Shown here: in pieces, positions 1-64,000 of the stretch | Numbering within the stretch: the stretch's first letter is position 1 | Layout of the letters: each line of letters opens with the position of its first letter | Source: an uncultured Candidatus Saccharibacteria bacterium | GTDB lineage: Bacteria; Patescibacteriota; Minisyncoccia; Phycocordibacterales; Phycocordibacteraceae | DNA: 64,000 nucleotides | Reading direction: 5' to 3' | Assembly: GCA_964546795.1 (NCBI GenBank) | Contig: CAZJKG010000003.1 | Span: 22,305-86,304 of the forward strand | Translations under genes and position numbers: made by a program | Notes under the pieces: generated by a model | The model's database searches: none | Told to the model about the DNA's origin: nothing | The model's input: only the letters and a program-made list of their open reading frames with translations

Positions 1-312
1 GGCGGCACGTGTTCCGATTCCGCGCTTAGTGCGCATCGCCTTGCGCTTACCCGGCACGTTCACGATGCGTATTTTCTTCGGGGCGACCGTGTAGATTTCC
101 TTCAGAGCGCTGGCTATCTCGGCCTTCGTCGCGCGTGCAGGAACTTCAAACGTATAAACGCCTTTCTCGGTCGCGATAAGCGCCTTTTCAGAGAACCACG
201 GCGCATGAATAATCTCGTGTGCGATGCCGCCGGAAAGTTTCGTAGTACGTGCGTAGTGTGTGCGCGCGACTTTCTTTTTTTCTTCTTTCTTTTTTGTGCC
301 GAAAATTGACAT
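1..312 (-). CDS. rplW: 50S ribosomal protein L23, partial (C-terminal end lies beyond the window start)
   Basis: Reverse-strand translation from ATG at 310-312: MSIFGTKKKEEKKKVARTHYARTTKLSGGIAHEIIHAPWFSEKALIATEKGVYTFEVPARATKAEIASALKEIYTVAPKKIRIVNVPGK..., a typical L23 core; sits directly downstream of rplD. Confidence 0.85.
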   Translation of the reverse strand, partial: MSIFGTKKKEEKKKVARTHYARTTKLSGGIAHEIIHAPWFSEKALIATEKGVYTFEVPARATKAEIASALKEIYTVAPKKIRIVNVPGKRKAMRTKRGIGTRAA

Positions 313-322
313 ACGTATGCGG

Positions 323-985
323 TTATGCGGACTTGGCGCGCGCAAGCAATACCTTGAACGCCGCCTCCGGATTTTCAATAACAAGATACTTGTGCGCAAG
401 TACGGCGACCGGATTGAGATTGCGCACTTCTTCCGTCATCACATTTCCGAAATTATGGAAACTCTTTGACACATTCGAGTCGTATGCAGCGAGCGCGAGG
501 AGGGCTGCATTCTTTTTCTTTGTCGTGAGCATATCGGCACCCGCGCTCTTCGCGAGCGCGACGAGCGTTCCTTTAGCTACTGCTGTCTTTGGTGCCGCGA
601 ACGTGAATTTTTCCACGAGAATGATCTCGCCGTCTTTGGCCTTCCGTGAAAGCACCGAGACGAGCGCGCCGATGCGCATTTTGCGATTTATCTTCTCGCT
701 ATAGTCACGCTCTGAGCGCGGACCGAAGGTGACACCGCCGTGGCGCCAAATAGGCGAGCGCGTGGAGCCGTGCCTGGCCTGGCCAGTGCCCTTCTGCTTC
801 CACGGCTTCTTGCCGCCGCCCGATACTTCGGCGCGATCTTTGGTATGAGCACGGTTCTGGCGCGCATTGGCTTGCATCGCAGTCGTGACCTGATGCACAA
901 GGTCGCTGCGCCATGGCGCGCCGAAAATACCCTCTGGGAGCGCGATACTACCGACCTTCTTTCCTTCCATGGAGAAAATCGGCAT
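323..985 (-). CDS. rplD: 50S ribosomal protein L4
   Basis: ORF 323..1117 has the L4 hallmark GGGKKPWKQKGTGQARHGS. The start is placed at the internal Met (MPIFSMEGKKVGSIALPEG), which matches canonical L4 N-termini. The upstream 1009-1059 is a hairpin repeated elsewhere in a non-coding context, so it is unlikely to be coding. Confidence 0.85.
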   Translation of the reverse strand: MPIFSMEGKKVGSIALPEGIFGAPWRSDLVHQVTTAMQANARQNRAHTKDRAEVSGGGKKPWKQKGTGQARHGSTRSPIWRHGGVTFGPRSERDYSEKINRKMRIGALVSVLSRKAKDGEIILVEKFTFAAPKTAVAKGTLVALAKSAGADMLTTKKKNAALLALAAYDSNVSKSFHNFGNVMTEEVRNLNPVAVLAHKYLVIENPEAAFKVLLARAKSA

Positions 986-1008
986 CTCAACAGAAGAGCT
1001 AGCGGGAG

Positions 1009-1059
1009 AAAAACCGGTAGTAGGACTCGGCTTAGCGGCCCGGAGCGCTACCGGTTTTT
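1009..1059. repeat. Hairpin repeat copy A: 12-bp stem AAAAACCGGTAG/CTACCGGTTTTT closing a 27-nt loop TAGGACTCGGCTTAGCGGCCCGGAGCG, in the rplC-rplD spacer
   Basis: The loop is 25/27 identical to the loop of the hairpin at 51071-51147. The stems differ but both pair perfectly. Confidence 0.6.
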
Positions 1060-1109
1060 TTCCTGCTGGCGACTTCGTGATTTTTTTGTGAGGGGCCATG
1101 GTATTCAAA

Positions 1110-1739
1110 TTACGCACTCACGACCTCAAGCACAGTGCCACGGCGACCCGGCACCGCGCCGGAAACGATGATCTTGCCCGCAGCCGCATCGACCACAAGC
1201 ACTTTGAGATTTTTCACGGTCACGCGGTCGGTGCCCATACGACCAGCCATGCGCATGCCTTTGGCGACACGACCTCCGGCGCGACCGCCCGAGCCGCCGA
1301 TGGAACCCGGACTGCGTTCGGTATGCTTCTGGCCGTGCGAGCGCGGGCCGCCATGGAAACCGTGACGCTTCACCACGCCAGCGAAGCCCTTGCCTTTTGT
1401 GAGACCGGAAATCTGCACGGTATCGCCGACGGCAAAGATATCTGCGTTGATTGTATTTCCTGCTACCTGCTCCTGCTCACTGCCTCCTTCGGGAATCCTA
1501 AATTCCCGAAGTGCCTTATATCCCTTGCCTTTCGTATGTCCGAGAACTGCCTTGCTGATGTTCTTTGTCCTACGAGTGCCGGTGCCGACTTGAATAGCTG
1601 CATAGCCGTCCTTGCCGTCTTTGGTCTTGACCTGAGTGACTACGACCGGATCTGCAGTGAGAATGGTCCCCGCATATGCGCGACCATCCTCCGCGAAAAT
1701 ACGCGTCATGCCTTCTTTCTTCGCGAGGATAAATTTCAT
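1110..1739 (-). CDS. rplC: 50S ribosomal protein L3
   Basis: 209 aa: MKFILAKKEGMTRIF...KGKGFAGVVKRHGFHGGPRSHGQ..., a classic L3. Confidence 0.95.
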   Translation of the reverse strand: MKFILAKKEGMTRIFAEDGRAYAGTILTADPVVVTQVKTKDGKDGYAAIQVGTGTRRTKNISKAVLGHTKGKGYKALREFRIPEGGSEQEQVAGNTINADIFAVGDTVQISGLTKGKGFAGVVKRHGFHGGPRSHGQKHTERSPGSIGGSGGRAGGRVAKGMRMAGRMGTDRVTVKNLKVLVVDAAAGKIIVSGAVPGRRGTVLEVVSA

Positions 1740-1878
1740 TTTTTATGGTGAGTACCATCGAACCAAAAGCAAAACGCGCAACAGCAAATCGCGTGCGCGA
1801 GTTGCCATAGGACCGGTCACAGACACCGTTCGTAGCGTTAGGAGCACTGTACAGGACGCATGAAAAAGATGCAAGAAA

Positions 1879-1910
1879 ACACACAACCACCCTTGCGGGC
1901 GGTTGTGTGT
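1879..1910 (-). terminator. Intrinsic-terminator-like hairpin in the 340-bp rpsJ-rplC spacer
   Basis: 10-bp stem ACACACAACC/GGTTGTGTGT with a 12-nt loop. On the transcribed (minus) strand it is followed by a U-rich tract (reverse complement of GAAAAAGATGCAAGAAAAC). Confidence 0.45.
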
Positions 1911-2081
1911 CGATTCAGCAGAATCGCCTATTGGGTTTCTTGGCAACCTTTTCGTTACACCATTCCCTCGACTGACTCGGGATTAGTTAAAACCATAGTC
2001 ACGCGGACGTTCCTTGGTTTTATACCATCTTTACCCCAGAACCACAACCTCGCTTCGCTCGGTTGGCTACGGGGCAGGCAT

Positions 2082-2522
2082 CTACACCATTTTAACGTCT
2101 ATAGTTACTCCAGACGGCAAATTTAAATTGGTGAGGGCCTCAACCACCTTTGGCGAGGGGTTCAGAATATCAATGAGGCGTTTATGAATGCGCATTTCGA
2201 ACTGTTCCCGTGCATCCTTATGGACGAACGTCGAGCGATTCACCGTCCAACGCTTGGTCTCGGTTGGCAACGGCACTGGGCCGACGACAACTGCGTCGAA
2301 GCGTACTGCGGTATCCATAATCTGCTTGACCGAGAGATCGAGAATCTTATGTTCGTAGGCGCGGACACGGATACGGAGCTTGTGCTCTATTGCCGGGACG
2401 GCGGGTGCAACTACTTTCTTCGCTCGCTTGGCCGCGGGAGTAGAAACGTGCGCCGCCTTTGCACTCTTGGCAGGTGCTTTTTTGGTGGCTGTTTTTTTCT
2501 TCGCTGCCGTCGCTGTTGCCAT
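2082..2522 (-). CDS. rpsJ: 30S ribosomal protein S10 with a Lys/Ala-rich N-terminal extension
   Basis: The core KLRIRVRAYEHKILD...VVGPVPLPTETKRWTVNRSTFVHKDAREQFEMRIHKRLIDI matches S10. About 45 extra N-terminal residues (MATATAAKKKTATKK...). The ORF begins 28 bp after tuf. Confidence 0.9.
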   Translation of the reverse strand: MATATAAKKKTATKKAPAKSAKAAHVSTPAAKRAKKVVAPAVPAIEHKLRIRVRAYEHKILDLSVKQIMDTAVRFDAVVVGPVPLPTETKRWTVNRSTFVHKDAREQFEMRIHKRLIDILNPSPKVVEALTNLNLPSGVTIDVKMV

Positions 2523-2550
2523 GTTGCAATATGCTTCGCTATTGCACTGC

Positions 2551-3750
<1,200 letters not shown>

Positions 3751-3966
3751 AATCGGATAAATTAAATTGGTAATTCACGAACGATCCGACGTGAGTCGGA
3801 ACAATCTCCAGGGCGTGCCGACTCACAAAAGCAGACAAGCCAAAGAGCGACGCCAAGATGCGTTATAAGCACTATACGCAAGGCCGTACACAAATGCAAG
3901 AGTTTATAAAACAAGAAAGCCGCCCGACGAGCGACCTTCTGTCGTTGCTCGTGGCAGCTTCGTGCA

Positions 3967-4170
3967 CTACTCGGACTTTGGCATCTTTGTTTTCTGAAGA
4001 GCATCCTCGGCACGAAAAGAACGAATCATCTCTCCGTAGAACTCTTCGGATATGTCGGCTCTGACCGTCAGCGTTATCAAATGCCCGCCAATAATAGGCA
4101 CCCCTTTCTTCTCCAGATACCTGCAGACCCGATCGAACATTATGTGCGAACGAACCTCTATTGTCGCCAT
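3967..4170 (-). CDS. Small hypothetical protein (67 aa) inserted between fusA and tuf
   Basis: MATIEVRSHIMFDRVCRYLEKKGVPIIGGHLITLTV.... Strong SD AAAGGAGG lies 8 nt before the ATG. The residue pattern resembles a ferredoxin-like beta-alpha-beta fold. No family recognised. Confidence 0.5.
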   Translation of the reverse strand: MATIEVRSHIMFDRVCRYLEKKGVPIIGGHLITLTVRADISEEFYGEMIRSFRAEDALQKTKMPKSE

Positions 4171-4277
4171 ATTTCTCGCCTCCTTTAGCTTGGGGGTGTC
4201 CGTATTTAAAAACCTTCCAAAGGAGTAGCAAGTTTCTTTTGCAGCCCTACAAGGTTCAACCTTGTTAAAAAGTAGGA

Positions 4278-6425
4278 TTATTTTCGGGACGCAATAATAT
4301 CGGCTGCGACGTTGTTCGGCACTGTTTCGTAGTGATCAAATTCCATAGTCATGCTTCCACGGCCTTCGGTCATAGAGCGAAGCGTGGTAGTGTAGCCGAA
4401 CATTTCGGAAAGCGGAACTTTGGCGCGCACCACTTTATTTAGGCCGCGTTCATCCATACCCTCTATCTGACCGCGCTTGCCCGAGAGGTTGCCGGTGATA
4501 TCACCCATGAACTGCTCCGGCACGATGACTTCAATGCGCATGATTGGTTCCAGGATAACGGGCTTGGCTTTTTGTGCGGCCTCCTTAAACGCCATGGATG
4601 CAGCGATTTTAAAAGCGATTTCCGAAGAGTCCACATCGTGATACGAACCGTCATAGAGCTCTACGGAGATATCAACCATCGGGAAGCCAGCGAGAAATCC
4701 ACGCGCCATCGCTTCGCGCACGCCCTTTTCCACCGCCGGGATGTATTCCTGTGGGACGACGCCGCCTTTGATGTTGTTAATGAATTCAAAATGGTCTTCG
4801 CGCGTCGTGTTCTTGGAGACCTTCTTGTCCGGATCAACCGCCTCCATCTTCTTCATCTTGATTTTGACGTGGCCATACTGACCGCGTCCGCCCGTCTGCT
4901 TAATGTACTTCCCTTCGGCCTCGGAGGCGCCGAGGATGGTCTCGCGATATGCCACTTGCGGCTTCCCTACATCTGCGACGACATTGAACTCGCGCTTCAT
5001 GCGGTCAACGAGAATTTCTAGGTGCAGCTCGCCCATGCCGGAGATGATGGTCTCGGAGGTCTCTTCGTCGGTCTTGATGCGGAAGGTTGGGTCCTCGTCC
5101 GAGAGTTTCCGAAGTGCCATACCCATCTTTTCCTGATCCGCTTTCGTTTTCGGCTCAATCCGCAGAGACACCACCGGCTCAGGGAACTTAATCTCTTCAA
5201 GCATGATTGGATTCGCCTCGTCACAGAGCGTATGGGACGTTTTCGTATCCTTGAGGCCTACAGCCGCGGCTATTTCACCGGTAAATACTTTCTCAACCTC
5301 TTCGCGCTTATCGGCCTGGAGACGCACGATACGACTAATTCGTTCTTTGGAACCAGTAGTTGAATTATAGACATATGAACCGGCGGTGAGTGTGCCTGAA
5401 TAGACACGGAAAAAGGTAAGAGCGCCGACGAAGGGGTCGGTTTGGAGTTTAAAGGCGAGCGCACAGAACGGCTCGTCGTCTGACGCGTGGCGCTCGATCG
5501 GCTCGCCCGTCTTCGGGTTCTTCCCGGTTGCGGGCGGCAGGTCTAAAGGCGACGGAAGATAATCAACGACGGCATCGAGCACTAGTTGTACGCCCTTATT
5601 CTTAAGTGCGCTCCCGCAGTAGACCGGGAATATCTCGTTATGGATGACTGCTTTGCGCAGGATGGATTTCAATTCCGCGAGCGTTGGCTCCTTACCCTCA
5701 AGATAGGCGGTCATCGCCGTATCATCTTGCTCGACGATACGCTCTATAAGCGCGGCACGATATTTCTTCGCATCCTCAAGAAGCGCTGCTGGGATTTCAT
5801 CCTGTATCACTTCCTCGCCCATATTCCCCGAGAAGGTGTAGGCCTTCATCGTAAGTAAATCGACAACTCCTTCGTGCGCCGCCTCTTCGCCGATAGGAAT
5901 TTGCATGCGAATGGCCTTGGGTGAAAGTCGGTCGAGGATGCTCGTGTAGGAATTCTCAAACGATGCGCCGGTGCGATCAAGCTTGTTAATGAAACAAACG
6001 CGCGGCACTGCGGCCTCATCCGCATAGCGCCAGTTGGTCTCGGACTGCGGCTCAACGCCTGCGACGCCGTCAAAGACGACTATGGCTCCATCCAAGACAC
6101 GCATAGAACGCTTCACTTCGGCAGTGAAATCGATGTGTCCGGGAGTATCAATGACATTGAAACGATATTTCTTGGAGGTATCAACTTTGTCCTTCTCGTC
6201 CGTTTTCACCCAGAAACAAGTGATGGCGGCGGCCGTAATGGTGATGCCGCGTTCGCGCTCCTGCTCCATCCAGTCGGTCGTCGTATCGCCCTCATGCACT
6301 TCCCCGATTTTGTGCTGACTGCCCGTATAGAAAAGTACGCGTTCGCTGGTCGTCGTCTTCCCCGCGTCAATGTGAGCAATAATTCCAAAATTTCTAACTC
6401 GCTCTAATGGATAATCCCGGTTCAT
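4278..6425 (-). CDS. fusA: Elongation factor G
   Basis: 715 aa, [10 protein letters not shown]; full-length EF-G. Confidence 0.97.
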
Positions 6426-6474
6426 GATTTAAAAGTAATCCTTCGACAAGCTCAGGATGATTTTGATTACAAAA

Positions 6475-6939
6475 TCACCACGCGAAGTGAGCAAAGGCCT
6501 TGTTGGCCTCGGCCATGCGGTGCATCTCGTCCTTCTTCTTTATCGCGTCGCCTTCATTCTTTGCGGCAAGCAAGAGTTCGGTAGCGAGCTTATCCTTCAT
6601 CGGCTTTCCCTTCTTCGCGCGAGCGGCGTTGATAAGCCAGCGGAATGAGAGTGCAAGACGGCGATTCTGCGGAACTTCACGCGGCACCTGGTAATTCGCT
6701 CCGCCGACGCGTCGCGAACGAACTTCCATCAAAGGCGATACGTTGCGGAGTGCCGCTTCAAATGTCTCCAGAGGATTAGCGCCATCCTTTTCTATTACGG
6801 CGAGTGCTCCATAGACGACCGCGCGTGCAGTATCTTTTTTGCCGTCCCACATGACGGCATTGATGAAACGAGTGAGCGTCTCCGAACCGTACTTGAGGTC
6901 CGGGCGCCAGGTGCGCTTCTTTTTAAGGGGACGTCGCAT
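6475..6939 (-). CDS. rpsG: 30S ribosomal protein S7
   Basis: 154 aa, S7 pattern; canonical str operon position. Confidence 0.95.
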   Translation of the reverse strand: MRRPLKKKRTWRPDLKYGSETLTRFINAVMWDGKKDTARAVVYGALAVIEKDGANPLETFEAALRNVSPLMEVRSRRVGGANYQVPREVPQNRRLALSFRWLINAARAKKGKPMKDKLATELLLAAKNEGDAIKKKDEMHRMAEANKAFAHFAW

Positions 6940-6941
6940 GG

Positions 6942-7355
6942 TTATTTCGCAGTGGGACGCTTGGCGCCGTAGCGCGAGCGCGAGCGGCGGCGCTTCTCGA
7001 GACCTGCAGTGTCGAGTTTCCCGCGCACGACGGTATACTGGACGCCGACGTCCTTCACGCGGCCACCGCGAAGCAATACGACCGAGTGTTCCTGCAAGTT
7101 GTGTCCCTCGCCTGGGATATAGGCGGTTACTTCCATACCGTTCGTGAGACGTACACGAGCGATCTTGCGGATAGCGGAGTTCGGCTTCCTTGGTGTCTTT
7201 GTGGTCACTTTCGTGCAGACACCGCGCTTGAAAGGCGAAGCGTAATACGTCGGACGATTCTTGAGCGCATTAAAACCACGCGCAAGAGCGGGCACGGTCG
7301 TTTTGCGCGACCGGTCCTTCCGACCTCTCTTAGAAAGTTGATTGATGGTTGCCAT
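6942..7355 (-). CDS. rpsL: 30S ribosomal protein S12
   Basis: 137 aa: [24 protein letters not shown]...[16 protein letters not shown]... Confidence 0.95.
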
Positions 7356-7463
7356 TTCGCTTGGTAGTAGAAAAAGAAGACCCCGTGCCTACCGGCAGGC
7401 AGGCGAGGCGGGTCAAGAGCAATATAAGGGAGTAACGCAGGAAATGCAAACGACGGCCTAAGA

Positions 7464-8339
7464 TTATTCGATTGGCTCGCGGTAGGGGTCAGTGGCGTAC
7501 GGTTTTGATGGAGCCGGAGATAGTGCGGGAGTCGCAGACGCACTCGTTGTCGGAGGAACAGCTTTTGGTTCCATGTTTCCTTGCGGAACCATGACGGGAG
7601 ATGCGACTCTGGGAGGAACCGTAAATGACGGACGGCCGCCGGCAGGAATAACGCCGGAGGGCATTGCGCCGGGCAGATTCGCCGGCGACATGCTTCTGGA
7701 CATTTCATTTTTCGTCGGAATCGGAAATGGTGCGGCTGGAGGTGTTGTTCTTATGGGAGCTGGGGACGATGGCGCAGCGGTCTTGCCGAATTCTATATGT
7801 GGCTCCTCATGGTCCTCAAGCAATGTGTTGCTGTTTATCGGTTTTGAAGTTCCTATCATAGTTGGTCGTTGTGAGTTCCCCATGACTTTTGAAGAAGGGA
7901 CAGTAGGTGATGATGGACGAAGAGGAATCTTGTTCTCCAGATGAAAATGACTTGCAGTGCCAGGGACGGGTATAGATACCGGAGGCGGCATAGTCGGTAC
8001 CAGCGTTTCTTTGTTTATTTGCGCGCTTTTCATTTCTTCCTGCCGCAAGGGAATAAAAACTTCTTGGTTAACATCGTTAATGATATCTAAAACGGTCTGT
8101 CTTGATACGGGCAACTGCGCATACAGTTCTGCTGCGAATTCATCCGGACTTTTTAGACCGAGAAGGAGGAACATGAGCTCCCGTTCAAGAATTGTTCCCT
8201 GGTCTATATGGAGCGCATACCGTTCCATAAGGAGACGAGCCGTTGCACCGAGTTTACGGTCCTCAAAAAATTTCTGGATAGGTAACGGTAATGTTGGAAG
8301 TATCTGGCGAATACTCTCTTCCAATGTTAGTTCAGCCAT
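7464..8339 (-). CDS. Hypothetical protein with a Pro/Ser/Thr-rich low-complexity C-terminal half
   Basis: 291 aa. N-terminal ~120 aa look globular; the C-terminal half is proline-rich. Last gene of a four-gene minus-strand operon. Confidence 0.55.
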   Translation of the reverse strand: MAELTLEESIRQILPTLPLPIQKFFEDRKLGATARLLMERYALHIDQGTILERELMFLLLGLKSPDEFAAELYAQLPVSRQTVLDIINDVNQEVFIPLRQEEMKSAQINKETLVPTMPPPVSIPVPGTASHFHLENKIPLRPSSPTVPSSKVMGNSQRPTMIGTSKPINSNTLLEDHEEPHIEFGKTAAPSSPAPIRTTPPAAPFPIPTKNEMSRSMSPANLPGAMPSGVIPAGGRPSFTVPPRVASPVMVPQGNMEPKAVPPTTSASATPALSPAPSKPYATDPYREPIE

Positions 8340-8348
8340 AAGATTTTA

Positions 8349-10499
8349 TTACTTAGATTTTTCTTCACTACCTGAATCCGCTTTTATCTTCTCATCCGCT
8401 TTCCCGAGTATCGCCTCAAGTTGGTCCAGCTTTTTCTGGCTCTTATCCTTTTGTGAATCGCTAATAATTTTACCGGCAGCTTCTCGCCTTGCTGAACCGA
8501 CTGCTGTTGTCCAATCATATGGCGCACGAGGAATCCCGAGGAACGATTTTTCCTGAAGCGCTTTTCCATACTGCTCCTGATTCTTTTCAGTGCTGTTATT
8601 TTTTATAATTATGTCTTGAGCGGCTATCGCGGCTCCGAAACGGTTCTTTTCTGTCTCAATTTTCTTACGAATTGGGTCTAGTTTTTCGCGTTCTTTGTCT
8701 TTAAGATCATCATGGATACGCGCATTATTATTGTATGCCGTTTCTGCATTTCTAATCTGATCTGCATTCCCGAATTTGCGTGCCGCCTCAAGTTCTTGCT
8801 GTTTGAGTTTTAGTTCTTCTCTGCTCGCGTCAATAATCTTTTGTGATGTTTTGAGTTGTGTCTGTTCCTCAACTCCAAGCGCAGCTATATTTTTATCATG
8901 CTCCGTCTCCAGCTGTTCTTTCATCGTCTTGGCTTGTGCAGTCGCATTTTTTTGCTCCTGTGATTGAACAAGTCCTTTGGCGTATTCTGTACGGGCTTTA
9001 ACCAATTCTTCCTCTCGCCCTCGATATCCGCCTTTTTGTGCCTCTCCGGCTTCAATACCAGCCGCTTTTAGACCACCAAGTGTTGTAGCGCCGCGGATAT
9101 CGAAACTCGCTTTCGCTCCGCGATCAGCAACCCCTGCAAGAAGCCGGCCCGTTTCGCTACGACCCAATGAACTGGAACGAATTTTGCGAGCAGCAAAATT
9201 AGACACACGCCCGACAGTGCGACGACCAACAAATGCGGTTGCCCCGAAGCTGAGTTTGCCGGCGCTCTTCATCGCCCAGCCGGCGCCGAATGCAGAGAGT
9301 TTTTTTGAAAAAATGGAGACGGCAGCGAGGAGTCCCATCGCGACAAGGAAGGAAATCAGTATCCTCGCGAAGCCGGGTAAATTAAATGTTCCTCTCGGGT
9401 CCTGAATAAATCCCAAATAGTCCGGCTTTGCGCCACCAAGGGAATCAAATAGGAAAGAATCGTTAGTGATGACGAGAAGAGCTATGTAGAGCAGGAGTAA
9501 TAAGATCGGTGCGGTGATGGTCTGATCAAAAAGGGCCTTCCACCATTTATTCGCCGTGGGAGCGAGCTGTGGTATCGCGAGTCCCGCAAAGCCGATAGGC
9601 GCGAGAATGATGAGGAAGATGAGAGCGACGAAACGCGCAATGAGTATGAATGCGAGCGAAAATATCACGAACGCCGCGACGATGAAAAGCAGAATGCCCA
9701 TGATACCTATCAAACCGATATTGTCGGCTTTAAATAATTCTTTGCTTTTTTCTGAATCGAGTGCGGCACCATACAGGGTTTGAAGCCCCAGTTGGGACAT
9801 AATCTTGCTCGAGATGGTCTCATTTGAGATTGAACTTTTATTCCCCGCCGCAACGCCACCGTTTATCTGCGTATAGAACTGGGTCGCGAAGAGATTGCCC
9901 GTATCTATGACCGCCTCGGATATGAAAAGTGAGAAGTTGAGAAAGACGGCGGCGACCAGGAGCATCGGGAGAAATTTCTTTCTGTCGCCGTACCAGTCCA
10001 CATTCAAAATGGTGGTGATGCCGACAGCGAGGAAGCCGAATATGAGCGTGATGTTACCGATGTCGCGCAGAATACTCCAAGCGACGCCAATGGCCGGAAG
10101 ATTGTTTATATAAGACCCCATCTTAACGACGGTGTAGAGCACTGCGTAATCGAGCGTGACCATCGCGACACCCAAGAGCCAGGCGAAAATGGTCATAAGG
10201 AACGTCATGACAGAAGCGAAGACGCCACCTGCTTGGAAAGGAAGCGGGATGCCAGCGGATGCCGCATCTGCATTAGCATTAATTTGCGCCTGGAGGGGAG
10301 CAATTGCGGAAAGATCAGCGGCGGCGCCAGCAGTACTCGGCGGTTTGCAGGCCTGTGTGCGATTTCCGACTGGAACACATTGAGCGTTTTCATCAAGGGA
10401 ACATCCCGATTCGCAAGTTTGGGCAAGCACGGCGGGCGCTGCGCCCGCCGTGCTTATGACGAACGTGAGAATAATGAATGGGACGGTGAAGCGACGCAT
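8349..10499 (-). CDS. Large polytopic membrane protein, VirB6/TrbL-like architecture
   Basis: Start placed at MRRFTVPFIILTFVISTAGA (signal peptide, then a Cys-rich segment). At least 6 long hydrophobic helices, then a hydrophilic K/E/Q-rich coiled-coil C-terminus. The architecture resembles T4SS VirB6/TrbL. Begins 1 nt after the upstream gene's stop. Confidence 0.55.
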   Translation of the reverse strand: MRRFTVPFIILTFVISTAGAAPAVLAQTCESGCSLDENAQCVPVGNRTQACKPPSTAGAAADLSAIAPLQAQINANADAASAGIPLPFQAGGVFASVMTFLMTIFAWLLGVAMVTLDYAVLYTVVKMGSYINNLPAIGVAWSILRDIGNITLIFGFLAVGITTILNVDWYGDRKKFLPMLLVAAVFLNFSLFISEAVIDTGNLFATQFYTQINGGVAAGNKSSISNETISSKIMSQLGLQTLYGAALDSEKSKELFKADNIGLIGIMGILLFIVAAFVIFSLAFILIARFVALIFLIILAPIGFAGLAIPQLAPTANKWWKALFDQTITAPILLLLLYIALLVITNDSFLFDSLGGAKPDYLGFIQDPRGTFNLPGFARILISFLVAMGLLAAVSIFSKKLSAFGAGWAMKSAGKLSFGATAFVGRRTVGRVSNFAARKIRSSSLGRSETGRLLAGVADRGAKASFDIRGATTLGGLKAAGIEAGEAQKGGYRGREEELVKARTEYAKGLVQSQEQKNATAQAKTMKEQLETEHDKNIAALGVEEQTQLKTSQKIIDASREELKLKQQELEAARKFGNADQIRNAETAYNNNARIHDDLKDKEREKLDPIRKKIETEKNRFGAAIAAQDIIIKNNSTEKNQEQYGKALQEKSFLGIPRAPYDWTTAVGSARREAAGKIISDSQKDKSQKKLDQLEAILGKADEKIKADSGSEEKSK

Positions 10500-10500
10500 A

Positions 10501-12684
10501 TTAAAGAGTGGGTGTAATTGGAACCAGAGGTGTAGGCGCGGGTGCGGTGCAGACCGACGAGCCCTTAAGCGCCACCGCATTCGCACTAATGAGCGTCAGC
10601 CGGTCAACGAGAATATTTCCCGAGACATTGAGCGAACCGGAAGGATTTGCTATCGCTGTTTGTACTCCTGTTGTGAATGCATGCTTTTGGGCGTCGGCTA
10701 CATCAGAGGGCGTGGGAGGCATAGTTCCGAGTGTCTGTACATTGGCGATATATGTAGCATCTGACACTCCAGCGCCCGTCTGCAGTCCGGTCTGTACTTT
10801 CTGCACCATCGCACGCGCGGCAGCAATCGTCGTAGACGCGGTGATTGCCCAAGCAAGTGTTGGTGTGATTTCTGTCGCAAGCGCGTTCTGTGCGGCGCTT
10901 ATTTGAGCAGTATTGGTATTTGTAAAGTTAGTAAGATTTGTCAGGTCTGTTGGATTGCCATTCACTAAAGTACTTGATGCAACTGCTTGTTGAGCGACAC
11001 AGAAATCTATAAGAGCCGCAACGCTTGTGGATGCGGTATTTGCCGCGCTGCGAAGAGTATTCACAGCCGGTTCGTACTGCGTCAAACGATTCAACATATC
11101 GGGACCGGAAGTTGAGAGTGTCGCCGCAGTTGCAGCTACATTGGCGTTAGTAACGCCCAGATTGCCCGGCGAGTCCGTGTATTGCCGGAGCGGAGATACG
11201 GCACTTGAACCGGAGGGCTGATTGACTCCGAACAGACCGCCAGAACCGGGGCCGCCGAGGATCTTTGCCGCGAAGTCGACGGTCTTCAGAACGGTCGCGA
11301 TATTGGCAAGAATCCTAGTGATTTCAGGGCCTACATTTCCCATCCGAACTACCGAGTCCTGCTGGCCGCCAAGGACTTTGTTGAGACCGGCTGCGATGAC
11401 CGAACCGGGCGTCTTGATGGTGCCTGTCGTGCCGTCGGCATTCGTGCAAGGATCTCCGGGAGCAATGCCGAGGAAACTGTTGCCGGCGTTGGCAGCTTTT
11501 GCGCGAGCAAGGGCATCAGCTCTGGCGACAGCAGCGGCTGCTTTGGCGAGTTCGACCGCTCCTTCCTCATTGCCATCAGCAATGGCTTTGTTGTATGCGA
11601 AGTCGTAGGCGGCTGTGGCGGATGCATCAACTGCCGCGGCGTTCGCACCGGCGGCATCATTCGTCGTAAGCGCACCGAGCATGCCGTCGCTTTCCCCGCA
11701 CCACGATACGAAACCGTCGCCATAAGAGAGGTCTGCGAGACGCGCACCGGTAGCGCCACCCGCTCCAGGGCCAATAATAGCTGCGAGCTGATTCTGCGAA
11801 TTTTGATAGAGCGCGTAAGGATTATTTTGAATTTGAGTTGTGAGTGCGAACCATGATTCAATACCGCCGAGCGCCCAATTACCGTTGAGGTAGCCGTAGG
11901 GGTTCGGCGACGTTTTGCGGAGTGTATCCATATTAGCGGCCCAAAATCCGGCAAGGGATGTTTTATTCAAATAATCTTTGCGAAGGGCGGATATGATGGA
12001 ACCGGAGTAAGGCGACCTAGAACTCCGCATATACTGATCTAGATATGCGAGAGTGTGCACGTCCGATACTGTTTGCAAAGATGTTTGTATGTCTGCCACG
12101 AACTGCGGAATGCCCGTGCCGTTGGCCTTGCCGATGACGAACTGTATGACGCCTTCGGTTATGAGCTTCAACAATTTCCCCGATAGGACAAAAGCGAGCG
12201 GTTGGAGGACATACGCATCAATCCGCATGGCGACAAGCGCCGCTGAAGAGGTGACGGCCGCGACTTGGGTAATTGACTGAGTAATGAGAGAGATGGCAGA
12301 CGTGACGCAAGCACTCAAATTTACGCCTGCGGAAAATGTCTCTATGGACTTAAGTACGGAATCCGAAGTTGGGACCCCAGTCGGTGCCAAGGCAGCCAGA
12401 GCTGCTGGAGTCGATGCTAGACAGCCAGCGCCACTTGCGCTTGGGAGACCACCACCAAATTGTGACGCTGATGTTGTTAATTCTGTTCCAGGTACGCTCA
12501 AGGAAGATGCTCCACCAGACGTTAGATTTAACGTGCCATCAAGAGTTGCGGAGGTAGCGCCTTGCGGAAGTGTCGTCGTAAGTTGCGCATGCACTTTCTG
12601 AGGAGCGGTGAGAAGCGCGGAGGGTGTGATAAGAATAGCTATAAGAAGTGTGGCGAGCGTTTTAGAAAAGAAAGATGGCTTCAT
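10501..12684 (-). CDS. Large secreted Ala/Thr/Ser/Gly-rich protein
   Basis: 727 aa. N-terminal signal peptide MKPSFFSKTLATLLIAILITPSALLTAPQKVHA. Low-complexity, surface-protein-like. Overlaps neighbouring genes by 1-4 bp (operon). Confidence 0.6.
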   Translation of the reverse strand: MKPSFFSKTLATLLIAILITPSALLTAPQKVHAQLTTTLPQGATSATLDGTLNLTSGGASSLSVPGTELTTSASQFGGGLPSASGAGCLASTPAALAALAPTGVPTSDSVLKSIETFSAGVNLSACVTSAISLITQSITQVAAVTSSAALVAMRIDAYVLQPLAFVLSGKLLKLITEGVIQFVIGKANGTGIPQFVADIQTSLQTVSDVHTLAYLDQYMRSSRSPYSGSIISALRKDYLNKTSLAGFWAANMDTLRKTSPNPYGYLNGNWALGGIESWFALTTQIQNNPYALYQNSQNQLAAIIGPGAGGATGARLADLSYGDGFVSWCGESDGMLGALTTNDAAGANAAAVDASATAAYDFAYNKAIADGNEEGAVELAKAAAAVARADALARAKAANAGNSFLGIAPGDPCTNADGTTGTIKTPGSVIAAGLNKVLGGQQDSVVRMGNVGPEITRILANIATVLKTVDFAAKILGGPGSGGLFGVNQPSGSSAVSPLRQYTDSPGNLGVTNANVAATAATLSTSGPDMLNRLTQYEPAVNTLRSAANTASTSVAALIDFCVAQQAVASSTLVNGNPTDLTNLTNFTNTNTAQISAAQNALATEITPTLAWAITASTTIAAARAMVQKVQTGLQTGAGVSDATYIANVQTLGTMPPTPSDVADAQKHAFTTGVQTAIANPSGSLNVSGNILVDRLTLISANAVALKGSSVCTAPAPTPLVPITPTL

Positions 12685-13697
12685 GGCTTGGTGGCGGCTT
12701 GTTGGCTCGCGGCAATATTCTGCATGAGATTCACGAAGGCAGCGCCGGGCGCACCCGCAGGAAGAGAAATGTCGGCTGTTTTATATATCGTGCCGATGTG
12801 TATGAATGCGTTGCCGAGAGCAAGCACCGTCTGCGGATATTGCTGCAATGCAAGTATGGTCGCCAAGGGGTCATCGTTCACTTTGGTGAAATCGTCGGCT
12901 ATTTGGCTCGTGCGCATGAGCGCATTTATAAGTGCAAGGTCGTCTCCGGCAAGTTCCTCGGGCACGGGAAGTACTGCAAGTCCGATGGCGGATTCCCGAT
13001 AGGTCTTTGCTATGGAAGATATATACAAAAGCGCTTCGGCATCGTCCTTCTCAACCGCGTCTTGCAGATATAAAATCTCACTCTTCGTTGCATTACTCGT
13101 TTTCTTTAAAAGCACCGCCTCGGCCTGAACGGCAAATGTCTTGAGCGCTTCCGCTCCGGTGCCGCGGACCGCGATATCTTTTGCGGATTTGAAATCGGGC
13201 GCGAGCGCGAGAGATGTTGAAAGCGACTGCAATGCCTGATTGGCGACATTGTTCATGTCATTTTCGGAAAGATCCGCTCCGCCGCTCGTCTGCTTCGCAG
13301 CGAGATAGAGCGTAAAGAATGTTTTTGCGAAGGCGGCGGTAATAGTTCCTTCCGATGGCGCACCCGATGGCGAGGTTTCAGAACCGGCGACGGGAATATC
13401 GGCGATTGCTTTAGGCACGATGAGGCCGCGAGTAACTGCCTCTCCGTCGGTCATACCGAGGTGAAACGTATCGGTAGTACTTGGAGAAGTGCCGTAGAGG
13501 ACCTCTTCCCAATCAGGAAGACCATCGCCGTCAGCATCTTTCGTCGCGATCGCCTGCAGAAGCGCTGTCTCGGTGGAGGCCTGCGCGACCGGAGGCGATT
13601 CAATGCCGCGTCCAAGCGCATACACGCCGACGATAAGCACTACCGAGAAGAGTGTTGCGGCAAGAACACGCCAATTTCCGAGAATTCTTTCCCTCAT
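12681..13697 (-). CDS. Membrane-anchored hypothetical protein with a DADGDG calcium-binding-like motif
   Basis: 338 aa. N-terminal TM helix LAATLFSVVLIVGVYAL. First gene of the operon. Confidence 0.55.
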   Translation of the reverse strand: MRERILGNWRVLAATLFSVVLIVGVYALGRGIESPPVAQASTETALLQAIATKDADGDGLPDWEEVLYGTSPSTTDTFHLGMTDGEAVTRGLIVPKAIADIPVAGSETSPSGAPSEGTITAAFAKTFFTLYLAAKQTSGGADLSENDMNNVANQALQSLSTSLALAPDFKSAKDIAVRGTGAEALKTFAVQAEAVLLKKTSNATKSEILYLQDAVEKDDAEALLYISSIAKTYRESAIGLAVLPVPEELAGDDLALINALMRTSQIADDFTKVNDDPLATILALQQYPQTVLALGNAFIHIGTIYKTADISLPAGAPGAAFVNLMQNIAASQQAATKP

Positions 13698-13793
13698 AGC
13701 TTCGCCTTAAAGTATAGCAGTCAAGCCCGAAAAGAGGAGTGATTGTATCTGTATATAAGGTGTGTTAGGAAGGAACACCTCGGAAGGCCAGGA

Positions 13794-14591
13794 TTATCTA
13801 CTTATACCAAGCCACATCGAAAGAGGTAGGTCTTCGGCGCGTGCTTTCAGAGGAATATCCCCGACAGGGAGGCCAGCGTCAATGAGATTGTTCCGCACGA
13901 ATTTGCGCTTATGCGCGAATCCGGCGTGAATAAAAGTGAAGAACCGCTGTTCTTCTTCCGGCGTAGAGAAATTTTCTCGTGAAATGTCGCGGACGGTGAG
14001 CACTGCGGAGTCAACGTTCGGTGCGGGCTTAAAGGCCCCACGCGGTACAGTAAATTCATACTTCGCTGTTCCGTATGCCTTCACCGAGAGCGAAAGGATG
14101 CTTTCCTTATTCTTGCCGAGCCTGCCTGCCGGCAGGCAGGCGATGCGCTGCGCAACTTCTTTCTGCACGAGAAGTGTCATTGCATTTGGCTGATGCTTTG
14201 AGCCAAGAAACATTCGAAATATTTCGCCAGTGAGATAGTAGGGAATATTCGCCACTACCTGATATCCACTATTTTCTGCTATAGCAATATTTAATGGATA
14301 GTTGCGAATATCGCTATGTATGAGCTCGAGGCGACCATCTGCGATATCGCGGATGAAATCAATCTGTAATTTTTTAAAAAGTGCCTGGTCTGCTTCAATG
14401 GCAATAACCTTCCCCGCCACTTTCAGAAGTTCCCGCGTGAGCATACCTGTCCCAGGACCAATCTCAAGCACGACTGTTTCCGACGTAAGGCGTGCGACAA
14501 GTGCAATGCGCTCCGCTATGCGCGCATGCATCAAAAAGTTCTGCCCTAAACTTTTCCTCGCCCTGAGCGGAGTCGAAGGGTTGGTCCGCAT
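13794..14591 (-). CDS. rsmA: 16S rRNA (adenine1518/1519-N6)-dimethyltransferase
   Basis: SLGQNFL motif, SAM-binding EIGPGTG, NIPY motif. Confidence 0.92.
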   Translation of the reverse strand: MRTNPSTPLRARKSLGQNFLMHARIAERIALVARLTSETVVLEIGPGTGMLTRELLKVAGKVIAIEADQALFKKLQIDFIRDIADGRLELIHSDIRNYPLNIAIAENSGYQVVANIPYYLTGEIFRMFLGSKHQPNAMTLLVQKEVAQRIACLPAGRLGKNKESILSLSVKAYGTAKYEFTVPRGAFKPAPNVDSAVLTVRDISRENFSTPEEEQRFFTFIHAGFAHKRKFVRNNLIDAGLPVGDIPLKARAEDLPLSMWLGISR

Positions 14592-14611
14592 TGCTGTACA
14601 ATACTGGTTGT

Positions 14612-14953
14612 ATGGACAACCGCAAACTTACGCAAAGAGATTTTGAACACGGACCGGCGCGCGAGACATTCAGCCATTTGCAGCATCTTGCCGGCTTGAG
14701 CGAGCAAGGGCGCGGACGCGTCGATGACGCCATGAAAGCAGCGGTCGCTCACGTGGAGAAAACGCGCGGCTTGCAGTATGGAATGCAAAGTCAGCACGTC
14801 GATATGGCTCTGAACTTTTTAGACAAGCACTATGCAGGTCGTCATGACCTGAAGACCAAAGAACGCGAGTTGGTTAAAGAAACGTTCAAAAGACACTTCA
14901 ATATCAAAGACGAACTTCCACCCGAGACACACGAAGAAAAAGAGACCGCTTAG
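14612..14953 (+). CDS. Hypothetical protein (about 113 aa), a lone plus-strand gene
   Basis: Non-repetitive ORF filling the only gap between rsmA and the helicase; no SD seen. Confidence 0.35.
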   Translation: MDNRKLTQRDFEHGPARETFSHLQHLAGLSEQGRGRVDDAMKAAVAHVEKTRGLQYGMQSQHVDMALNFLDKHYAGRHDLKTKERELVKETFKRHFNIKDELPPETHEEKETA

Positions 14954-16887
14954 GCATCAATAATTTCCTCTCCATCGGTTTCATCGTGGAGCATGAGTGA
15001 GGAATTGATATCGGCAAGAAATGATGATGGTTCGGCGGCGTAATCGGTTCCGTAGATTTTACGAACGCGGGCGAGCGTCAGGAAAAGACGTTCTTTTGCG
15101 CGCGTCATAGCGACATAGAAGAGTCGCCGCTCCTCTTCTTCATCGCGATCCCTTTCGCCTCCCATATCGGTGTGCGGGAATAACCCTTCTTCCATGCCAC
15201 TCACGAAGACGGTGCCGAATTCAAGACCCTTCGCCGCATGGACGGTCATGAGCGTGACGCCCCTCTTCTCGTCCCGACGATCCATCTCATCCTGATCGCT
15301 CGCGAGTGCGGCTTCGGCAAGAAAAGCCGCTATACCTTCCATGCCGGGCACGAAGTCGTGCCGCGCAGCGACTGATGCGAGTTCTTCTACGTTTTCAAAG
15401 CGTTCGCGGTCTTCTGCACTACCCTCTTCCACAAGCGCACGGCGCATGCCGCTCTTCTCGATGACGAGTTTTACGAATTCGGAAGAGGTGAGCGAGAGCG
15501 CAGCATGCGAAAGTTCGTTGACGATGCGCTCAAATTCTTCGACTTTCTTTATCTCTCCCATGCGCAGCTGTGAGCGCTGGCCCGCCACAAGTTTTCCGAG
15601 CGTCACTTTGCCGATGCCGCGCGACGGGTTCATAGCGGCCCGGACTTTATCGACTTCGCGCGAAGGATCTATAGCGAGGCGTATCCATGCAAGTGCATCC
15701 TTCACTTCCTTGCGTGCGAAGAAATGCGTGCCGAGCAATTTATAGGGCACGCCGGAGCGGAGCAGTCCCTCCTCAAGTGCGCGTGATTGGAAGTTCGTAC
15801 GGAAAAGTATAGCGATATCCTCGGGAGGAATACTCTTCTTCATTAACTCCCGTATTTTCAGGGCTATCCAACGCGCCTCATCCTCAGCGGAGCGCGCCAT
15901 ATGAACGACGATGGGCTCGCCTGCCGCACGTTCGGTCACCGAGTATTTTTCCTTTCTATTTTTATTCTTTTCTATAACCGCGTTTGCAGCATCAACCAGG
16001 TTCTTCGTCGAGCGGTAATTGCGTTCTAGAATAATCGTCTGCGCCTCCGGATATTCTTTGTCGAACTCGAGCAGATTTTCTATCGTCGCTCCACGCCAGG
16101 TATAAATGGTCTGATCGATGTCGCCGACGACGAACAGGTTCCGATGTTTCGCGGCGAGCATGTTCGTGAGCCGCCCCTGGAGCGCATTCGTATCCTGGTA
16201 TTCGTCGATGTGGAGATACTGCCAACGATTCTGGGCAAGCGCGCGGACATCGACATGTTCTTCAAGCATCCGTAGCGGAAGTGCGATGAGGTCATCGAAA
16301 TCGAGCGCTTTTTCTGCAGCAAGAATCTTCTCGTAACGAAGCCATGCTTCTGCGGCTATGCGCGCGCCGAAGCTCTCGCGGCCGTGCTTCTCATAAAATT
16401 CTCGAGCGAGCATCCCTTCGCCCTTCGCTCTCGAGATGCGGCTTAGAACCGCCCGAGGCGAGAGTTCTTTTACCGAAACATCGAGTTCTTTGAGCGCTGT
16501 GGTTATCGCTTTTTCGGAATCATCTCGATCGTAGACGCTGAAGAAGCGCGGGATGCCGATACTTTTCCCATAGCTTTGGAGAAGTTCTCGACCGAGGCCG
16601 TGGAACGTGGCTATGAAGGGCTCGGAAACAGCATGGTCATCGGGTTCGAGCATGGTGCGGACCCGATTTTTCATTTCACGGGCGGCCTTATTGGTGAACG
16701 TAACAGCAAGGATCTTCTCCGCACTGACACCCTCGCGAATAAGGTGGTAGATGCGTGTCGTGAGTACATTCGTTTTCCCGCTTCCGGCACCGGCGAGGAC
16801 CGAGATGGGGCCGCTTTTCGCAAGCACGGCCCGCTTCTGGGCATCATTTAATCCTGTGAGATAGTTCACTGTCAGAATATAACGCAT
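14950..16887 (-). CDS. uvrD: ATP-dependent DNA helicase, UvrD/PcrA family
   Basis: 645 aa. Walker A GAGSGKT, helicase motifs TFTNKAAREM, VDEYQDTN. Confidence 0.92.
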   Translation of the reverse strand: MRYILTVNYLTGLNDAQKRAVLAKSGPISVLAGAGSGKTNVLTTRIYHLIREGVSAEKILAVTFTNKAAREMKNRVRTMLEPDDHAVSEPFIATFHGLGRELLQSYGKSIGIPRFFSVYDRDDSEKAITTALKELDVSVKELSPRAVLSRISRAKGEGMLAREFYEKHGRESFGARIAAEAWLRYEKILAAEKALDFDDLIALPLRMLEEHVDVRALAQNRWQYLHIDEYQDTNALQGRLTNMLAAKHRNLFVVGDIDQTIYTWRGATIENLLEFDKEYPEAQTIILERNYRSTKNLVDAANAVIEKNKNRKEKYSVTERAAGEPIVVHMARSAEDEARWIALKIRELMKKSIPPEDIAILFRTNFQSRALEEGLLRSGVPYKLLGTHFFARKEVKDALAWIRLAIDPSREVDKVRAAMNPSRGIGKVTLGKLVAGQRSQLRMGEIKKVEEFERIVNELSHAALSLTSSEFVKLVIEKSGMRRALVEEGSAEDRERFENVEELASVAARHDFVPGMEGIAAFLAEAALASDQDEMDRRDEKRGVTLMTVHAAKGLEFGTVFVSGMEEGLFPHTDMGGERDRDEEEERRLFYVAMTRAKERLFLTLARVRKIYGTDYAAEPSSFLADINSSLMLHDETDGEEIIDA

Positions 16888-16924
16888 AAATCGATTTCCA
16901 CAGCTATCAGACAGGGCGATTGAC

Positions 16925-16952
16925 TACCTCCCCTGTTCAGCTATACTTTCCC
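16925..16952 (+). promoter_or_regulatory. Sigma70-like promoter candidate TTGACT-16-TATACT, upstream of the LysM/M23 gene
   Basis: Located in the divergent spacer. The SD AAGGA lies 4 nt before the ATG at 16981. Confidence 0.4.
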
Positions 16953-16980
16953 TATCTACTGATACGGAAGCATTCAAGGA

Positions 16981-18174
16981 ATGGCTTATATACGAGAGTA
17001 TGTAAGCCATTCTTGTATTATCGGACCCACCGGATTCCCTCGTTCACCTATTGAACTAAACCAACATCTTCCCGACTCGCTGGCCCACGGCACGAGACCG
17101 GATACATATGCGAAATTCCTTGAACAAGGCGCTCTGCTCATAGCCGGGTGCACTGTTTTTGTAGGAATCTTTTCACTCCTGCCGAATCGCGCACACGCGT
17201 TCTGGCCTTTCTCTACCCGCGCGGATGCCGCAGCGAACACTTTTATTCCAAGTGCTTCCACACCGGTACTTGCGGCAAGCATCAACAGTAACCCCAACGC
17301 AGGCGTACCCATCGCGCTCTCCACTTCGGGCGGCTCGGCACTCATTTCCTATAGAGGCCCTTCTGACGCAATAGACAATGTTGCGGGCGTTGCGACGCCC
17401 GACCGCATTTCCGTCTATGTAGTGCGCCCGGGCGATACGCTCTCGGATATCGCGAGTATGTTCAATGTCTCGGTGAACACTATTATCTGGGCGAATGATC
17501 TTAAGAGTGTGCGTGATGTGCATCCCGGCGATACACTCATCATCCTGCCCGTCTCAGGCGTCGAACGCACTGTCGTCAAAGGCGATACGCTCAAATCGAT
17601 CGCGAAGAAATACGGAGCGGATGCGGAAGAGATCGCGCAATATAATGGTCTCGATCCGGCGGAGGCACTCGCGGTCGGTTCTACTATCATCATCCCCGGC
17701 GGAGAAATCGCCGCACCGGCATCAAGCGCGCGTTCATCGGGTTCTTCTTTTGTCCGCGAGCCATATCTGGGAGGTGGCGGTTCCGTTCAGAGCGGCTACT
17801 ATGGCAACCCCGTACCGGGCGGCACTATCACACAAGGTCTCCATGGATGGAACGGTATCGATATTGGTGCGGCGCGCGGGACCCCGGTTCACGCGGCAGC
17901 AGACGGCACCGTCATCGCGGCGCGCAAGAATGGCGGATGGAACGGCGGCTATGGCAACTACGTCGTCATCACGCACAGCAACGGCACACAAACACTCTAT
18001 TCCCACATGAGAAGCGTCATTATCTCTTCCGGACAGCCGGTTTCCTCCGGACAGGTCATTGGCTACGTCGGCGCGACAGGCCAGGCGACAGGCCCGCATC
18101 TCCACTTTGAAGTCCGTGGGGCGGCAAACCCGTTCCGTAATTGTTTTGTCGGTTCCGTTTGCTCTCCGCAATAG
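16981..18174 (+). CDS. Peptidoglycan endopeptidase: two LysM domains plus an M23 (LytM) peptidase domain
   Basis: LysM repeats (YVVRPGDTLSDIA, VVKGDTLKSIAKKYG) and an M23 signature (HxxxD ... GATGQATGPHLHFEV). N-terminal TM/signal. Confidence 0.88.
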   Translation: MAYIREYVSHSCIIGPTGFPRSPIELNQHLPDSLAHGTRPDTYAKFLEQGALLIAGCTVFVGIFSLLPNRAHAFWPFSTRADAAANTFIPSASTPVLAASINSNPNAGVPIALSTSGGSALISYRGPSDAIDNVAGVATPDRISVYVVRPGDTLSDIASMFNVSVNTIIWANDLKSVRDVHPGDTLIILPVSGVERTVVKGDTLKSIAKKYGADAEEIAQYNGLDPAEALAVGSTIIIPGGEIAAPASSARSSGSSFVREPYLGGGGSVQSGYYGNPVPGGTITQGLHGWNGIDIGAARGTPVHAAADGTVIAARKNGGWNGGYGNYVVITHSNGTQTLYSHMRSVIISSGQPVSSGQVIGYVGATGQATGPHLHFEVRGAANPFRNCFVGSVCSPQ

Positions 18175-18311
18175 GCCTGCAGAGCCAAGCTTGCTCCCCG
18201 CGCTCGCTCAGAAGAATGAAATAAGCAAAGCTTGCTCCCTACGTTCATTCACGAAAGAAAAATCAGAATCTTTCTTTCGTCTCACTCGCTTGGTAGTAAT
18301 TTTTACTACAT

Positions 18312-19892
18312 TTATTCAAATCCGAATAATCCGCGCGGGCGATATTGCAGTGCCTCGTGTACGAAAGCTGGCGTGACGGAACTAGAACCTGCGAGGTCGG
18401 CAATGGTTCGTGCGACGCGCATGGTGCGATGATAGCTCCGGGGCGAGAGACGGAGGCGTGCTGCGGAGAGTGTGAGTGCCTCTTTCGCTTCGGCAGTGAA
18501 GACACTTTTCTCGTCGAGTTGCCGGCTCGTGAGCGCAGCGTTCGTCGCGCCCTTTTTGCCGGTGCGTGTCTGTGCACATTTGCGCGCTGCAACGACGCGT
18601 TCGCGCACGAGTTCCGATGATTCACCGCTTGCGAGCTTCGCGAGCGTATGGTGCGGAACGAGCGGTACCTCGATCCAGAGATCGAGACGGTCAACGATAG
18701 GACGGGAAATGCGGCGCGCCTGTTTGGCCGCCGCGCGTATTGCCACGCGCGAGTCGTCGGAAAGGGTGTCTGCCGGATTCATGGCCGCAACGATCATGCA
18801 ATCAGCCGGAAAAGTCACACTGGCGCGCGCCCGAGAGACGGTGACGACGCGGTCTTCAAGCGGTTGTCGTAGTGCCTCAAGCGTTCGAGAATCAAATTCC
18901 GGAAATTCATCGAGGAACAGAACACCTTTGTGCGCGAGCGTGACTTCGCCGGCTTTCGGGAAGGCACCACCTCCCACGATCGCTACATGCGATATCGAAT
19001 GATGTGGAGAGCGGAACGGCGGCCAGTACACCGCTTCCCCTTCTTGGAGAAGTCCTGCCGTTGAATGTATTGCGGTCACTTCTAGCATATCGTCATCGGT
19101 GAGAGGTGGAAGAATGCCCGCAAGTGCGCGAGCAAGCATGGTCTTGCCGGTGCCGGGCGGACCGTAGAAGACGATATTATGGCGACCGGCAGCGGCGATT
19201 TCGAGTGCGCGCTTCGCGCTCTCCTGTCCCTTCACGTCCGCGAGGTCAATAGCGGGCGGAGGCGATGGAGCGCGGCGGTCACGCACAAGCCGCGGCAAGG
19301 GTTTCTCCTTTTTAAAATGTTGCAGGAGTGCCGAGAGGGATTTTGGCGCATAAACGGCAACACCTTCGGCAAGCAATGCTTCACTGGAATTTCCGGGAGG
19401 CACATATATCGTCTTCACACCTTTTCGTTTCGCGGCTAACACCTGCGGAAGAACGCCTCTTACACCGCGCAACGTTCCATCGAGCGCCAACTCACCGATA
19501 AGTAATATGTCTTCGGTGAGTGCTGCAAGGTCTCCGGCGGCGATGAGATATGCGAGTGCGAGCGCAAGGTCGTAGTGTGAGCCCTCCTTTTTCAGATCCG
19601 CAGGCGACAACGAAAGAACGATACGCTTATTCTGCTGCTTGGGCGGCTTGTAGCCGGAGTGGCGTATCGCCGCGCTCACTCGGTCGCGTGCTTCCTCAAC
19701 CGCTTTATCAGCAAGGCCAACAACCGAAAAAGTATGCAGTCCGCGCGTAAGATCCGCTTCAACACTGACTAGTTGTGCGGATGAGCCAACCGGCTGTGCA
19801 GCAAGTGTCTTGGCGTATCCATGCTTCGGTGCTGCGCGCTCCATAGGAGTGCGCGTGGAAAACGATCTGGATTTCGGTTTTATGACGGTCAT
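18312..19892 (-). CDS. comM: YifB/ComM family Mg-chelatase-like AAA+ ATPase
   Basis: [16 protein letters not shown]..., Walker [10 protein letters not shown]-terminal MCM-like segment. The start is chosen at MTVIKPK so it does not overlap the upstream dksA-like gene. 19844 is an alternative start. Confidence 0.85.
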
Positions 19893-19897
19893 CGGTA

Positions 19898-20245
19898 TTA
19901 CAAATGCAGAGTGCAGGTCGTTGCGGCGGGATCGGCGGACAGTCGCGCCTCTTCTATCGCGGCACCGCACACTTTACATTTTCCATACGCTCTCTTTTCT
20001 ATCCTTGAAAGCGCAGAGAGAATGCTGTCGTAGCGCGCTTCGAGATCGGCGAAGATAGCGGTGTTGTTCTCTCTATCCACGATGATATTGGCCTGGTCGA
20101 TAAGGTCCGGTTCTGCGCCCGTCTCGGGCGAGGTGGGTTCCCAGTCATTTGGCACCATGGGATTCTTATGACCGATGTTCTGCATCTCCGATTCAAGCTT
20201 GATTTTCTCCGCTTCAAGCTTCTTCCTAAATTGTTCTGTCTTCAT
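19898..20245 (-). CDS. DksA/TraR family C4 zinc-finger protein
   Basis: C-terminal [25 protein letters not shown] (four Cys), preceded by a coiled coil. Confidence 0.8.
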
Positions 20246-20356
20246 CCCGTTAGAGGCAGAGCGCGGCTATACGACCCACCATGTTACGCACGCTAGTAAT
20301 TCCACATTTTGTGAACATAGCTGTTTAAGTATATCGCGACCGCGGCCTCTAACGGG
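20246..20356. repeat. Start-codon-abutting inverted-repeat element, copy 1 (111 bp)
   Basis: Termini CCCGTTAGAGGC / GCCTCTAACGGG, a 12-bp perfect inverted repeat. One terminus touches the dksA-like start codon; the other is followed by ATTCAT (ATGAAT on the coding strand). The interior folds into an extended imperfect hairpin. Confidence 0.6.
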
Positions 20357-20379
20357 ATTCATGGGGAGATGATAACAGG

Positions 20380-21528
20380 TCATTGCGTCCGGGAAGTCGC
20401 AAGCCGCTGCAGTATCTCGGTAAATGCCGCCGCATCACGGGCGATGACGAGCGTCGTCTGATTCCAGTATCCATAGAGAAGAACGCTTCGGCCCGCGGCG
20501 TCGCGGAACACGCGCACATCGTGATTGGCGACAACTTCATCCGCAAAGACAGGAATGGGTGCCGGAATGGACTTTGTTACTGGCGTCGCCGCACCTTTCG
20601 GCGTAGAGGTAGCGACTATCGAAGTCGCTACAAGAGATGTTGAAAGTCCCGTCGGGTAGGCGGGAAAGATTTTCTCAAGATCGCGCCGTATGAACGGTTC
20701 CCACGAGAGCATTCCTGAAAAGGTATTGCTGTAGGAAAGGACGGAAAGTATGAAGAATGGACTTTGACCATTTCCCACATTTCCGCCGGAGGCGGATCCG
20801 CCTCCGGCGTTCACGACGCCGGTCATACTGCCGACTGGGTTCACATTGCGCAGTAGAATATCCGGTGCCGACAGATGGAGCGCGGTAAAGACACTGTCGG
20901 CATTGGTCGTACTTGCTACATAAAGAAGTCGGACGGCACCACTCGGAAGCGGACGTTCGACTGACTGTTCAATTGCTTGCAAGAGAAGAGAACCGGTGCC
21001 GTAGATCTGTTCGCGATCATCCACGAATATCGGCGCCAATACGCTTGGTGCAAGAGTGATCGGTACAAAATTGGTAGCGTAACGCGTATATGCGATATAT
21101 ATGCCCGTCACTCCAACGAGAAGAAGTACGGCACCGGCAACGATGCGGATATTCCAATGAAACGTTTTCTCCGGAATCACTTGAGGAGTTTGGGGAGCGG
21201 CATCTTGCTCAGCCGCAAGCACGGTCGCTGTTGAAGCGCGTGTGTCTTTCATCCTTTGCGAAAAATCGGATGTGTACGTTTTTATGGGAGACGATTCCGG
21301 CGGCGCCGGCGCATAGACCGGTGGCTTGGGCATTTGTACCGGAGGCACGGGCGGGATCGGGGCCGGAAGCGGAGTTTGGGGTTGAGCCGCTGTCGGCGGC
21401 GCGAGCGGAACGAGTTCGGGCGTTCCCCCCTTCTTGAGGGTCTCCATATCGCCCGCGAACGTGCGGATATATTTTTCCGACAGTTCAGAGCCAGAAACAA
21501 CGTCCGGTTTTTTTTCGTTCGTGTCCAT
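20380..21528 (-). CDS. Hypothetical single-pass membrane protein with a Pro-rich N-terminal region
   Basis: 382 aa, TM helix IVAGAVLLLVGVTGIYIAY. Confidence 0.55.
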   Translation of the reverse strand: MDTNEKKPDVVSGSELSEKYIRTFAGDMETLKKGGTPELVPLAPPTAAQPQTPLPAPIPPVPPVQMPKPPVYAPAPPESSPIKTYTSDFSQRMKDTRASTATVLAAEQDAAPQTPQVIPEKTFHWNIRIVAGAVLLLVGVTGIYIAYTRYATNFVPITLAPSVLAPIFVDDREQIYGTGSLLLQAIEQSVERPLPSGAVRLLYVASTTNADSVFTALHLSAPDILLRNVNPVGSMTGVVNAGGGSASGGNVGNGQSPFFILSVLSYSNTFSGMLSWEPFIRRDLEKIFPAYPTGLSTSLVATSIVATSTPKGAATPVTKSIPAPIPVFADEVVANHDVRVFRDAAGRSVLLYGYWNQTTLVIARDAAAFTEILQRLATSRTQ

Positions 21529-21618
21529 TCGTTACCTATAGTAACGCATTTGGGACGCGATGAAGCGCGTTATCACTAACGAAAGCTCACGCGGCACATG
21601 TCCGCCCCGCAGAAGGTT

Positions 21619-22134
21619 CTAGCTGCGCGAGGAAATAGTGAATTTGCGAGGGTCGTCGCACATGTCGGTGAACGCGTGCGCCGCCTCTTTGAGTTTGCTT
21701 GAGGAGGACTTACCGAAGGAGATGACTTCCACTTGGCATCCTTCGTTCATATCGAGATATTGGATGAGCGGCACGAAGTCGCCGTCGCCCGTGACGAGAA
21801 CGACGGTATCGAGTTTCGGCGCGAGCTTGACCGCGTCGATCGCCAAACCGACGTCCCAGTCGGCCTTTTTCGCGCCATCGGCAAAGATCTGAAGATCTTT
21901 CACTTTCGTCTCAATGCCCATCTTGGTGAGCGCCTCGAAGAAGTTCTTTTCCTCGCCGCTCTCAGTCGAAATAACGTACGCGATGGCGCGCACAAGGATG
22001 CGGCCGCCGACGGCCTCCTCAAGGATCTTCCCGAAGTTAACGCGGGCTTTGTAGAGATGTTTCGCACTGTGATAGAGATTCTGCGTATCGATGAATACAC
22101 CGATGCGCTGTGCTGGATGTTTGATAACTGCCAT
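21619..22134 (-). CDS. NYN-domain (LabA-like) protein
   Basis: IGVFIDTQNLYHSAKH...VLVTGDGDFVPLIQYL, typical of the NYN/PIN-like fold. Confidence 0.8.
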   Translation of the reverse strand: MAVIKHPAQRIGVFIDTQNLYHSAKHLYKARVNFGKILEEAVGGRILVRAIAYVISTESGEEKNFFEALTKMGIETKVKDLQIFADGAKKADWDVGLAIDAVKLAPKLDTVVLVTGDGDFVPLIQYLDMNEGCQVEVISFGKSSSSKLKEAAHAFTDMCDDPRKFTISSRS

Positions 22135-22356
22135 AAAAATAAATACTTATGAAAACAAAATAATAAAACGTAGTGTTCTTTCGTCGACAAACGAATAGGG
22201 CTACTTTCCCATGATACCACCGATTTCTCCTTAAAAGCTTTGCCAAAAGGTATCGGATGCAAGGCGTGGGGAAGCGATTTCTAGAGACGTACTTTGTGGT
22301 ACGACGAAAGAAATCGCAGGGACCCGCAACGCCGCAGGCGAAGCTTTTCGCGAAGC

Positions 22357-22623
22357 TTACTTCTTCAGTCCGAGTTTCTTGATAAGTGCGCTGTAGCGAT
22401 GCTTGTTGTTCGTCTCAAGATAGCGCAGATGCGTACGGCGATCAGCGACCATCTGGAGAAGACCGCGACGGGAATGAAAATCCTTCGGGTTCTTCTTGAG
22501 ATGCTTTGCGAGCTCGTCTATCTGCTTCGAAAGAAGTGCAACCTGTACGTCCGGCGAGCCAGTGTCCGCAGAGTGCCGGGCGGTATTCTTGATGACCGCC
22601 GCCTTTTTCTTAGTGGTAAGCAT
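22357..22623 (-). CDS. rpsO: 30S ribosomal protein S15
   Basis: Only the last 88 aa of the long ORF-track entry are S15 (MLTTKKK...HSRRGLLQMVADRRTHLRYL...LGLKK). The start is at the ATG at 22621-22623. Confidence 0.92.
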   Translation of the reverse strand: MLTTKKKAAVIKNTARHSADTGSPDVQVALLSKQIDELAKHLKKNPKDFHSRRGLLQMVADRRTHLRYLETNNKHRYSALIKKLGLKK

Positions 22624-22907
22624 AGGTACGACTACCCTACCACGTCTTGTGAAAATACACAAGTTTTGTGTAATCACGAAGATGCCGTTGGAATCAGTTT
22701 CGAGAGTTTGTTTGAGCAAGGACTTTGAGCAAGGACTACCCTTGCTCAAAACTCTCACCCTCGGGCTTGCGGACAAACTACCCGAAGCCGTAACCTCGAA
22801 TGTTCCGTTTGTCGTAAGTATTATAAAGGAAAGACCCCCACGCGGTGAAGTGTGGGGGTCACGATCGGAGAGTGTCAAAGTTCCAAAGGGACAAGAGTCC
22901 CAAGGTT

Positions 22908-23546
22908 CTAAGACACAGAGACCTTGCGAACGGCGAGAAAGCGACAGAGCGGAGAACAGCCGCGGTCGAACGAATGCAGGAAGAGGTAACGCTTGGACCC
23001 GACCTTGCCGAGGCAGGGCACGCTGCGAGAGCCAAGGACCTCCGCGACCGAACCGAGACCGACGATCGGGAACTTGCGCTGCTCTTCCGGGAAGGTTTTC
23101 CCGTCGGAGAGCACGTGTTCGATCTTGGCTGCGGACCAAGGGTTCGAGGAATCCTCCGCTTCGATTTCCTTGATCGCATTCTTCGAGGAGATGTCGCGAT
23201 CGAAGTGGAAGTGGCGGGCCTCGAACTCGACGACGCCTTTGCCCGTGATAGGAAAATGCTTGGCGGTGATGTCGTCGCTCTTCCAGTCGTAGTGACCGGC
23301 GGCGATCATCTGCTCGAGCGATTGCCCGTAGTCGACCGTGAGACGGAAGACATCGGGGACGAGAACGCCGAGCTTGAGCGCAGCGCGGAAGGCATCGCGA
23401 TCGTCGAACTTGGCCGCGGGGTCGAACACGTCGGCAAGGATGCCGGACGCGATCGCCCGTTGAACCGATTCTGGGGTAGCGTGCTTTTGCTCCAGGGTCG
23501 TGAGGAGCTTGAGGAGCTGACCTCCTCTCATGAGTATCTGTTCCAT
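22908..23546 (-). CDS. Hypothetical protein (212 aa) in a locally high-GC (about 63%) segment
   Basis: MEQILMRGGQLLKLL.... No family recognised. The C-terminal ~40 aa are Cys/Arg-rich and may be read-through. Confidence 0.45.
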   Translation of the reverse strand: MEQILMRGGQLLKLLTTLEQKHATPESVQRAIASGILADVFDPAAKFDDRDAFRAALKLGVLVPDVFRLTVDYGQSLEQMIAAGHYDWKSDDITAKHFPITGKGVVEFEARHFHFDRDISSKNAIKEIEAEDSSNPWSAAKIEHVLSDGKTFPEEQRKFPIVGLGSVAEVLGSRSVPCLGKVGSKRYLFLHSFDRGCSPLCRFLAVRKVSVS

Positions 23547-23784
23547 GTGGATTCCCTCCAGTATGGATGAGTAGACGCTGTCCCGAGGATTCGGGGAGCG
23601 GCTAGAGAGCGTCCCGGGTGATTCCGGTTCGCCATAGCGAGGAAAGGCCTATACAAGCCGCTCTTCGCTATGGCGAATTCGCAAGGTATTCAAGGATCTG
23701 AAACTTACGATTATAATACATGAGTTGACTATATTGTCAAGCACCCGCGGCCGCGCGCACTGCATCAAATGCTAGAATAGGGAC

Positions 23785-24711
23785 ATGAACGCCGAAACGG
23801 CAAAGCGGCAATTTCTCGAGTACATTGAGATAGAGCGCGGGCGCGCCGTAAAGACGATAGAGAATTATGATCGTTATCTTACCCGCTACTTCGCACAGAT
23901 GCAGATAAAAAACGTCAGCGACATCACCGAACAAAATGTCCGCGAATTCCGCCTTTGGCTCAATCGGCAGCCGGGTACGGCTGCCGATTCCATGAAGCGC
24001 CGGACCCAGAATTACTACATGATCGCACTGCGTGCATTTCTCAAGTTTCTCCGCAAGCGCGATATTGCCGCCATTTCCCCGGAAAAGATAGAGTTGGCGA
24101 AACTCCCCGAGCGCCAGCTTGATCTCATTACCTCCGCTGAACTTGACCGACTTATGCGCGCACCCGGAGAGGCATTGGCGAAAGAAACCGATGAGAACAA
24201 GAAAATCCAATTCCTACGAGATCGCGCTATCCTGGAACTCCTCTTCTCAACCGGCCTGCGCGTGTCCGAACTCTGCGCGCTAAACTCCGATATTGATCTG
24301 ACGCGCGATGAGTTGTCGGTGCGCGGCAAAGGCGAAAAAGTTCGCGTCGTCTTCCTCTCCCCTACTGCCAAAGAAGCGGTCCGCGACTATCTCAAAGCCA
24401 GAAAAGATATGGAGGAAGCGCTCTTTGTCGATGGACGGCCGAACAAATTGCATCGCATCATCCCACGGGATATCCAACGGCACTTAAAATCGTACGTCGC
24501 GCGTGCTGGCATTACGAACGTCGTCACGCCGCACACACTTCGCCACGCATTTGCCACCGATTTGCTCAGTAACGGCGCCGATATCCGCTCGGTCCAACAG
24601 CTTCTCGGCCACGCTTCCATCAACACGACCCAGATCTACACGCACATTACGGATTCCCACCTCCGCGAAATTCATAAAAAATTCCACAGCCGAAATCGCG
24701 ATTCAAATTAA
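23785..24711 (+). CDS. xerC: Tyrosine site-specific recombinase, XerC/XerD family
   Basis: N-terminal SAM-like domain; catalytic R...HxxR...Y with LLGHASINTTQIYTH. Confidence 0.9.
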   Translation: MNAETAKRQFLEYIEIERGRAVKTIENYDRYLTRYFAQMQIKNVSDITEQNVREFRLWLNRQPGTAADSMKRRTQNYYMIALRAFLKFLRKRDIAAISPEKIELAKLPERQLDLITSAELDRLMRAPGEALAKETDENKKIQFLRDRAILELLFSTGLRVSELCALNSDIDLTRDELSVRGKGEKVRVVFLSPTAKEAVRDYLKARKDMEEALFVDGRPNKLHRIIPRDIQRHLKSYVARAGITNVVTPHTLRHAFATDLLSNGADIRSVQQLLGHASINTTQIYTHITDSHLREIHKKFHSRNRDSN

Positions 24712-24748
24712 ACCTTCAAGCCCCCAATTGATGGTATAGAATAGCTCC

Positions 24749-25516
24749 ATGAGGATTGTTTCGTGGAATGTGAACGGGTTGCGGTCGCTCGCGAATAATG
24801 GCTATTGGGAATCGTTTTTGAAGGGTACCAAGCCCGATATTTTCTGCCTCCAAGAGACCAAAGCCAGCCCGGAACAAGTATCGGAAGAGATGCTCTCCCC
24901 TGCCGGATTCTCATCGTTCTTTTCATCCTCGCAGGTGCGGAAGGGCTACAGCGGTGTTGCTATCTATTCAAAGATTGAGCCCTTGTCTGTTATCTACGGT
25001 ATGGGAATAAAGGAGTTTGACCAAGAAGGACGTCTTGTCGGAGCTGAATATGATGATTTCTGGCTATTGAATGTCTACTTCCCCAACGGCGGACAGGGAC
25101 CCGAACGCCTTGATTACAAGATGCGTTTTTATGACGCTTTTCTCGTTTTCGCAGAAAAATTGCGGGGGAAAAAGCCGGTGATATTTTGCGGGGATGTGAA
25201 CACTGCCCATGAGGAAATAGACCTCGCAAGACCCAAAGAGAATGAAGAGAATACGGGCTTTTTGCCGAAGGAGCGCGCCTGGATAGATGAGGTCGTCAGC
25301 GCCGGTTACCTTGACTCATTCAGGCATTTTCACCCTCATACAGAAAATGCCTATACATATTGGGATATGAAGACGCGCGCGCGGGACAGGAATGTCGGTT
25401 GGCGAATTGATTATTTCTTTGTTACAAACGAATTCATAAAGCATGTCAAGAAGGCGGAGATATATGGTGATATCTACGGTTCCGACCACTGCCCCCTCTC
25501 CATCAGCATTGCGTAA
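24749..25516 (+). CDS. xth: Exodeoxyribonuclease III
   Basis: MRIVSWNVNGLR...CLQETK...SDHCPL. Confidence 0.92.
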   Translation: MRIVSWNVNGLRSLANNGYWESFLKGTKPDIFCLQETKASPEQVSEEMLSPAGFSSFFSSSQVRKGYSGVAIYSKIEPLSVIYGMGIKEFDQEGRLVGAEYDDFWLLNVYFPNGGQGPERLDYKMRFYDAFLVFAEKLRGKKPVIFCGDVNTAHEEIDLARPKENEENTGFLPKERAWIDEVVSAGYLDSFRHFHPHTENAYTYWDMKTRARDRNVGWRIDYFFVTNEFIKHVKKAEIYGDIYGSDHCPLSISIA

Positions 25517-25804
25517 AGGACATTATCCACATATCGTCCTTTACTTTGTCCTTTATAGATATATGCTCAACAAAGGACGGGATGTACCTTCTTGATCTTT
25601 CCATCGGCATCAGGGCGCTATCTCACGAGTGCCTGCCTGCGCTGCGGCGATCCGCGATACAAGCCACTCGGCACGGTATCCCGACGTAGAAAAGCGCTAG
25701 AAGTATGCAAACAAGCCACCCCCTTTCTCAGGCGGGAGACACCATCTTACGCCCCTGCTCCTTTTCGTCTCTTGCCACCAACGGGTGGCTTTGTTGTTTC
25801 TATA

Positions 25805-25822
25805 ATGTTCCACGTGGAACAT
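25805..25822. promoter_or_regulatory. 18-bp perfect palindrome ATGTTCCACGTGGAACAT overlapping a TATAAT hexamer
   Basis: Read directly from the sequence. Lies in a 384-bp spacer between convergent genes. Confidence 0.3.
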
Positions 25823-25900
25823 ATTTCACACATAACTTTTTGACTCAAAACAATTCAATCCCTCGATTGACTCGGGATTTCGAGCCGTTCTGAACGGCTC

Positions 25901-27364
25901 TCAACACACGTGATGTTTTTCCATTATATGCTTTATTTCCTCATCTTCTGCGGCTTCCCTGCGCTTTTTCCCTTCCTCACCAAGTTTCTGTAACTCTTCT
26001 TCCGGCATTTTGAGAAGTTCTTCGGTCTTTTTATCCAGGTATTCCTTATTATTTAAAGCCGGATCATCAAGAACCTCCTCAAGGAGAGCATGGAGTGTAT
26101 ATCCTATTTTTCGCCCAGGTTTCTCGTTGAATGTGTCCATGATGTGCTTCCCATCGGTCTTGAGCATAGCGACTGAAATAGGGTCCCTGAGCGCCTGATC
26201 AACCATTGCCTTATATTTACGGAAGCGGAATGGCTGTTCCTTGGGCCGCCCGGTCCCGATACGGTCGCAAATACGGAGGTTAAGTAGGTCCATTATATTC
26301 TCTTCTCCGACATTCTTTATCATGCGGCGCACTGCGGAGAGGGTAATTTGTTCGGGATCCGAAAAAAACATGTGCCAACGCACCAGTTTTACTGTCTTAT
26401 CTATTGTTTCCCGTGAAAAATGCATGTCTTCAAGAGCTTTCTTTGTTACACGTGAACCAACAACTTCATGCCCATGGAAGGTCCAGTCCTTTTTTTCTTC
26501 AGACCAGCGACGTGTCTCCGGTTTAGAAATGTCGTGATAGAGGCCGGCAAGGCGGATGTCAAATCCCCACTCTTTATCAGCCGCATGCTGCATCGTGCGG
26601 AGATTGTGTCCGAAAACATCATATGAATGTGCCTGATTCTGCTCAACACCAATGCCGCGAATAAGATCAGGGACAATGAATTCAAGTATGTTGAGTTGCT
26701 GAGCGAGAACAAGAGCATTCATCGGCTGACTTGAATTTAATATCCTGACAAACTCGTCCCTAATTCTTTCACGTGAAACATGGCTTAAATGCTTGCTATT
26801 TTCGCTTATCGCTTTTGCCGTTGCGTCATCTATGCCGAAACCGAGTTCGGCAATCAACCGGACCGCACGAAGCATGCGTAACGCGTCTTCGTTGAAGCGT
26901 TCCGAGGCGGTGCCGACCGCCCGCACTATCTTGTCCTTTATGTCCTTTTGACCGCCATAGGGATCAATAATGTGTCCTTTAGAATCATCAAGTGCGATGG
27001 CATTTATGGTGAAGTCGCGGCGCGCGAGGTCTTCCGGAAGGGAAGTACCAAACTCTACTTTGTCCGGCCGGCGCTTGTCGGAATAGGCGGACTCGGTGCG
27101 ATAGGGAGTTACCTCAACGATAGCGAGACGTGAGTCCTCTGAATCCGTCTTCACTCCGACCGTGCCGTAATCATTTTCGTAGAAAGAATCAGGGAATACG
27201 GCTTGGATCTGCTCCGGCGTTGCATTGGTGGTGATGTCCCAATCCTTGGGCTGTATGCCGATAATAAGATCGCGCACGCATCCGCCGACAAGATAGGATT
27301 CAAATCCCGCCTGCCGAAGACCGCTTGAGACCGTTGAAACCTCTTTGGGAACGCGATACTCCAT
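25901..27364 (-). CDS. cca: CCA-adding tRNA nucleotidyltransferase with an HD domain
   Basis: GGCVRDLIIG...DWDI pol-beta head motif, HD domain HDISK. The start is taken at MEYRVPKEV; 27388 is an alternative. Confidence 0.88.
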   Translation of the reverse strand: MEYRVPKEVSTVSSGLRQAGFESYLVGGCVRDLIIGIQPKDWDITTNATPEQIQAVFPDSFYENDYGTVGVKTDSEDSRLAIVEVTPYRTESAYSDKRRPDKVEFGTSLPEDLARRDFTINAIALDDSKGHIIDPYGGQKDIKDKIVRAVGTASERFNEDALRMLRAVRLIAELGFGIDDATAKAISENSKHLSHVSRERIRDEFVRILNSSQPMNALVLAQQLNILEFIVPDLIRGIGVEQNQAHSYDVFGHNLRTMQHAADKEWGFDIRLAGLYHDISKPETRRWSEEKKDWTFHGHEVVGSRVTKKALEDMHFSRETIDKTVKLVRWHMFFSDPEQITLSAVRRMIKNVGEENIMDLLNLRICDRIGTGRPKEQPFRFRKYKAMVDQALRDPISVAMLKTDGKHIMDTFNEKPGRKIGYTLHALLEEVLDDPALNNKEYLDKKTEELLKMPEEELQKLGEEGKKRREAAEDEEIKHIMEKHHVC

Positions 27365-27439
27365 GAGCGAATCGTACCACACGAGCACACGAAGAGATGC
27401 TCTCGTGTCTCGGCTCGCTTGGTAGTACTATGCAACTAC

Positions 27440-27511
27440 GCCCTCGTGGTGAAACGGATATCACAACAGTCTTCGGAACTGTAGGTCCGGGTTCGATTCC
27501 TGGCGAGGGCA
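27440..27511 (+). tRNA. tRNA-Arg (anticodon TCG)
   Basis: Cloverleaf folded by hand. Acceptor GCCCTCG/CGAGGGC, anticodon loop CTTCGGA, T-loop TTCGATT. No encoded CCA. Confidence 0.85.
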
Positions 27512-27552
27512 CTGGAAATGAAAATGAGCGACATGCTATCATGTCGCCTAGC

Positions 27553-27623
27553 GCGGGTATGGTTCAATGGTAGAACATCTGGTTGCCAATCAGATGATGG
27601 GAGTTCGATTCTCCCTACCCGCA
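27553..27623 (+). tRNA. tRNA-Gly (anticodon GCC)
   Basis: Acceptor GCGGGTA/TACCCGC, anticodon loop TTGCCAA, T-arm GGGAG-TTCGATT-CTCCC. Confidence 0.85.
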
Positions 27624-27666
27624 CAAATTGAAAAGCCCTTTGGGGCTTTTTCAATTTGTGCGGGTA
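27616..27666. terminator. 51-bp near-perfect palindrome starting inside the tRNA-Gly 3' acceptor strand; bidirectional-terminator-like
   Basis: TACCCGCACAAATTGAAAAGCCC-TTTG-GGGCTTTTTCAATTTGTGCGGGTA, about 23-bp arms with a T-run after the GC core. Confidence 0.55.
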
Positions 27667-27689
27667 AGCAGGCCAACTGCTTGGCCTGC

Positions 27690-27815
27690 GGGGGAGAATC
27701 GAAAGCCGGAGCATGTTTCGTTTCTGAACGAAATGGCGAGGCGGGGTCGCGGATACTTAGCGAGTCCTCGAGCTTAGTAAACCGTGACCGAAACTGTAAT
27801 CAGGGTTCTCCCGCA
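27690..27815 (+). ncRNA. Candidate structured RNA of unknown class
   Basis: A long-range closing helix (GCGGGGGAGAA paired with TTCTCCCGC) encloses several local hairpins, for example TTTCGTT-TCTG-AACGAAA. Contains no ORF. Strand and identity are uncertain. Confidence 0.3.
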
Positions 27816-28188
27816 CAGAAACAATGAGTGATGACGAACGAATTATTCGTGGCCGAAAGTGTAATCATGGTTTCATCGCATGCAATTTGACTTCTCACCG
27901 ACTTTTTTGTTAAAAAACTAACTATATAAGCTATTTTTGCGATAAAAAGCTTCTGTGGTGAAGTGTTGATAAAGGTGTTTACACTGGGGATAAAAGACAT
28001 GCGTCTGATAGCGTTTTTCTGAGGCAGTCCTAGAGTATACTGAGCAAATGAGCCATATTTCTAAAGGCCGTGCCCGGTAGGACAAAATGGCATTGTGTCT
28101 TCATACTTCAAAATATGATTTGCTCGTGTTCCGCGTATGCGTAACAATAAGACTATGACACTTACTAACATGGCGGACACTGAGAGTA

Positions 28189-28608
28189 ATGCCATCTTGT
28201 ACTGACCGGGCCGTGGACTTATCTTCTAGGACTCGCAAAGAAGTCGGTGCTTTGGGAGAAAAAGCGGCGGCTGAGTACTTCAAACGGCACGGATTTTCCA
28301 TTCGCGACCGCAATGTTGCGCGCAAGACCGGAGAACTTGATCTCATCATGGAGAAAGACGGTACGCTGCATTTTATTGAAGTGAAGACAATGCTCACGGA
28401 TGAATTCCCAAAAGAGGGGAACATTGAAGACGATTACGATCCATCATTCAACCTCCATGAAGCGAAGGTTCGGAAGGTCGCACGGACAGGAGAATGGTAC
28501 GCCGTTGAGAAAGAATGGGAAGGGGAGTGGCAGGTTGACGGATGTCTTGTATGGCTCCGCCGTCGGGACGGCATGGCACGGATCAGATACCTGCCACAAA
28601 TCGTCTAA
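28189..28608 (+). CDS. yraN: YraN/UPF0102 family endonuclease
   Basis: GE.AA..YL...G..I...N.R...GELDLI...DGTLHFIEVKT, matching the YraN pattern. Confidence 0.75.
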   Translation: MPSCTDRAVDLSSRTRKEVGALGEKAAAEYFKRHGFSIRDRNVARKTGELDLIMEKDGTLHFIEVKTMLTDEFPKEGNIEDDYDPSFNLHEAKVRKVARTGEWYAVEKEWEGEWQVDGCLVWLRRRDGMARIRYLPQIV

Positions 28609-28628
28609 AGCTGTTACGATGCAACGAA

Positions 28629-28699
28629 CGGGCCGGAGTATGCCGGTAGTACACTTGCTTTGGGAGCAAGCAGACCGAGTTCAATTCTCGGCGGCCCGA
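28629..28699 (+). tRNA. tRNA-Pro (anticodon TGG)
   Basis: Acceptor CGGGCCG/CGGCCCG, anticodon loop TTTGGGA, T-arm CCGAG-TTCAATT-CTCGG. Confidence 0.8.
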
Positions 28700-28703
28700 T
28701 AAT

Positions 28704-29846
28704 CTATGGTAGTTTGGCGGTTAAAATGGCTTCCAGTGCCGGTATTTGCGGCGCAAAGTCGTTGATGGCGGTCAGAGGGGTTTTGGCGAGCAGGAGATCG
28801 AGAGCTTCCCCCGTCTCGTTCGCATATTCGGCGCGAATATAGGATGCCGTAATGGCGTTCAGAGAGCGCGTATTGGTCGCGCCTTCGACCGTGCTGGTGG
28901 TGATAGTGCCGACGAGAGCTCCGGATGCGTCCGCAACCCCGCCGCCTGAAGAACCTTCCTGTGCAGCAGCCGAACCACCGAGTGCCAATACATCAATAGT
29001 GTTCGTCGCAAAGGTGAAAATATCTTTTACTGAACCGAAAACAACCGTTGGGAAAAGAAAATTCCGTATCTGATTTGACTCAAGGAATTGCGCGCCGTAT
29101 GAAGCGATGACGACCGGCGTGCCTGAAATGGAGGGCGTCGTAGCGAGTGGTACAAATGGGAATATGGTAGGAAGCGTTATGCTCGTAGCACTCTTCGAGA
29201 CGGCGAGAAGTGCGAAGTCATATTCACCGGTTCCACTTGGCAACGTCTCAATAATCGCATCTGCATTTGTTTTGAGCCATATGGGCGATATGTACAGAAG
29301 TGCGGCAGTGTAACTGTCCGTAGCGGGACTCCCCGAACGAATGATGCAGGAAACATTTCGGTCGGCGAGGAGAAAATGCTGTGCGATATGTGCATTAGTA
29401 AGAATGATGCCTTTGGGATCGATGAAAATGCCGCTGCCGCTAATGGAATGCAGCCCGTCTCCCGCAGACACATTACAGATGATATTCACGAGCGCGCTGC
29501 GCAACGCGGAGGCGGCGGCATCGAGCGCTGCGCTTCCGGATTGGGCGGTCACCGTTGGAACGGAAACTGGTTTTGCGATAGAAGATGTGGATGTAACTGG
29601 TGGGGAGGAAGCAGTACTTTTTTTCTTTGGAACAGGAGCGATGGATGCTGTCGTGCTTGTGGCGATATTCACTTCCGATGGAGGCGGAAGCGGAGAGGGA
29701 GGTGGTGCTACAGAAAGCGTTGGAGGGGATGTGGGGATGGTAGCTGTTGAAACAGGCAAAGTGGTGTGAGTGCTATAAAAAGCTGCGATAAAAATACCAA
29801 TAAAAAGGGCGGCCACGATGCCGAGATAGGACGCAAAATGATTCAT
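28704..29846 (-). CDS. Membrane-anchored trypsin-like serine protease
   Basis: N-terminal TM, Pro/Ser-rich linker, a catalytic-His region (GSGIFIDPKGIILTNAHI) and a GSSGGGV serine motif. Confidence 0.78.
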   Translation of the reverse strand: MNHFASYLGIVAALFIGIFIAAFYSTHTTLPVSTATIPTSPPTLSVAPPPSPLPPPSEVNIATSTTASIAPVPKKKSTASSPPVTSTSSIAKPVSVPTVTAQSGSAALDAAASALRSALVNIICNVSAGDGLHSISGSGIFIDPKGIILTNAHIAQHFLLADRNVSCIIRSGSPATDSYTAALLYISPIWLKTNADAIIETLPSGTGEYDFALLAVSKSATSITLPTIFPFVPLATTPSISGTPVVIASYGAQFLESNQIRNFLFPTVVFGSVKDIFTFATNTIDVLALGGSAAAQEGSSGGGVADASGALVGTITTSTVEGATNTRSLNAITASYIRAEYANETGEALDLLLAKTPLTAINDFAPQIPALEAILTAKLP

Positions 29847-29948
29847 TTGTATACGCTATCCTAAAAATGGTATTCTCGCACTACTTCGCTCCGTTAGGAA
29901 ACAGAGCTTCGAAGTGCACGGCACAGAGCGAAGTAGGGCTGGACGCGC

Positions 29949-30019
29949 GCGGGACTAGTTTAATGGTAGAACAGGAGGTTTCCAACCTCCTAGTGGGAGT
30001 TCGATTCTCCCGTCCCGCA
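29949..30019 (+). tRNA. tRNA-Gly (anticodon TCC), with CCA encoded at 30020-30022
   Basis: Acceptor GCGGGAC/GTCCCGC, anticodon loop TTTCCAA, T-arm GGGAG-TTCGATT-CTCCC. Confidence 0.85.
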
Positions 30020-30201
30020 CCATTGAGGAAATTGCAAGTTTTGAAGGTTCACCTTGCTTCGCTCGGCGACCGAATCGTACGGAGTTTTCGGGGCAAAAAG
30101 AAATTTCCGATTCCATTAGAAGCAGAAAAGAAAAATCTTCATAAGGATTTGGGGGGTGAAATGCCCTGAAATAGGGCTGTTTTGTTATTTTCGCACAAAC
30201 C

Positions 30202-30230
30202 TTGACTTTTCATTTTAAATATGCTAAATT
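30202..30230 (+). promoter_or_regulatory. Near-consensus sigma70 promoter TTGACT-17-TAAATT, followed by an operator-like palindrome at 30246-30264
   Basis: Read directly from the sequence. The palindrome is TTGAGTCA-TTA-TGGCTCAA (8-3-8, one mismatch). SD AAAGGAG lies 6 nt before the ATG at 30303. Confidence 0.5.
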
Positions 30231-30302
30231 AGCGACAGAACGACGTTGAGTCATTATGGCTCAATTCGCACATTCCAAACAGAAAACAGAAAGGAGCAAG
30301 CT

Positions 30303-30914
30303 ATGAACAACGATTCGAAATGGGGCGATCCTCGGGATTGCCAAGTTGAGGCCTCCTTCAGCGGCGAGTACGTCAAGGAGGTCGAAGTTCCAGAGAGGCG
30401 CGTCCTTGGCTTTCTCGTGAGAGATGCTAGAAGGAAGAAGGTGACAGCGTACGGCGATATCTCGACAGACAAGGGCGATATCGTTCCTGACGATGTCGAA
30501 GCACACAGGAAGTTCCAGTATCGTTGTGGCCTCATCAAGGCAATCAATGTCTTCTCTGCTAGTGAGTCCACGGTGACGATGTATCTCGACGGTTTCCCCA
30601 ATGTCTTTCTCGATGTGGGAGACACCGAGTTCAGGTTCGATCCGCAACTCGAGAACGGTCCCGTCACCGAGATCACCTATCAAGGACATTGCACTCGACG
30701 TGGCAAGATGCCGCACGGACGAAGGGACATTTTCGCCTCTCTGATCTTCAAGGATCAGAACCAAATGAAGGAGTTCGTTGTGGCCACCACGACCACGCCT
30801 GATCCAAAGACCGAGACGGTATACAGATCATCTGGCTATCGAAGTTCGAACATGGGCTCGTCGCTCTGGCCTCTCGCCGCCGGAGTTCTCCTCGGTGTCA
30901 CGATAAGCGAATAG
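30303..30914 (+). CDS. Orphan hypothetical protein (203 aa) with a C-terminal hydrophobic anchor, on a tRNA-flanked AT-rich islet
   Basis: MNNDSKWGDPRDCQVEASFSGEYVKEV...SSLWPLAAGVLLGVTISE. It uses AGA/AGG Arg codons and AAG Lys, whereas neighbouring genes favour CGC/CGG. Monocistronic, with its own promoter and terminator. Confidence 0.7.
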   Translation: MNNDSKWGDPRDCQVEASFSGEYVKEVEVPERRVLGFLVRDARRKKVTAYGDISTDKGDIVPDDVEAHRKFQYRCGLIKAINVFSASESTVTMYLDGFPNVFLDVGDTEFRFDPQLENGPVTEITYQGHCTRRGKMPHGRRDIFASLIFKDQNQMKEFVVATTTTPDPKTETVYRSSGYRSSNMGSSLWPLAAGVLLGVTISE

Positions 30915-30941
30915 AACGTCGTGAACCCGTCACACAGCCAC

Positions 30942-30980
30942 AGCCCACCATGTCTTCGGACCTCTGGTGGGCTTCTTTTT
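30942..30980 (+). terminator. Rho-independent terminator after the island gene
   Basis: AGCCCACCA-(14 nt)-TGGTGGGCT followed by TCTTTTTA. Confidence 0.6.
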
Positions 30981-31136
30981 ATGAATTTAAAAGAACACAG
31001 GATTTTCCGCCAATCAAAGCATTTTCAATAATTCCAAATTGAAAAATGCTTTGGAAGTTATTCTTAACCCATTAGAAAAACTTGAAATTGTCAGTTCGGA
31101 CTAATTCAAGTATTCTGCACATGAGGTCTTGAAATG

Positions 31137-31171
31137 AAAACAACGTGGCGCCAGAGGCGCCACGTTGTTTT
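31137..31171 (-). terminator. Perfect 16-bp-stem hairpin terminator downstream of hup
   Basis: AAAACAACGTGGCGCC-AGA-GGCGCCACGTTGTTTT. A/T runs flank both sides, so it could act bidirectionally. Confidence 0.6.
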
Positions 31172-31181
31172 TGCGAACCAA

Positions 31182-31454
31182 CTATTTGACCGCGTCTTTT
31201 AACGCCTTTGCGGCGCGAAACTTCGCTGTGCGACTTGCGGCGATATGTATCGTCTCGCCCGTGCGGGGATTGCGGCCTTGACGTGCAGGACGCGCTTTCG
31301 TCGCGAAGATTCCGAGACCGGCGATGGACACCTCGTCTCCGGATTTGAGACCTGAAACGATTGAGTCGATGACCGTCTCGACGACGCGCTCGGCGTCGGC
31401 TTTTGTTGAACCGAGAACTCCGTGTACCTTATCAACAATGTCTGCTTTATTCAT
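31182..31454 (-). CDS. hup: DNA-binding protein HU
   Basis: 90 aa: MNKADIVDKV...GLGIFATKARPARQGRNPRTGE... Confidence 0.93.
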   Translation of the reverse strand: MNKADIVDKVHGVLGSTKADAERVVETVIDSIVSGLKSGDEVSIAGLGIFATKARPARQGRNPRTGETIHIAASRTAKFRAAKALKDAVK

Positions 31455-31478
31455 AAATAAGAGATGGTGAACCTAATA

Positions 31479-31597
31479 ATGGGACGAACAGATTCGGAGC
31501 GCTTCTTCGTTGCGGGGCCATTCGGCTCCTTCGCCGTACGGCGGAGTACGTCTCCGTCGCCGAATCTCCCGCGCCTTGGATCGCACCAAATCTGTTC
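31479..31597 (-). promoter_or_regulatory. Highly structured ~120-nt element in the hup 5' leader (rny-hup spacer)
   Basis: Outer 13-bp helix GGACGAACAGATT...AATCTGTTCGTCC encloses nested helices (ATTCGGC/GCCGAAT, CCGTACGG, GGAG...CTCC). Confidence 0.4.
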
Positions 31598-31699
31598 GTC
31601 CGTTGACTTCTGGTGTCGATAGCGCGGGGACGATAGAAAGTATAGGAAATGCGCCACATTACGCAATGGGGTTGCCAACATTGTATGAATAATGCGTAA

Positions 31700-33229
31700 T
31701 CACCTTGCAAATTCAACAACGCGGTTTTCGCGGATGATATTTACCTTGATCTCGCCGGGATATCGAACTTCTTCCTGTATGCGCGTCGCGATGTTGCGCG
31801 CAAGCTTATGCATCGCAACATCAGAGATCTTACCGGGATTCACAAAGACACGGATCTCTCGTCCGGCCGAAATAGCATAGACCTTTTCAACGCCTTCAAA
31901 GGTGCTGGCGAGGCGTTCCAGGTCGCCAAGACGTTCAAGATAACGGTCGACCGTATCGCGACGCGCACCCGGACGGCCGCCTGAAATAGCGTCGGCCGCT
32001 TGCACGATAACCGCTTCGGGCGTTTCGTACGGATACTCTTCATGATGCGACTGCATGGCGAGAATAATCCGCTTATCAACGCCGAATTTCTCCAAGATAC
32101 GGCGTCCGATCTCGACATGCGTGCCTTGCACTTCGTGATCAACCGCTTTCCCGATATCATGCAGGAGAGCACCAGCACGCGCGATGACTGGATCGGCACC
32201 AATCTCCATCGCGAGCATGCCGGCGATATGCGCCATCTCAATGGAGTGCTGAAGTACATTCTGACCGTAGCTAGTACGGAAATTAAGACGTCCAAGAAGT
32301 GCAGTGAGTTTGGGGTCGAGGCCGATGACGCCGGCCTCATACGCCGCGGCCTCGCCTTTCTGCTTCACGATATCGGCGACCTCGACACGCGTCTTCTCCA
32401 CGGTTTCCTCTATCTTTGCCGGCTGAATGCGACCGTCGGCAATGAGTTTTTCCAGCGCGATTTTCGCGATGGCGCGGCGAAGGGGATCGAAAGAGGAGAG
32501 TGTAATTCTGTCAGGTACATCGTCGATGAGAACATCGACACCGGTCGCACGCTCAAAGGCCTTGATATTCCGGCCTTCCTTGCCGATTATTTTTCCCTTC
32601 ATCTCTTCCGAGGGAAGTGTTACCGAGAGGGACATGACCTCGGTGTTGACCGCATTTGCGAGGCGGTGAATGACGGAGGTGAGAATGGCGCGCGCTTTAT
32701 CCTCAAGGCGCTCGCGGCCGTTTGCTTCGAGTTTTTGAAGTCGTAGAAGAATAGCTTCTTCATGAGTGCGTTCAAGCTCGGAGAAGAGTTCTTCGCGCGC
32801 CGATGCTTCCGAGAGGTGCGCGACTTTCGCGAGTTCCTTTGAACGTTCCTTGGAGAGATCCTCCGCGATACCTTTTGCGCGCAGTGCCTCCTGTTCGCGT
32901 CCTCGCACCTCGGACTCTTTCTCATCAAGATCGCGCTGACGGGAATCAAGAAATTCCTCTCGCGAAGCGATACGTTCCTCCCGTGACGAAAGTTTTTCTT
33001 CGCGTTCCTCTACGGGTGCGAGACGCTCTGTCTCAAGGACCGCGCTCCTGTATTCCGCATCGGCCAGTATTTTTGCCGCCTGCTCTTTTGCGGTGAGCAT
33101 CTTCTGCTTAATGTCGAGTTCTACCGAACCGCGCTGTGCGAGACCGATGAGAACGCGCAGCACGTAGCCGAGCACGATACCGCCCACACCCGAAAGCGCG
33201 AGCATTATCAATATGATTTTGAGTGACAT
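31700..33229 (-). CDS. rny: Ribonuclease Y
   Basis: N-terminal TM, coiled coil, KH domain (GKIIGKEGRNIK), HD domain (LLHDIGK). Confidence 0.93.
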   Translation of the reverse strand: MSLKIILIMLALSGVGGIVLGYVLRVLIGLAQRGSVELDIKQKMLTAKEQAAKILADAEYRSAVLETERLAPVEEREEKLSSREERIASREEFLDSRQRDLDEKESEVRGREQEALRAKGIAEDLSKERSKELAKVAHLSEASAREELFSELERTHEEAILLRLQKLEANGRERLEDKARAILTSVIHRLANAVNTEVMSLSVTLPSEEMKGKIIGKEGRNIKAFERATGVDVLIDDVPDRITLSSFDPLRRAIAKIALEKLIADGRIQPAKIEETVEKTRVEVADIVKQKGEAAAYEAGVIGLDPKLTALLGRLNFRTSYGQNVLQHSIEMAHIAGMLAMEIGADPVIARAGALLHDIGKAVDHEVQGTHVEIGRRILEKFGVDKRIILAMQSHHEEYPYETPEAVIVQAADAISGGRPGARRDTVDRYLERLGDLERLASTFEGVEKVYAISAGREIRVFVNPGKISDVAMHKLARNIATRIQEEVRYPGEIKVNIIRENRVVEFAR

Positions 33230-33346
33230 AATCCCGTATTGTTAACTCTGTTCCCCCAGAAGAGGCCAGCGTAAGGTTCTAAAAGAGGAGTTCCGGCAAA
33301 GCGATCGGATCAGTCGGGCGGATGAGCGGTACGGGCTGACTCTAAC

Positions 33347-33383
33347 ACAAAATCCCGCGTGATTGTGTTACGCGGGATTTTGT
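33347..33383 (-). terminator. Hairpin terminator downstream of clpP
   Basis: ACAAAATCCCGCG-(11 nt)-CGCGGGATTTTGT, a 13-bp stem. Confidence 0.55.
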
Positions 33384-33398
33384 CATATTTCTTGATTT

Positions 33399-34001
33399 CT
33401 AGCCGTAGACCTTATCAACGAGACCGTATTTCTTCGCCTCTTCTGCGGTCATGAAGAAGTCGCGCTCAACATCTTTTTCAACTTTCTGAAACGTCTGACC
33501 GGTATTCTTCGCGAGAATTTTATTGAGTCGTTCGCGGAGCTTGATGATCTGCTTCGCGGTGATTTCGATATCGGTCGCTTGACCCTCTGCGCCGCCGTGC
33601 GGCTGATGGATCATCACTTCGGCATTCGGGAGCGCGAAACGCTTACCTTTTTGTCCTGCGGAAAGGAGAATGGCTGCGCCGGAAGCCGCCATGCCGACAC
33701 ACACGGTCGAGACCGCGGGCTTCACATGATTCATAGTGTCAACCATCGCAAGTGTTGCTGTGACCGAACCGCCCGGAGAATTGATATAGAGCGAAATGTC
33801 TTTCTTTGGGTCCTCTGCCTCGAGGAAGAGGAGCTGTGCGATGACGAGATTCGCGACATCATCATCAATGGGCCCGCCGAGAAAAACGATGCGCTCCTTG
33901 AGGAGGCGTGAGTAAATGTCGTAGGCACGCTCGCCAAACTGACTCTTCTCGATGACCATTGGGATGAGCATTGAAGCGCGTGATTGAGTGTTCATTTTCA
34001 T
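33399..34001 (-). CDS. clpP: ATP-dependent Clp protease proteolytic subunit
   Basis: 200 aa. Catalytic Ser in [14 protein letters not shown]; the His and Asp regions are present. Confidence 0.95.
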
Positions 34002-34024
34002 AAATATAAATAGATTTTTATGTT

Positions 34025-34252
34025 TTACTGTTCGGTCGAGGGCTCTATGGGAACATTCACCTCGGCAATCCTTTTGCCCCAGGAATAGAACGCGCCGATA
34101 ATAATCATGAGCACGATGATGATAATGGAGATGAGAGCGCCCCAGGACTGCGCTTTGGGAGATGGTGTTCCGAATTGCACGGATTGAGGCACGGCAGGCA
34201 TGTCGGTCCCAAACGTATTTTCGCTGGAAGGAAGAATCGGCTCGTTGTTCAT
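34025..34252 (-). CDS. Small hypothetical membrane protein (about 75 aa)
   Basis: Hydrophobic helix [20 protein letters not shown]. The start is ambiguous (34252 or 34264). Confidence 0.4.
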
Positions 34253-34253
34253 A

Positions 34254-34769
34254 TTATTTTGCATCATACATCTTTCGCGCGCGCTCATATGCGGTCTCGG
34301 CCGCTGAGCGTCCTTCAAAGTCGCCGACGACGACTTCTTTCTTCTGGATTTGCTTATAGGTCGCAAAAAAATGAGCGATTTCCTTCAACACATGCTGATT
34401 GGCATCTCCTATGTCATTCACGGAAGCATACCTCGGATCACCCACGGCGACCGCAATAATTTTCTCATCCGCTTCGCCGCCGTCGGTCATATGCATGATA
34501 CCGATGGGGCGGGCCGGAACGAGAATGCCGGGCGCAAGCGGATGCGTGGTGAACAGAACAACATCAAGAGCGTCGCCGTCATCCCAGAGCGTTTGTGGCA
34601 CAAAGCCGTAATCGAAGGGGTAGTCCTGCGCGCTATGGAGAACTCGGTCAAGTTTGATGACTCCCGTCTTCTTATCTATCTCGTACTTATTATGAGAGCC
34701 CTTTGGGATCTCGATGATGACGTTCATTTCTTCTTTCGTGCCCGGATCGATGTCATGCAATAAATTCAT
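34254..34769 (-). CDS. ppa: Inorganic pyrophosphatase
   Basis: Family I PPase motifs (DGDALDVV, EIPKGS..KYE). The start is taken at MNLLHDIDPG, which abuts the IR element. The ORF-track start at 34796 reads into the repeat. Confidence 0.9.
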   Translation of the reverse strand: MNLLHDIDPGTKEEMNVIIEIPKGSHNKYEIDKKTGVIKLDRVLHSAQDYPFDYGFVPQTLWDDGDALDVVLFTTHPLAPGILVPARPIGIMHMTDGGEADEKIIAVAVGDPRYASVNDIGDANQHVLKEIAHFFATYKQIQKKEVVVGDFEGRSAAETAYERARKMYDAK

Positions 34770-34884
34770 CCCGTTAGAAATAGAACGCAGACGCACCAGA
34801 AACGGCGCGGCCGAACCCTATCCGATTAAAACTGATAATTGAACCCGTTATCGGATGAATGACGCGTCCACGATTTCTAACGGG
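34770..34884. repeat. Start-codon-abutting inverted-repeat element, copy 2 (115 bp)
   Basis: Termini CCCGTTAGAAAT / ATTTCTAACGGG, flanked on both sides by ATTCAT (ATGAAT on the coding strand); ends exactly at the ppa ATG. Confidence 0.6.
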
Positions 34885-34905
34885 ATTCATAGTTCCGAGT
34901 ATACC

Positions 34906-36270
34906 TTATTCGTCTTTCGCTTTGTCGCGATCCTCTTCCGCATCGGCTGCGGTCTCATCAGAAGCCGGAAGTGCAGTTAACTCTTCCTCGGCGGGAAGTT
35001 CGGTTATCTGGGGGACTTCGTTGGTGATGATTTCAACACTCTCGGTTGGCATGATGCCTGCCGCTTCGGCAGGCGATGCATCATCGGTCGGAACAATCGC
35101 ATCGGATGTTGCCGACACAACTCCTTCGCCACCACCAGAAGAAACAATATCTATATTCCAGCCGGTGAGTTTCGCCGCGAGACGGACATTCTGTCCGCCG
35201 CGGCCAATAGCGAGCGATTGTTCATCCTCCGAGACGGTGACCGTTGCGCGATGATCATCTTCGTTCAATACCACCTCGATTGGGGTAGCGGGAGAAAGAG
35301 CTTCCTTCACGAATTCCTTCGCATCGGGATTCCACTCTATGATGTCGATGCGCTCGCCACCAAGCTCACTCATGACTGTCGACACGCGCACGCCGCGCTG
35401 ACCGACAAGTGAGCCAACCGGATCCACATGAGCATCGCGTGAGACAAGGGCAATCTTGGTGCGGCTGCCCGGTTCGCGGGCAAGCGCCTTAACCTCGATG
35501 GAGCCGGCGGCGAGTTCCGGTGCCTCCATTTCAAAGAGCTTCACCACGAACGAGGGGTGCGCGCGAGAAAGTCGAAGATATACGCCGCGAAATCCCTCAT
35601 CCACCGCGTACAGATAGGCGCGGATGCGCTCGCCCATGCGGTATCGCTCACCCGGGATCTGCTCCTCGTAGGGAATGATGCCGGTCGTGCGCCCGAGGTC
35701 CACGAAGATCGCGCCGCGTTCCATGCGCTGCACGATGCCGCCAACTATTTGGCCTTTTTTCTCGCCAAACTCCTCCATCATGGAAAGTTTTTCGGCCTCG
35801 CGTACTTTCTGGATAACCACCTGCTTGGCGGTCTGCGCCGCAATGCGGCCGAAATCGTCCTGTGGTTCGAGCGGGAAGATGATCTCTTCGCTCACTCCGA
35901 CTCCGCGTTTCATGCGTTTTGCGTCGTCAAGAAGAATATGTTTCTCCGGATCGAAGCGTGGCAATTCGCCCTCCGCAAGATGCTCTTCCTCGGTATGGAA
36001 TGCGTGAGAGTGCATGTGCTCCTTCACCGCTTCCTCATCGGGAGAAGGGAAGCGCACCGTCGTGTCATCCACTACGGTCTTCACTTGTTCAAAAGAAATA
36101 GTGCCGGTAGAGAGGTCGAGTTTCGCGCGTACGACCTGTCCGCGCTTTCCGTATTCGCGCTTGTAGGCAGTCGCCATCGCAACCTCGATGGCATCAACCA
36201 TCGTCTCGCGGGTAATACCACGATCTTCAAACTCTCCGAGCACTGCATTGATGGTCTTTAAATCAATCAT
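34906..36270 (-). CDS. nusA: Transcription termination/antitermination factor NusA
   Basis: NusA N-terminal domain, S1 domain, two KH domains, acidic C-terminal tail. Confidence 0.93.
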   Translation of the reverse strand: MIDLKTINAVLGEFEDRGITRETMVDAIEVAMATAYKREYGKRGQVVRAKLDLSTGTISFEQVKTVVDDTTVRFPSPDEEAVKEHMHSHAFHTEEEHLAEGELPRFDPEKHILLDDAKRMKRGVGVSEEIIFPLEPQDDFGRIAAQTAKQVVIQKVREAEKLSMMEEFGEKKGQIVGGIVQRMERGAIFVDLGRTTGIIPYEEQIPGERYRMGERIRAYLYAVDEGFRGVYLRLSRAHPSFVVKLFEMEAPELAAGSIEVKALAREPGSRTKIALVSRDAHVDPVGSLVGQRGVRVSTVMSELGGERIDIIEWNPDAKEFVKEALSPATPIEVVLNEDDHRATVTVSEDEQSLAIGRGGQNVRLAAKLTGWNIDIVSSGGGEGVVSATSDAIVPTDDASPAEAAGIMPTESVEIITNEVPQITELPAEEELTALPASDETAADAEEDRDKAKDE

Positions 36271-36401
36271 ATGGAATATGTATGTCGCACTTTTTTAATA
36301 AGAAAGCCCCGTAGGGGCACCTCGTTAAGAGTAATGTAGCAAAGAAAATAAGTTGCGTCAATCGTGGAGGGAGAGTAGGGTACAAACGGAAAGGAGGGGC
36401 T

Positions 36402-36836
36402 ATGCCTGATTATAGCGAATGGAAAATCAAGGACCATCAGTACTGGACACTGTTTCTGCATGGCGAAAGCCAGCGCTATCTCGGCCACTCTTATGCGTGG
36501 CTCAGACGATCGGTCAGGATGCAACGCTTGAGCGATCTTACGCATGAGGAATTGTACGAGCTGTGGAAGTTCATTCTCCCACAGTACGAAAGGGCTCTCG
36601 ACCGGCTCTGGTGTCCCGGCCTCATTAACTGCGCATGGTTGGGAAATGAATTTCATGTCCATGGAGGCCATGGACATATGCACCTCATCCCTCGGTACGA
36701 AAGCTCAGTTCCTTTCGCCGGACTCGAGTTTCGTGACGACGAGTGGGGTAAGCATTACGAACCGTATCCGAAACTCAAGCTGCCGCAGAGTACACTCTTC
36801 ACGATCCGTGATGCGCTTCGCAAGGAGCTTGCATGA
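36402..36836 (+). CDS. HIT-like (histidine triad-like) protein
   Basis: HVHGGHGHMHLIPRY resembles the HxHxHxx triad. SD GGAAAGGAGGGG precedes the ATG. Confidence 0.55.
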   Translation: MPDYSEWKIKDHQYWTLFLHGESQRYLGHSYAWLRRSVRMQRLSDLTHEELYELWKFILPQYERALDRLWCPGLINCAWLGNEFHVHGGHGHMHLIPRYESSVPFAGLEFRDDEWGKHYEPYPKLKLPQSTLFTIRDALRKELA

Positions 36837-36840
36837 AGAC

Positions 36841-36878
36841 GGGCGCGCCCCTCTTGGGCGCGCCCGGTTCCTTTTTAT
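36841..36878 (+). terminator. Rho-independent terminator
   Basis: GGGCGCGCCC-CTCTT-GGGCGCGCCC followed by GGTTCCTTTTTAT. Confidence 0.6.
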
Positions 36879-36891
36879 CCCGTATCAGGGA

Positions 36892-37104
36892 TTAGAGATT
36901 TTGAAGATCCGTATCCAAGGCATCGAGGTCCGCATCACTCGTTTCTACCTGAATGCCTGACAAATCATCAGTAATGGCGGTCGTGGTGTCTTCTGTAGTC
37001 GGAGACGCAATCGTACTCGACTGGTCACTGGATGGGTTCCAAATCCATATGCCAAGGGCGATGAGGACGACGACGATAATGAAGATGATGAGATTGTTAT
37101 TCAT
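36892..37104 (-). CDS. Small membrane protein with an acidic Thr/Asp-rich tail
   Basis: 70 aa, TM helix LIIFIIVVVLIALGIWIW. Confidence 0.5.
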   Translation of the reverse strand: MNNNLIIFIIVVVLIALGIWIWNPSSDQSSTIASPTTEDTTTAITDDLSGIQVETSDADLDALDTDLQNL

Positions 37105-37131
37105 AGATGAAAGATGATTAGATTGTACGCA

Positions 37132-38097
37132 TTATTGCGTTACGGTTTCGTTTGTTTCGCTTTGGGACTGAGTTTCTGTCGTTCCCGTTTCGGTAGTGGC
37201 TGGTGCGGCTGTTGACTGTGTATCAACCTCGTCAACGCCTTGGATGCTCGCAAGAGTGGTTGCTACGTTGTGTACCGCCTCCCGCGCATCTTTTACGGTC
37301 TGTTCAACCGCCTTCAAATCCGTCCGAAGGGCCTGTCGCGCGGCTCCAACATTCTCGCGAAGGGTCGCTTCATCCGTCACCGTAATAGGATAGGTCTTTG
37401 CGGTCTGGCTCTCAATAGCTGTTTTACTTGCCGCGATAGCCGCATCGGCTGAGATCAAGGCCGTTCGAACGGCGCTGACATCAAGCCCTCTGGCCGCCGC
37501 TCTTTCAATCCGCACATTTATTTTTTCTACAACAGCTCCGAGTTTTGTAAGAACTTCCGAGTAATGCTCAGTATATTTTGCATTTAGCTCATCAAGCCGT
37601 CCATCAATCTTTTCGACGGTCGCTTTTTTCTTTTCGTCCTTTATGCTTGCGAGACGATCTTTCAATTCTTGCTTCTTCGCGTCTACACGCTCCTTCAACT
37701 CCTTCTTTGAATCCTCGAGTTTCTGTTTGAACTCTGCCATTCTTTGTTCTTGTGCCGCTCTAATCTCCATTCGTTTTGCTTCAATTTGCGCTCTGTCTCC
37801 TGTTGCTTTGACACTTTCCATTTCCGCGCGCGCGGCATCACGAAGTTCCTTTACGTCTGTCTTTATTTCCTGCTTTGTGTTCTTCAATTCTTCGCGTGCG
37901 CTCTTTTGCACATCTTTCATTTCCTCTTTCATTTGTTTGCGAGCATCCTGAACATCTTGTCGGACATTTTCTGCTTCCAGGCGCACGACCGGTTTTATAG
38001 GCGGAGGAACGGATGTGGTTTCCTGTGCGAACGCCGGCACCGCTATTGCGAGGGAAGCTGTTGCAACGGCGATTTTTAACAAAAGATTTTCTTTCAT
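37132..38097 (-). CDS. Secreted coiled-coil protein
   Basis: Signal peptide MKENLLLKIAVATASLAIAVPAFA, then a K/E/R/A-rich heptad-like region, then a Thr/Glu-rich tail. Confidence 0.6.
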   Translation of the reverse strand: MKENLLLKIAVATASLAIAVPAFAQETTSVPPPIKPVVRLEAENVRQDVQDARKQMKEEMKDVQKSAREELKNTKQEIKTDVKELRDAARAEMESVKATGDRAQIEAKRMEIRAAQEQRMAEFKQKLEDSKKELKERVDAKKQELKDRLASIKDEKKKATVEKIDGRLDELNAKYTEHYSEVLTKLGAVVEKINVRIERAAARGLDVSAVRTALISADAAIAASKTAIESQTAKTYPITVTDEATLRENVGAARQALRTDLKAVEQTVKDAREAVHNVATTLASIQGVDEVDTQSTAAPATTETGTTETQSQSETNETVTQ

Positions 38098-38239
38098 AAA
38101 TGATTAATGAGTGTTAATTATTTCGTTTTATTGACCCTGTAAGTGTATCTTCCGCTGTCTCTGTATGTCAATGACTGGTTATGCAGGTAGGTGATAATAC
38201 ACCCTTAGCAGGGCCAAGGCACGCTATACTTTAGCGCAT

Positions 38240-39988
38240 ATGCACGTGTTGGACAGTGAGATGAGGGAGTTTATTACGGATTCGGGTATCGTCGCCAAGA
38301 AAGACATTGACGCCGCCTCCGTGGAAGCTGTAGAGCGCGGACAGCCGCTCGGCGATATTCTCGTCTCGCATGGCTTTCTGACCGAGGACGCCTTGCGACG
38401 CATTCAGGCCTATGTGCTTGGCATCCCTTTTGTGAATTTGAAAGAGCATCGTATCCCCGCTGACGTACTTGCCCTCATTCCGGAACCGATCGCACGCACG
38501 CACAATATCATTGCGTTCAAGAAAGAAGGTGATTCGCTTGAAGTGGGAATGCTGGATGTTGAAGACCTTGCCTCCATTGATTCGGTACGCAAGAAGACGG
38601 GGCTCAAGATATTGTCGCGATTGACCGATAATGAAAGCATTAAATCCGCGCTCCTGCAGTATCAGAAGTCGCTCAAAGACGAGTTCGGCGACATCATTTC
38701 AACGGAAGCGGGGAAAATTCGCGTCATTGCGGAAATCAACAAAGACCTTTCCGATGACGATCTTAAGAAGATGGCAGAGGATCTGCCGATCGTGCGCATC
38801 GTGGATACGCTGTTGAAACACGCCATCGTGCAAGGCGCCTCAGATATTCATATAGAGCCATTGGAGACCGAAGTGCTGGTCCGGTATCGTATTGACGGCA
38901 TCCTGCATGATGCGATGACACTGCCGAAAACCGCAGCGGCCGGCATCGTCGCGCGTATCAAGGTGCTCTCCAATCTGAAACTCGACGAAAAGCGCCTTCC
39001 GCAGGACGGTCGTTTCAAAATGGAGACCGAAGCAGACAAAGTATCCTTCCGCGTCTCCATCCTTCCGACCTTTTTTGGTGAAAAGACGGTCATGCGCCTC
39101 CTGCGAGAAACCGGCGAAGGGTTCACTCTGGAAGCACTTGGTCTCCACGGCGAAAATATGGAACACATCCATCATGCTTTGAAGCAGACCACTGGCATTA
39201 TTCTCATCTCAGGGCCGACGGGCTCCGGCAAAACGACGACGCTCTACACCATGCTTGATATTCTGAACCAGCCGGACGTGAATATCTCAACGGTGGAGGA
39301 CCCCATTGAATACCAGATGAAGCGTGTCAATCAAACGCAAGTGAATCCCCAAATAGGATTCACGTTCGCAAACGGACTTCGCTCCCTTGTGCGCCAAGAC
39401 CCGGACATCATCATGGTCGGTGAGATCCGCGACAGCGAAACGGCCTCGCTCGCCATTAATGCCGCATTGACCGGACACTTAGTGCTTTCAACCATTCACA
39501 CCAACAGCGCCTCTGGCGCCATTCCGCGTCTCATGGATATGGGCGTTGAGCCATTCCTTCTGGTCTCCACCATCCGCGTTATCATCGGACAGCGGCTCGT
39601 ACGCCGGCTGTGCGACAGCAAGGAAGAGTACGCGATGGATAAAGCCATGCGCTCAAAAATCGCCAGCGATGAAGAATTCGCTATAGCGTTCAAAGCTCTT
39701 CAAGACGAAAAATTGCTGAAGGCGAATGCTACGCTCGACAACATTCCTTTCTATCGGCCGGTACCCTCTGCTGAATGCGAAGACGGTTACAAAAGCCGTA
39801 TTGGTATCCATGAAGTCCTCGCTATCTCTCCCGCCATCAGAGATATCATGCTCCACTCAAGTACGAGCGATGCGTTGGAGGCGCAGGCAAAAAAGGAAGG
39901 CATGCTCACTATGTTTGAAGATGGTCTCTATAAGGCGGCGCGCGGCATCACGAGTATTGAGGAAGTGCTGCGCGCCGTAACCGAATAA
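38240..39988 (+). CDS. pilB: Type IV pilus assembly/T2SS ATPase, PilB/GspE family
   Basis: Walker A GPTGSGKTTT, VEDPIEYQ, VGEIRD motifs; N-terminal GspE_N-like domain. Confidence 0.9.
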   Translation: MHVLDSEMREFITDSGIVAKKDIDAASVEAVERGQPLGDILVSHGFLTEDALRRIQAYVLGIPFVNLKEHRIPADVLALIPEPIARTHNIIAFKKEGDSLEVGMLDVEDLASIDSVRKKTGLKILSRLTDNESIKSALLQYQKSLKDEFGDIISTEAGKIRVIAEINKDLSDDDLKKMAEDLPIVRIVDTLLKHAIVQGASDIHIEPLETEVLVRYRIDGILHDAMTLPKTAAAGIVARIKVLSNLKLDEKRLPQDGRFKMETEADKVSFRVSILPTFFGEKTVMRLLRETGEGFTLEALGLHGENMEHIHHALKQTTGIILISGPTGSGKTTTLYTMLDILNQPDVNISTVEDPIEYQMKRVNQTQVNPQIGFTFANGLRSLVRQDPDIIMVGEIRDSETASLAINAALTGHLVLSTIHTNSASGAIPRLMDMGVEPFLLVSTIRVIIGQRLVRRLCDSKEEYAMDKAMRSKIASDEEFAIAFKALQDEKLLKANATLDNIPFYRPVPSAECEDGYKSRIGIHEVLAISPAIRDIMLHSSTSDALEAQAKKEGMLTMFEDGLYKAARGITSIEEVLRAVTE

Positions 39989-39990
39989 CC

Positions 39991-41205
39991 ATGAAATTCA
40001 ACGTTAAGATACGGAAGAGCGGTGTGCCGGACCAGACACGAGTCATTGAAGCGTCCTCGCGTTTCGTGGTGTACGACCAGGTGCAGAAGGAGGGCGGCAC
40101 CGTGATTGAACTACAAGATGTCGGGGAACAGTTCAAGATTCCCGCATGGCTTACCATCAACATCAGCACCGGCATAAAACGTGCAGAGATCATCCGGACG
40201 GCGAAAAATCTCTCCGCAATGCTTGCCGCCGGCCTTTCGCTCTCCCGCGCGCTCTCGGTCATCGAGCGGCAATCGGGTAATAAGCATTTGAAAACCATCG
40301 TTACCGAAATCTCTGAATCGGTGAAGAGGGGTTCATCATTCCATGATGCGTTAGTCCAGTACCCAAAAGTATTCTCGAGCTTATTCGCTGCGATGGTAAA
40401 AGCGGGCGAAGAGTCAGGTACTCTTGCCGACGCGCTTACGGTCGTTGCTCTTCAGATGGAGCGGGCGGAAGAGTTGGTGCGCAAAATAAGGGGCGCGATG
40501 ATCTATCCGGCGATTATCATTATCGCTGTCATCATTGTGAGTATTTTGATGCTCATCTATGTGGTTCCGACACTGACCAATACCTTTACCCAGCTCGGGG
40601 TCCAGGTTCCGCTTGCGACCCGCGTCATCGTTGCCTTATCGAACTTTTTTGTGGCCCATGTCGTTTTCGTCCTTACAGGACTCGCCGTGCTTGTCGTGGG
40701 CGGCATTGTTTTCGTTCGTTCAAGGTTCGGGGGCAGAGTGGTGCTCGCGATAGCGCTCCATCTGCCGGTCATCGGCGAATTAGTGCGCGAAACCTATACG
40801 GCACGTGCCGCCCGCTCACTTTCTTCACTTCTTTCCGCGGGCGTACCGATACTTGATGCTCTCTCCATAACCAAAGAAGTTGTGCACGCGGACGCGTTCG
40901 CGAAGGTGGTCGGAGAAGCCGAGGAACACGTCAAAAAAGGAGAAACACTTTCCATGTCATTTTCCGAACATGCGAAGCTCTATCCCGTTCTTATGAGCGA
41001 AATGCTTTCGGTGGGAGAAGAGACCGGCAAGGTCGCCGAAATGTTGAAACAGATTGCCGAGTTTTATGAAAGAGATGTCGCGGAGAAGACAAAAGATCTC
41101 TCCACCATCATCGAACCAGTCCTTATGCTCCTCATCGGCGCGGTCGTCGGTATTTTCGCGGTCTCCATGATCGCGCCGATTTATTCACTCTCGTCGGCCT
41201 TCTGA
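39991..41205 (+). CDS. pilC: Type IV pilus platform protein, PilC/GspF family
   Basis: Two T2SSF-like repeats with three TM segments. Confidence 0.85.
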   Translation: MKFNVKIRKSGVPDQTRVIEASSRFVVYDQVQKEGGTVIELQDVGEQFKIPAWLTINISTGIKRAEIIRTAKNLSAMLAAGLSLSRALSVIERQSGNKHLKTIVTEISESVKRGSSFHDALVQYPKVFSSLFAAMVKAGEESGTLADALTVVALQMERAEELVRKIRGAMIYPAIIIIAVIIVSILMLIYVVPTLTNTFTQLGVQVPLATRVIVALSNFFVAHVVFVLTGLAVLVVGGIVFVRSRFGGRVVLAIALHLPVIGELVRETYTARAARSLSSLLSAGVPILDALSITKEVVHADAFAKVVGEAEEHVKKGETLSMSFSEHAKLYPVLMSEMLSVGEETGKVAEMLKQIAEFYERDVAEKTKDLSTIIEPVLMLLIGAVVGIFAVSMIAPIYSLSSAF

Positions 41206-41212
41206 TCTGAGT

Positions 41213-41596
41213 ATGTCTCTGTCCCGCGGATTCTCGCTCATCGAAGTAATCGTTTCGATCTTCATCATAGGCGTCGCTCTGCTACTCTTGCAGGCCCTTA
41301 TACGCGGCAATGCGCTCATCGCACTATCGAAAAGCCAGGGTGTCGCGACTGCGATTGTCCGCAACGAGCTTGAGAGTTTGCGCTCCGGCGGCTATGCGGC
41401 TCTTCCGCCGAGCGGCTCATTTTCAAACATCCTCCTGGATACGCTTCCGTTTGCGACCACAACACTCACGGTGAGCGACTACAACGCCAAGACGAAACAA
41501 ATCTCGGTGAGCGTCATGTGGCGAGACCCGAGTTCTGTGGCGACAAGTACGGTCTCGCTCTCCACGCTTATCACCCAGACCGGAGGACTTCCATGA
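41213..41596 (+). CDS. Prepilin-type (type IV pilin-like) protein
   Basis: Class III signal ...RGFSLIEVIVSIFIIGVALLL (G|FSLIE cleavage motif). Confidence 0.7.
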   Translation: MSLSRGFSLIEVIVSIFIIGVALLLLQALIRGNALIALSKSQGVATAIVRNELESLRSGGYAALPPSGSFSNILLDTLPFATTTLTVSDYNAKTKQISVSVMWRDPSSVATSTVSLSTLITQTGGLP

Positions 41597-42162
41597 TGCT
41601 CACATCCCGAGCAAGGCGGCACGGTTTTACCCTCATCGAGACGTTAATCGTTGTGACTCTCGGCACGAGCATGCTGATCACGCTAGGAGTGTTGATCTAC
41701 ACCTTTAACAAAACGGGAACGTATCAGCAGGCGCTCACCCAATCATCCGCCTCAGCGAGCGCGCTCATGCGCGAAATAGAGTCGCTCGCTTTCCCCGCCG
41801 ATGCCGTGCTTCAAACGCACCTATTCTCGAATGCAACCTATACATCATCGTCAACCTCTCTCGTTCTTGAAATCCCCTCCATCGACAACTCCGGAAACGT
41901 CATTGCGAATACCTATGATTACGCGGCGTTTTATGTCATCGGAACGAACGCGTATCGCATGCTTGAGGCAAACGTTGTGAGTGAGCGCATCTCAGGCACG
42001 AAACAACTAAGTACCGCAGTGGGCGCACTGACCTTTTCTTTCAACAGTGCCGATTTCACTCTTGTGAGTACCATCACCGTCGATATACAAACGCAGGCGC
42101 ATATAAGACAAGATACTATCTTCGACCATCAGCGTGAGCAAATTCGGTTGCGCAATTACTAA
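41593..42162 (+). CDS. Prepilin-type minor pilin
   Basis: The start at ATG 41593 is preceded by GGAGGA and gives MMLTSRARRHGFTLIETLIVVTL (G|FTLIE). Overlaps the previous gene by 4 bp. Confidence 0.65.
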   Translation: MMLTSRARRHGFTLIETLIVVTLGTSMLITLGVLIYTFNKTGTYQQALTQSSASASALMREIESLAFPADAVLQTHLFSNATYTSSSTSLVLEIPSIDNSGNVIANTYDYAAFYVIGTNAYRMLEANVVSERISGTKQLSTAVGALTFSFNSADFTLVSTITVDIQTQAHIRQDTIFDHQREQIRLRNY

Positions 42163-42171
42163 TCCACGCAT

Positions 42172-43455
42172 ATGCACCACTCTTCCTTTGTTCCAACAAT
42201 TAGTCGAGGATACGTCCTGCTTTTGGCGCTTGTTTTTCTCGGTATTTTTTTCACATCTGCCGCCGCATACGTGAACTCAGTAACGAGTTTCGCCCGGAAC
42301 GCGCGGTATGGAATCGCGAGCGCACAGGCGCTCTCACTTGCCGAAGCCGGCGTAGATCAAGCGATACATCAACTGAACCAGGACGCGAGTTATGCCGGTG
42401 AAACGAACGTCATGCTCGGCGGGGGCGTCTACACCGTCGCAGTGGCGAGCGTGACCCTCAATATCAAACGCCTGACGGTCACGGGCTATGTTCCAAACGC
42501 AACGAATCCAACGGCGATAAAGACCGTAACGGCACTTGTCGGTATTAATACTACGATTATCTCATTCCATTACGGCGCACAGGTGGGCGCGGGCGGGGTC
42601 ACGATGAGCAATGGTTCTCGGATACAGGGAAATCTTTTCTCCGGAGGAAGCGTTTCCGGCAACGGCATCATCACCGGAGATGTCACGGTCGCAAGTGGAA
42701 CACCAGCGACTTCGCTCAGCGGCATCACAGTCAACGGCACTGCTCGAGTGCACACACTTTCGAACTGCTCAATCGGCAGAGATGCTTATTACCAAACTCT
42801 ATCAAGTTGTCCTGTGGGTGGAACGCAGTATCCGGGAAGTGCCGATGCCGCGATGCAATCGATGCCTATTTCAGAAGCGCAAATCGCCGCATGGGAAGCG
42901 GCCGCGGCGGCCGGTGGAATCATCGACGGACCGTATACCATAAACGGCTCCGAGACGCTCGGTCCGAAAGAAATAAACGGCGATCTTACCGTCAAAGGTT
43001 CGCTCACACTGAGCGGAGTCGTATGGGTGAAAGGGAATATCAATTTTGAAAATAACGCTACACTCACTGTTTCTCCGGCTACAGGTAATTCCGGGGCAAT
43101 CATTATCGCCGATGTCCCGGGAAGCGAAGCGACGAGCGGTACGATTAATCTTGGAAACAACGTGAACGTCATTGGGAACGGAAACTCAGAAGGGTACCCC
43201 ATGCTGCTCTCCACCAACTCAGGATCCTCGGCAATAGATGTCAGTAATAACGTAACGAGTGTCATTCTCTACGCGTCAAAGGGTACGGTTGAGATCAGCA
43301 ATAACGCCGAGATCAATCAAATCTCTGCGTACCGACTTTTGCTCAAAAACAATTCGACGTTAACCTACCTAAGCGGCCTGCAGAGTCAGAGTTTCTTCGG
43401 GGGCGCCGGCGGCTCATGGGCCGTTGTGCCTCGCACGTATTCCATTTCACGCTAA
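42172..43455 (+). CDS. Large pilus-associated protein with a hydrophobic N-terminus and a Gly/Asn/Ser/Thr-rich repeat region
   Basis: 427 aa. N-terminal RGYVLLLALVFLGIFF. Residue composition is beta-helix-like. Confidence 0.5.
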   Translation: MHHSSFVPTISRGYVLLLALVFLGIFFTSAAAYVNSVTSFARNARYGIASAQALSLAEAGVDQAIHQLNQDASYAGETNVMLGGGVYTVAVASVTLNIKRLTVTGYVPNATNPTAIKTVTALVGINTTIISFHYGAQVGAGGVTMSNGSRIQGNLFSGGSVSGNGIITGDVTVASGTPATSLSGITVNGTARVHTLSNCSIGRDAYYQTLSSCPVGGTQYPGSADAAMQSMPISEAQIAAWEAAAAAGGIIDGPYTINGSETLGPKEINGDLTVKGSLTLSGVVWVKGNINFENNATLTVSPATGNSGAIIIADVPGSEATSGTINLGNNVNVIGNGNSEGYPMLLSTNSGSSAIDVSNNVTSVILYASKGTVEISNNAEINQISAYRLLLKNNSTLTYLSGLQSQSFFGGAGGSWAVVPRTYSISR

Positions 43456-43478
43456 TCCCGGACTGCTATACTTTCCGT

Positions 43479-44222
43479 ATGCTCATTGTCGCCAACTGGA
43501 AAGCGTATGTGGAGGACGTTGGGAAAGCGAAAAAACTCTTCGCGATAAGCAAGAAACTCGCCAAAGAAACCGGGAGCAAGATAGTGCTCGCTCCATCCTC
43601 CCCATTCCTCGGCGGGCTCACACTCCGAAACAAATCAGATATTGCTTTTGCTGCGCAGGACGTGTCTCAAACGACCGGAGGCGCGCGGACCGGTGAGGCG
43701 ACCGCACAATCCTACGCGGCTGTCGGCGCGAAATATGCAATCATCGGGCATTCCGAACGGCGGGCTGCGGGCGATACGGATGCGGTCATCGCCGAGAAAC
43801 TCTCTCATGCCGTCGCTCATGGACTCACACCTATCCTCTGTGTCGGTGAACACGAACGTGATGGGGAGGGTCGCTATCTTCATTTTATACGGGAAGAACT
43901 TACGAACGTGATACGACCGCTCTCACCCAAAGAACGTGCGCACATCATCATCGCGTACGAGCCCTTATGGGCGATAGGAAAAACGGCAGCTCACTCTATC
44001 CAACCGAACGACCTTGTGGAAATGGTGTTGTACATACGCAAAGTGCTTGCGGAACTTCTGCATGGAAAAAATGCTTCTCGCACGCTTGTCCTCTATGGCG
44101 GTTCGGTTGAACCGGAAAACATCCGCGAGCTCGCAGCGAGCTCGCGGATCGACGGCTTCCTCATCGGACATGCATCGGTCGATCTCCGCACATTCACACT
44201 CCTCCTGAAGCAACTGGCGTGA
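43479..44222 (+). CDS. tpiA: Triosephosphate isomerase
   Basis: MLIVANWKAY..., AYEPLWAIGTG-like AYEPLWAIGKT. Confidence 0.92.
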   Translation: MLIVANWKAYVEDVGKAKKLFAISKKLAKETGSKIVLAPSSPFLGGLTLRNKSDIAFAAQDVSQTTGGARTGEATAQSYAAVGAKYAIIGHSERRAAGDTDAVIAEKLSHAVAHGLTPILCVGEHERDGEGRYLHFIREELTNVIRPLSPKERAHIIIAYEPLWAIGKTAAHSIQPNDLVEMVLYIRKVLAELLHGKNASRTLVLYGGSVEPENIRELAASSRIDGFLIGHASVDLRTFTLLLKQLA

Positions 44223-44230
44223 ACATGCGT

Positions 44231-44345
44231 CCAGTTAGAAATCACGAACATGTCTATGTTGGATGATTACGAAACATTCTGGACCGCAGTAACCAAATAA
44301 AACATGACGTCCTTTACGCAACGTTCGTATTCTATTTCTAACGGG
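44231..44345. repeat. Start-codon-abutting inverted-repeat element, copy 3 (115 bp)
   Basis: Termini CCAGTTAGAAAT / ATTTCTAACGGG (11/12 complementary), flanked by ATGCGT and ATGCGA. Lies between the tpiA stop and the pgk ATG. Confidence 0.6.
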
Positions 44346-45506
44346 ATGCGAAGCATCCGTGACATACGATTATTTGAGAATATCCCGATACTGGTGCGCA
44401 CAGCACTGAATGTTCCGATTGAAGACGGGAGAGTCGCGAACGACTATCGTCTGCGACGCGCATTACCGACCATCCGCTTTCTCGCCGAGCGCGGCGCAAA
44501 AATCGTACTTATAAGCCATTTAGGCGAACAAGGGACCGAGACCCTCGCTCCAGTCGCCCTTGCGCTTGGGAAACTCCTTCCGGGCGTTTCGTTCTTCCCC
44601 GAGATCATTGGAACGAGAGTGCGCGGAGCTATCCGCGACCTCGCACCCGGTCACGTCCTTGTTCTTGAGAATTTGCGGCGCGACAAAGGCGAGCGGATGA
44701 ATGACCGTTCCTTCTCGCAGGAACTCGCTTCTCTCGCCGATATCTTCGTGCAGGATTCTTTTGATACTTGCCATCGACCGCACGCTTCTATCATTGGCGT
44801 CCCGAAACTGCTTCCTTCATATGTTGGATTTCTCCTTGAAGAAGAAATGGGAGAGCTCTCGCAGGCGCTCGCGCCGAAACATCCCGCGCTCGCGGTCATC
44901 GGCGGTGCGAAGTTTCGTACAAAAGAGGCGGTGCTGACGACCTTATTGAAAACATATGATCACGTATGTGTCGGCGGAGCACTCGCAAATGATTTCCTCA
45001 AAGCATCGGGACAGGAAGTGGGGAAGTCGCTCGTCTCAAATGCCGACGAAAAAACTGTCAAAGCGCTCCTTGCCGATATGAAACTGGTTGTGCCGGTGGA
45101 CTCGCTCGTCATACCAGCGAAATTACTCGGAACCGCCGATGCACGGTCGCAGGCGCGTATTGCTCCGGCCGGACAGGTACGGCCTGATGAGATCATCCTG
45201 GATCACGGTCCGGATACCGTTGCACTCCTTTCCAATTTTGCGCAGAAAGCGAGGACGGTCTTGTGGAACGGCCCTTTGGGTAATTACGAGAACGGATTCA
45301 CCGATGCGACTGACGCTTTTGCGACCGCTATTGCTTCTTCAAACGCACATTCGGTGGTGGGTGGGGGCGACACTGTCGCCTCCATTGAAGGACTCGGTCT
45401 CTTGCCGCAGTTCTCCTTCGTCTCTACCGGAGGGGGCGCGATGCTTGATTTTCTCGCAAAAGGCACGCTCCCGGGCATTGAGGCACTTGACAAAGATGGT
45501 GTTTGA
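44346..45506 (+). CDS. pgk: Phosphoglycerate kinase
   Basis: The start at MRSIRDIRLFE abuts the IR element. PGK motifs are present throughout (RVDFNVP-like, GGGDTVA). Confidence 0.93.
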   Translation: MRSIRDIRLFENIPILVRTALNVPIEDGRVANDYRLRRALPTIRFLAERGAKIVLISHLGEQGTETLAPVALALGKLLPGVSFFPEIIGTRVRGAIRDLAPGHVLVLENLRRDKGERMNDRSFSQELASLADIFVQDSFDTCHRPHASIIGVPKLLPSYVGFLLEEEMGELSQALAPKHPALAVIGGAKFRTKEAVLTTLLKTYDHVCVGGALANDFLKASGQEVGKSLVSNADEKTVKALLADMKLVVPVDSLVIPAKLLGTADARSQARIAPAGQVRPDEIILDHGPDTVALLSNFAQKARTVLWNGPLGNYENGFTDATDAFATAIASSNAHSVVGGGDTVASIEGLGLLPQFSFVSTGGGAMLDFLAKGTLPGIEALDKDGV

Positions 45507-45574
45507 GTGCTATGCTCTCATTCGGAAGTTGATCAATAAAAATCTGATCGAAAATAAAAAATGGAGGTGTGCAG

Positions 45575-46027
45575 ATGAGCATTGGAAATAGGATCCTCAC
45601 TATTCCTGCAGGACTTCTTGTTTCATTGAGCGCCGTGTGGGGTGCGAACAAGATGTCTATGATGTACAATCCATGGGGAACGCTCGCACGGAGTGTGTCC
45701 ATGGGCATTGGGTCGATTTTGATCGTATTGTTCGTCCTCGCGCTCTTCATCGGGGTGATTATTTTCGCTCAGTTTATTGAGCACATGTTGAATGGCAAAC
45801 GCCTCAATGACAGCAGCGATGTGTTCTTCATGACGCTCAACGCAACCTGTTTTGGATTCGTTTTCGGAGCGATTTCCCCTCCGGCAAGGATCCAAGACGG
45901 CATTGTGTTCTGGACGACGGGGTTCAATTTCCTGCTCATCCTCGGGCTCATTCCGGCGGTGATTGTCGTCAAAGACCTCATCGTCGATATCGCTGGCGCT
46001 TTGCGCACAAAAGCGGTTGCGAGATAA
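45575..46027 (+). CDS. Hypothetical integral membrane protein
   Basis: About 150 aa with 4 hydrophobic helices. SD TGGAGG lies 7 nt upstream of the ATG. A GTG at 45569 is an alternative start. Confidence 0.5.
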   Translation: MSIGNRILTIPAGLLVSLSAVWGANKMSMMYNPWGTLARSVSMGIGSILIVLFVLALFIGVIIFAQFIEHMLNGKRLNDSSDVFFMTLNATCFGFVFGAISPPARIQDGIVFWTTGFNFLLILGLIPAVIVVKDLIVDIAGALRTKAVAR

Positions 46028-46052
46028 ACATGCGGAGTTGACAACCGCACAA

Positions 46053-46092
46053 CAACAAACGCCGGTAACCCCCATAAGGTGCCGGCGTTTTA
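46053..46092. terminator. Bidirectional terminator hairpin between convergent genes
   Basis: AACGCCGG-(16 nt)-CCGGCGTT, flanked by A- and T-runs. Confidence 0.5.
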
Positions 46093-46503
46093 CTATATTC
46101 TTGCGCGGATTTTTTCAGCAATGGCGACGGCTTCGCCCGGCGGATATTTCTTTTGCGGCCAGAACGCGAATTCGCTGCGAGAGTGTCGGGGAATGATGTG
46201 GAAATGGAGATGGAAAACGATCTGTCCAGCGGCCTCTTCGTGATTTGAATTGATATGCACGCCCTGTGCGCCGACCGCGTCGCGCACCGCCGGCGCTATC
46301 TTGCGCACCGTGCGCATCACAGCGGCGAGCGTCGCATCATCCGCATCGAAGATATTCCGTATCAGTTTCTTTGGCACCACAAGCGTGTGGCCGGGCGTCG
46401 TGGGAGCCGCATCAAGGAAGGCGATTGTATCGTCGTCCTCGTACACGATATTTGCGGGAATCTCGCGCCGAATAATTTTCATGAAAACAGTATCCTCTTT
46501 CAT
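46093..46503 (-). CDS. HIT family (Hint-like) hydrolase
   Basis: HLHFHIIPR histidine triad. Confidence 0.88.
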   Translation of the reverse strand: MKEDTVFMKIIRREIPANIVYEDDDTIAFLDAAPTTPGHTLVVPKKLIRNIFDADDATLAAVMRTVRKIAPAVRDAVGAQGVHINSNHEEAAGQIVFHLHFHIIPRHSRSEFAFWPQKKYPPGEAVAIAEKIRARI

Positions 46504-46538
46504 GCGGGCAGTATAGTACAGTTTGGTATGATGGCATC

Positions 46539-46967
46539 ATGCGCTTCACTATCCATGCCGACGGGGGCGCGAGAGGGAATCCGGGGCCCGCGGGCGCGGG
46601 TGCCGTCATTCGGGATGAATTCGGGAACTCGGCCGCGAGCGTTTCAAAATTCCTCGGGCACCAGACAAATAATTTCGCGGAATACGAAGCGGTTATCCTT
46701 GCTTTTGAGGCATTATCAAAACTCGTCCCGATGATAGAGCATGACACGACGGAAGTTGTCGTGAAATTGGACAGCGAACTCGTCGTGAAGCAGATGAAGG
46801 GCTTATACAAAGTAAAGCATCCGGTCCTGAAGGAGCAGCAGGCGCGGCTCGCACAGGTCGCCGCGGCATTTGGCACCGTCTCTTTCACTCACGTCCCGCG
46901 TGAAGAGAATAGCGACGCCGATGCGCTCGCCAATGCTGCAATGGATAATGGGTTCGAACATGTATAA
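46539..46967 (+). CDS. rnhA: Ribonuclease HI
   Basis: IHADGGARGNPGPAG...NNFAEYEA...SDADALAN. Confidence 0.9.
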   Translation: MRFTIHADGGARGNPGPAGAGAVIRDEFGNSAASVSKFLGHQTNNFAEYEAVILAFEALSKLVPMIEHDTTEVVVKLDSELVVKQMKGLYKVKHPVLKEQQARLAQVAAAFGTVSFTHVPREENSDADALANAAMDNGFEHV

Positions 46968-47895
46968 CCCAACGAAACCATACAAACATAGGATTCTTAA
47001 ACTCATTGAAAGCACTTGGAAGACGCCTTATGTAAAAGTTGAGAAGGGATTATATCCAGTTTTTAAAAAGAATTTCTCTTTGTGGGAAGTTCAGCATACG
47101 GATGGTATTGGGACTAAGGGCTTTTACCACTGGCGGAAGCGAACCTTCAATAATGCGGTGCGAGACGCTCTTGCCATGAATTTAAATGATTTGGCGATGG
47201 TTGGCGCCATTCCGTATGCGCTCCAAAACCATATCGTTTTGCCAAAGGATGATCACAAAGCGATATTGGAGATAGTGAGAACATTGGCGGCAGAATGCAA
47301 GAAAAGAAACATTACTATGACAGGAGGAGAGACATCAATCCATTCTGATGCAAAAGGAATGGATATAAGCATTACCGTATCAGGTTTTCTTTCCAAAAAG
47401 TTCACGAATCAATGCAGGAATGGAGATGTCCTTTTGGGGCTTGCCAGCAATAGCATCCATTCGAACGGATTTACAAAAGTCAGGGAGGTCTTTGGGAATA
47501 CGTACAAAAAAGAATTCACAGAACCAACGAGGATATATCTGGAGGAGGTTCTTTCGATACTCGCCAAACACAAAGTGCATGGAATGATGCATATCACCGG
47601 CGGAGCATTCACGAAGCTGAAAGATATTCTAGGAAAGAATGATGCTGTCGTTTCTCAACCCAAAACGCTGCGACCGCAAAAGATCTTCTGTGATATGTAT
47701 GCAAAAGGACTCTTAAATAAAGTGATGTACTCAACCTTCAATTGCGGAATAGGATTTATCCTCTCGGTTCCTAAAAACGAGGTCTCAAAAATCCTCTCTC
47801 ATTCCCCCGACAGTGCCGTTATCGGAAAAGTGATTAGGGGAACCGGTAAGGTTCGTATCGTTTCTGCTTTTGACAGGAAAATCATAGAGTTGTAA
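46960..47895 (+). CDS. AIR-synthase-related (PurM-like) protein in an AT-rich segment (about 40% GC)
   Basis: HTDGIGTKGF...NDLAMVGAIP follows the PurM-superfamily pattern. The start is taken at MYNPTKP, overlapping the rnhA end by 8 bp. Composition differs sharply from neighbouring genes. Confidence 0.7.
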   Translation: MYNPTKPYKHRILKLIESTWKTPYVKVEKGLYPVFKKNFSLWEVQHTDGIGTKGFYHWRKRTFNNAVRDALAMNLNDLAMVGAIPYALQNHIVLPKDDHKAILEIVRTLAAECKKRNITMTGGETSIHSDAKGMDISITVSGFLSKKFTNQCRNGDVLLGLASNSIHSNGFTKVREVFGNTYKKEFTEPTRIYLEEVLSILAKHKVHGMMHITGGAFTKLKDILGKNDAVVSQPKTLRPQKIFCDMYAKGLLNKVMYSTFNCGIGFILSVPKNEVSKILSHSPDSAVIGKVIRGTGKVRIVSAFDRKIIEL

Positions 47896-47917
47896 GAGAC
47901 CTTTTACGACATCTTCT

Positions 47918-49417
47918 ATGAGCATTCTTATCGCGCTCGTCTCGGGATTCGCGAGCGGAGTGTTCCTCCGCTCGCTTTTTAGTTTTGGATGGGAGCTGAT
48001 GGTGTTCATCTTCCTACTCGCGGCGCTGTTTAGCGCCGCGGCATTTCTGAGACCGCGCATTGCGTATTCACTGTGCGCGTTATTCTGCCTCTGTGTCGCA
48101 TTCGGCATGATGCGTAGCGCGTTCGCTGACACTCCTTTGCCTGAATCATTCGCTCAAGATATTCGACATCGCGTCTCCTACGAAGGCATCGTCGTTACTG
48201 ATCCCGATGTGCGCGATGCGAATCAGCGCGTGGAGATACAGGTCTCAAAAGGGGATGATTCCACGAGGATTCTCGCGGTCGCCTCGCGCTCCACGAGCAT
48301 CGCGGTAGGGGACCGTGTGAATGTCTCTGGTACGCTCCTTGTGCCCGAGGCGTTTGCGGATGATAACGGCCGCATATTCCGTTATGACAAATATCTGGAG
48401 CGCGACGGCGTGCGTTTTATTCTCAACTTCGCTTTCATCCGTGTTGTTGAAGAATCTTCTTGGTATTCTTTGCCGGCTTTGTTCGCACGGATAAAACATT
48501 CATTCCTTGATGGTCTCGCGACAACGTTACCTGAACCATACGCATCACTTGCGGGCGGCATAGTGATAGGAGGGAAGTCCGGTCTCGGTAGCGAACTCAA
48601 GGGAGCATTTACTCGTTCCGGCCTCGTACATATTATCGTTCTCTCCGGCTATAACGTGATGGTGGTTGCAGAGTGGGTGATAGCCGCACTTGCACTCACG
48701 AAACTACCGAAGCGATGGGGTGCCTTCGTGGGAGCGTGCGCACTTCTCATCTTCGTCGGCATTGCGGGTGCTTCGACGACTGCAATTCGCGCCGCGCTCA
48801 TGGCACTCATCGCTCTCTATGCGAGAGCGACTGGCCGCACGTACGCAGCGGGTCGCGCACTTCTTATCGTCGTGTTTCTCATGCTCCTATGGAATCCGCT
48901 GTATCTCGTCTTTGACCCTGGATTCGGTCTATCGGTAGCAGCAACGGCAGGACTCATCTGGCTCGCGCCGCGTATTGAAATGCTTCTTGTATTATTGAAA
49001 AATGTTTTCTGGAAGGATGTGGTCGCAACAACTCTTGCCGCACAAATCTCTGTGTTCCCGCTTCTCCTCTATAATACCGGCAATCTCTCGCTCGTCGCTA
49101 TTCCGGCAAACCTTCTCGTCGCGCCGCTCATGCCGCTCGCGATGGGTCTTTCGGCGCTTGCGAGCTTCGCGGGAATGTTCTTCGGTCATATTGCGCCTTT
49201 TCTCGGTATCGTGCTCGGATTTCCCGCGTATCTTGTCAATGCCTATCTGATATTCATTGCACAAAAATCCGCCGCACTGCCTTTTGCGGCCTTTACGCTT
49301 CCGCCATTTCCGTTCTGGCTTGTGCTCGTTTCTTATACCGCACTTATCTTTGTTGCTTCCTCAAAACGCTTTTCAACAACACTCCAGTTGAGATTCGCAA
49401 AGAAAGCGTCAATATAA
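47918..49417 (+). CDS. comEC: ComEC/Rec2 competence channel protein (DUF4131 plus competence domain; no beta-lactamase domain)
   Basis: 499 aa polytopic membrane protein with ComEC-typical N-terminal and core helices. Confidence 0.78.
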   Translation: MSILIALVSGFASGVFLRSLFSFGWELMVFIFLLAALFSAAAFLRPRIAYSLCALFCLCVAFGMMRSAFADTPLPESFAQDIRHRVSYEGIVVTDPDVRDANQRVEIQVSKGDDSTRILAVASRSTSIAVGDRVNVSGTLLVPEAFADDNGRIFRYDKYLERDGVRFILNFAFIRVVEESSWYSLPALFARIKHSFLDGLATTLPEPYASLAGGIVIGGKSGLGSELKGAFTRSGLVHIIVLSGYNVMVVAEWVIAALALTKLPKRWGAFVGACALLIFVGIAGASTTAIRAALMALIALYARATGRTYAAGRALLIVVFLMLLWNPLYLVFDPGFGLSVAATAGLIWLAPRIEMLLVLLKNVFWKDVVATTLAAQISVFPLLLYNTGNLSLVAIPANLLVAPLMPLAMGLSALASFAGMFFGHIAPFLGIVLGFPAYLVNAYLIFIAQKSAALPFAAFTLPPFPFWLVLVSYTALIFVASSKRFSTTLQLRFAKKASI

Positions 49418-49950
49418 TTTTTCTTCTCCGCCGGTACATAGTCCACCATGTACGCATGTTCCCATAGATCAAGCGCTAGAAGGATCGGCAGGCCTGCAAG
49501 CTGTCCTGTCTCGTGATCGCTTACAAATACAGTGTGAATTGTCTTCGCTGTAGGATCGCTATAGACGACGACCCAACCGATGCCGCGACTCCCAGCAACT
49601 TCTCTGATATGCGCTTCAAGTCCTTTCCCTCCATACTTTTCGGCAGTAGTCGAGGCGAGCGCTGAATTCTTATTCGACGCTGTAGCCCCGCCTTCAAACT
49701 GGCCGAAGTAATATTCGTGCATGCGCATGCCGTCAAACTCAAACGCGAAGCGTCGACGCAACTCCGCAACGATGTACGAATCAAGTTCAACCTGTCCGGC
49801 ACGAACGGCTGCAAGTTTTTCCATAATGAGGTTCACGTGCTTCACATACCCCTCATAGAGAGCGAGATGCACTTTGATCTGTTTTTCCGAAAGCCCGTTC
49901 ATGGCCGGGAGATTGAACTGTTTTGCGATGTATTGCATATCCCACATCAT
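49333..49950 (-). CDS. sodA: Fe/Mn superoxide dismutase
   Basis: DLWEHAYY-like DLWEHAYM motif; overall SOD fold signature. Confidence 0.93.
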   Translation of the reverse strand: MMWDMQYIAKQFNLPAMNGLSEKQIKVHLALYEGYVKHVNLIMEKLAAVRAGQVELDSYIVAELRRRFAFEFDGMRMHEYYFGQFEGGATASNKNSALASTTAEKYGGKGLEAHIREVAGSRGIGWVVVYSDPTAKTIHTVFVSDHETGQLAGLPILLALDLWEHAYMVDYVPAEKKNYIDAFFANLNWSVVEKRFEEATKISAV

Positions 49951-49968
49951 ACTCTATACTTCCAACAT

Positions 49969-50286
49969 ATGAACATGGAATCACTTGGACAGAACGGCGG
50001 TATTGAGGGACTGATGTCTGCTTTTATTGATAATCACCCGGAATATAAAGAAAAGAATTTCACTCGAGAGGAAATTCATCAGGCAGCGGAACTCATTAAA
50101 AATCGGGATGCAAGTTCGGTTCAGGAAATGTTGCAACGCGCACTTGACGCTCGTGTTGCTGTGCGAGGGGTCAAAGAGAAAATGCCGGTGATAAATAATC
50201 GGGATGCGGTGATTGGTATAGGAAGCACACTAGAAGAAGCACGAGCGATGTATAGAAAAGATAACGAGACGCGCGACTCAATATAA
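49969..50286 (+). CDS. Hypothetical protein (105 aa), AT-rich
   Basis: ATG at 49969 (MNMESLGQNGG...). No family recognised. Confidence 0.4.
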   Translation: MNMESLGQNGGIEGLMSAFIDNHPEYKEKNFTREEIHQAAELIKNRDASSVQEMLQRALDARVAVRGVKEKMPVINNRDAVIGIGSTLEEARAMYRKDNETRDSI

Positions 50287-50335
50287 TAAATAGATGAAGG
50301 GCGCCCGCGACGTATCGCGAGCGCCCAAAACGACT

Positions 50336-50491
50336 TAATGAACGGTCACCACTGTGCGGTTAAAATCTGCTGCAAAAGATAGAATTTCGAGTGCCCGCTT
50401 GGGACCGTTCTTCCGAATCAACTGCTCGATACTCTTGTCGCCCGGATCAATGAGACGAATCCGAGCGGTCTCCTCTAGAGTTCTCGGTCTC
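50336..50491 (-). CDS. Small hypothetical protein (52 aa) below the ORF-track size cutoff
   Basis: Hand translation gives MRPRTLEETARIRLIDPGDKSIEQLIRKNGPKRALEILSFAADFNRTVVTVH. A strong SD AAGGAGGAGGG lies 5 nt upstream. Confidence 0.35.
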
Positions 50492-50548
50492 ATCGTCCCT
50501 CCTCCTTGTGTTGGGTTCCTGAAATACCATACTATACTTTGCTGAATT

Positions 50549-51065
50549 ATGCAAGTTTTTCAAAATAGTAGGTTTCTGTTCCTCTGTATCGTGATTCTTA
50601 TAGCAGCGAACATTTTCGTGTATCGCGCAGTGGTCGCGCCGCACATATTAAAAGTATCGGTGTTGGAAGTGGGTCCGCCAGCCGGCGGAGGCAACGCAAT
50701 TTTGATACAAAGTCAGAACGGAAAAACATTTCTCGTAGATACCGGACCGGACGCGAGCATTCCGTGCTCTCGGAGAGACATTGCCGATGTGGCAGAGAAA
50801 TATTGATGCCGTCATTCTTACAGGCACGAAGACCTCTTTTGTCGGAGGGTTACCGGAAGTTGAAAGTCGATATCGTGTCGGAGCGCGTATGCATTTTGGC
50901 GACGCTGTCGTTCCATACGGTACGTCTCTGACGTTTGACGGATTTCGTATTGAAATAATTTCTCCCGGAACACTTATCGTCTCCTATGGCGCGACTTTGT
51001 TCACTATCTCCTCCTCCACGCCCGCAGGTACCTATATTTCAGACGGAGTATCTATACAGAAATAA
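50549..51065 (+). pseudogene. ComEC-type metallo-beta-lactamase domain in two overlapping frames (frameshift near 50790)
   Basis: ORF 50549..50806 (LEVGPPAGGGNAILIQSQNGKTFLVDTGPD) and ORF 50781..51065 (IDAVILTGTKTSFVGGLPEV) together resemble the ComEC C-terminal MBL domain, which is missing from comEC at 47918..49417. Confidence 0.5.
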
Positions 51066-51070
51066 GATGT

Positions 51071-51147
51071 GAGCCGGAAAACTGAAAAAAGAGAGTAGGA
51101 CTTGGCCTAGCGGCCCGGAGCGCTCTCTTTTTTCAGTTTTCCGGCTC
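51071..51147. repeat. Hairpin repeat copy B: perfect 25-bp stem with a 27-nt loop TAGGACTTGGCCTAGCGGCCCGGAGCG, immediately after the rpmB stop
   Basis: GAGCCGGAAAACTGAAAAAAGAGAG / CTCTCTTTTTTCAGTTTTCCGGCTC. The loop matches copy A (1009-1059) at 25 of 27 positions. Confidence 0.6.
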
Positions 51148-51389
51148 TAAATCGCACCAACTTTTTTCAATGCGGCAAAAGCGCCGTTCTTCTTGATGGT
51201 CTTAAGTCCTTTCATTGAAACGATTGTGATGATGGTCTTTCCAAGTTCGCTTACATAAATACGGCGCTTTTGGAGATTCGCCTTACGACGCACCTTGCCG
51301 GTGGGGTTGAATTGCGTTGCGCGGGTGCGGTTGGAATACCGTCCGCCAATTTGCGTCGATTTACCCGTTATTTCACATTGTCTTGTCAT
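51147..51389 (-). CDS. rpmB: 50S ribosomal protein L28
   Basis: MTRQCEITGKSTQIGGRYSNRTRATQFNPTGKVRRK... (80 aa). The ORF-track entry is over-extended at its 5' end. Confidence 0.9.
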   Translation of the reverse strand: MTRQCEITGKSTQIGGRYSNRTRATQFNPTGKVRRKANLQKRRIYVSELGKTIITIVSMKGLKTIKKNGAFAALKKVGAI

Positions 51390-51540
51390 AGTGACCGCAT
51401 GGTAGCATACCCCATAGCACAACTCAATACGAACATGAAAAATCAACGAACGATTATTTTTTCTCCATACGAATCGGCAAAGTGGCACGTGCGATTTTGT
51501 TCAGTCGTGCAACGGGGCAGGGGGTTCTAAACCGGAAAAC

Positions 51541-52176
51541 ATGGACACTATTCTTCCGCTCATCGTTCTCATCCTCTCCATCATCGTGCACGAATTGGCG
51601 CACGGCTACGCCGCAAACTCTCTCGGTGACCCGACCGCCCGGTTAGCTGGCCGCCTCACCATGAACCCACTCTCTCACATCGATTTCATGGGCTCGATAG
51701 TCATCCCTGCGCTTCTCGTCTTTACCAACTCGCCTATACTCTTCGGTTGGGCGAAGCCCGTTCCCTATAACCCGTACAATCTAAGGAATCAGCGTTGGGG
51801 CGAAGCGTTTGTTGCAGTCGCCGGAAGCGCGACGAACATCCTCCTCGCACTTATTTTCGGATTCATCGTGCGTTTTGGTACTTCTATAGGGTTTGATGCA
51901 ACAGCTCTTTCGCTCGCCGCAACTATCGCGTTCATCAATCTCTTCCTCGGCCTTTTCAATCTCATTCCGTTCCCGCCGCTCGATGGTTTTACCACACTGC
52001 GCTCCGCGCTTCCGTGGCATCTTTCTTCCGGCCTACACCATCTGGAACAGCAGATCCGCAATGCGGGGGCTCTCTCGCTCATTCTGTTCCTTTTCATCTT
52101 TTCGTATCTGTTCGCGGGACCGTTTTTCAACCTCATCCTCTGGCTCTTCGGACTCATCACGGGCGGCAGTGTATAG
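51541..52176 (+). CDS. Site-2 protease family (peptidase M50) zinc metalloprotease
   Basis: HELAHG within TM1, a second LDGG-like motif (PPLDGF), multi-TM topology. Confidence 0.8.
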   Translation: MDTILPLIVLILSIIVHELAHGYAANSLGDPTARLAGRLTMNPLSHIDFMGSIVIPALLVFTNSPILFGWAKPVPYNPYNLRNQRWGEAFVAVAGSATNILLALIFGFIVRFGTSIGFDATALSLAATIAFINLFLGLFNLIPFPPLDGFTTLRSALPWHLSSGLHHLEQQIRNAGALSLILFLFIFSYLFAGPFFNLILWLFGLITGGSV

Positions 52177-52184
52177 TACGGCCT

Positions 52185-52445
52185 ATGGACTTCAATAAAA
52201 TCCCCAAGCAATTTTGTGAGAACGTCGTGGCAGGGCACTCGGGAGAGAATTTTGTCATGCTTATGAGTGTTGGTGAGACAGCGAACGCTTATGCTCTCAC
52301 GCCCCCTCATATGAAGCGTCTGGTGCAAAGTTTGTCTCATCAGGTTGCGGAATATGAGAAAAAGTTCGGCACCATACAAGCGAAATGGTCTCCAGGCATC
52401 GAGAGTCCGCTTCAATCCAAAGATATCAAGGGCAGCGGGGCATAA
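52185..52445 (+). CDS. Small hypothetical protein (86 aa), possibly DUF3467-like
   Basis: The start at MDFNKIPKQF... (ATG 52185) is chosen because the ORF-track start overlaps the upstream protease gene. Confidence 0.4.
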   Translation: MDFNKIPKQFCENVVAGHSGENFVMLMSVGETANAYALTPPHMKRLVQSLSHQVAEYEKKFGTIQAKWSPGIESPLQSKDIKGSGA

Positions 52446-52450
52446 TACGC

Positions 52451-52639
52451 TTAGAACCCATCTCAAAAATAACCGTGAGAAATAACCGGAAGCCCGCTTG
52501 GCCGCTGCGACGCGGATTTTCCGGCTCCGGCAGGTAGCGGCTCGAACTCGGCGTATCTCGATACGCCTCGTTCTCTGCCGACCCGCCTCGCTCGGAAAAT
52601 CCGCGTCTCGCCAGGCCATTATTTTTGAGATGGGTTCTA
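52451..52639. repeat. 189-bp nested palindromic element with 21-bp perfect terminal inverted repeats
   Basis: Outer IR TAGAACCCATCTCAAAAATAA / TTATTTTTGAGATGGGTTCTA. Inner IR GACGCGGATTTTCCG / CGGAAAATCCGCGTC. Central palindrome GGCGTATC-TC-GATACGCC. Lies directly upstream of the T4SS-like gene set. Confidence 0.6.
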
Positions 52640-52693
52640 GATCTTTTCAACTCCCTCCATTTTCCGCCGCGTGCGACTGCTATACTGAAGAGG

Positions 52694-53119
52694 ATGGAGT
52701 ACCAGGTACCGCAGTTCATCGAGGTTGAAGATAAGATAGTCGGACCTTTGACCTTGAGGCAGTTCATCTACGTCGCCGGCGCGGGCGGACTTTGCATTAT
52801 TTTCTTTGTGTATCTGCCAATACTTTTTGCATTTTTGCTCTCTATACCGGTGGTGGCGTTCGCTGCAGCCCTCACGTTCTATAAAATAAACGGTAAATCA
52901 TTCATCGAAATACTGGAAGCTGGCTTCAACTATTACACGGGGGCAAAATTCTTCCTCTGGAAGCATGGGGGGTCAGAAACGGAAAAGGAGCCGGGTCCCA
53001 CGAACGCGGCCGCGGCGGCCGCGGAAACCGCAGCTCTCAAAGCGCATGGCACTCCGAAACTTACGCGAGGAAAACTTTCGGAGCTTGCATGGTCGCTCGA
53101 TATCAAAACCCCTAAATAA
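52694..53119 (+). CDS. Small two-TM membrane protein, PrgI/VirB3-like
   Basis: MEYQVPQFIEVEDKIVGPLTLRQFIYVAGAGGLCIIFFVYLPILFAFLLSIPVVAFAAALTFYKING.... Position and topology resemble T4SS VirB3/PrgI. The start is uncertain (the ORF-track start lies inside the palindrome). Confidence 0.5.
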   Translation: MEYQVPQFIEVEDKIVGPLTLRQFIYVAGAGGLCIIFFVYLPILFAFLLSIPVVAFAAALTFYKINGKSFIEILEAGFNYYTGAKFFLWKHGGSETEKEPGPTNAAAAAAETAALKAHGTPKLTRGKLSELAWSLDIKTPK

Positions 53120-53120
53120 T

Positions 53121-53756
53121 ATGGCGGTAAAACCAGCAGGCGCAACTCAGCAGTTTGTCCCGGTCAAGGAGATTCGGAACGGCGTCATCGTCCTTAAGGA
53201 TGGTGGGTACCGTGGCGCACTCATCTGCTCTTCCGTGAACTTCGGGCTCAAGTCCGCCGATGAACAACACGCGATAACGCTCGGCTTCCAGAACTTCCTT
53301 AATACGCTCGATTTCTCCATTCAGATCGTCGTGAACTCGCGCAAGATGGACCTGCGTCCTTATCTCTCATTTCTGGAGGAAAAAGCTCCGGAACAGAAAA
53401 CCGAGCTCATGCGGATACAGCTGCATGAATATATTTCATTCGTCCGGTCTTTCACCGATCAGGCGAATATCATGACGAAATCATTCTATATCATCGTGCC
53501 GTATGCTCCGCGTGTTTCCGCCACCCGTGCGGTCAGTTTTCTGCGGCGCGACAGTGAGTCCGTGAAAAACGCTGCGGCCGCCACTTCTTTCGAGGAGGAT
53601 CGCGCGCAACTTGACCAGCGACTTTCGCTCGTCTCCGGCAGCTTAGCGGGTACCGGCGTGCGCGCGGCGGTACTCGGCACCGAAGAAGTTATTGAGCTCC
53701 TGTATCGCTCTTTCAACCCCGGCGAATTGGAAAACCCTATTCGTCTCGATACCTAA
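53121..53756 (+). CDS. VirB4/TraC-like conjugation ATPase, N-terminal domain (separate ORF)
   Basis: MAVKPAGATQQFVPVKEIRNGVIVLKDGGYRGALICSSVNFGLKSADEQHAI... matches the characteristic N-terminus of Gram-positive/CPR-type VirB4 homologues. Confidence 0.7.
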   Translation: MAVKPAGATQQFVPVKEIRNGVIVLKDGGYRGALICSSVNFGLKSADEQHAITLGFQNFLNTLDFSIQIVVNSRKMDLRPYLSFLEEKAPEQKTELMRIQLHEYISFVRSFTDQANIMTKSFYIIVPYAPRVSATRAVSFLRRDSESVKNAAAATSFEEDRAQLDQRLSLVSGSLAGTGVRAAVLGTEEVIELLYRSFNPGELENPIRLDT

Positions 53757-53758
53757 CT

Positions 53759-55576
53759 ATGGCACTGCTTGATTTTTTCAATCGTAAAAAAGAGGAGCCG
53801 GCGATAACATCGGTCCTGCCTGGAGACATCTACAAACAGGGTTACTTGGACCTCGTTGACACCATAGCACCGACGGCGCTCAAGATCAGTCCACGCGAGC
53901 TTGAACTCGGAGAAAAATTCGTCCGCGCTTTCTACACCATCTCCTACCCGCGTTTCCTTTCCGACAGCTGGTTCTCACCCATCATCAATCTCGACAAAGT
54001 GCTCGATATCTCTTTATTCATTCATCCGATAGAAACCGAGCAGGCGCTGCGCGGTTTCCAGAAGAAGGTTGCCGAGGTTCAGAGCCAGATCAACGAGCGC
54101 GAAGCAAAAGGGCTTGTGCGCGATCCTTTGCTCGACACCGCGTATCAGGATCTTGAGAGTTTGCGAGACAATCTGCAGCAGGCCCAAGAAAAATTGTTTG
54201 AAGTCGGTCTCTATCTTGCTCTCTACGGCGACTCCAAAGAAGAAATTGACAAAACCGAAGGCGACATCCGGGGCATCTTGGATGCCAAACTCGTCTACAC
54301 CAAACCAGCGCTCTTTCAGCAGGAGCAGGGATTTCGTTCGTGTCTTCCGCTTGGCACCGACGAACTCCTTGTCAATTCAAAACTGAACTCTTCACCGCTT
54401 TCCTCTATCTTTCCTTTTGTCTCCTTCGACCTCACAAGCGACCGCGGCATCCTCTATGGCATCAATCGCCACAATTCTTCGCTTATTCTTTTCGACCGCT
54501 TCTCGCTCGAGAACTATAATTCGGTCGTATTCGCGAAGTCCGGCTCCGGCAAAAGTTATGCGACAAAACTCGAGATATTGCGTTCCCTTATGTTCGGCAC
54601 TGACGTTATCGTCATCGACCCAGAGCGCGAGTACGAGCAGCTCGCGGAATCCACGGGCGGACGTTCATTTCATATTTCGCTCTCCTCAAAACACCATATC
54701 AATCCGTTCGATCTCCCTCCGGTCAAAGAAGACGAGGATCCGAAGGACATCTTGCGCTCCAACATCATTGCGCTCGTCGGACTCTTTCGCATCATGCTCT
54801 CCGGCCTCTCGCCCGAGGAAGACGCCATTGTTGACCGCGCTATCAGCGAAACGTATGCGCTCAAAGACATCACTGGTGATGTCGATTTCACGAACGCAGA
54901 GCCGCCGCTGCTGTCCGATTTCGAACAGGTACTCTCCGGCATGCAGGGGAGTGAGTCCTTGGTTGAACGTCTCTCCAAATACACCCGCGGGACCTGGGCG
55001 GGATTCCTGAACCAGCCGACCAATATCGATCTCAAACAGCAGTTCGTAGTGTTCTCAGTGCGTGATATGGAGGATGAATTAAAACCGGTGGCGATGTACA
55101 TCATCACGCACTATATCTGGAACGCGGTGCGCCATGACCTGAAGAAACGACTGCTTGTGATCGACGAGGCATGGTGGATGATGAAGAGCGAGGACACCGC
55201 TTCTTTCCTCTATTCCGTTGCGAAGCGCGGACGCAAATACTATCTGGGCGTCTGCACCATCACGCAGGACGTCGAGGATTTCTTGAAGAGTCCGTACGGG
55301 CGACCGATCCTCACCAACTCTTCTCTGCAACTGCTGTTGAAACAGTCGCCGACGACCATTGATGTACTGCAACAAACCTTCAATCTCACCGATGAAGAGA
55401 AATATCTCTTGCTTGAAGCCGGGGTGGGCGAGGGGCTTTTCTTCGCGGGATTAAAGCATGTCGCCATCAAGATTGTTGCGAGCTATACCGAAGACCAAAT
55501 AATAACTTCTGATCCCTCGCAGCTCCTTGCGATAAAGGAGGAGAAGGAGCGTCATGCCATTACGCAAAAACAATAG
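53759..55576 (+). CDS. VirB4/TraC-like conjugation ATPase, C-terminal ATPase domain
   Basis: Walker A FAKSGSGKSYATK, Walker B LLVIDEAWWMM. The start is 2 nt after the stop of the N-terminal-domain ORF, in a different frame. Confidence 0.85.
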   Translation: MALLDFFNRKKEEPAITSVLPGDIYKQGYLDLVDTIAPTALKISPRELELGEKFVRAFYTISYPRFLSDSWFSPIINLDKVLDISLFIHPIETEQALRGFQKKVAEVQSQINEREAKGLVRDPLLDTAYQDLESLRDNLQQAQEKLFEVGLYLALYGDSKEEIDKTEGDIRGILDAKLVYTKPALFQQEQGFRSCLPLGTDELLVNSKLNSSPLSSIFPFVSFDLTSDRGILYGINRHNSSLILFDRFSLENYNSVVFAKSGSGKSYATKLEILRSLMFGTDVIVIDPEREYEQLAESTGGRSFHISLSSKHHINPFDLPPVKEDEDPKDILRSNIIALVGLFRIMLSGLSPEEDAIVDRAISETYALKDITGDVDFTNAEPPLLSDFEQVLSGMQGSESLVERLSKYTRGTWAGFLNQPTNIDLKQQFVVFSVRDMEDELKPVAMYIITHYIWNAVRHDLKKRLLVIDEAWWMMKSEDTASFLYSVAKRGRKYYLGVCTITQDVEDFLKSPYGRPILTNSSLQLLLKQSPTTIDVLQQTFNLTDEEKYLLLEAGVGEGLFFAGLKHVAIKIVASYTEDQIITSDPSQLLAIKEEKERHAITQKQ

Positions 55577-55595
55577 ACCGGCACCGCCCGAAGTA

Positions 55596-56240
55596 ATGAC
55601 GTGGACGAGAGCAACGCCAGTACTCGTTATCTGCTTGGTATTTGATGCTCTGGGTTCCTTCTTCGCTATGTTCTGGCTTATCGGCCCAGCATTAGCTGCT
55701 GCATACTGTGTTGCAGAAGGGGGTACTGCTTTAGAGACATGGACATTAGGATTGTTGGGGACAAAAACAGCAGCGGCAGTGTGTTCTTATGGTGCCGTCA
55801 AGGCCGGAGCCATCCTTTCGGCACCGCTCACAACATTCGGGACCGTGATGGATATGGCTATTGGTCTCTTCGGTTGGCTCACGGTCGGACTCATACTTAT
55901 CATTACCAATGCACGTATATTTAAAGAAAATGTTAGCCATACGGTCTGGTTCGTTGGTTCTCTTCTTGTAAGCGAAGTGCCGATTATTGGTACCGTGCCC
56001 GCGCTCTCGGTCACGATGTGGCGGCTGTATCACGCCCAGATCAAAAAGGAGAAGGAGGACATGAAGCGATATGAGAGTGAGAACGCGACTGCCCGCCAAG
56101 AAGAAAAACGTCAGCAGACCGAACAGCTCATGCGCATCAACGCTGCAAAACTGGCGCAGGATGAGACGGCAACAGAAGAAGAAACCGCTATGGAACAGGC
56201 CTCAGCGGAAATCCCCGAAGAAATGAGTGGGTCAAGATGA
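55596..56240 (+). CDS. Polytopic membrane protein with a charged C-terminal tail; T4SS-associated, function unknown
   Basis: 4-5 hydrophobic helices, then an E/K/Q-rich tail. The start is chosen downstream of the VirB4 stop; 55554 is an alternative. Confidence 0.5.
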   Translation: MTWTRATPVLVICLVFDALGSFFAMFWLIGPALAAAYCVAEGGTALETWTLGLLGTKTAAAVCSYGAVKAGAILSAPLTTFGTVMDMAIGLFGWLTVGLILIITNARIFKENVSHTVWFVGSLLVSEVPIIGTVPALSVTMWRLYHAQIKKEKEDMKRYESENATARQEEKRQQTEQLMRINAAKLAQDETATEEETAMEQASAEIPEEMSGSR

Positions 56241-56268
56241 ACTCTTTTATAGGATATATACTAGAGAC

Positions 56269-57282
56269 ATGGTTCCGCGCACTTTAGGATTCTTCCTGAT
56301 GATGTTTTTTGGTACGGTGCTCATGCTTCCGCTATCATCATCGGCACAATCTTTCGAAGATCTGGGGGATACGAGCGGCAACGCCTTTACGCTCTCAGCG
56401 CGTCCGCAATATCCGGCACCCTATAGCCAAGCGACACTCTCCCTTCTCTCGAGCTCTCTTGACCTCACAAACGCGACAATGACCGTCTCGCTCGCCGGCA
56501 AGGAAATATATAAAGGTGCAGTGCAACCAGTCGCCATCTCGCTTGGCAAGGCGGGAAGCGTTGCAAACGTGAACGTGACGCTTTCCGTAAATGGACTGAG
56601 TTACAGCCAAACACTCGTCATACAGCCCCAAGATGTCGTACTGGTCGCCGAACCCATCTCTTCGGCTCCGCCCTTGTACCTCGGCAAGCCATCGGTTCCG
56701 CTTGAAGGAAGCGTGCGGGTCGTTGCAATGGCGAATCTGAAGGATGCTGGCGGTAAAGCACTTAATCCAAATCTGCTCTCTTACGCGTGGACGGTCGACG
56801 ATACCCAGATAGCGAACGCCTCCGGTATCGGCAAACAGGCGATTATGGTCGCTTCACCGCTTCAGTACCGCGAACGATCGGTCTCGGTCACCGTTCAGAG
56901 CCAAAACGGGAGTTTGGTCGGCGGCGCATCACTCTCACTCACCGCCCAAGAACCTTCGGTGCGCATGTATAAAAACGACCCATTGCTTGGTATCCGTTAC
57001 GACCATGCTCTCTCCGACTCCTATGCCATTGCGGGTTCAGAAACAACGTTCTACGCAGCACCGTTTTCCCTACCAACGAGCGGCGGCGTGCCGCTCATTC
57101 AGTGGTTCTTGGACGGCGCAGCAGCACAGACGGGAAATTCCATAACACTGCGACCCGCCGGTAGCGGACAGGGGAATTCTTCGCTTTCCCTCGTCGCTTC
57201 TGCAGGCAACTCTGCGACAGCAAGCATGAATCTCTTACTTTCTTTTGGGACGCAATCGGGCTTTAACTTCTTCGGCTTATGA
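56269..57282 (+). CDS. Secreted hypothetical protein
   Basis: Signal peptide MVPRTLGFFLMMFFGTVLMLPLSSSAQS. Ser/Thr-rich. Confidence 0.5.
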   Translation: MVPRTLGFFLMMFFGTVLMLPLSSSAQSFEDLGDTSGNAFTLSARPQYPAPYSQATLSLLSSSLDLTNATMTVSLAGKEIYKGAVQPVAISLGKAGSVANVNVTLSVNGLSYSQTLVIQPQDVVLVAEPISSAPPLYLGKPSVPLEGSVRVVAMANLKDAGGKALNPNLLSYAWTVDDTQIANASGIGKQAIMVASPLQYRERSVSVTVQSQNGSLVGGASLSLTAQEPSVRMYKNDPLLGIRYDHALSDSYAIAGSETTFYAAPFSLPTSGGVPLIQWFLDGAAAQTGNSITLRPAGSGQGNSSLSLVASAGNSATASMNLLLSFGTQSGFNFFGL

Positions 57283-57284
57283 GT

Positions 57285-57347
57285 CCCGTTAGAGACAAAA
57301 CATTGAAAATGTTTACCGACTTATGGACAAGTCGGGTCTCTAATAGG
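57285..57347. repeat. Start-codon-abutting inverted-repeat element, copy 4 (short, 63 bp)
   Basis: Termini CCCGTTAGAGAC / GTCTCTAATAGG (10/12 complementary). The left end overlaps the upstream stop as ATGA. The right end abuts the ATG of the pilin-like gene. The interior holds two small hairpins. Confidence 0.5.

Positions 57348-64000: not shown

Follow-up and report, generated by a model that had tools for sequence, protein, structure and literature searches.

The segment that follows tRNA-Gly(TCC) in this uncultured Candidatus Saccharibacteria genome holds one gene of no recognizable family, and it raises the question of where that gene and the signals around it came from. A sequence-only reading of the same 64,000-nucleotide stretch (the window) had described an AT-rich islet, bounded on the far side by the hup terminator, in which one orphan gene sits within a private expression cassette, and had suggested a horizontally acquired or recently inserted module. 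Here we describe the layout of the segment, its cargo gene, and the related loci (given L numbers) that share parts of it; Hainich groundwater and JGI metagenomes are sources of the contigs compared.

Layout of the segment after tRNA-Gly(TCC)

The tRNA-Gly(TCC) gene, called by both ARAGORN and Rfam, occupies 29949–30022 on the forward (+) strand, as do all features below unless noted. Its encoded 3' end, GCACCA (30017–30022), forms the left boundary of the insertion, which starts at 30023, one base past the CCA, and leaves the tRNA gene intact. There follow a module that we call UP1 (30023–30116; ~88% identity to copy B of L089), the repeat TAGAAGCAGAAAAGAAAAATCTTCATAAGGATT (30117–30149), recognized by comparison with relatives that carry a large serine recombinase (LSR), and a small hairpin, GCCCTGAAATAGGGC, that is trailed by a T-run (30163–30187). 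This terminator-like site lies within a shared module, UP2, and is conserved in L001, L082, and L098; its fold is weak taken alone (z -1.0). It probably shields the cargo promoter from read-through.

The near-consensus promoter of the earlier reading is present as a sigma-70-type element, TTGACT-17-TAAATT, with a TG extended -10 (30202–30230), found by scanning and by conservation. As the promoter scan returned two promoter-like sites against 2.1 expected in shuffled sequence, support for the element comes from its conservation across orthologous loci. Transcription would begin near 30237. Its form, CTTGACTTTT...TATGCTAnAnT, also occurs upstream of unrelated cargo genes. Next come a 5'-UTR hairpin, TTGAGTCA-TTA-TGGCTCAA (30246–30264), which is specific to the 203-aa cargo gene, a conserved 5'-UTR box, TCGCACATTCC (30266–30276; alignments A2 and A6), and, by sequence, a Shine-Dalgarno motif AAAGGAG (30290–30296) 6 nt upstream of the ATG. 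The hairpin had been read as an operator-like palindrome. The palindrome is indeed there, but across five orthologous UTRs three of its six pairs carry compensatory changes and a U-G pair is retained, as in an RNA hairpin; the operator reading is therefore weak, and we dropped it in favor of an RNA hairpin. The fold scores z -1.6 and is missing in L002 and L006.

The ORF itself (30303–30914, 203 aa from its ATG) and its Shine-Dalgarno motif are as previously described, as is the rho-independent terminator beyond it (30942–30981). In the latter, a 9-bp outer stem encloses an inner GUC-UUCG-GAC hairpin, and a U-run follows; hairpin (30942–30974) and U-run together have a folding energy of -19.8 kcal/mol (z -3.9), and the stem covaries from CCCACCA/TGGTGGG to CCCGCCA/TGGCGGG. 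Within it lies a conserved 26-nt core (30945–30970) that has no second copy elsewhere in the 64-kb window. The cargo gene is thus a single-gene unit with its own promoter and intrinsic terminator, and we infer that it is expressed.

Downstream, the first part of the DN module (30982–31073) carries AAAGAACACAGGATTTTCCGCC, a variable hairpin (31015–31053), and a spacer. It is followed by AGAAAAACTTGAAATTGTC (31074–31092) and by the right end of the cassette, AGTTCGGACTAATTCAAGTATTCTGCACA (31094–31121), which looks like the 3' end of a tRNA (TTCG...GCAC(C)A). The region from the first part of DN through the right end (31005–31125) folds with z -4.1. When the DN element was considered as a tRNA or other structured RNA, ARAGORN was negative and six near-identical copies offered only three compensatory pairs. 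Rfam, run on the window and six flank-bearing loci, returned tRNAs only, all other matches being sub-threshold and far under gathering scores. A search for long terminal inverted repeats gave a 13-nt pair (I7) that we judged to be chance, as it is not conserved in L001. The hup terminator, which forms a perfect 16-bp palindrome (31137–31171, no strand assigned), is chromosomal and lies outside the insertion. Elsewhere in the window, an AT-rich stretch after tRNA-Gly(GCC) (27625–28190) has no similarity to any locus fetched for comparison.

The cargo gene and its protein

The 203-aa ORF is a real gene: it is under purifying selection (dN/dS 0.15–0.27), and AlphaFold2 (AF2) models it confidently. 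A polar, conserved N-terminus (WGDPRDCQ) and an all-beta domain (residues about 10–165; pLDDT about 90 over the domain) are followed by a Ser/Gly-rich linker and, near the C-terminus, a hydrophobic tail, LWPLAAGVLLGVTI. The hydrophobic run (188–201) is only ~14 residues long, is modeled with low confidence, and contains invariant W189, P190, A192, and G194; in some homologues it is absent or extends further. The protein probably consists of a cytoplasmic domain that a short C-terminal tail holds at the membrane.

The family is rare. We found 16 close homologues, whereas the neighboring RNase Y has more than 8,000, and homologues in all fall into 70 clusters at 50% identity. A profile of the protein hit one locus only in a scan of GTDB genomes and none in IMG/VR. 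In line with the earlier failure to recognize a family, neither the protein nor its distant homologues matched Pfam, NCBIfam, PHROGs, PADLOC, or PDB sequence profiles; the only Pfam matches, to the protein or its distant homologues, were sub-threshold (DUF5092, E 0.074; PPV_E2_C, E 0.005). No structural match was found for the all-beta fold of the AF2 model.

The toxin or abortive-infection roles guessed at earlier would make the gene a defense, toxin, or exclusion module, with a membrane-tethered effector under a repressor-controlled operator. The membrane-type tail and the palindrome downstream of the promoter fit such a module, and accessory, mobile, tRNA-adjacent single genes are often defense-related. 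However, PADLOC, Pfam, and PDB gave no similarity, there is no antitoxin or conserved partner gene, the neighborhoods are unrelated, and the palindrome behaves as an RNA hairpin that some orthologues lack. We consider a defense role unlikely. It bears on cargo function alone and is compatible with the LSR-element origin developed below.

Composition tells little of a foreign source. The islet is AT-rich only in its flanks (30100–30300 and 30900–31200, 37–40% GC), whereas the ORF has 53.8% GC (GC3 0.647) and the window averages 51.6% GC. The unusual codons that had been remarked upon are real, with AGA/AGG at 8 of 15 Arg codons (14% background) and AAG at 10 of 11 Lys codons (46% background), but overall usage is not foreign: the synonymous-codon score of the ORF (z = -1.04) ranks 22nd of 59 genes, and in 7 of the 59 window genes AGA/AGG make up at least 50% of Arg codons. 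Orthologues have just 1–3 AGA/AGG among 10–13 Arg codons, and the AGA/AGG excess is peculiar to the window copy. We therefore rejected foreignness by composition or codons; given its native-like composition, any transfer of the gene was either old or from a closely related gene pool.

These native values for GC, GC3, and overall codon usage are also what one would expect of an ordinary resident gene, inherited vertically in a few CPR lineages, whose neighborhood was changed by rearrangement at tRNA genes and whose signals are the strong ones that the lineage prefers. Orthologue GC, which ranges from 0.48 to 0.61 and may track host GC, fits this explanation, as do the synteny IF-2 / tRNA-Cys / tRNA-Leu / gene shared by L001 and L002 and the promoter form TTGAC-N17-TGnTAnAnT, which is a generic strong one. 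We weigh it below against the flanks and boundaries.

Shared flanks and tRNA boundaries

The signals around the gene are not its own. The 26-nt terminator core matches 79 metagenome stretches, only two of which carry this protein family, and the ORFs upstream of the core form 51 unrelated clusters. Most of the 79 loci share the terminator only, which may reflect more than one element family or another cause for terminator conservation; several also have the upstream and downstream modules. These modules, UP and DN, each ~100 nt long, flank unrelated genes at 85–95% identity, and they recur beside other cargo in at least 13 loci (for example L082, L037, L062, L050, L088, and L098). UP1 is also present in L001, L062, L050, L098, and L099; the first part of DN is common to L001, L028, L037, L050, L082, L088, and L089. 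Between the window and L001 (GCA_030647755.1), which carries the same cargo gene, the cassette alone is shared: with its flanks it spans 1,033 nt at 86.6% identity, the flanks being 86.5% identical and dS 0.29. A different cargo, encoding a 263-aa Cys-rich protein, lies after tRNA-Leu in L037 and after tRNA-Lys in L062. Promoter region, terminator, and outer flanks are thus a backbone common to many unrelated cargo genes, and the notion of a private expression cassette fails.

The ends of the segment are precise. In an alignment of seven loci (A5), homology begins directly after GCACCA, which belongs to three tRNA species and two pseudo-tRNA ends. On the right, homology ends at GCAC(C)A; the earlier advice to look for a repeat of the tRNA 3' end near 31100–31180 leads to the true boundary, GCACA at 31117–31121, and chromosomal homology with relatives restarts at 31136. 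In the window the end repeat is degenerate on the right (GCACCA left, GCACA right), whereas L001 has GCACCA at both ends; a ~70-nt GC-rich core of the right end that other copies possess is deleted here. A repeat of only GCAC(C)A would be unconvincing on its own; related loci at other tRNAs have longer repeats, of 11–21 nt.

Placement and distribution point the same way. The cargo gene is found at four different tRNA species (tRNA-Gly-TCC in the window, tRNA-Leu-TAA in L001, tRNA-Arg-GCG, and tRNA-Lys-CTT), and a co-oriented tRNA lies within 335 nt upstream in five of seven orphan-gene contexts, against a background of 19 of 348 ORFs within 700 nt. Relatives that retain the NusA-PPase-ClpP-rny-hup synteny lack the gene, and no cassette lies downstream of hup in L014–L016; an empty tRNA-Gly(TCC)-hup site was not found in a close relative. 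A rare family, spread over several tRNA species and absent from synteny-keeping relatives, supports the earlier suggestion of a module that was inserted beside a tRNA and can move horizontally.

A resident gene accounts poorly for these observations. The 26-nt terminator core, with its conserved internal loop, and the UP and DN modules flank unrelated genes, and fragments of LSR loci lie in the flanks (below). Homology starts at the exact end of differing tRNA species, and the homologues number 16 rather than the thousands known for neighboring genes. We regard vertical descent as improbable.

Serine recombinase fragments and the origin of the cassette

Intact LSR genes occur in L089, L098, and L099, each within the same backbone and converging on a tRNA. 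Their Resolvase, Recombinase, and Zn_ribbon domains come from a Pfam search run directly on L089 and from precomputed annotation for the other two; homologues of this LSR family number more than 7,600 across CPR lineages. The window has no LSR gene, and its link to the recombinase is made through short fragments and related loci. In LSR-bearing relatives, UP1 has a tRNA or pseudo-tRNA end on one side and the LSR start codon on the other, and on its opposite strand a convergent LSR ORF runs through it with its 3' end; UP1 matches LSR residues 459–498 (tblastn E 1.6e-9). The repeat TAGAAGCAGAAAAGAAAAATCTTCATAAGGATT is found in relatives both just 5' of the LSR ATG and directly after the LSR stop codon, and in the window it is likely the junction that remained after deletion of the LSR gene. 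The AGAAAAACTTGAAATTGTC segment matches LSR codons 34–40 at 19 of 19 positions and is a relic of the LSR coding region. By eye, AAAGAACACAGGATTTTCCGCC resembles LSR codons about 28–33. In L050 the LSR that lies between UP1 and UP2 carries an internal deletion, and in L015, a syntenic relative, a different LSR adjoins tRNA-Gly(TCC).

The related loci also suggest an attachment site. In L089, L098, and L050, right-end sequence is joined via GCACCA straight to UP1, and this DN-element|GCACCA|UP1 junction looks like a candidate attP. L089, L098, and L099 hold an inverted copy of DN-element+GCACCA+UP1, with inverted repeats of 26 nt where the LSR gene ends (the 52-bp palindrome there is another candidate attP), and the inverted duplications gave no clean attL/attR/attP scheme from these loci and L050. 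LSRs usually need att sites of about 40–50 bp and leave no long direct repeats.

From these comparisons we think it probable that positions 30023–31121 are a recombinase-less, single-gene derivative of a small LSR integrative element of CPR bacteria (Patescibacteria). An intact copy would sit exactly at the CCA with which a tRNA gene ends and encode an LSR, which presumably catalyzes insertion; it would also carry a single cargo gene, served by a strong promoter and a terminator that are both standard, and its far end would be a tRNA-3'-end-like sequence terminating in GCACCA. In this genome such an element would have settled after tRNA-Gly(TCC) and since lost its LSR gene, probably by recombination between the flanking ~30-nt repeat, leaving the LSR upstream region, the sequence after the stop codon, and a 19-nt piece of the 5' coding region. 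The cargo behaves like a phage moron: its transcription unit is autonomous, combining an extended -10 promoter with a 5'-UTR stem-loop, a strong Shine-Dalgarno motif, and a very stable terminator.

Might the segment instead be what is left of a decayed prophage, namely a classical moron and an attachment region? A promoter-gene-terminator unit adjoins a tRNA, LSRs are common phage integrases, and two IMG/VR contigs carry partial LSR relatives. Yet no LSR or cassette locus that we examined contains phage structural or replication genes, nor does the window neighborhood; a scan of 2.9 million IMG/VR contigs did not find the terminator core; PHROGs gave no match, and phage-database matches were to tRNA only. 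The three intact LSR loci have no further mobile-element gene between the LSR and the single cargo gene. A prophage origin thus seems a poor prospect.

An LSR-element derivative has partial parallels among known systems. The SCC and pseudo-SCC elements of staphylococci, moved by Ccr LSRs, are likewise small, LSR-associated, and confined to one kind of fixed site, with variable cargo; their recombinase-less derivatives at the same site and their short bounding repeats would have counterparts in the cassette. SCC targets rlmH, however, whereas the cassette targets the CCA end of many tRNA genes, and the CPR elements, known from sequence alone, are far smaller (an LSR and one gene) and supply each cargo with a standardized promoter and terminator. 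tRNA-targeting islands, usually with tyrosine integrases, also insert at tRNA 3' ends and regenerate them, and have a patchy distribution; their distal tRNA-end-like repeat and their common decay to integrase-less remnants may have counterparts here. They differ in that here the recombinase is a serine enzyme, the repeat is ~6–8 nt, many tRNA species serve as sites, and the element is ~1–3 kb with cargo that does not deviate in composition.

Morons of lambdoid prophages resemble the cassette as lone accessory genes whose own sigma-70 promoter and intrinsic terminator make expression independent of neighbors, but the cassette lies outside any phage genome, and its promoter and terminator sequences are themselves conserved across cargo genes. 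With integron gene cassettes the likeness is in the many unrelated single-gene units, conserved recombination-associated flanks, and single type of site. One account (PMC8876359) describes integron cassettes as mostly promoterless, whereas the CPR units have their own promoter and terminator. No attC-like structure, attI, or IntI tyrosine recombinase was seen at the cassette, and the sole associated recombinase is a serine enzyme.

Little is known of the mobile elements of CPR bacteria, whose genomes are tiny. We found no published description of such elements in the literature searched. A broader proposal, which we put forward tentatively and hold somewhat more doubtful than not, is that undescribed, very widespread miniature LSR elements of CPR bacteria, with a tRNA-like attP, insert exactly after the CCA of many tRNAs and, much as integrons do, shuttle dozens of unrelated genes singly, each placed in a standard promoter/terminator 'expression socket', with the 203-aa cargo representing a new fold. 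If it is true, a conserved LSR element targeting tRNA 3' ends would explain how reduced genomes exchange accessory, often ORFan, genes, moving them singly within a standard promoter/terminator frame. Such an element would also bring a small, naturally occurring serine integrase whose target is ubiquitous, and organisms without genetic tools would gain expression signals that are ready to use. In annotation, AT-rich 'intergenic' stretches beside CPR tRNA genes would then be read as element backbone, not as gene-specific regulation.

Locus layout, composition and the orphan protein

Judged by the homologues of its RNase Y and of the orphan protein, the window (51.6% GC overall) belongs to a CPR bacterium (Patescibacteria, Paceibacteria-like). 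Reading 3' from tRNA-Gly(TCC) (29949-30022, plus strand), the order is a non-coding spacer of 280 nt, the orphan ORF (30303-30914, plus strand; ATG start, 203 aa), a second non-coding spacer of 267 nt and hup (31182-31454, minus strand), which is convergent to the orphan gene and has a perfect 16-bp palindrome as its terminator (31137-31171). The promoter (30202-30230), palindrome (30246-30264), Shine-Dalgarno sequence and terminator (30942-30980) that the sequence-only reading had assigned to the orphan gene were all found in place. Two ORFs running across the tRNA gene, of 100 aa (29867-30169, plus strand) and 53 aa (29955-30116, minus strand), were rejected as spurious, a '...GESNS...' type peptide being the translated reverse complement of the T-arm. 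Elsewhere, about 560 nt of apparently non-coding, partly AT-rich DNA (27625-28190) separates tRNA-Gly(GCC) from a YraN-family gene; this DNA resembles none of the comparison loci retrieved.

The locus had been described as an AT-rich islet with foreign codon usage, and neither description holds for the gene itself. The ORF's 53.8% GC and GC3 of 0.647 fall within the span of values for the window's 58 other genes, and AT-rich DNA (37-40% GC) is confined to its flanks. Its leave-one-out synonymous-codon likelihood gives z = -1.04, rank 22 of 59. The noted excess of AGA/AGG is real, at 8 of 15 arginine codons against a 14% background, but 7 of the 59 window genes also reach at least 50%. Because the orthologues use only 1-3 such codons out of 10-13, we regard the excess as a private quirk of the window copy. 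In favouring AAG and GAG the ORF is similar to highly expressed window genes (EF-Tu, ribosomal proteins). Strong codon-usage or GC outliers occur elsewhere in the window (60739-63303, 46921-47895, 51789-52619 and 7464-8339; z -4.8 to -7.1); with GC down to 0.39 and one Arg-rich ORF having 23 of 44 arginine codons as AGR, these genes look far more 'foreign' than the orphan ORF.

The orphan gene is real, with pairwise dN/dS of 0.15-0.27. Its protein has 16 close homologues (45-100% identity), those with names coming from Komeilibacteria, Falkowbacteria and Buchananbacteria, and a profile run against 1.8 billion representatives gathered 70 clusters, whose members include shorter, tail-less forms and forms of 250-300 aa extending into acidic or Gly-rich tails. 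Invariant motifs of the family include WGDPRxxQ, CGLIKAINV, YLDGF, GPVAEI, CTRRG, FKDQxQM and WPLAAG. As the sequence-only reading had suspected, the protein belongs to no recognisable family, having no match in family libraries or PDB sequences. AlphaFold2 models residues 10-165 as an all-beta domain (pLDDT about 90), with disorder from residue 169 on. Since the hydrophobic tail (residues 188-201) is short, at about 14 residues, membrane anchoring is only plausible.

The 5'-UTR palindrome had been likened to an operator. We read it instead as an RNA stem-loop, because across five orthologous UTRs 3 of 6 pairs show compensatory changes and a U-G pair is retained, and because it is absent in L002 and L006, two other loci with the orphan gene. 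The palindrome is part of the cargo rather than the backbone, and the stem-loop probably stabilises or regulates the mRNA.

A terminator and flanks shared by unrelated genes

The cassette (30023-31121) is not private to the orphan gene, as had been proposed: its promoter region, terminator and flanks are common to loci with unrelated genes. The terminator core CCRCCAYGTCTTCKGACCTCTGGYGG (30945-30970) matches 79 stretches in JGI metagenomes, only 2 of which contain the orphan protein family; in the remaining stretches about 66 ORFs, forming 51 unrelated clusters, are followed by this hairpin and U-run. Motifs read by eye suggest NUDIX-, HIT-, SPFH- and Gam-like proteins among them, alongside membrane proteins and many ORFans. 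Covariation is seen in the stem, and the inner GUC-UUCG-GAC hairpin and internal loop are invariant; the terminator is conserved in sequence, beyond structure, behind unrelated genes. Its core is absent from IMG/VR.

Most of the 79 loci have just the terminator in common with the window, and at least 13 share larger modules: an upstream module containing GGGGCAAAAAGAAATTCCCGATTCCGTTAGAAGCAGAAAAGAAAAATTTTCATAAGG and then GGCCTGAAATAGGGCTGTTTTTGTTATCTTCGCACAAACCTTGACTTTTC, and a downstream module in the order TTTTTAATAATTTGAAAGAACAAAGAATTTGCCGCC, hairpin, AGAAAAACTTGAAATTGTC, a GC-rich stretch of ~70 nt and GGTTCGGACTAATTCAAGAATAnnGCACCA. The window copy of the downstream module is without the GC-rich stretch. 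In L082, promoter region and terminator of the window type flank an unrelated 219-aa membrane protein. The flank modules matched no Rfam family.

About 20 of the 79 loci (e.g. L021, L042, L059, L072 and L094) have a second conserved hairpin, GGACTGAGCAGACCAACTGCTCC, directly upstream of the conserved terminator, which may form a two-hairpin 3' element with it or may mark a different element subfamily. L091 (reverse strand of a 3.2-kb contig) carries two tandem cassettes after tRNA-Arg(GCG) in an array-like arrangement. Both have the shared promoter form and the conserved terminator around an unrelated gene of 191 aa, and one of these genes looks NUDIX-like by eye.

Boundaries and mobility at tRNA ends

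The orphan gene is monocistronic at every locus, with neighbours that vary between loci, and a co-oriented upstream tRNA was found in 5 of 7 evaluable contexts, compared with a background of 19 of 348 ORFs having one within 700 nt. Besides tRNA-Gly(TCC) at 280 nt in the window, these are tRNA-Leu(TAA) in L001 (GCA_030647755.1; 282 nt), tRNA-Cys and tRNA-Leu(TAA) in L002/L003 (103 nt), tRNA-Arg(GCG) in L006/L007 (144 nt) and tRNA-Lys(CTT) in L009/L010 (334 nt). Between the window and L001 the cassette alone is homologous (86.6% identity over 1,033 nt, including flanks). In the relatives L015 and L016, where the NusA-PPase-ClpP-rny-hup order is preserved, no cassette follows hup; their homology with the window picks up again at 31136. 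Homologues of the window's RNase Y at 84% identity or more number over 8,000, the best of them labelled Paceibacterota, Kaiserbacteria and Parcubacteria, against 16 homologues for the orphan protein. The orphan gene moves.

The cassette boundaries fall at tRNA or tRNA-like ends. On the left, homology starts exactly after GCACCA in seven aligned loci (alignment A5), at the ends of three tRNA species (Gly-TCC; Leu-TAA, three loci; Lys-TTT) and of two pseudo-tRNAs, with unrelated sequences left of GCACCA. On the right, GCAC(C)A is the end point of homology, both in the window (31117-31121) and in L001, L027, L028, L037, L088 and L089. In several related loci part of a tRNA 3' end (11-21 nt) is directly repeated, with a TTGAC promoter following at once; among them is L009, which carries an orphan-gene orthologue. 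In L001 (553-830), the 3' end of tRNA-Ser(GCT) recurs exactly over 21 nt, 175 nt downstream of the gene, and is followed directly by a TTGACT promoter before a ClpB-like gene; the pattern recurs in L025, L091 and L009.

Sequence similarity to a large serine recombinase locus

At the L089 locus (Hainich groundwater), the upstream flank module UP1 comes after tRNA-Leu(TAA) and precedes a 536-codon opposite-strand ORF with Resolvase, Recombinase and Zn_ribbon_recom domains, a large serine recombinase (LSR). The last ~60 LSR codons are read from the reverse-complement strand of UP1 and the tRNA. Upstream of the LSR ATG, the downstream (DN) element, GGGCACCA and UP1 are present as an inverted copy, in which the right end of the cassette is joined to the left end via a tRNA-like core; then come the second upstream module, UP2, a promoter, a cargo gene of 263 aa with the conserved terminator, and the DN module. 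The same architecture is found in L098 (GCA_964399045.1) and L099 (Adlerbacteria GW2011_GWB1_54_7, at tRNA-Phe). L050 has the order pseudo-tRNA end, UP1, LSR remnant, UP2, promoter, cargo and terminator, the remnant being an internal deletion that fuses codons 1-52 to the last ~9 codons.

Three segments of the window's flanks map onto the LSR locus: 30017-30143 resembles the region from GCACCA to the LSR ATG (about 88% identity), 30117-30149 matches sequence directly 3' of the LSR stop codon, and 31074-31092 is identical to LSR codons 34-40 (19/19). In intact loci the LSR gene has a copy of the ~30-nt repeat AGAAGCAGAAAAGAAAAATTTTAATCAT on either side, and recombination across it would produce the exact LSR-less UP1-UP2 fusion of the window, L001 and L062. 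The LSR 3' end also has 26-nt inverted repeats, AAAAACATCGGCTCGAACCAYATTTT. Over 7,600 homologues make up the LSR family; among these the best 120 listed share at least 75% identity, those with names belonging to Adler-, Brenner-, Lipton-, Kuenen-, Giovannoni-, Moran-, Jorgensen- and Wolfebacteria. C-terminal length varies among the homologues, as would be predicted for an ORF reading into the attachment site.

Our preferred reading of 30023-31121 is that it derives from an LSR integrative element, has lost the recombinase and lies at the tRNA-Gly(TCC) CCA end; it would retain a single moron-like cargo gene. No description of such elements was found in the literature searched.

In the syntenic relative L015 (rny-hup conserved), a ~5-kb insertion (12000-17439) at the tRNA-Gly(TCC) 3' end carries genes for a DUF87/HerA-like ATPase, an HTH_17 excisionase-like protein and an LSR of 555 aa. 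This LSR differs from that of the element and its ORF overlaps the tRNA end; since another LSR adjoins tRNA-Gly(TCC) here, the tRNA 3' flank is an insertion site in the clade. Two predicted viral IMG/VR contigs (L096 and L097, both 1-900) carry a 72%-identical LSR relative cut after ~117 codons at the contig edge, as though the recombinase gene had been interrupted by another element.

Follow-up and report, generated by a model that had tools for sequence, protein, structure and literature searches.

A nested palindrome ahead of the PrgI gene in a Saccharibacteria genome: a probable MITE of IS5-family lineage, recently inserted at a TA dinucleotide

What is a long, nested palindrome doing directly in front of the first gene of a type IV secretion system (T4SS)-like cluster? 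A preliminary description of this DNA offered three answers: an oriT-like or other DNA-processing site for the adjacent machinery, a MITE, or an operator or large structured RNA controlling the locus. We addressed the question within the window, by which we mean the whole 64,000-nucleotide stretch analysed, and by comparison with orthologous loci, representative genomes and metagenomes.

The palindrome and its surroundings

The window is a CPR/Patescibacteria-like chromosome segment in which the palindrome separates a DUF3467 gene from a PrgI-family gene. The features are as follows, with the support for each in brackets.

51541-52176, + strand: M50 peptidase gene, upstream of the element
52185-52445, + strand: DUF3467 gene, 86 aa, upstream flank outside the element (orthologs found)
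52452-52639, no strand: the complete element, proposed MITE, 188 bp with both TA copies, net insertion 186 bp (missing from orthologous loci L039-L048)
52452-52453, no strand: left TA target duplicate (empty-site alignment; single TA in L043; Y-TA...TA-R flank logo)
52452-52472, + strand: left terminal inverted repeat, TAGAACCCATCTCAAAAATAA (repeat finder; 19-22 nt identity to IS5-family ends)
52461-52488, + strand: subterminal direct repeat, TCTCAAAAATAACCG / CGTGAGAAATAACCG (repeat finder, D1)
52509-52523, + strand: left arm of the inner 15-nt inverted repeat, GACGCGGATTTTCCG (repeat finder; perfect)
52544-52573, no strand: central hairpin with core GGCGTATC-TC-GATACGCC (repeat finder, folding, consensus structure)
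52593-52607, + strand: right arm of the inner 15-nt inverted repeat, CGGAAAATCCGCGTC (repeat finder, consensus structure)
52619-52639, - strand: right terminal inverted repeat (repeat finder; 21-mer scan)
52638-52639, no strand: right TA target duplicate (empty-site alignment and flank logo)
52678-52686, + strand: TGcTATACT, an extended -10-like motif and putative promoter element outside the proposed MITE (invariant columns in alignment A1)
52694-53119, + strand: PrgI-family gene, 141 aa, first gene of the T4SS-like cluster, outside the element (Pfam PF12666)
53759-55576: VirB4/TraG-like ATPase gene, downstream of the PrgI-family gene
57279-58031: T4SS pilin gene, further downstream, followed by yidC, dnaA and dnaN
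60706-62091: dnaA
62203-63303: dnaN

The positions of dnaA and dnaN show that the end of the window lies near a replication origin. Four tRNA genes on the + strand (27440-27511, 27553-27623, 28629-28699 and 29949-30019) were the sole Rfam matches in the window at the gathering score.

The outer arms of the palindrome are 21 nt long and 100% complementary, both on reading the sequence and by the repeat finder. Within the window the 21-mer was found at these two places only, with three mismatches allowed; two matches were obtained in none of 100 shuffles. A blastn search together with a terminal-repeat scan allowing five mismatches revealed no further copy of the element in the 64 kb. The preliminary description of a 189-bp palindrome with perfect 21-bp termini was correct in the perfection of the arms and in their nesting, but it placed the left arm one nucleotide too far to the left, and the element measures 188 bp. 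The 15-bp inner inverted repeat and the central palindrome with 8-bp arms that it reported were both recovered by the repeat finder. The central palindrome extends imperfectly over 52544-52557 / 52560-52573 (86%), while the subterminal direct repeat sits in a bulge of the left arm, residues 52473-52502 being unpaired in the consensus structure.

At 188 bp the element is short and without coding capacity. The ORFs that overlap it are mechanical only and the segment is missing from orthologs, so that the region was rightly called non-coding. Its left end follows the DUF3467 stop codon by 6 nt. The start of the first T4SS-like gene, previously placed in or just after the right arm, was located imprecisely: the PrgI ATG at 52694 lies 55 nt past the arm, and the TTG at 52625 begins nothing but a mechanical ORF. 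This ATG is conserved in all orthologs of alignment A1, and a 141-aa PrgI homolog is 97% identical over 100% coverage.

Both strands of the element were predicted to fold into one long hairpin, at -101.9 kcal/mol (z -8.7) for the + strand and -114 kcal/mol (z -10.4) for the - strand; in each case none of 200 shuffles folded as well. So strong a nested fold, near a promoter region, would suit an operator or structured regulatory RNA peculiar to this locus, evolved in place to control the T4SS-like operon. However, no Rfam model matched positions 52350-52750 even at E <= 10, nor was the element matched in the whole-window scan at the gathering score. Scans for promoters and terminators gave no significant signal in or at the element: no terminator was called there, and the single promoter-like site, on the - strand, compares with an expectation of 0.5.

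Orthologous loci and the target site

Comparison with orthologous VirB4-type loci had been proposed as a check, and we carried it out. Five distinct DUF3467-PrgI loci (10 contigs, L039-L048) encode PrgI proteins 80-97% identical to that of the window, and all five lack the element. Gene order is retained (M50 - DUF3467 - PrgI - TraC-like - VirB4), with a DUF3467-PrgI spacer of 56-71 nt as opposed to 248 nt in the window. In the closest relative the spacer is 62 nt, and the difference of 186 nt equals the element minus one TA. The same net figure of 186 bp was given by blastn, in which the alignment is interrupted from window position 52450 to 52643 where the corresponding gap in L039 is 6 nt, the surrounding DNA being 93-95% identical.

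The preliminary description had noted no obvious target duplication. The duplication is indeed hard to see, but it exists as the outermost pair of the inverted repeat: TA is self-complementary and merges into the repeat, and it was therefore invisible to a reader of the single sequence. In alignment A1 the window reads ACG-CT[TA GAACCC...GGGTTC TA]GAT-CTTTTC; among relatives, L039 reads ACG-CCCGAAG-CTTTTC and L043 reads ACG-CATAGAA-CTTTTC, with a TA at the exact spot. Thus TA stands at both ends of the element in the window as against once in L043. A flank logo of 95 elements, among the matches listed for the terminus, placed a pyrimidine at position -1 in 78 and a purine at position +1 in 78, within AT-rich flanks. 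This pattern is that of elements inserting into YTAR and duplicating its TA.

The polymorphism between filled and empty sites indicates that the insertion is recent, since the terminal repeats are perfect and the element is absent from relatives that are approximately 93-95% identical. The pre-insertion sequence is seen only approximately; L043 reads CATAGAA at this point. Removal of the element and one TA from the window (joining 52446-52451 to 52640-52642) leaves the 7-nt spacer CTTAGAT, which differs at four of seven positions from CCCGAAG at L039:2089-2095. This mismatch could reflect spacer drift or the footprint of an earlier insertion and excision.

These comparisons bear directly on the proposal of an oriT-like or other DNA-processing site for the T4SS-like machinery, for which an inverted repeat directly upstream of PrgI, VirB4 and pilin genes is the natural argument. 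The same genes occur without the element at all five orthologous loci, those with 93-95% identical flanks included. Termini identical to those of the element are scattered among unrelated loci in many phyla, beside unrelated genes, and equal the ends of transposons (see below). Additionally, a Pfam scan of 20 neighbouring ORFs, distributed across 42172-63303, revealed no domain of relaxase type. We regard the oriT-like reading as refuted for practical purposes, and its chance of being right as very slight. The operator or structured RNA fares no better and is scarcely credible: it too would be expected at the orthologous loci, where it is not conserved, and copies are dispersed, the nearest relatives of the element (L009, L018 and L022) lying in unrelated contexts. 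The position next to T4SS-like genes is incidental.

All orthologs share an invariant CTGCTATACT, equivalent to TGcTATACT, about 7-8 nt before the PrgI ATG. In the window this motif is intact and starts 39 nt past the right end of the element, its TATACT hexamer lying 41 nt past it. The insertion thus appears to have spared both flanking genes and a probable core promoter, for which the consensus argues. If TGcTATACT is a -10 element, the mRNA of the PrgI operon would be leaderless or nearly so; alternatively, GAAGAGG (window 52678-52696 region) may serve as a ribosome-binding site on read-through transcripts.

Two further differences between these loci were observed. L045 possesses two extra genes between the TraC-like gene and the VirB4-like ATPase (L045:3581-4403, orthologous to window position ~53757), encoding a DUF5680 protein and a 23S_rRNA_IVP/bAvd-like protein, the latter of a type often linked to diversity-generating retroelements. 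Furthermore, L039 and L040 share an insertion that follows the M50 peptidase gene and precedes the start codon of DUF3467, a position at which the window is empty and has an 8-nt spacer (52177-52184). The L039 insertion (L039:1709-1824) is ~79% identical to a second MITE-like element elsewhere in the window, at 34768-34886, which is 119 bp long and ends in perfect inverted repeats of 14 nt (ATCCCGTTAGAAAT / ATTTCTAACGGGAT). The flanks of this second family, ATGG...ATGG in L039 and ATGA...ATGA in the window, suggest a 2-4-bp duplication.

Copies of the terminus and IS5-family partners

A scan of representative genomes, one per species, located the exact 21-mer TAGAACCCATCTCAAAAATAA at 36 loci, where we estimate that ~0.3 would be expected by chance. 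Half of these are in CPR genomes (Kaiser-, Magasanik-, Kerfeld-, Pacei- and Saccharibacteria); the others belong to Bacteroidota, Ignavibacteria, Desulfobacterales and further groups. Several copies may occur per genome, on four contigs in Kaiserbacteria MFLB01 and three in Magasanikbacteria LCRX01, and the 64-kb window has one copy. Outside the 21-mer the DNA is unrelated between loci; inside it falls into lineage-specific sequence groups, and the element of the window groups with L009, L018 and L022 (Kaiserbacteria, Parcubacteria), its nearest relatives in sequence. Most loci have a second, inverted terminus 38-318 bp away. One match differs from the others: in Paenibacillus sp. Root444D2 (L011:2849-2869) the exact 21-mer is contained in a long ORF on the - strand (1839-3248), lacks an inverted partner in its vicinity and may be a chance match or a remnant. 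The search for further copies of the terminus, also proposed beforehand, thus revealed dispersal over unrelated sites in many genomes, with duplications.

A metagenome scan for the 19-mer returned more than 120 loci, a lower bound. With both scans pooled, the 97 paired elements among the matches listed were bimodal in length, with a short class of 38-318 bp whose mode is 146 bp and a long class made up of five elements of 843-891 bp. Viral contigs gave no match to the 21-mer, and only two contained the 19-mer, both with the Leptospira-type insertion sequence described next.

A blastn search of plasmids pointed to those of Leptospira weilii, in which TAGAACCCATCTCAAAAAT and its complement bound an element of ~868 bp that is annotated as an IS5 family transposase and encodes WP_085986074.1. 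Once fused across an A7G slippery site, this transposase contains the Pfam domains DUF4096 and DDE_Tnp_1 and scores 238.7 bits against NCBIfam NF033580 (transpos_IS5_3; cut-off 110). The five long metagenome elements, among the matches listed, likewise encode a two-ORF, frameshifted DUF4096 + DDE transposase with an A6-7G slippery site, 50-61% identical to that of L. weilii. Homologs, which their sources name IS5 family transposase, occur in many phyla including Saccharimonadales and also in archaea. A Saccharimonadales (CPR) genome, GCA_035946175.1, has a full copy with termini TAGAACCCATCTCAAAAtT / ATTTTTGAGATGGGTTCTA at a CTAG site beside efp. More distant members of the IS5 family have variant termini such as TAGAAGCTATCTCAAAAAT. 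From their size, two frameshifted ORFs and 2-bp duplication, these insertion sequences may belong to the IS427 group as defined by ISfinder.

The termini of the element are identical over 19-22 nt to the IS5-family ends in L038, L063, L075, L123 and L171, the shared inverted repeat being TAGAACCCATCTCAAAAAT(AA), and the TA duplication in YTAR/CTAG is likewise common to both. As in its subterminal direct repeat, an AATAAC...AATAAC arrangement is present in the L063 and L123 elements, at one end of each. The termini of the element are thus transposon ends, and they are shared across unrelated loci. The element differs from the insertion sequences in its length (188 bp as opposed to ~850-890 bp), in having no transposase gene and in its GC-rich palindromic interior. 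Past the terminal 22 nt no resemblance to them was detected, and the element is not recognisable as an internal deletion derivative. The relationship lies in the ends and the target.

Eight full-length copies (L038, L063, L075, L094, L123, L153, L171 and L172) were observed to have an identical 19-nt terminus although their transposases are 50-61% identical. This invariant terminus overlaps the last codons and stop of the transposase (...CAT/TAT TTT TGA GAT GGG TTC TA), and the opposite end is more variable, for example TAGAACCAGTCTCAAAATAA. MITEs, the element included, carry the invariant, transposase-stop-proximal version at both ends. An assignment of these to left and right insertion-sequence ends, by which the better-folding strand might have been called sense, was rejected, as both resemble the same end and the subterminal similarities are ambiguous.

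A tblastn search with the Leptospira transposase gave no match in the window or in the first 36 loci. Inspection of the ORFs beside solo matches of the terminus revealed no adjacent transposase other than contig-end fragments in L004 and L071. Thus, no transposase of the IS5-type lineage was found in the 64-kb window or beside the CPR copies inspected.

An element that is hairpin throughout, with a strand asymmetry in folding that is consistent within sub-families (see below), invites comparison with REP/BIME or IS200/IS605-type hairpins, for which a tyrosine (HUH) transposase would move the DNA in single-stranded form. REP units fall well short of the element in length, and the ends of IS200/IS605 elements are neither inverted repeats nor associated with duplications. 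The termini found here match letter for letter those of DDE (IS5-family) elements, which have a TA duplication, and the Kaiser-type copies have no G.U excess (13 as against 11). We consider mobility of the REP or IS200 type highly improbable.

Taken together, the dispersed copies, the IS5-family termini and the TA duplication in a YTAR target favour the MITE among the roles first proposed. We conclude with high confidence that the palindrome is a MITE of IS5-family lineage that recently inserted at a TA between DUF3467 and PrgI. Very probably, it is a non-coding, non-autonomous relative of the ~850-890 bp IS5-family insertion sequences. A cognate transposase supplied in trans would bind the two terminal repeats, cut the MITE out or copy it, and then insert it at YTAR.

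This kind of element is well known, while the particular family described here and its presence in CPR were not found in the literature searched. The terminal-repeat string had no match in that literature, and the one match for MITEs with CPR concerned diversity-generating retroelements. Correia repeat-enclosed elements (CREE) of Neisseria also have a TA duplication. They are not known to have a parent transposase, whereas the termini of the window MITE match full-length insertion sequences. Their sequence is unrelated and their taxa differ; the resemblance, one of kind only, would seem to lie in TA duplication, size and hairpin. They too are MITEs of 100-200 bp with ~26-nt terminal repeats, intergenic near promoters and with a processable hairpin RNA (PMC10969869). 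The same logic of ends shared with an intact insertion sequence, filled and empty sites, and hairpins of approximately -98 to -130 kcal/mol, typical of bacterial MITEs, applies to Nezha of cyanobacteria with ISNpu3 and to Chunjie, ERIC and RUP (PMC3184786). The terminal repeats and target duplications of these classic bacterial MITEs are unlike those found here. We rejected Chunjie as the identity of the window MITE, its 9-bp direct repeats (PMC3184786) marking a different family. Unlike the classic MITEs, the present family spans many phyla and combines an invariant terminus with many lineage-specific interiors.

The hairpin interior and its possible roles

With the terminal repeats removed, MITE copies among the matches listed had a median folding z of -4.0 against shuffles, and 66% fell below -3. 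We examined the pairing in the four-copy set of the window, L009, L018 and L022. The last three have different but equally complementary sequence at the 15-nt inner repeat, and across 68 pairs of the set 97.4% of cells are paired. Changes on both sides were found at 19 of the 68 pairs, compared with 6.3 +/- 1.8 in shuffles (none of 500 reaching the observed number) and 1-5 in slid controls. One-sided (G-U) intermediates were almost absent. As the copies retain pairing through double changes with almost no G-U intermediates, the sequences argue that the palindrome is maintained as Watson-Crick pairing.

Folding was also compared between strands, with sub-families oriented by sequence rather than by energy. 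Among the matches listed, the same strand folded better within each sub-family (27 of 29, 23 of 23, 4 of 4 for the window group, where it is the - strand, 3 of 3, 3 of 3 and 2 of 2), by a mean of 7-16 kcal/mol. Between the arms, G.U outnumbered A.C modestly in both large groups, at 123 to 87 and 135 to 98, and the window group showed no such excess. We rejected RNA-level selection as a claim from this count, the signal being too weak. Selection on one strand, mutation bias or a founder effect may underlie the strand bias.

The nested palindrome would accordingly be a trait of the family rather than of the locus, most members having a hairpin interior whose pairing is preserved by double changes. 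Most likely it is retained for helping the element, either by selection at the level of the element for bringing its ends together or by arm-to-arm correction of quasi-palindromes, and not for the host locus. Effects on expression would then be a by-product; one possibility is that a hairpin of approximately -100 kcal/mol in read-through RNA blocks or processes upstream transcripts.

The covariation between copies could also mean a function beyond selfish mobility. For the window, the corresponding proposal is that the MITE arrived as a transposon and has since been exapted as a cis element. In RNA reading through from the M50 peptidase and DUF3467 genes, its hairpin would cause termination or pausing or undergo RNase III-like cleavage and so insulate the PrgI/VirB4 operon, or its DNA would act as an upstream promoter element. 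The location between co-directional genes, with a stop codon 6 nt upstream and a conserved -10 hexamer 41 nt downstream, suits such a role, as do the very stable hairpin on the mRNA-sense strand, a short U-rich stretch (GAUCUUUUC) 3' of the stem and the compensatory changes among copies. A precedent exists in Correia elements, whose terminal repeats are RNase III cleavage sites and within which promoters can occur (PMC10969869). Set against this, relatives with the same operon work without the MITE, the promoter and terminator scans were not significant at it, and in the Kaiser-type sub-family it is the other strand (here the - strand) that folds better. Exaptation is compatible with the MITE explanation and adds a host-level function to it; we judge it unlikely, though far less so than the readings dismissed above. 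Conceivably the MITE acts secondarily as a barrier to transcription or as a site of processing, but the idea is unsupported.

A broader proposal, to which we give marginally less weight still, is that of a widespread, undescribed superfamily of hairpin MITEs. Its terminus of 19-21 nt would be invariant from CPR to Bacteroidota and Desulfobacterales and its interiors re-invented by lineage, selected as single-stranded (RNA or DNA) structures and not mere selfish relics. Such structures could be RNA regulators or terminators recruited repeatedly in tiny CPR genomes. Alternatively, mobilisation could be non-canonical and strand-specific and require the hairpin, the transposase possibly being one that the MITE-bearing CPR genome does not encode.

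Identification of the palindrome as a probable MITE removes a tempting wrong annotation, namely that of an oriT, operator or riboswitch of a CPR type IV secretion-like locus; the element should be masked as a mobile repeat. CPR/Patescibacteria genomes are usually thought poor in mobile DNA, yet they carry active-looking MITEs, with a second family in the same window, and at least one CPR genome also contains the parent IS5 lineage. For telling strains apart, the insertion is a handy marker. With its one invariant terminus and many interiors, the family constitutes a natural data set on why MITEs keep hairpins.
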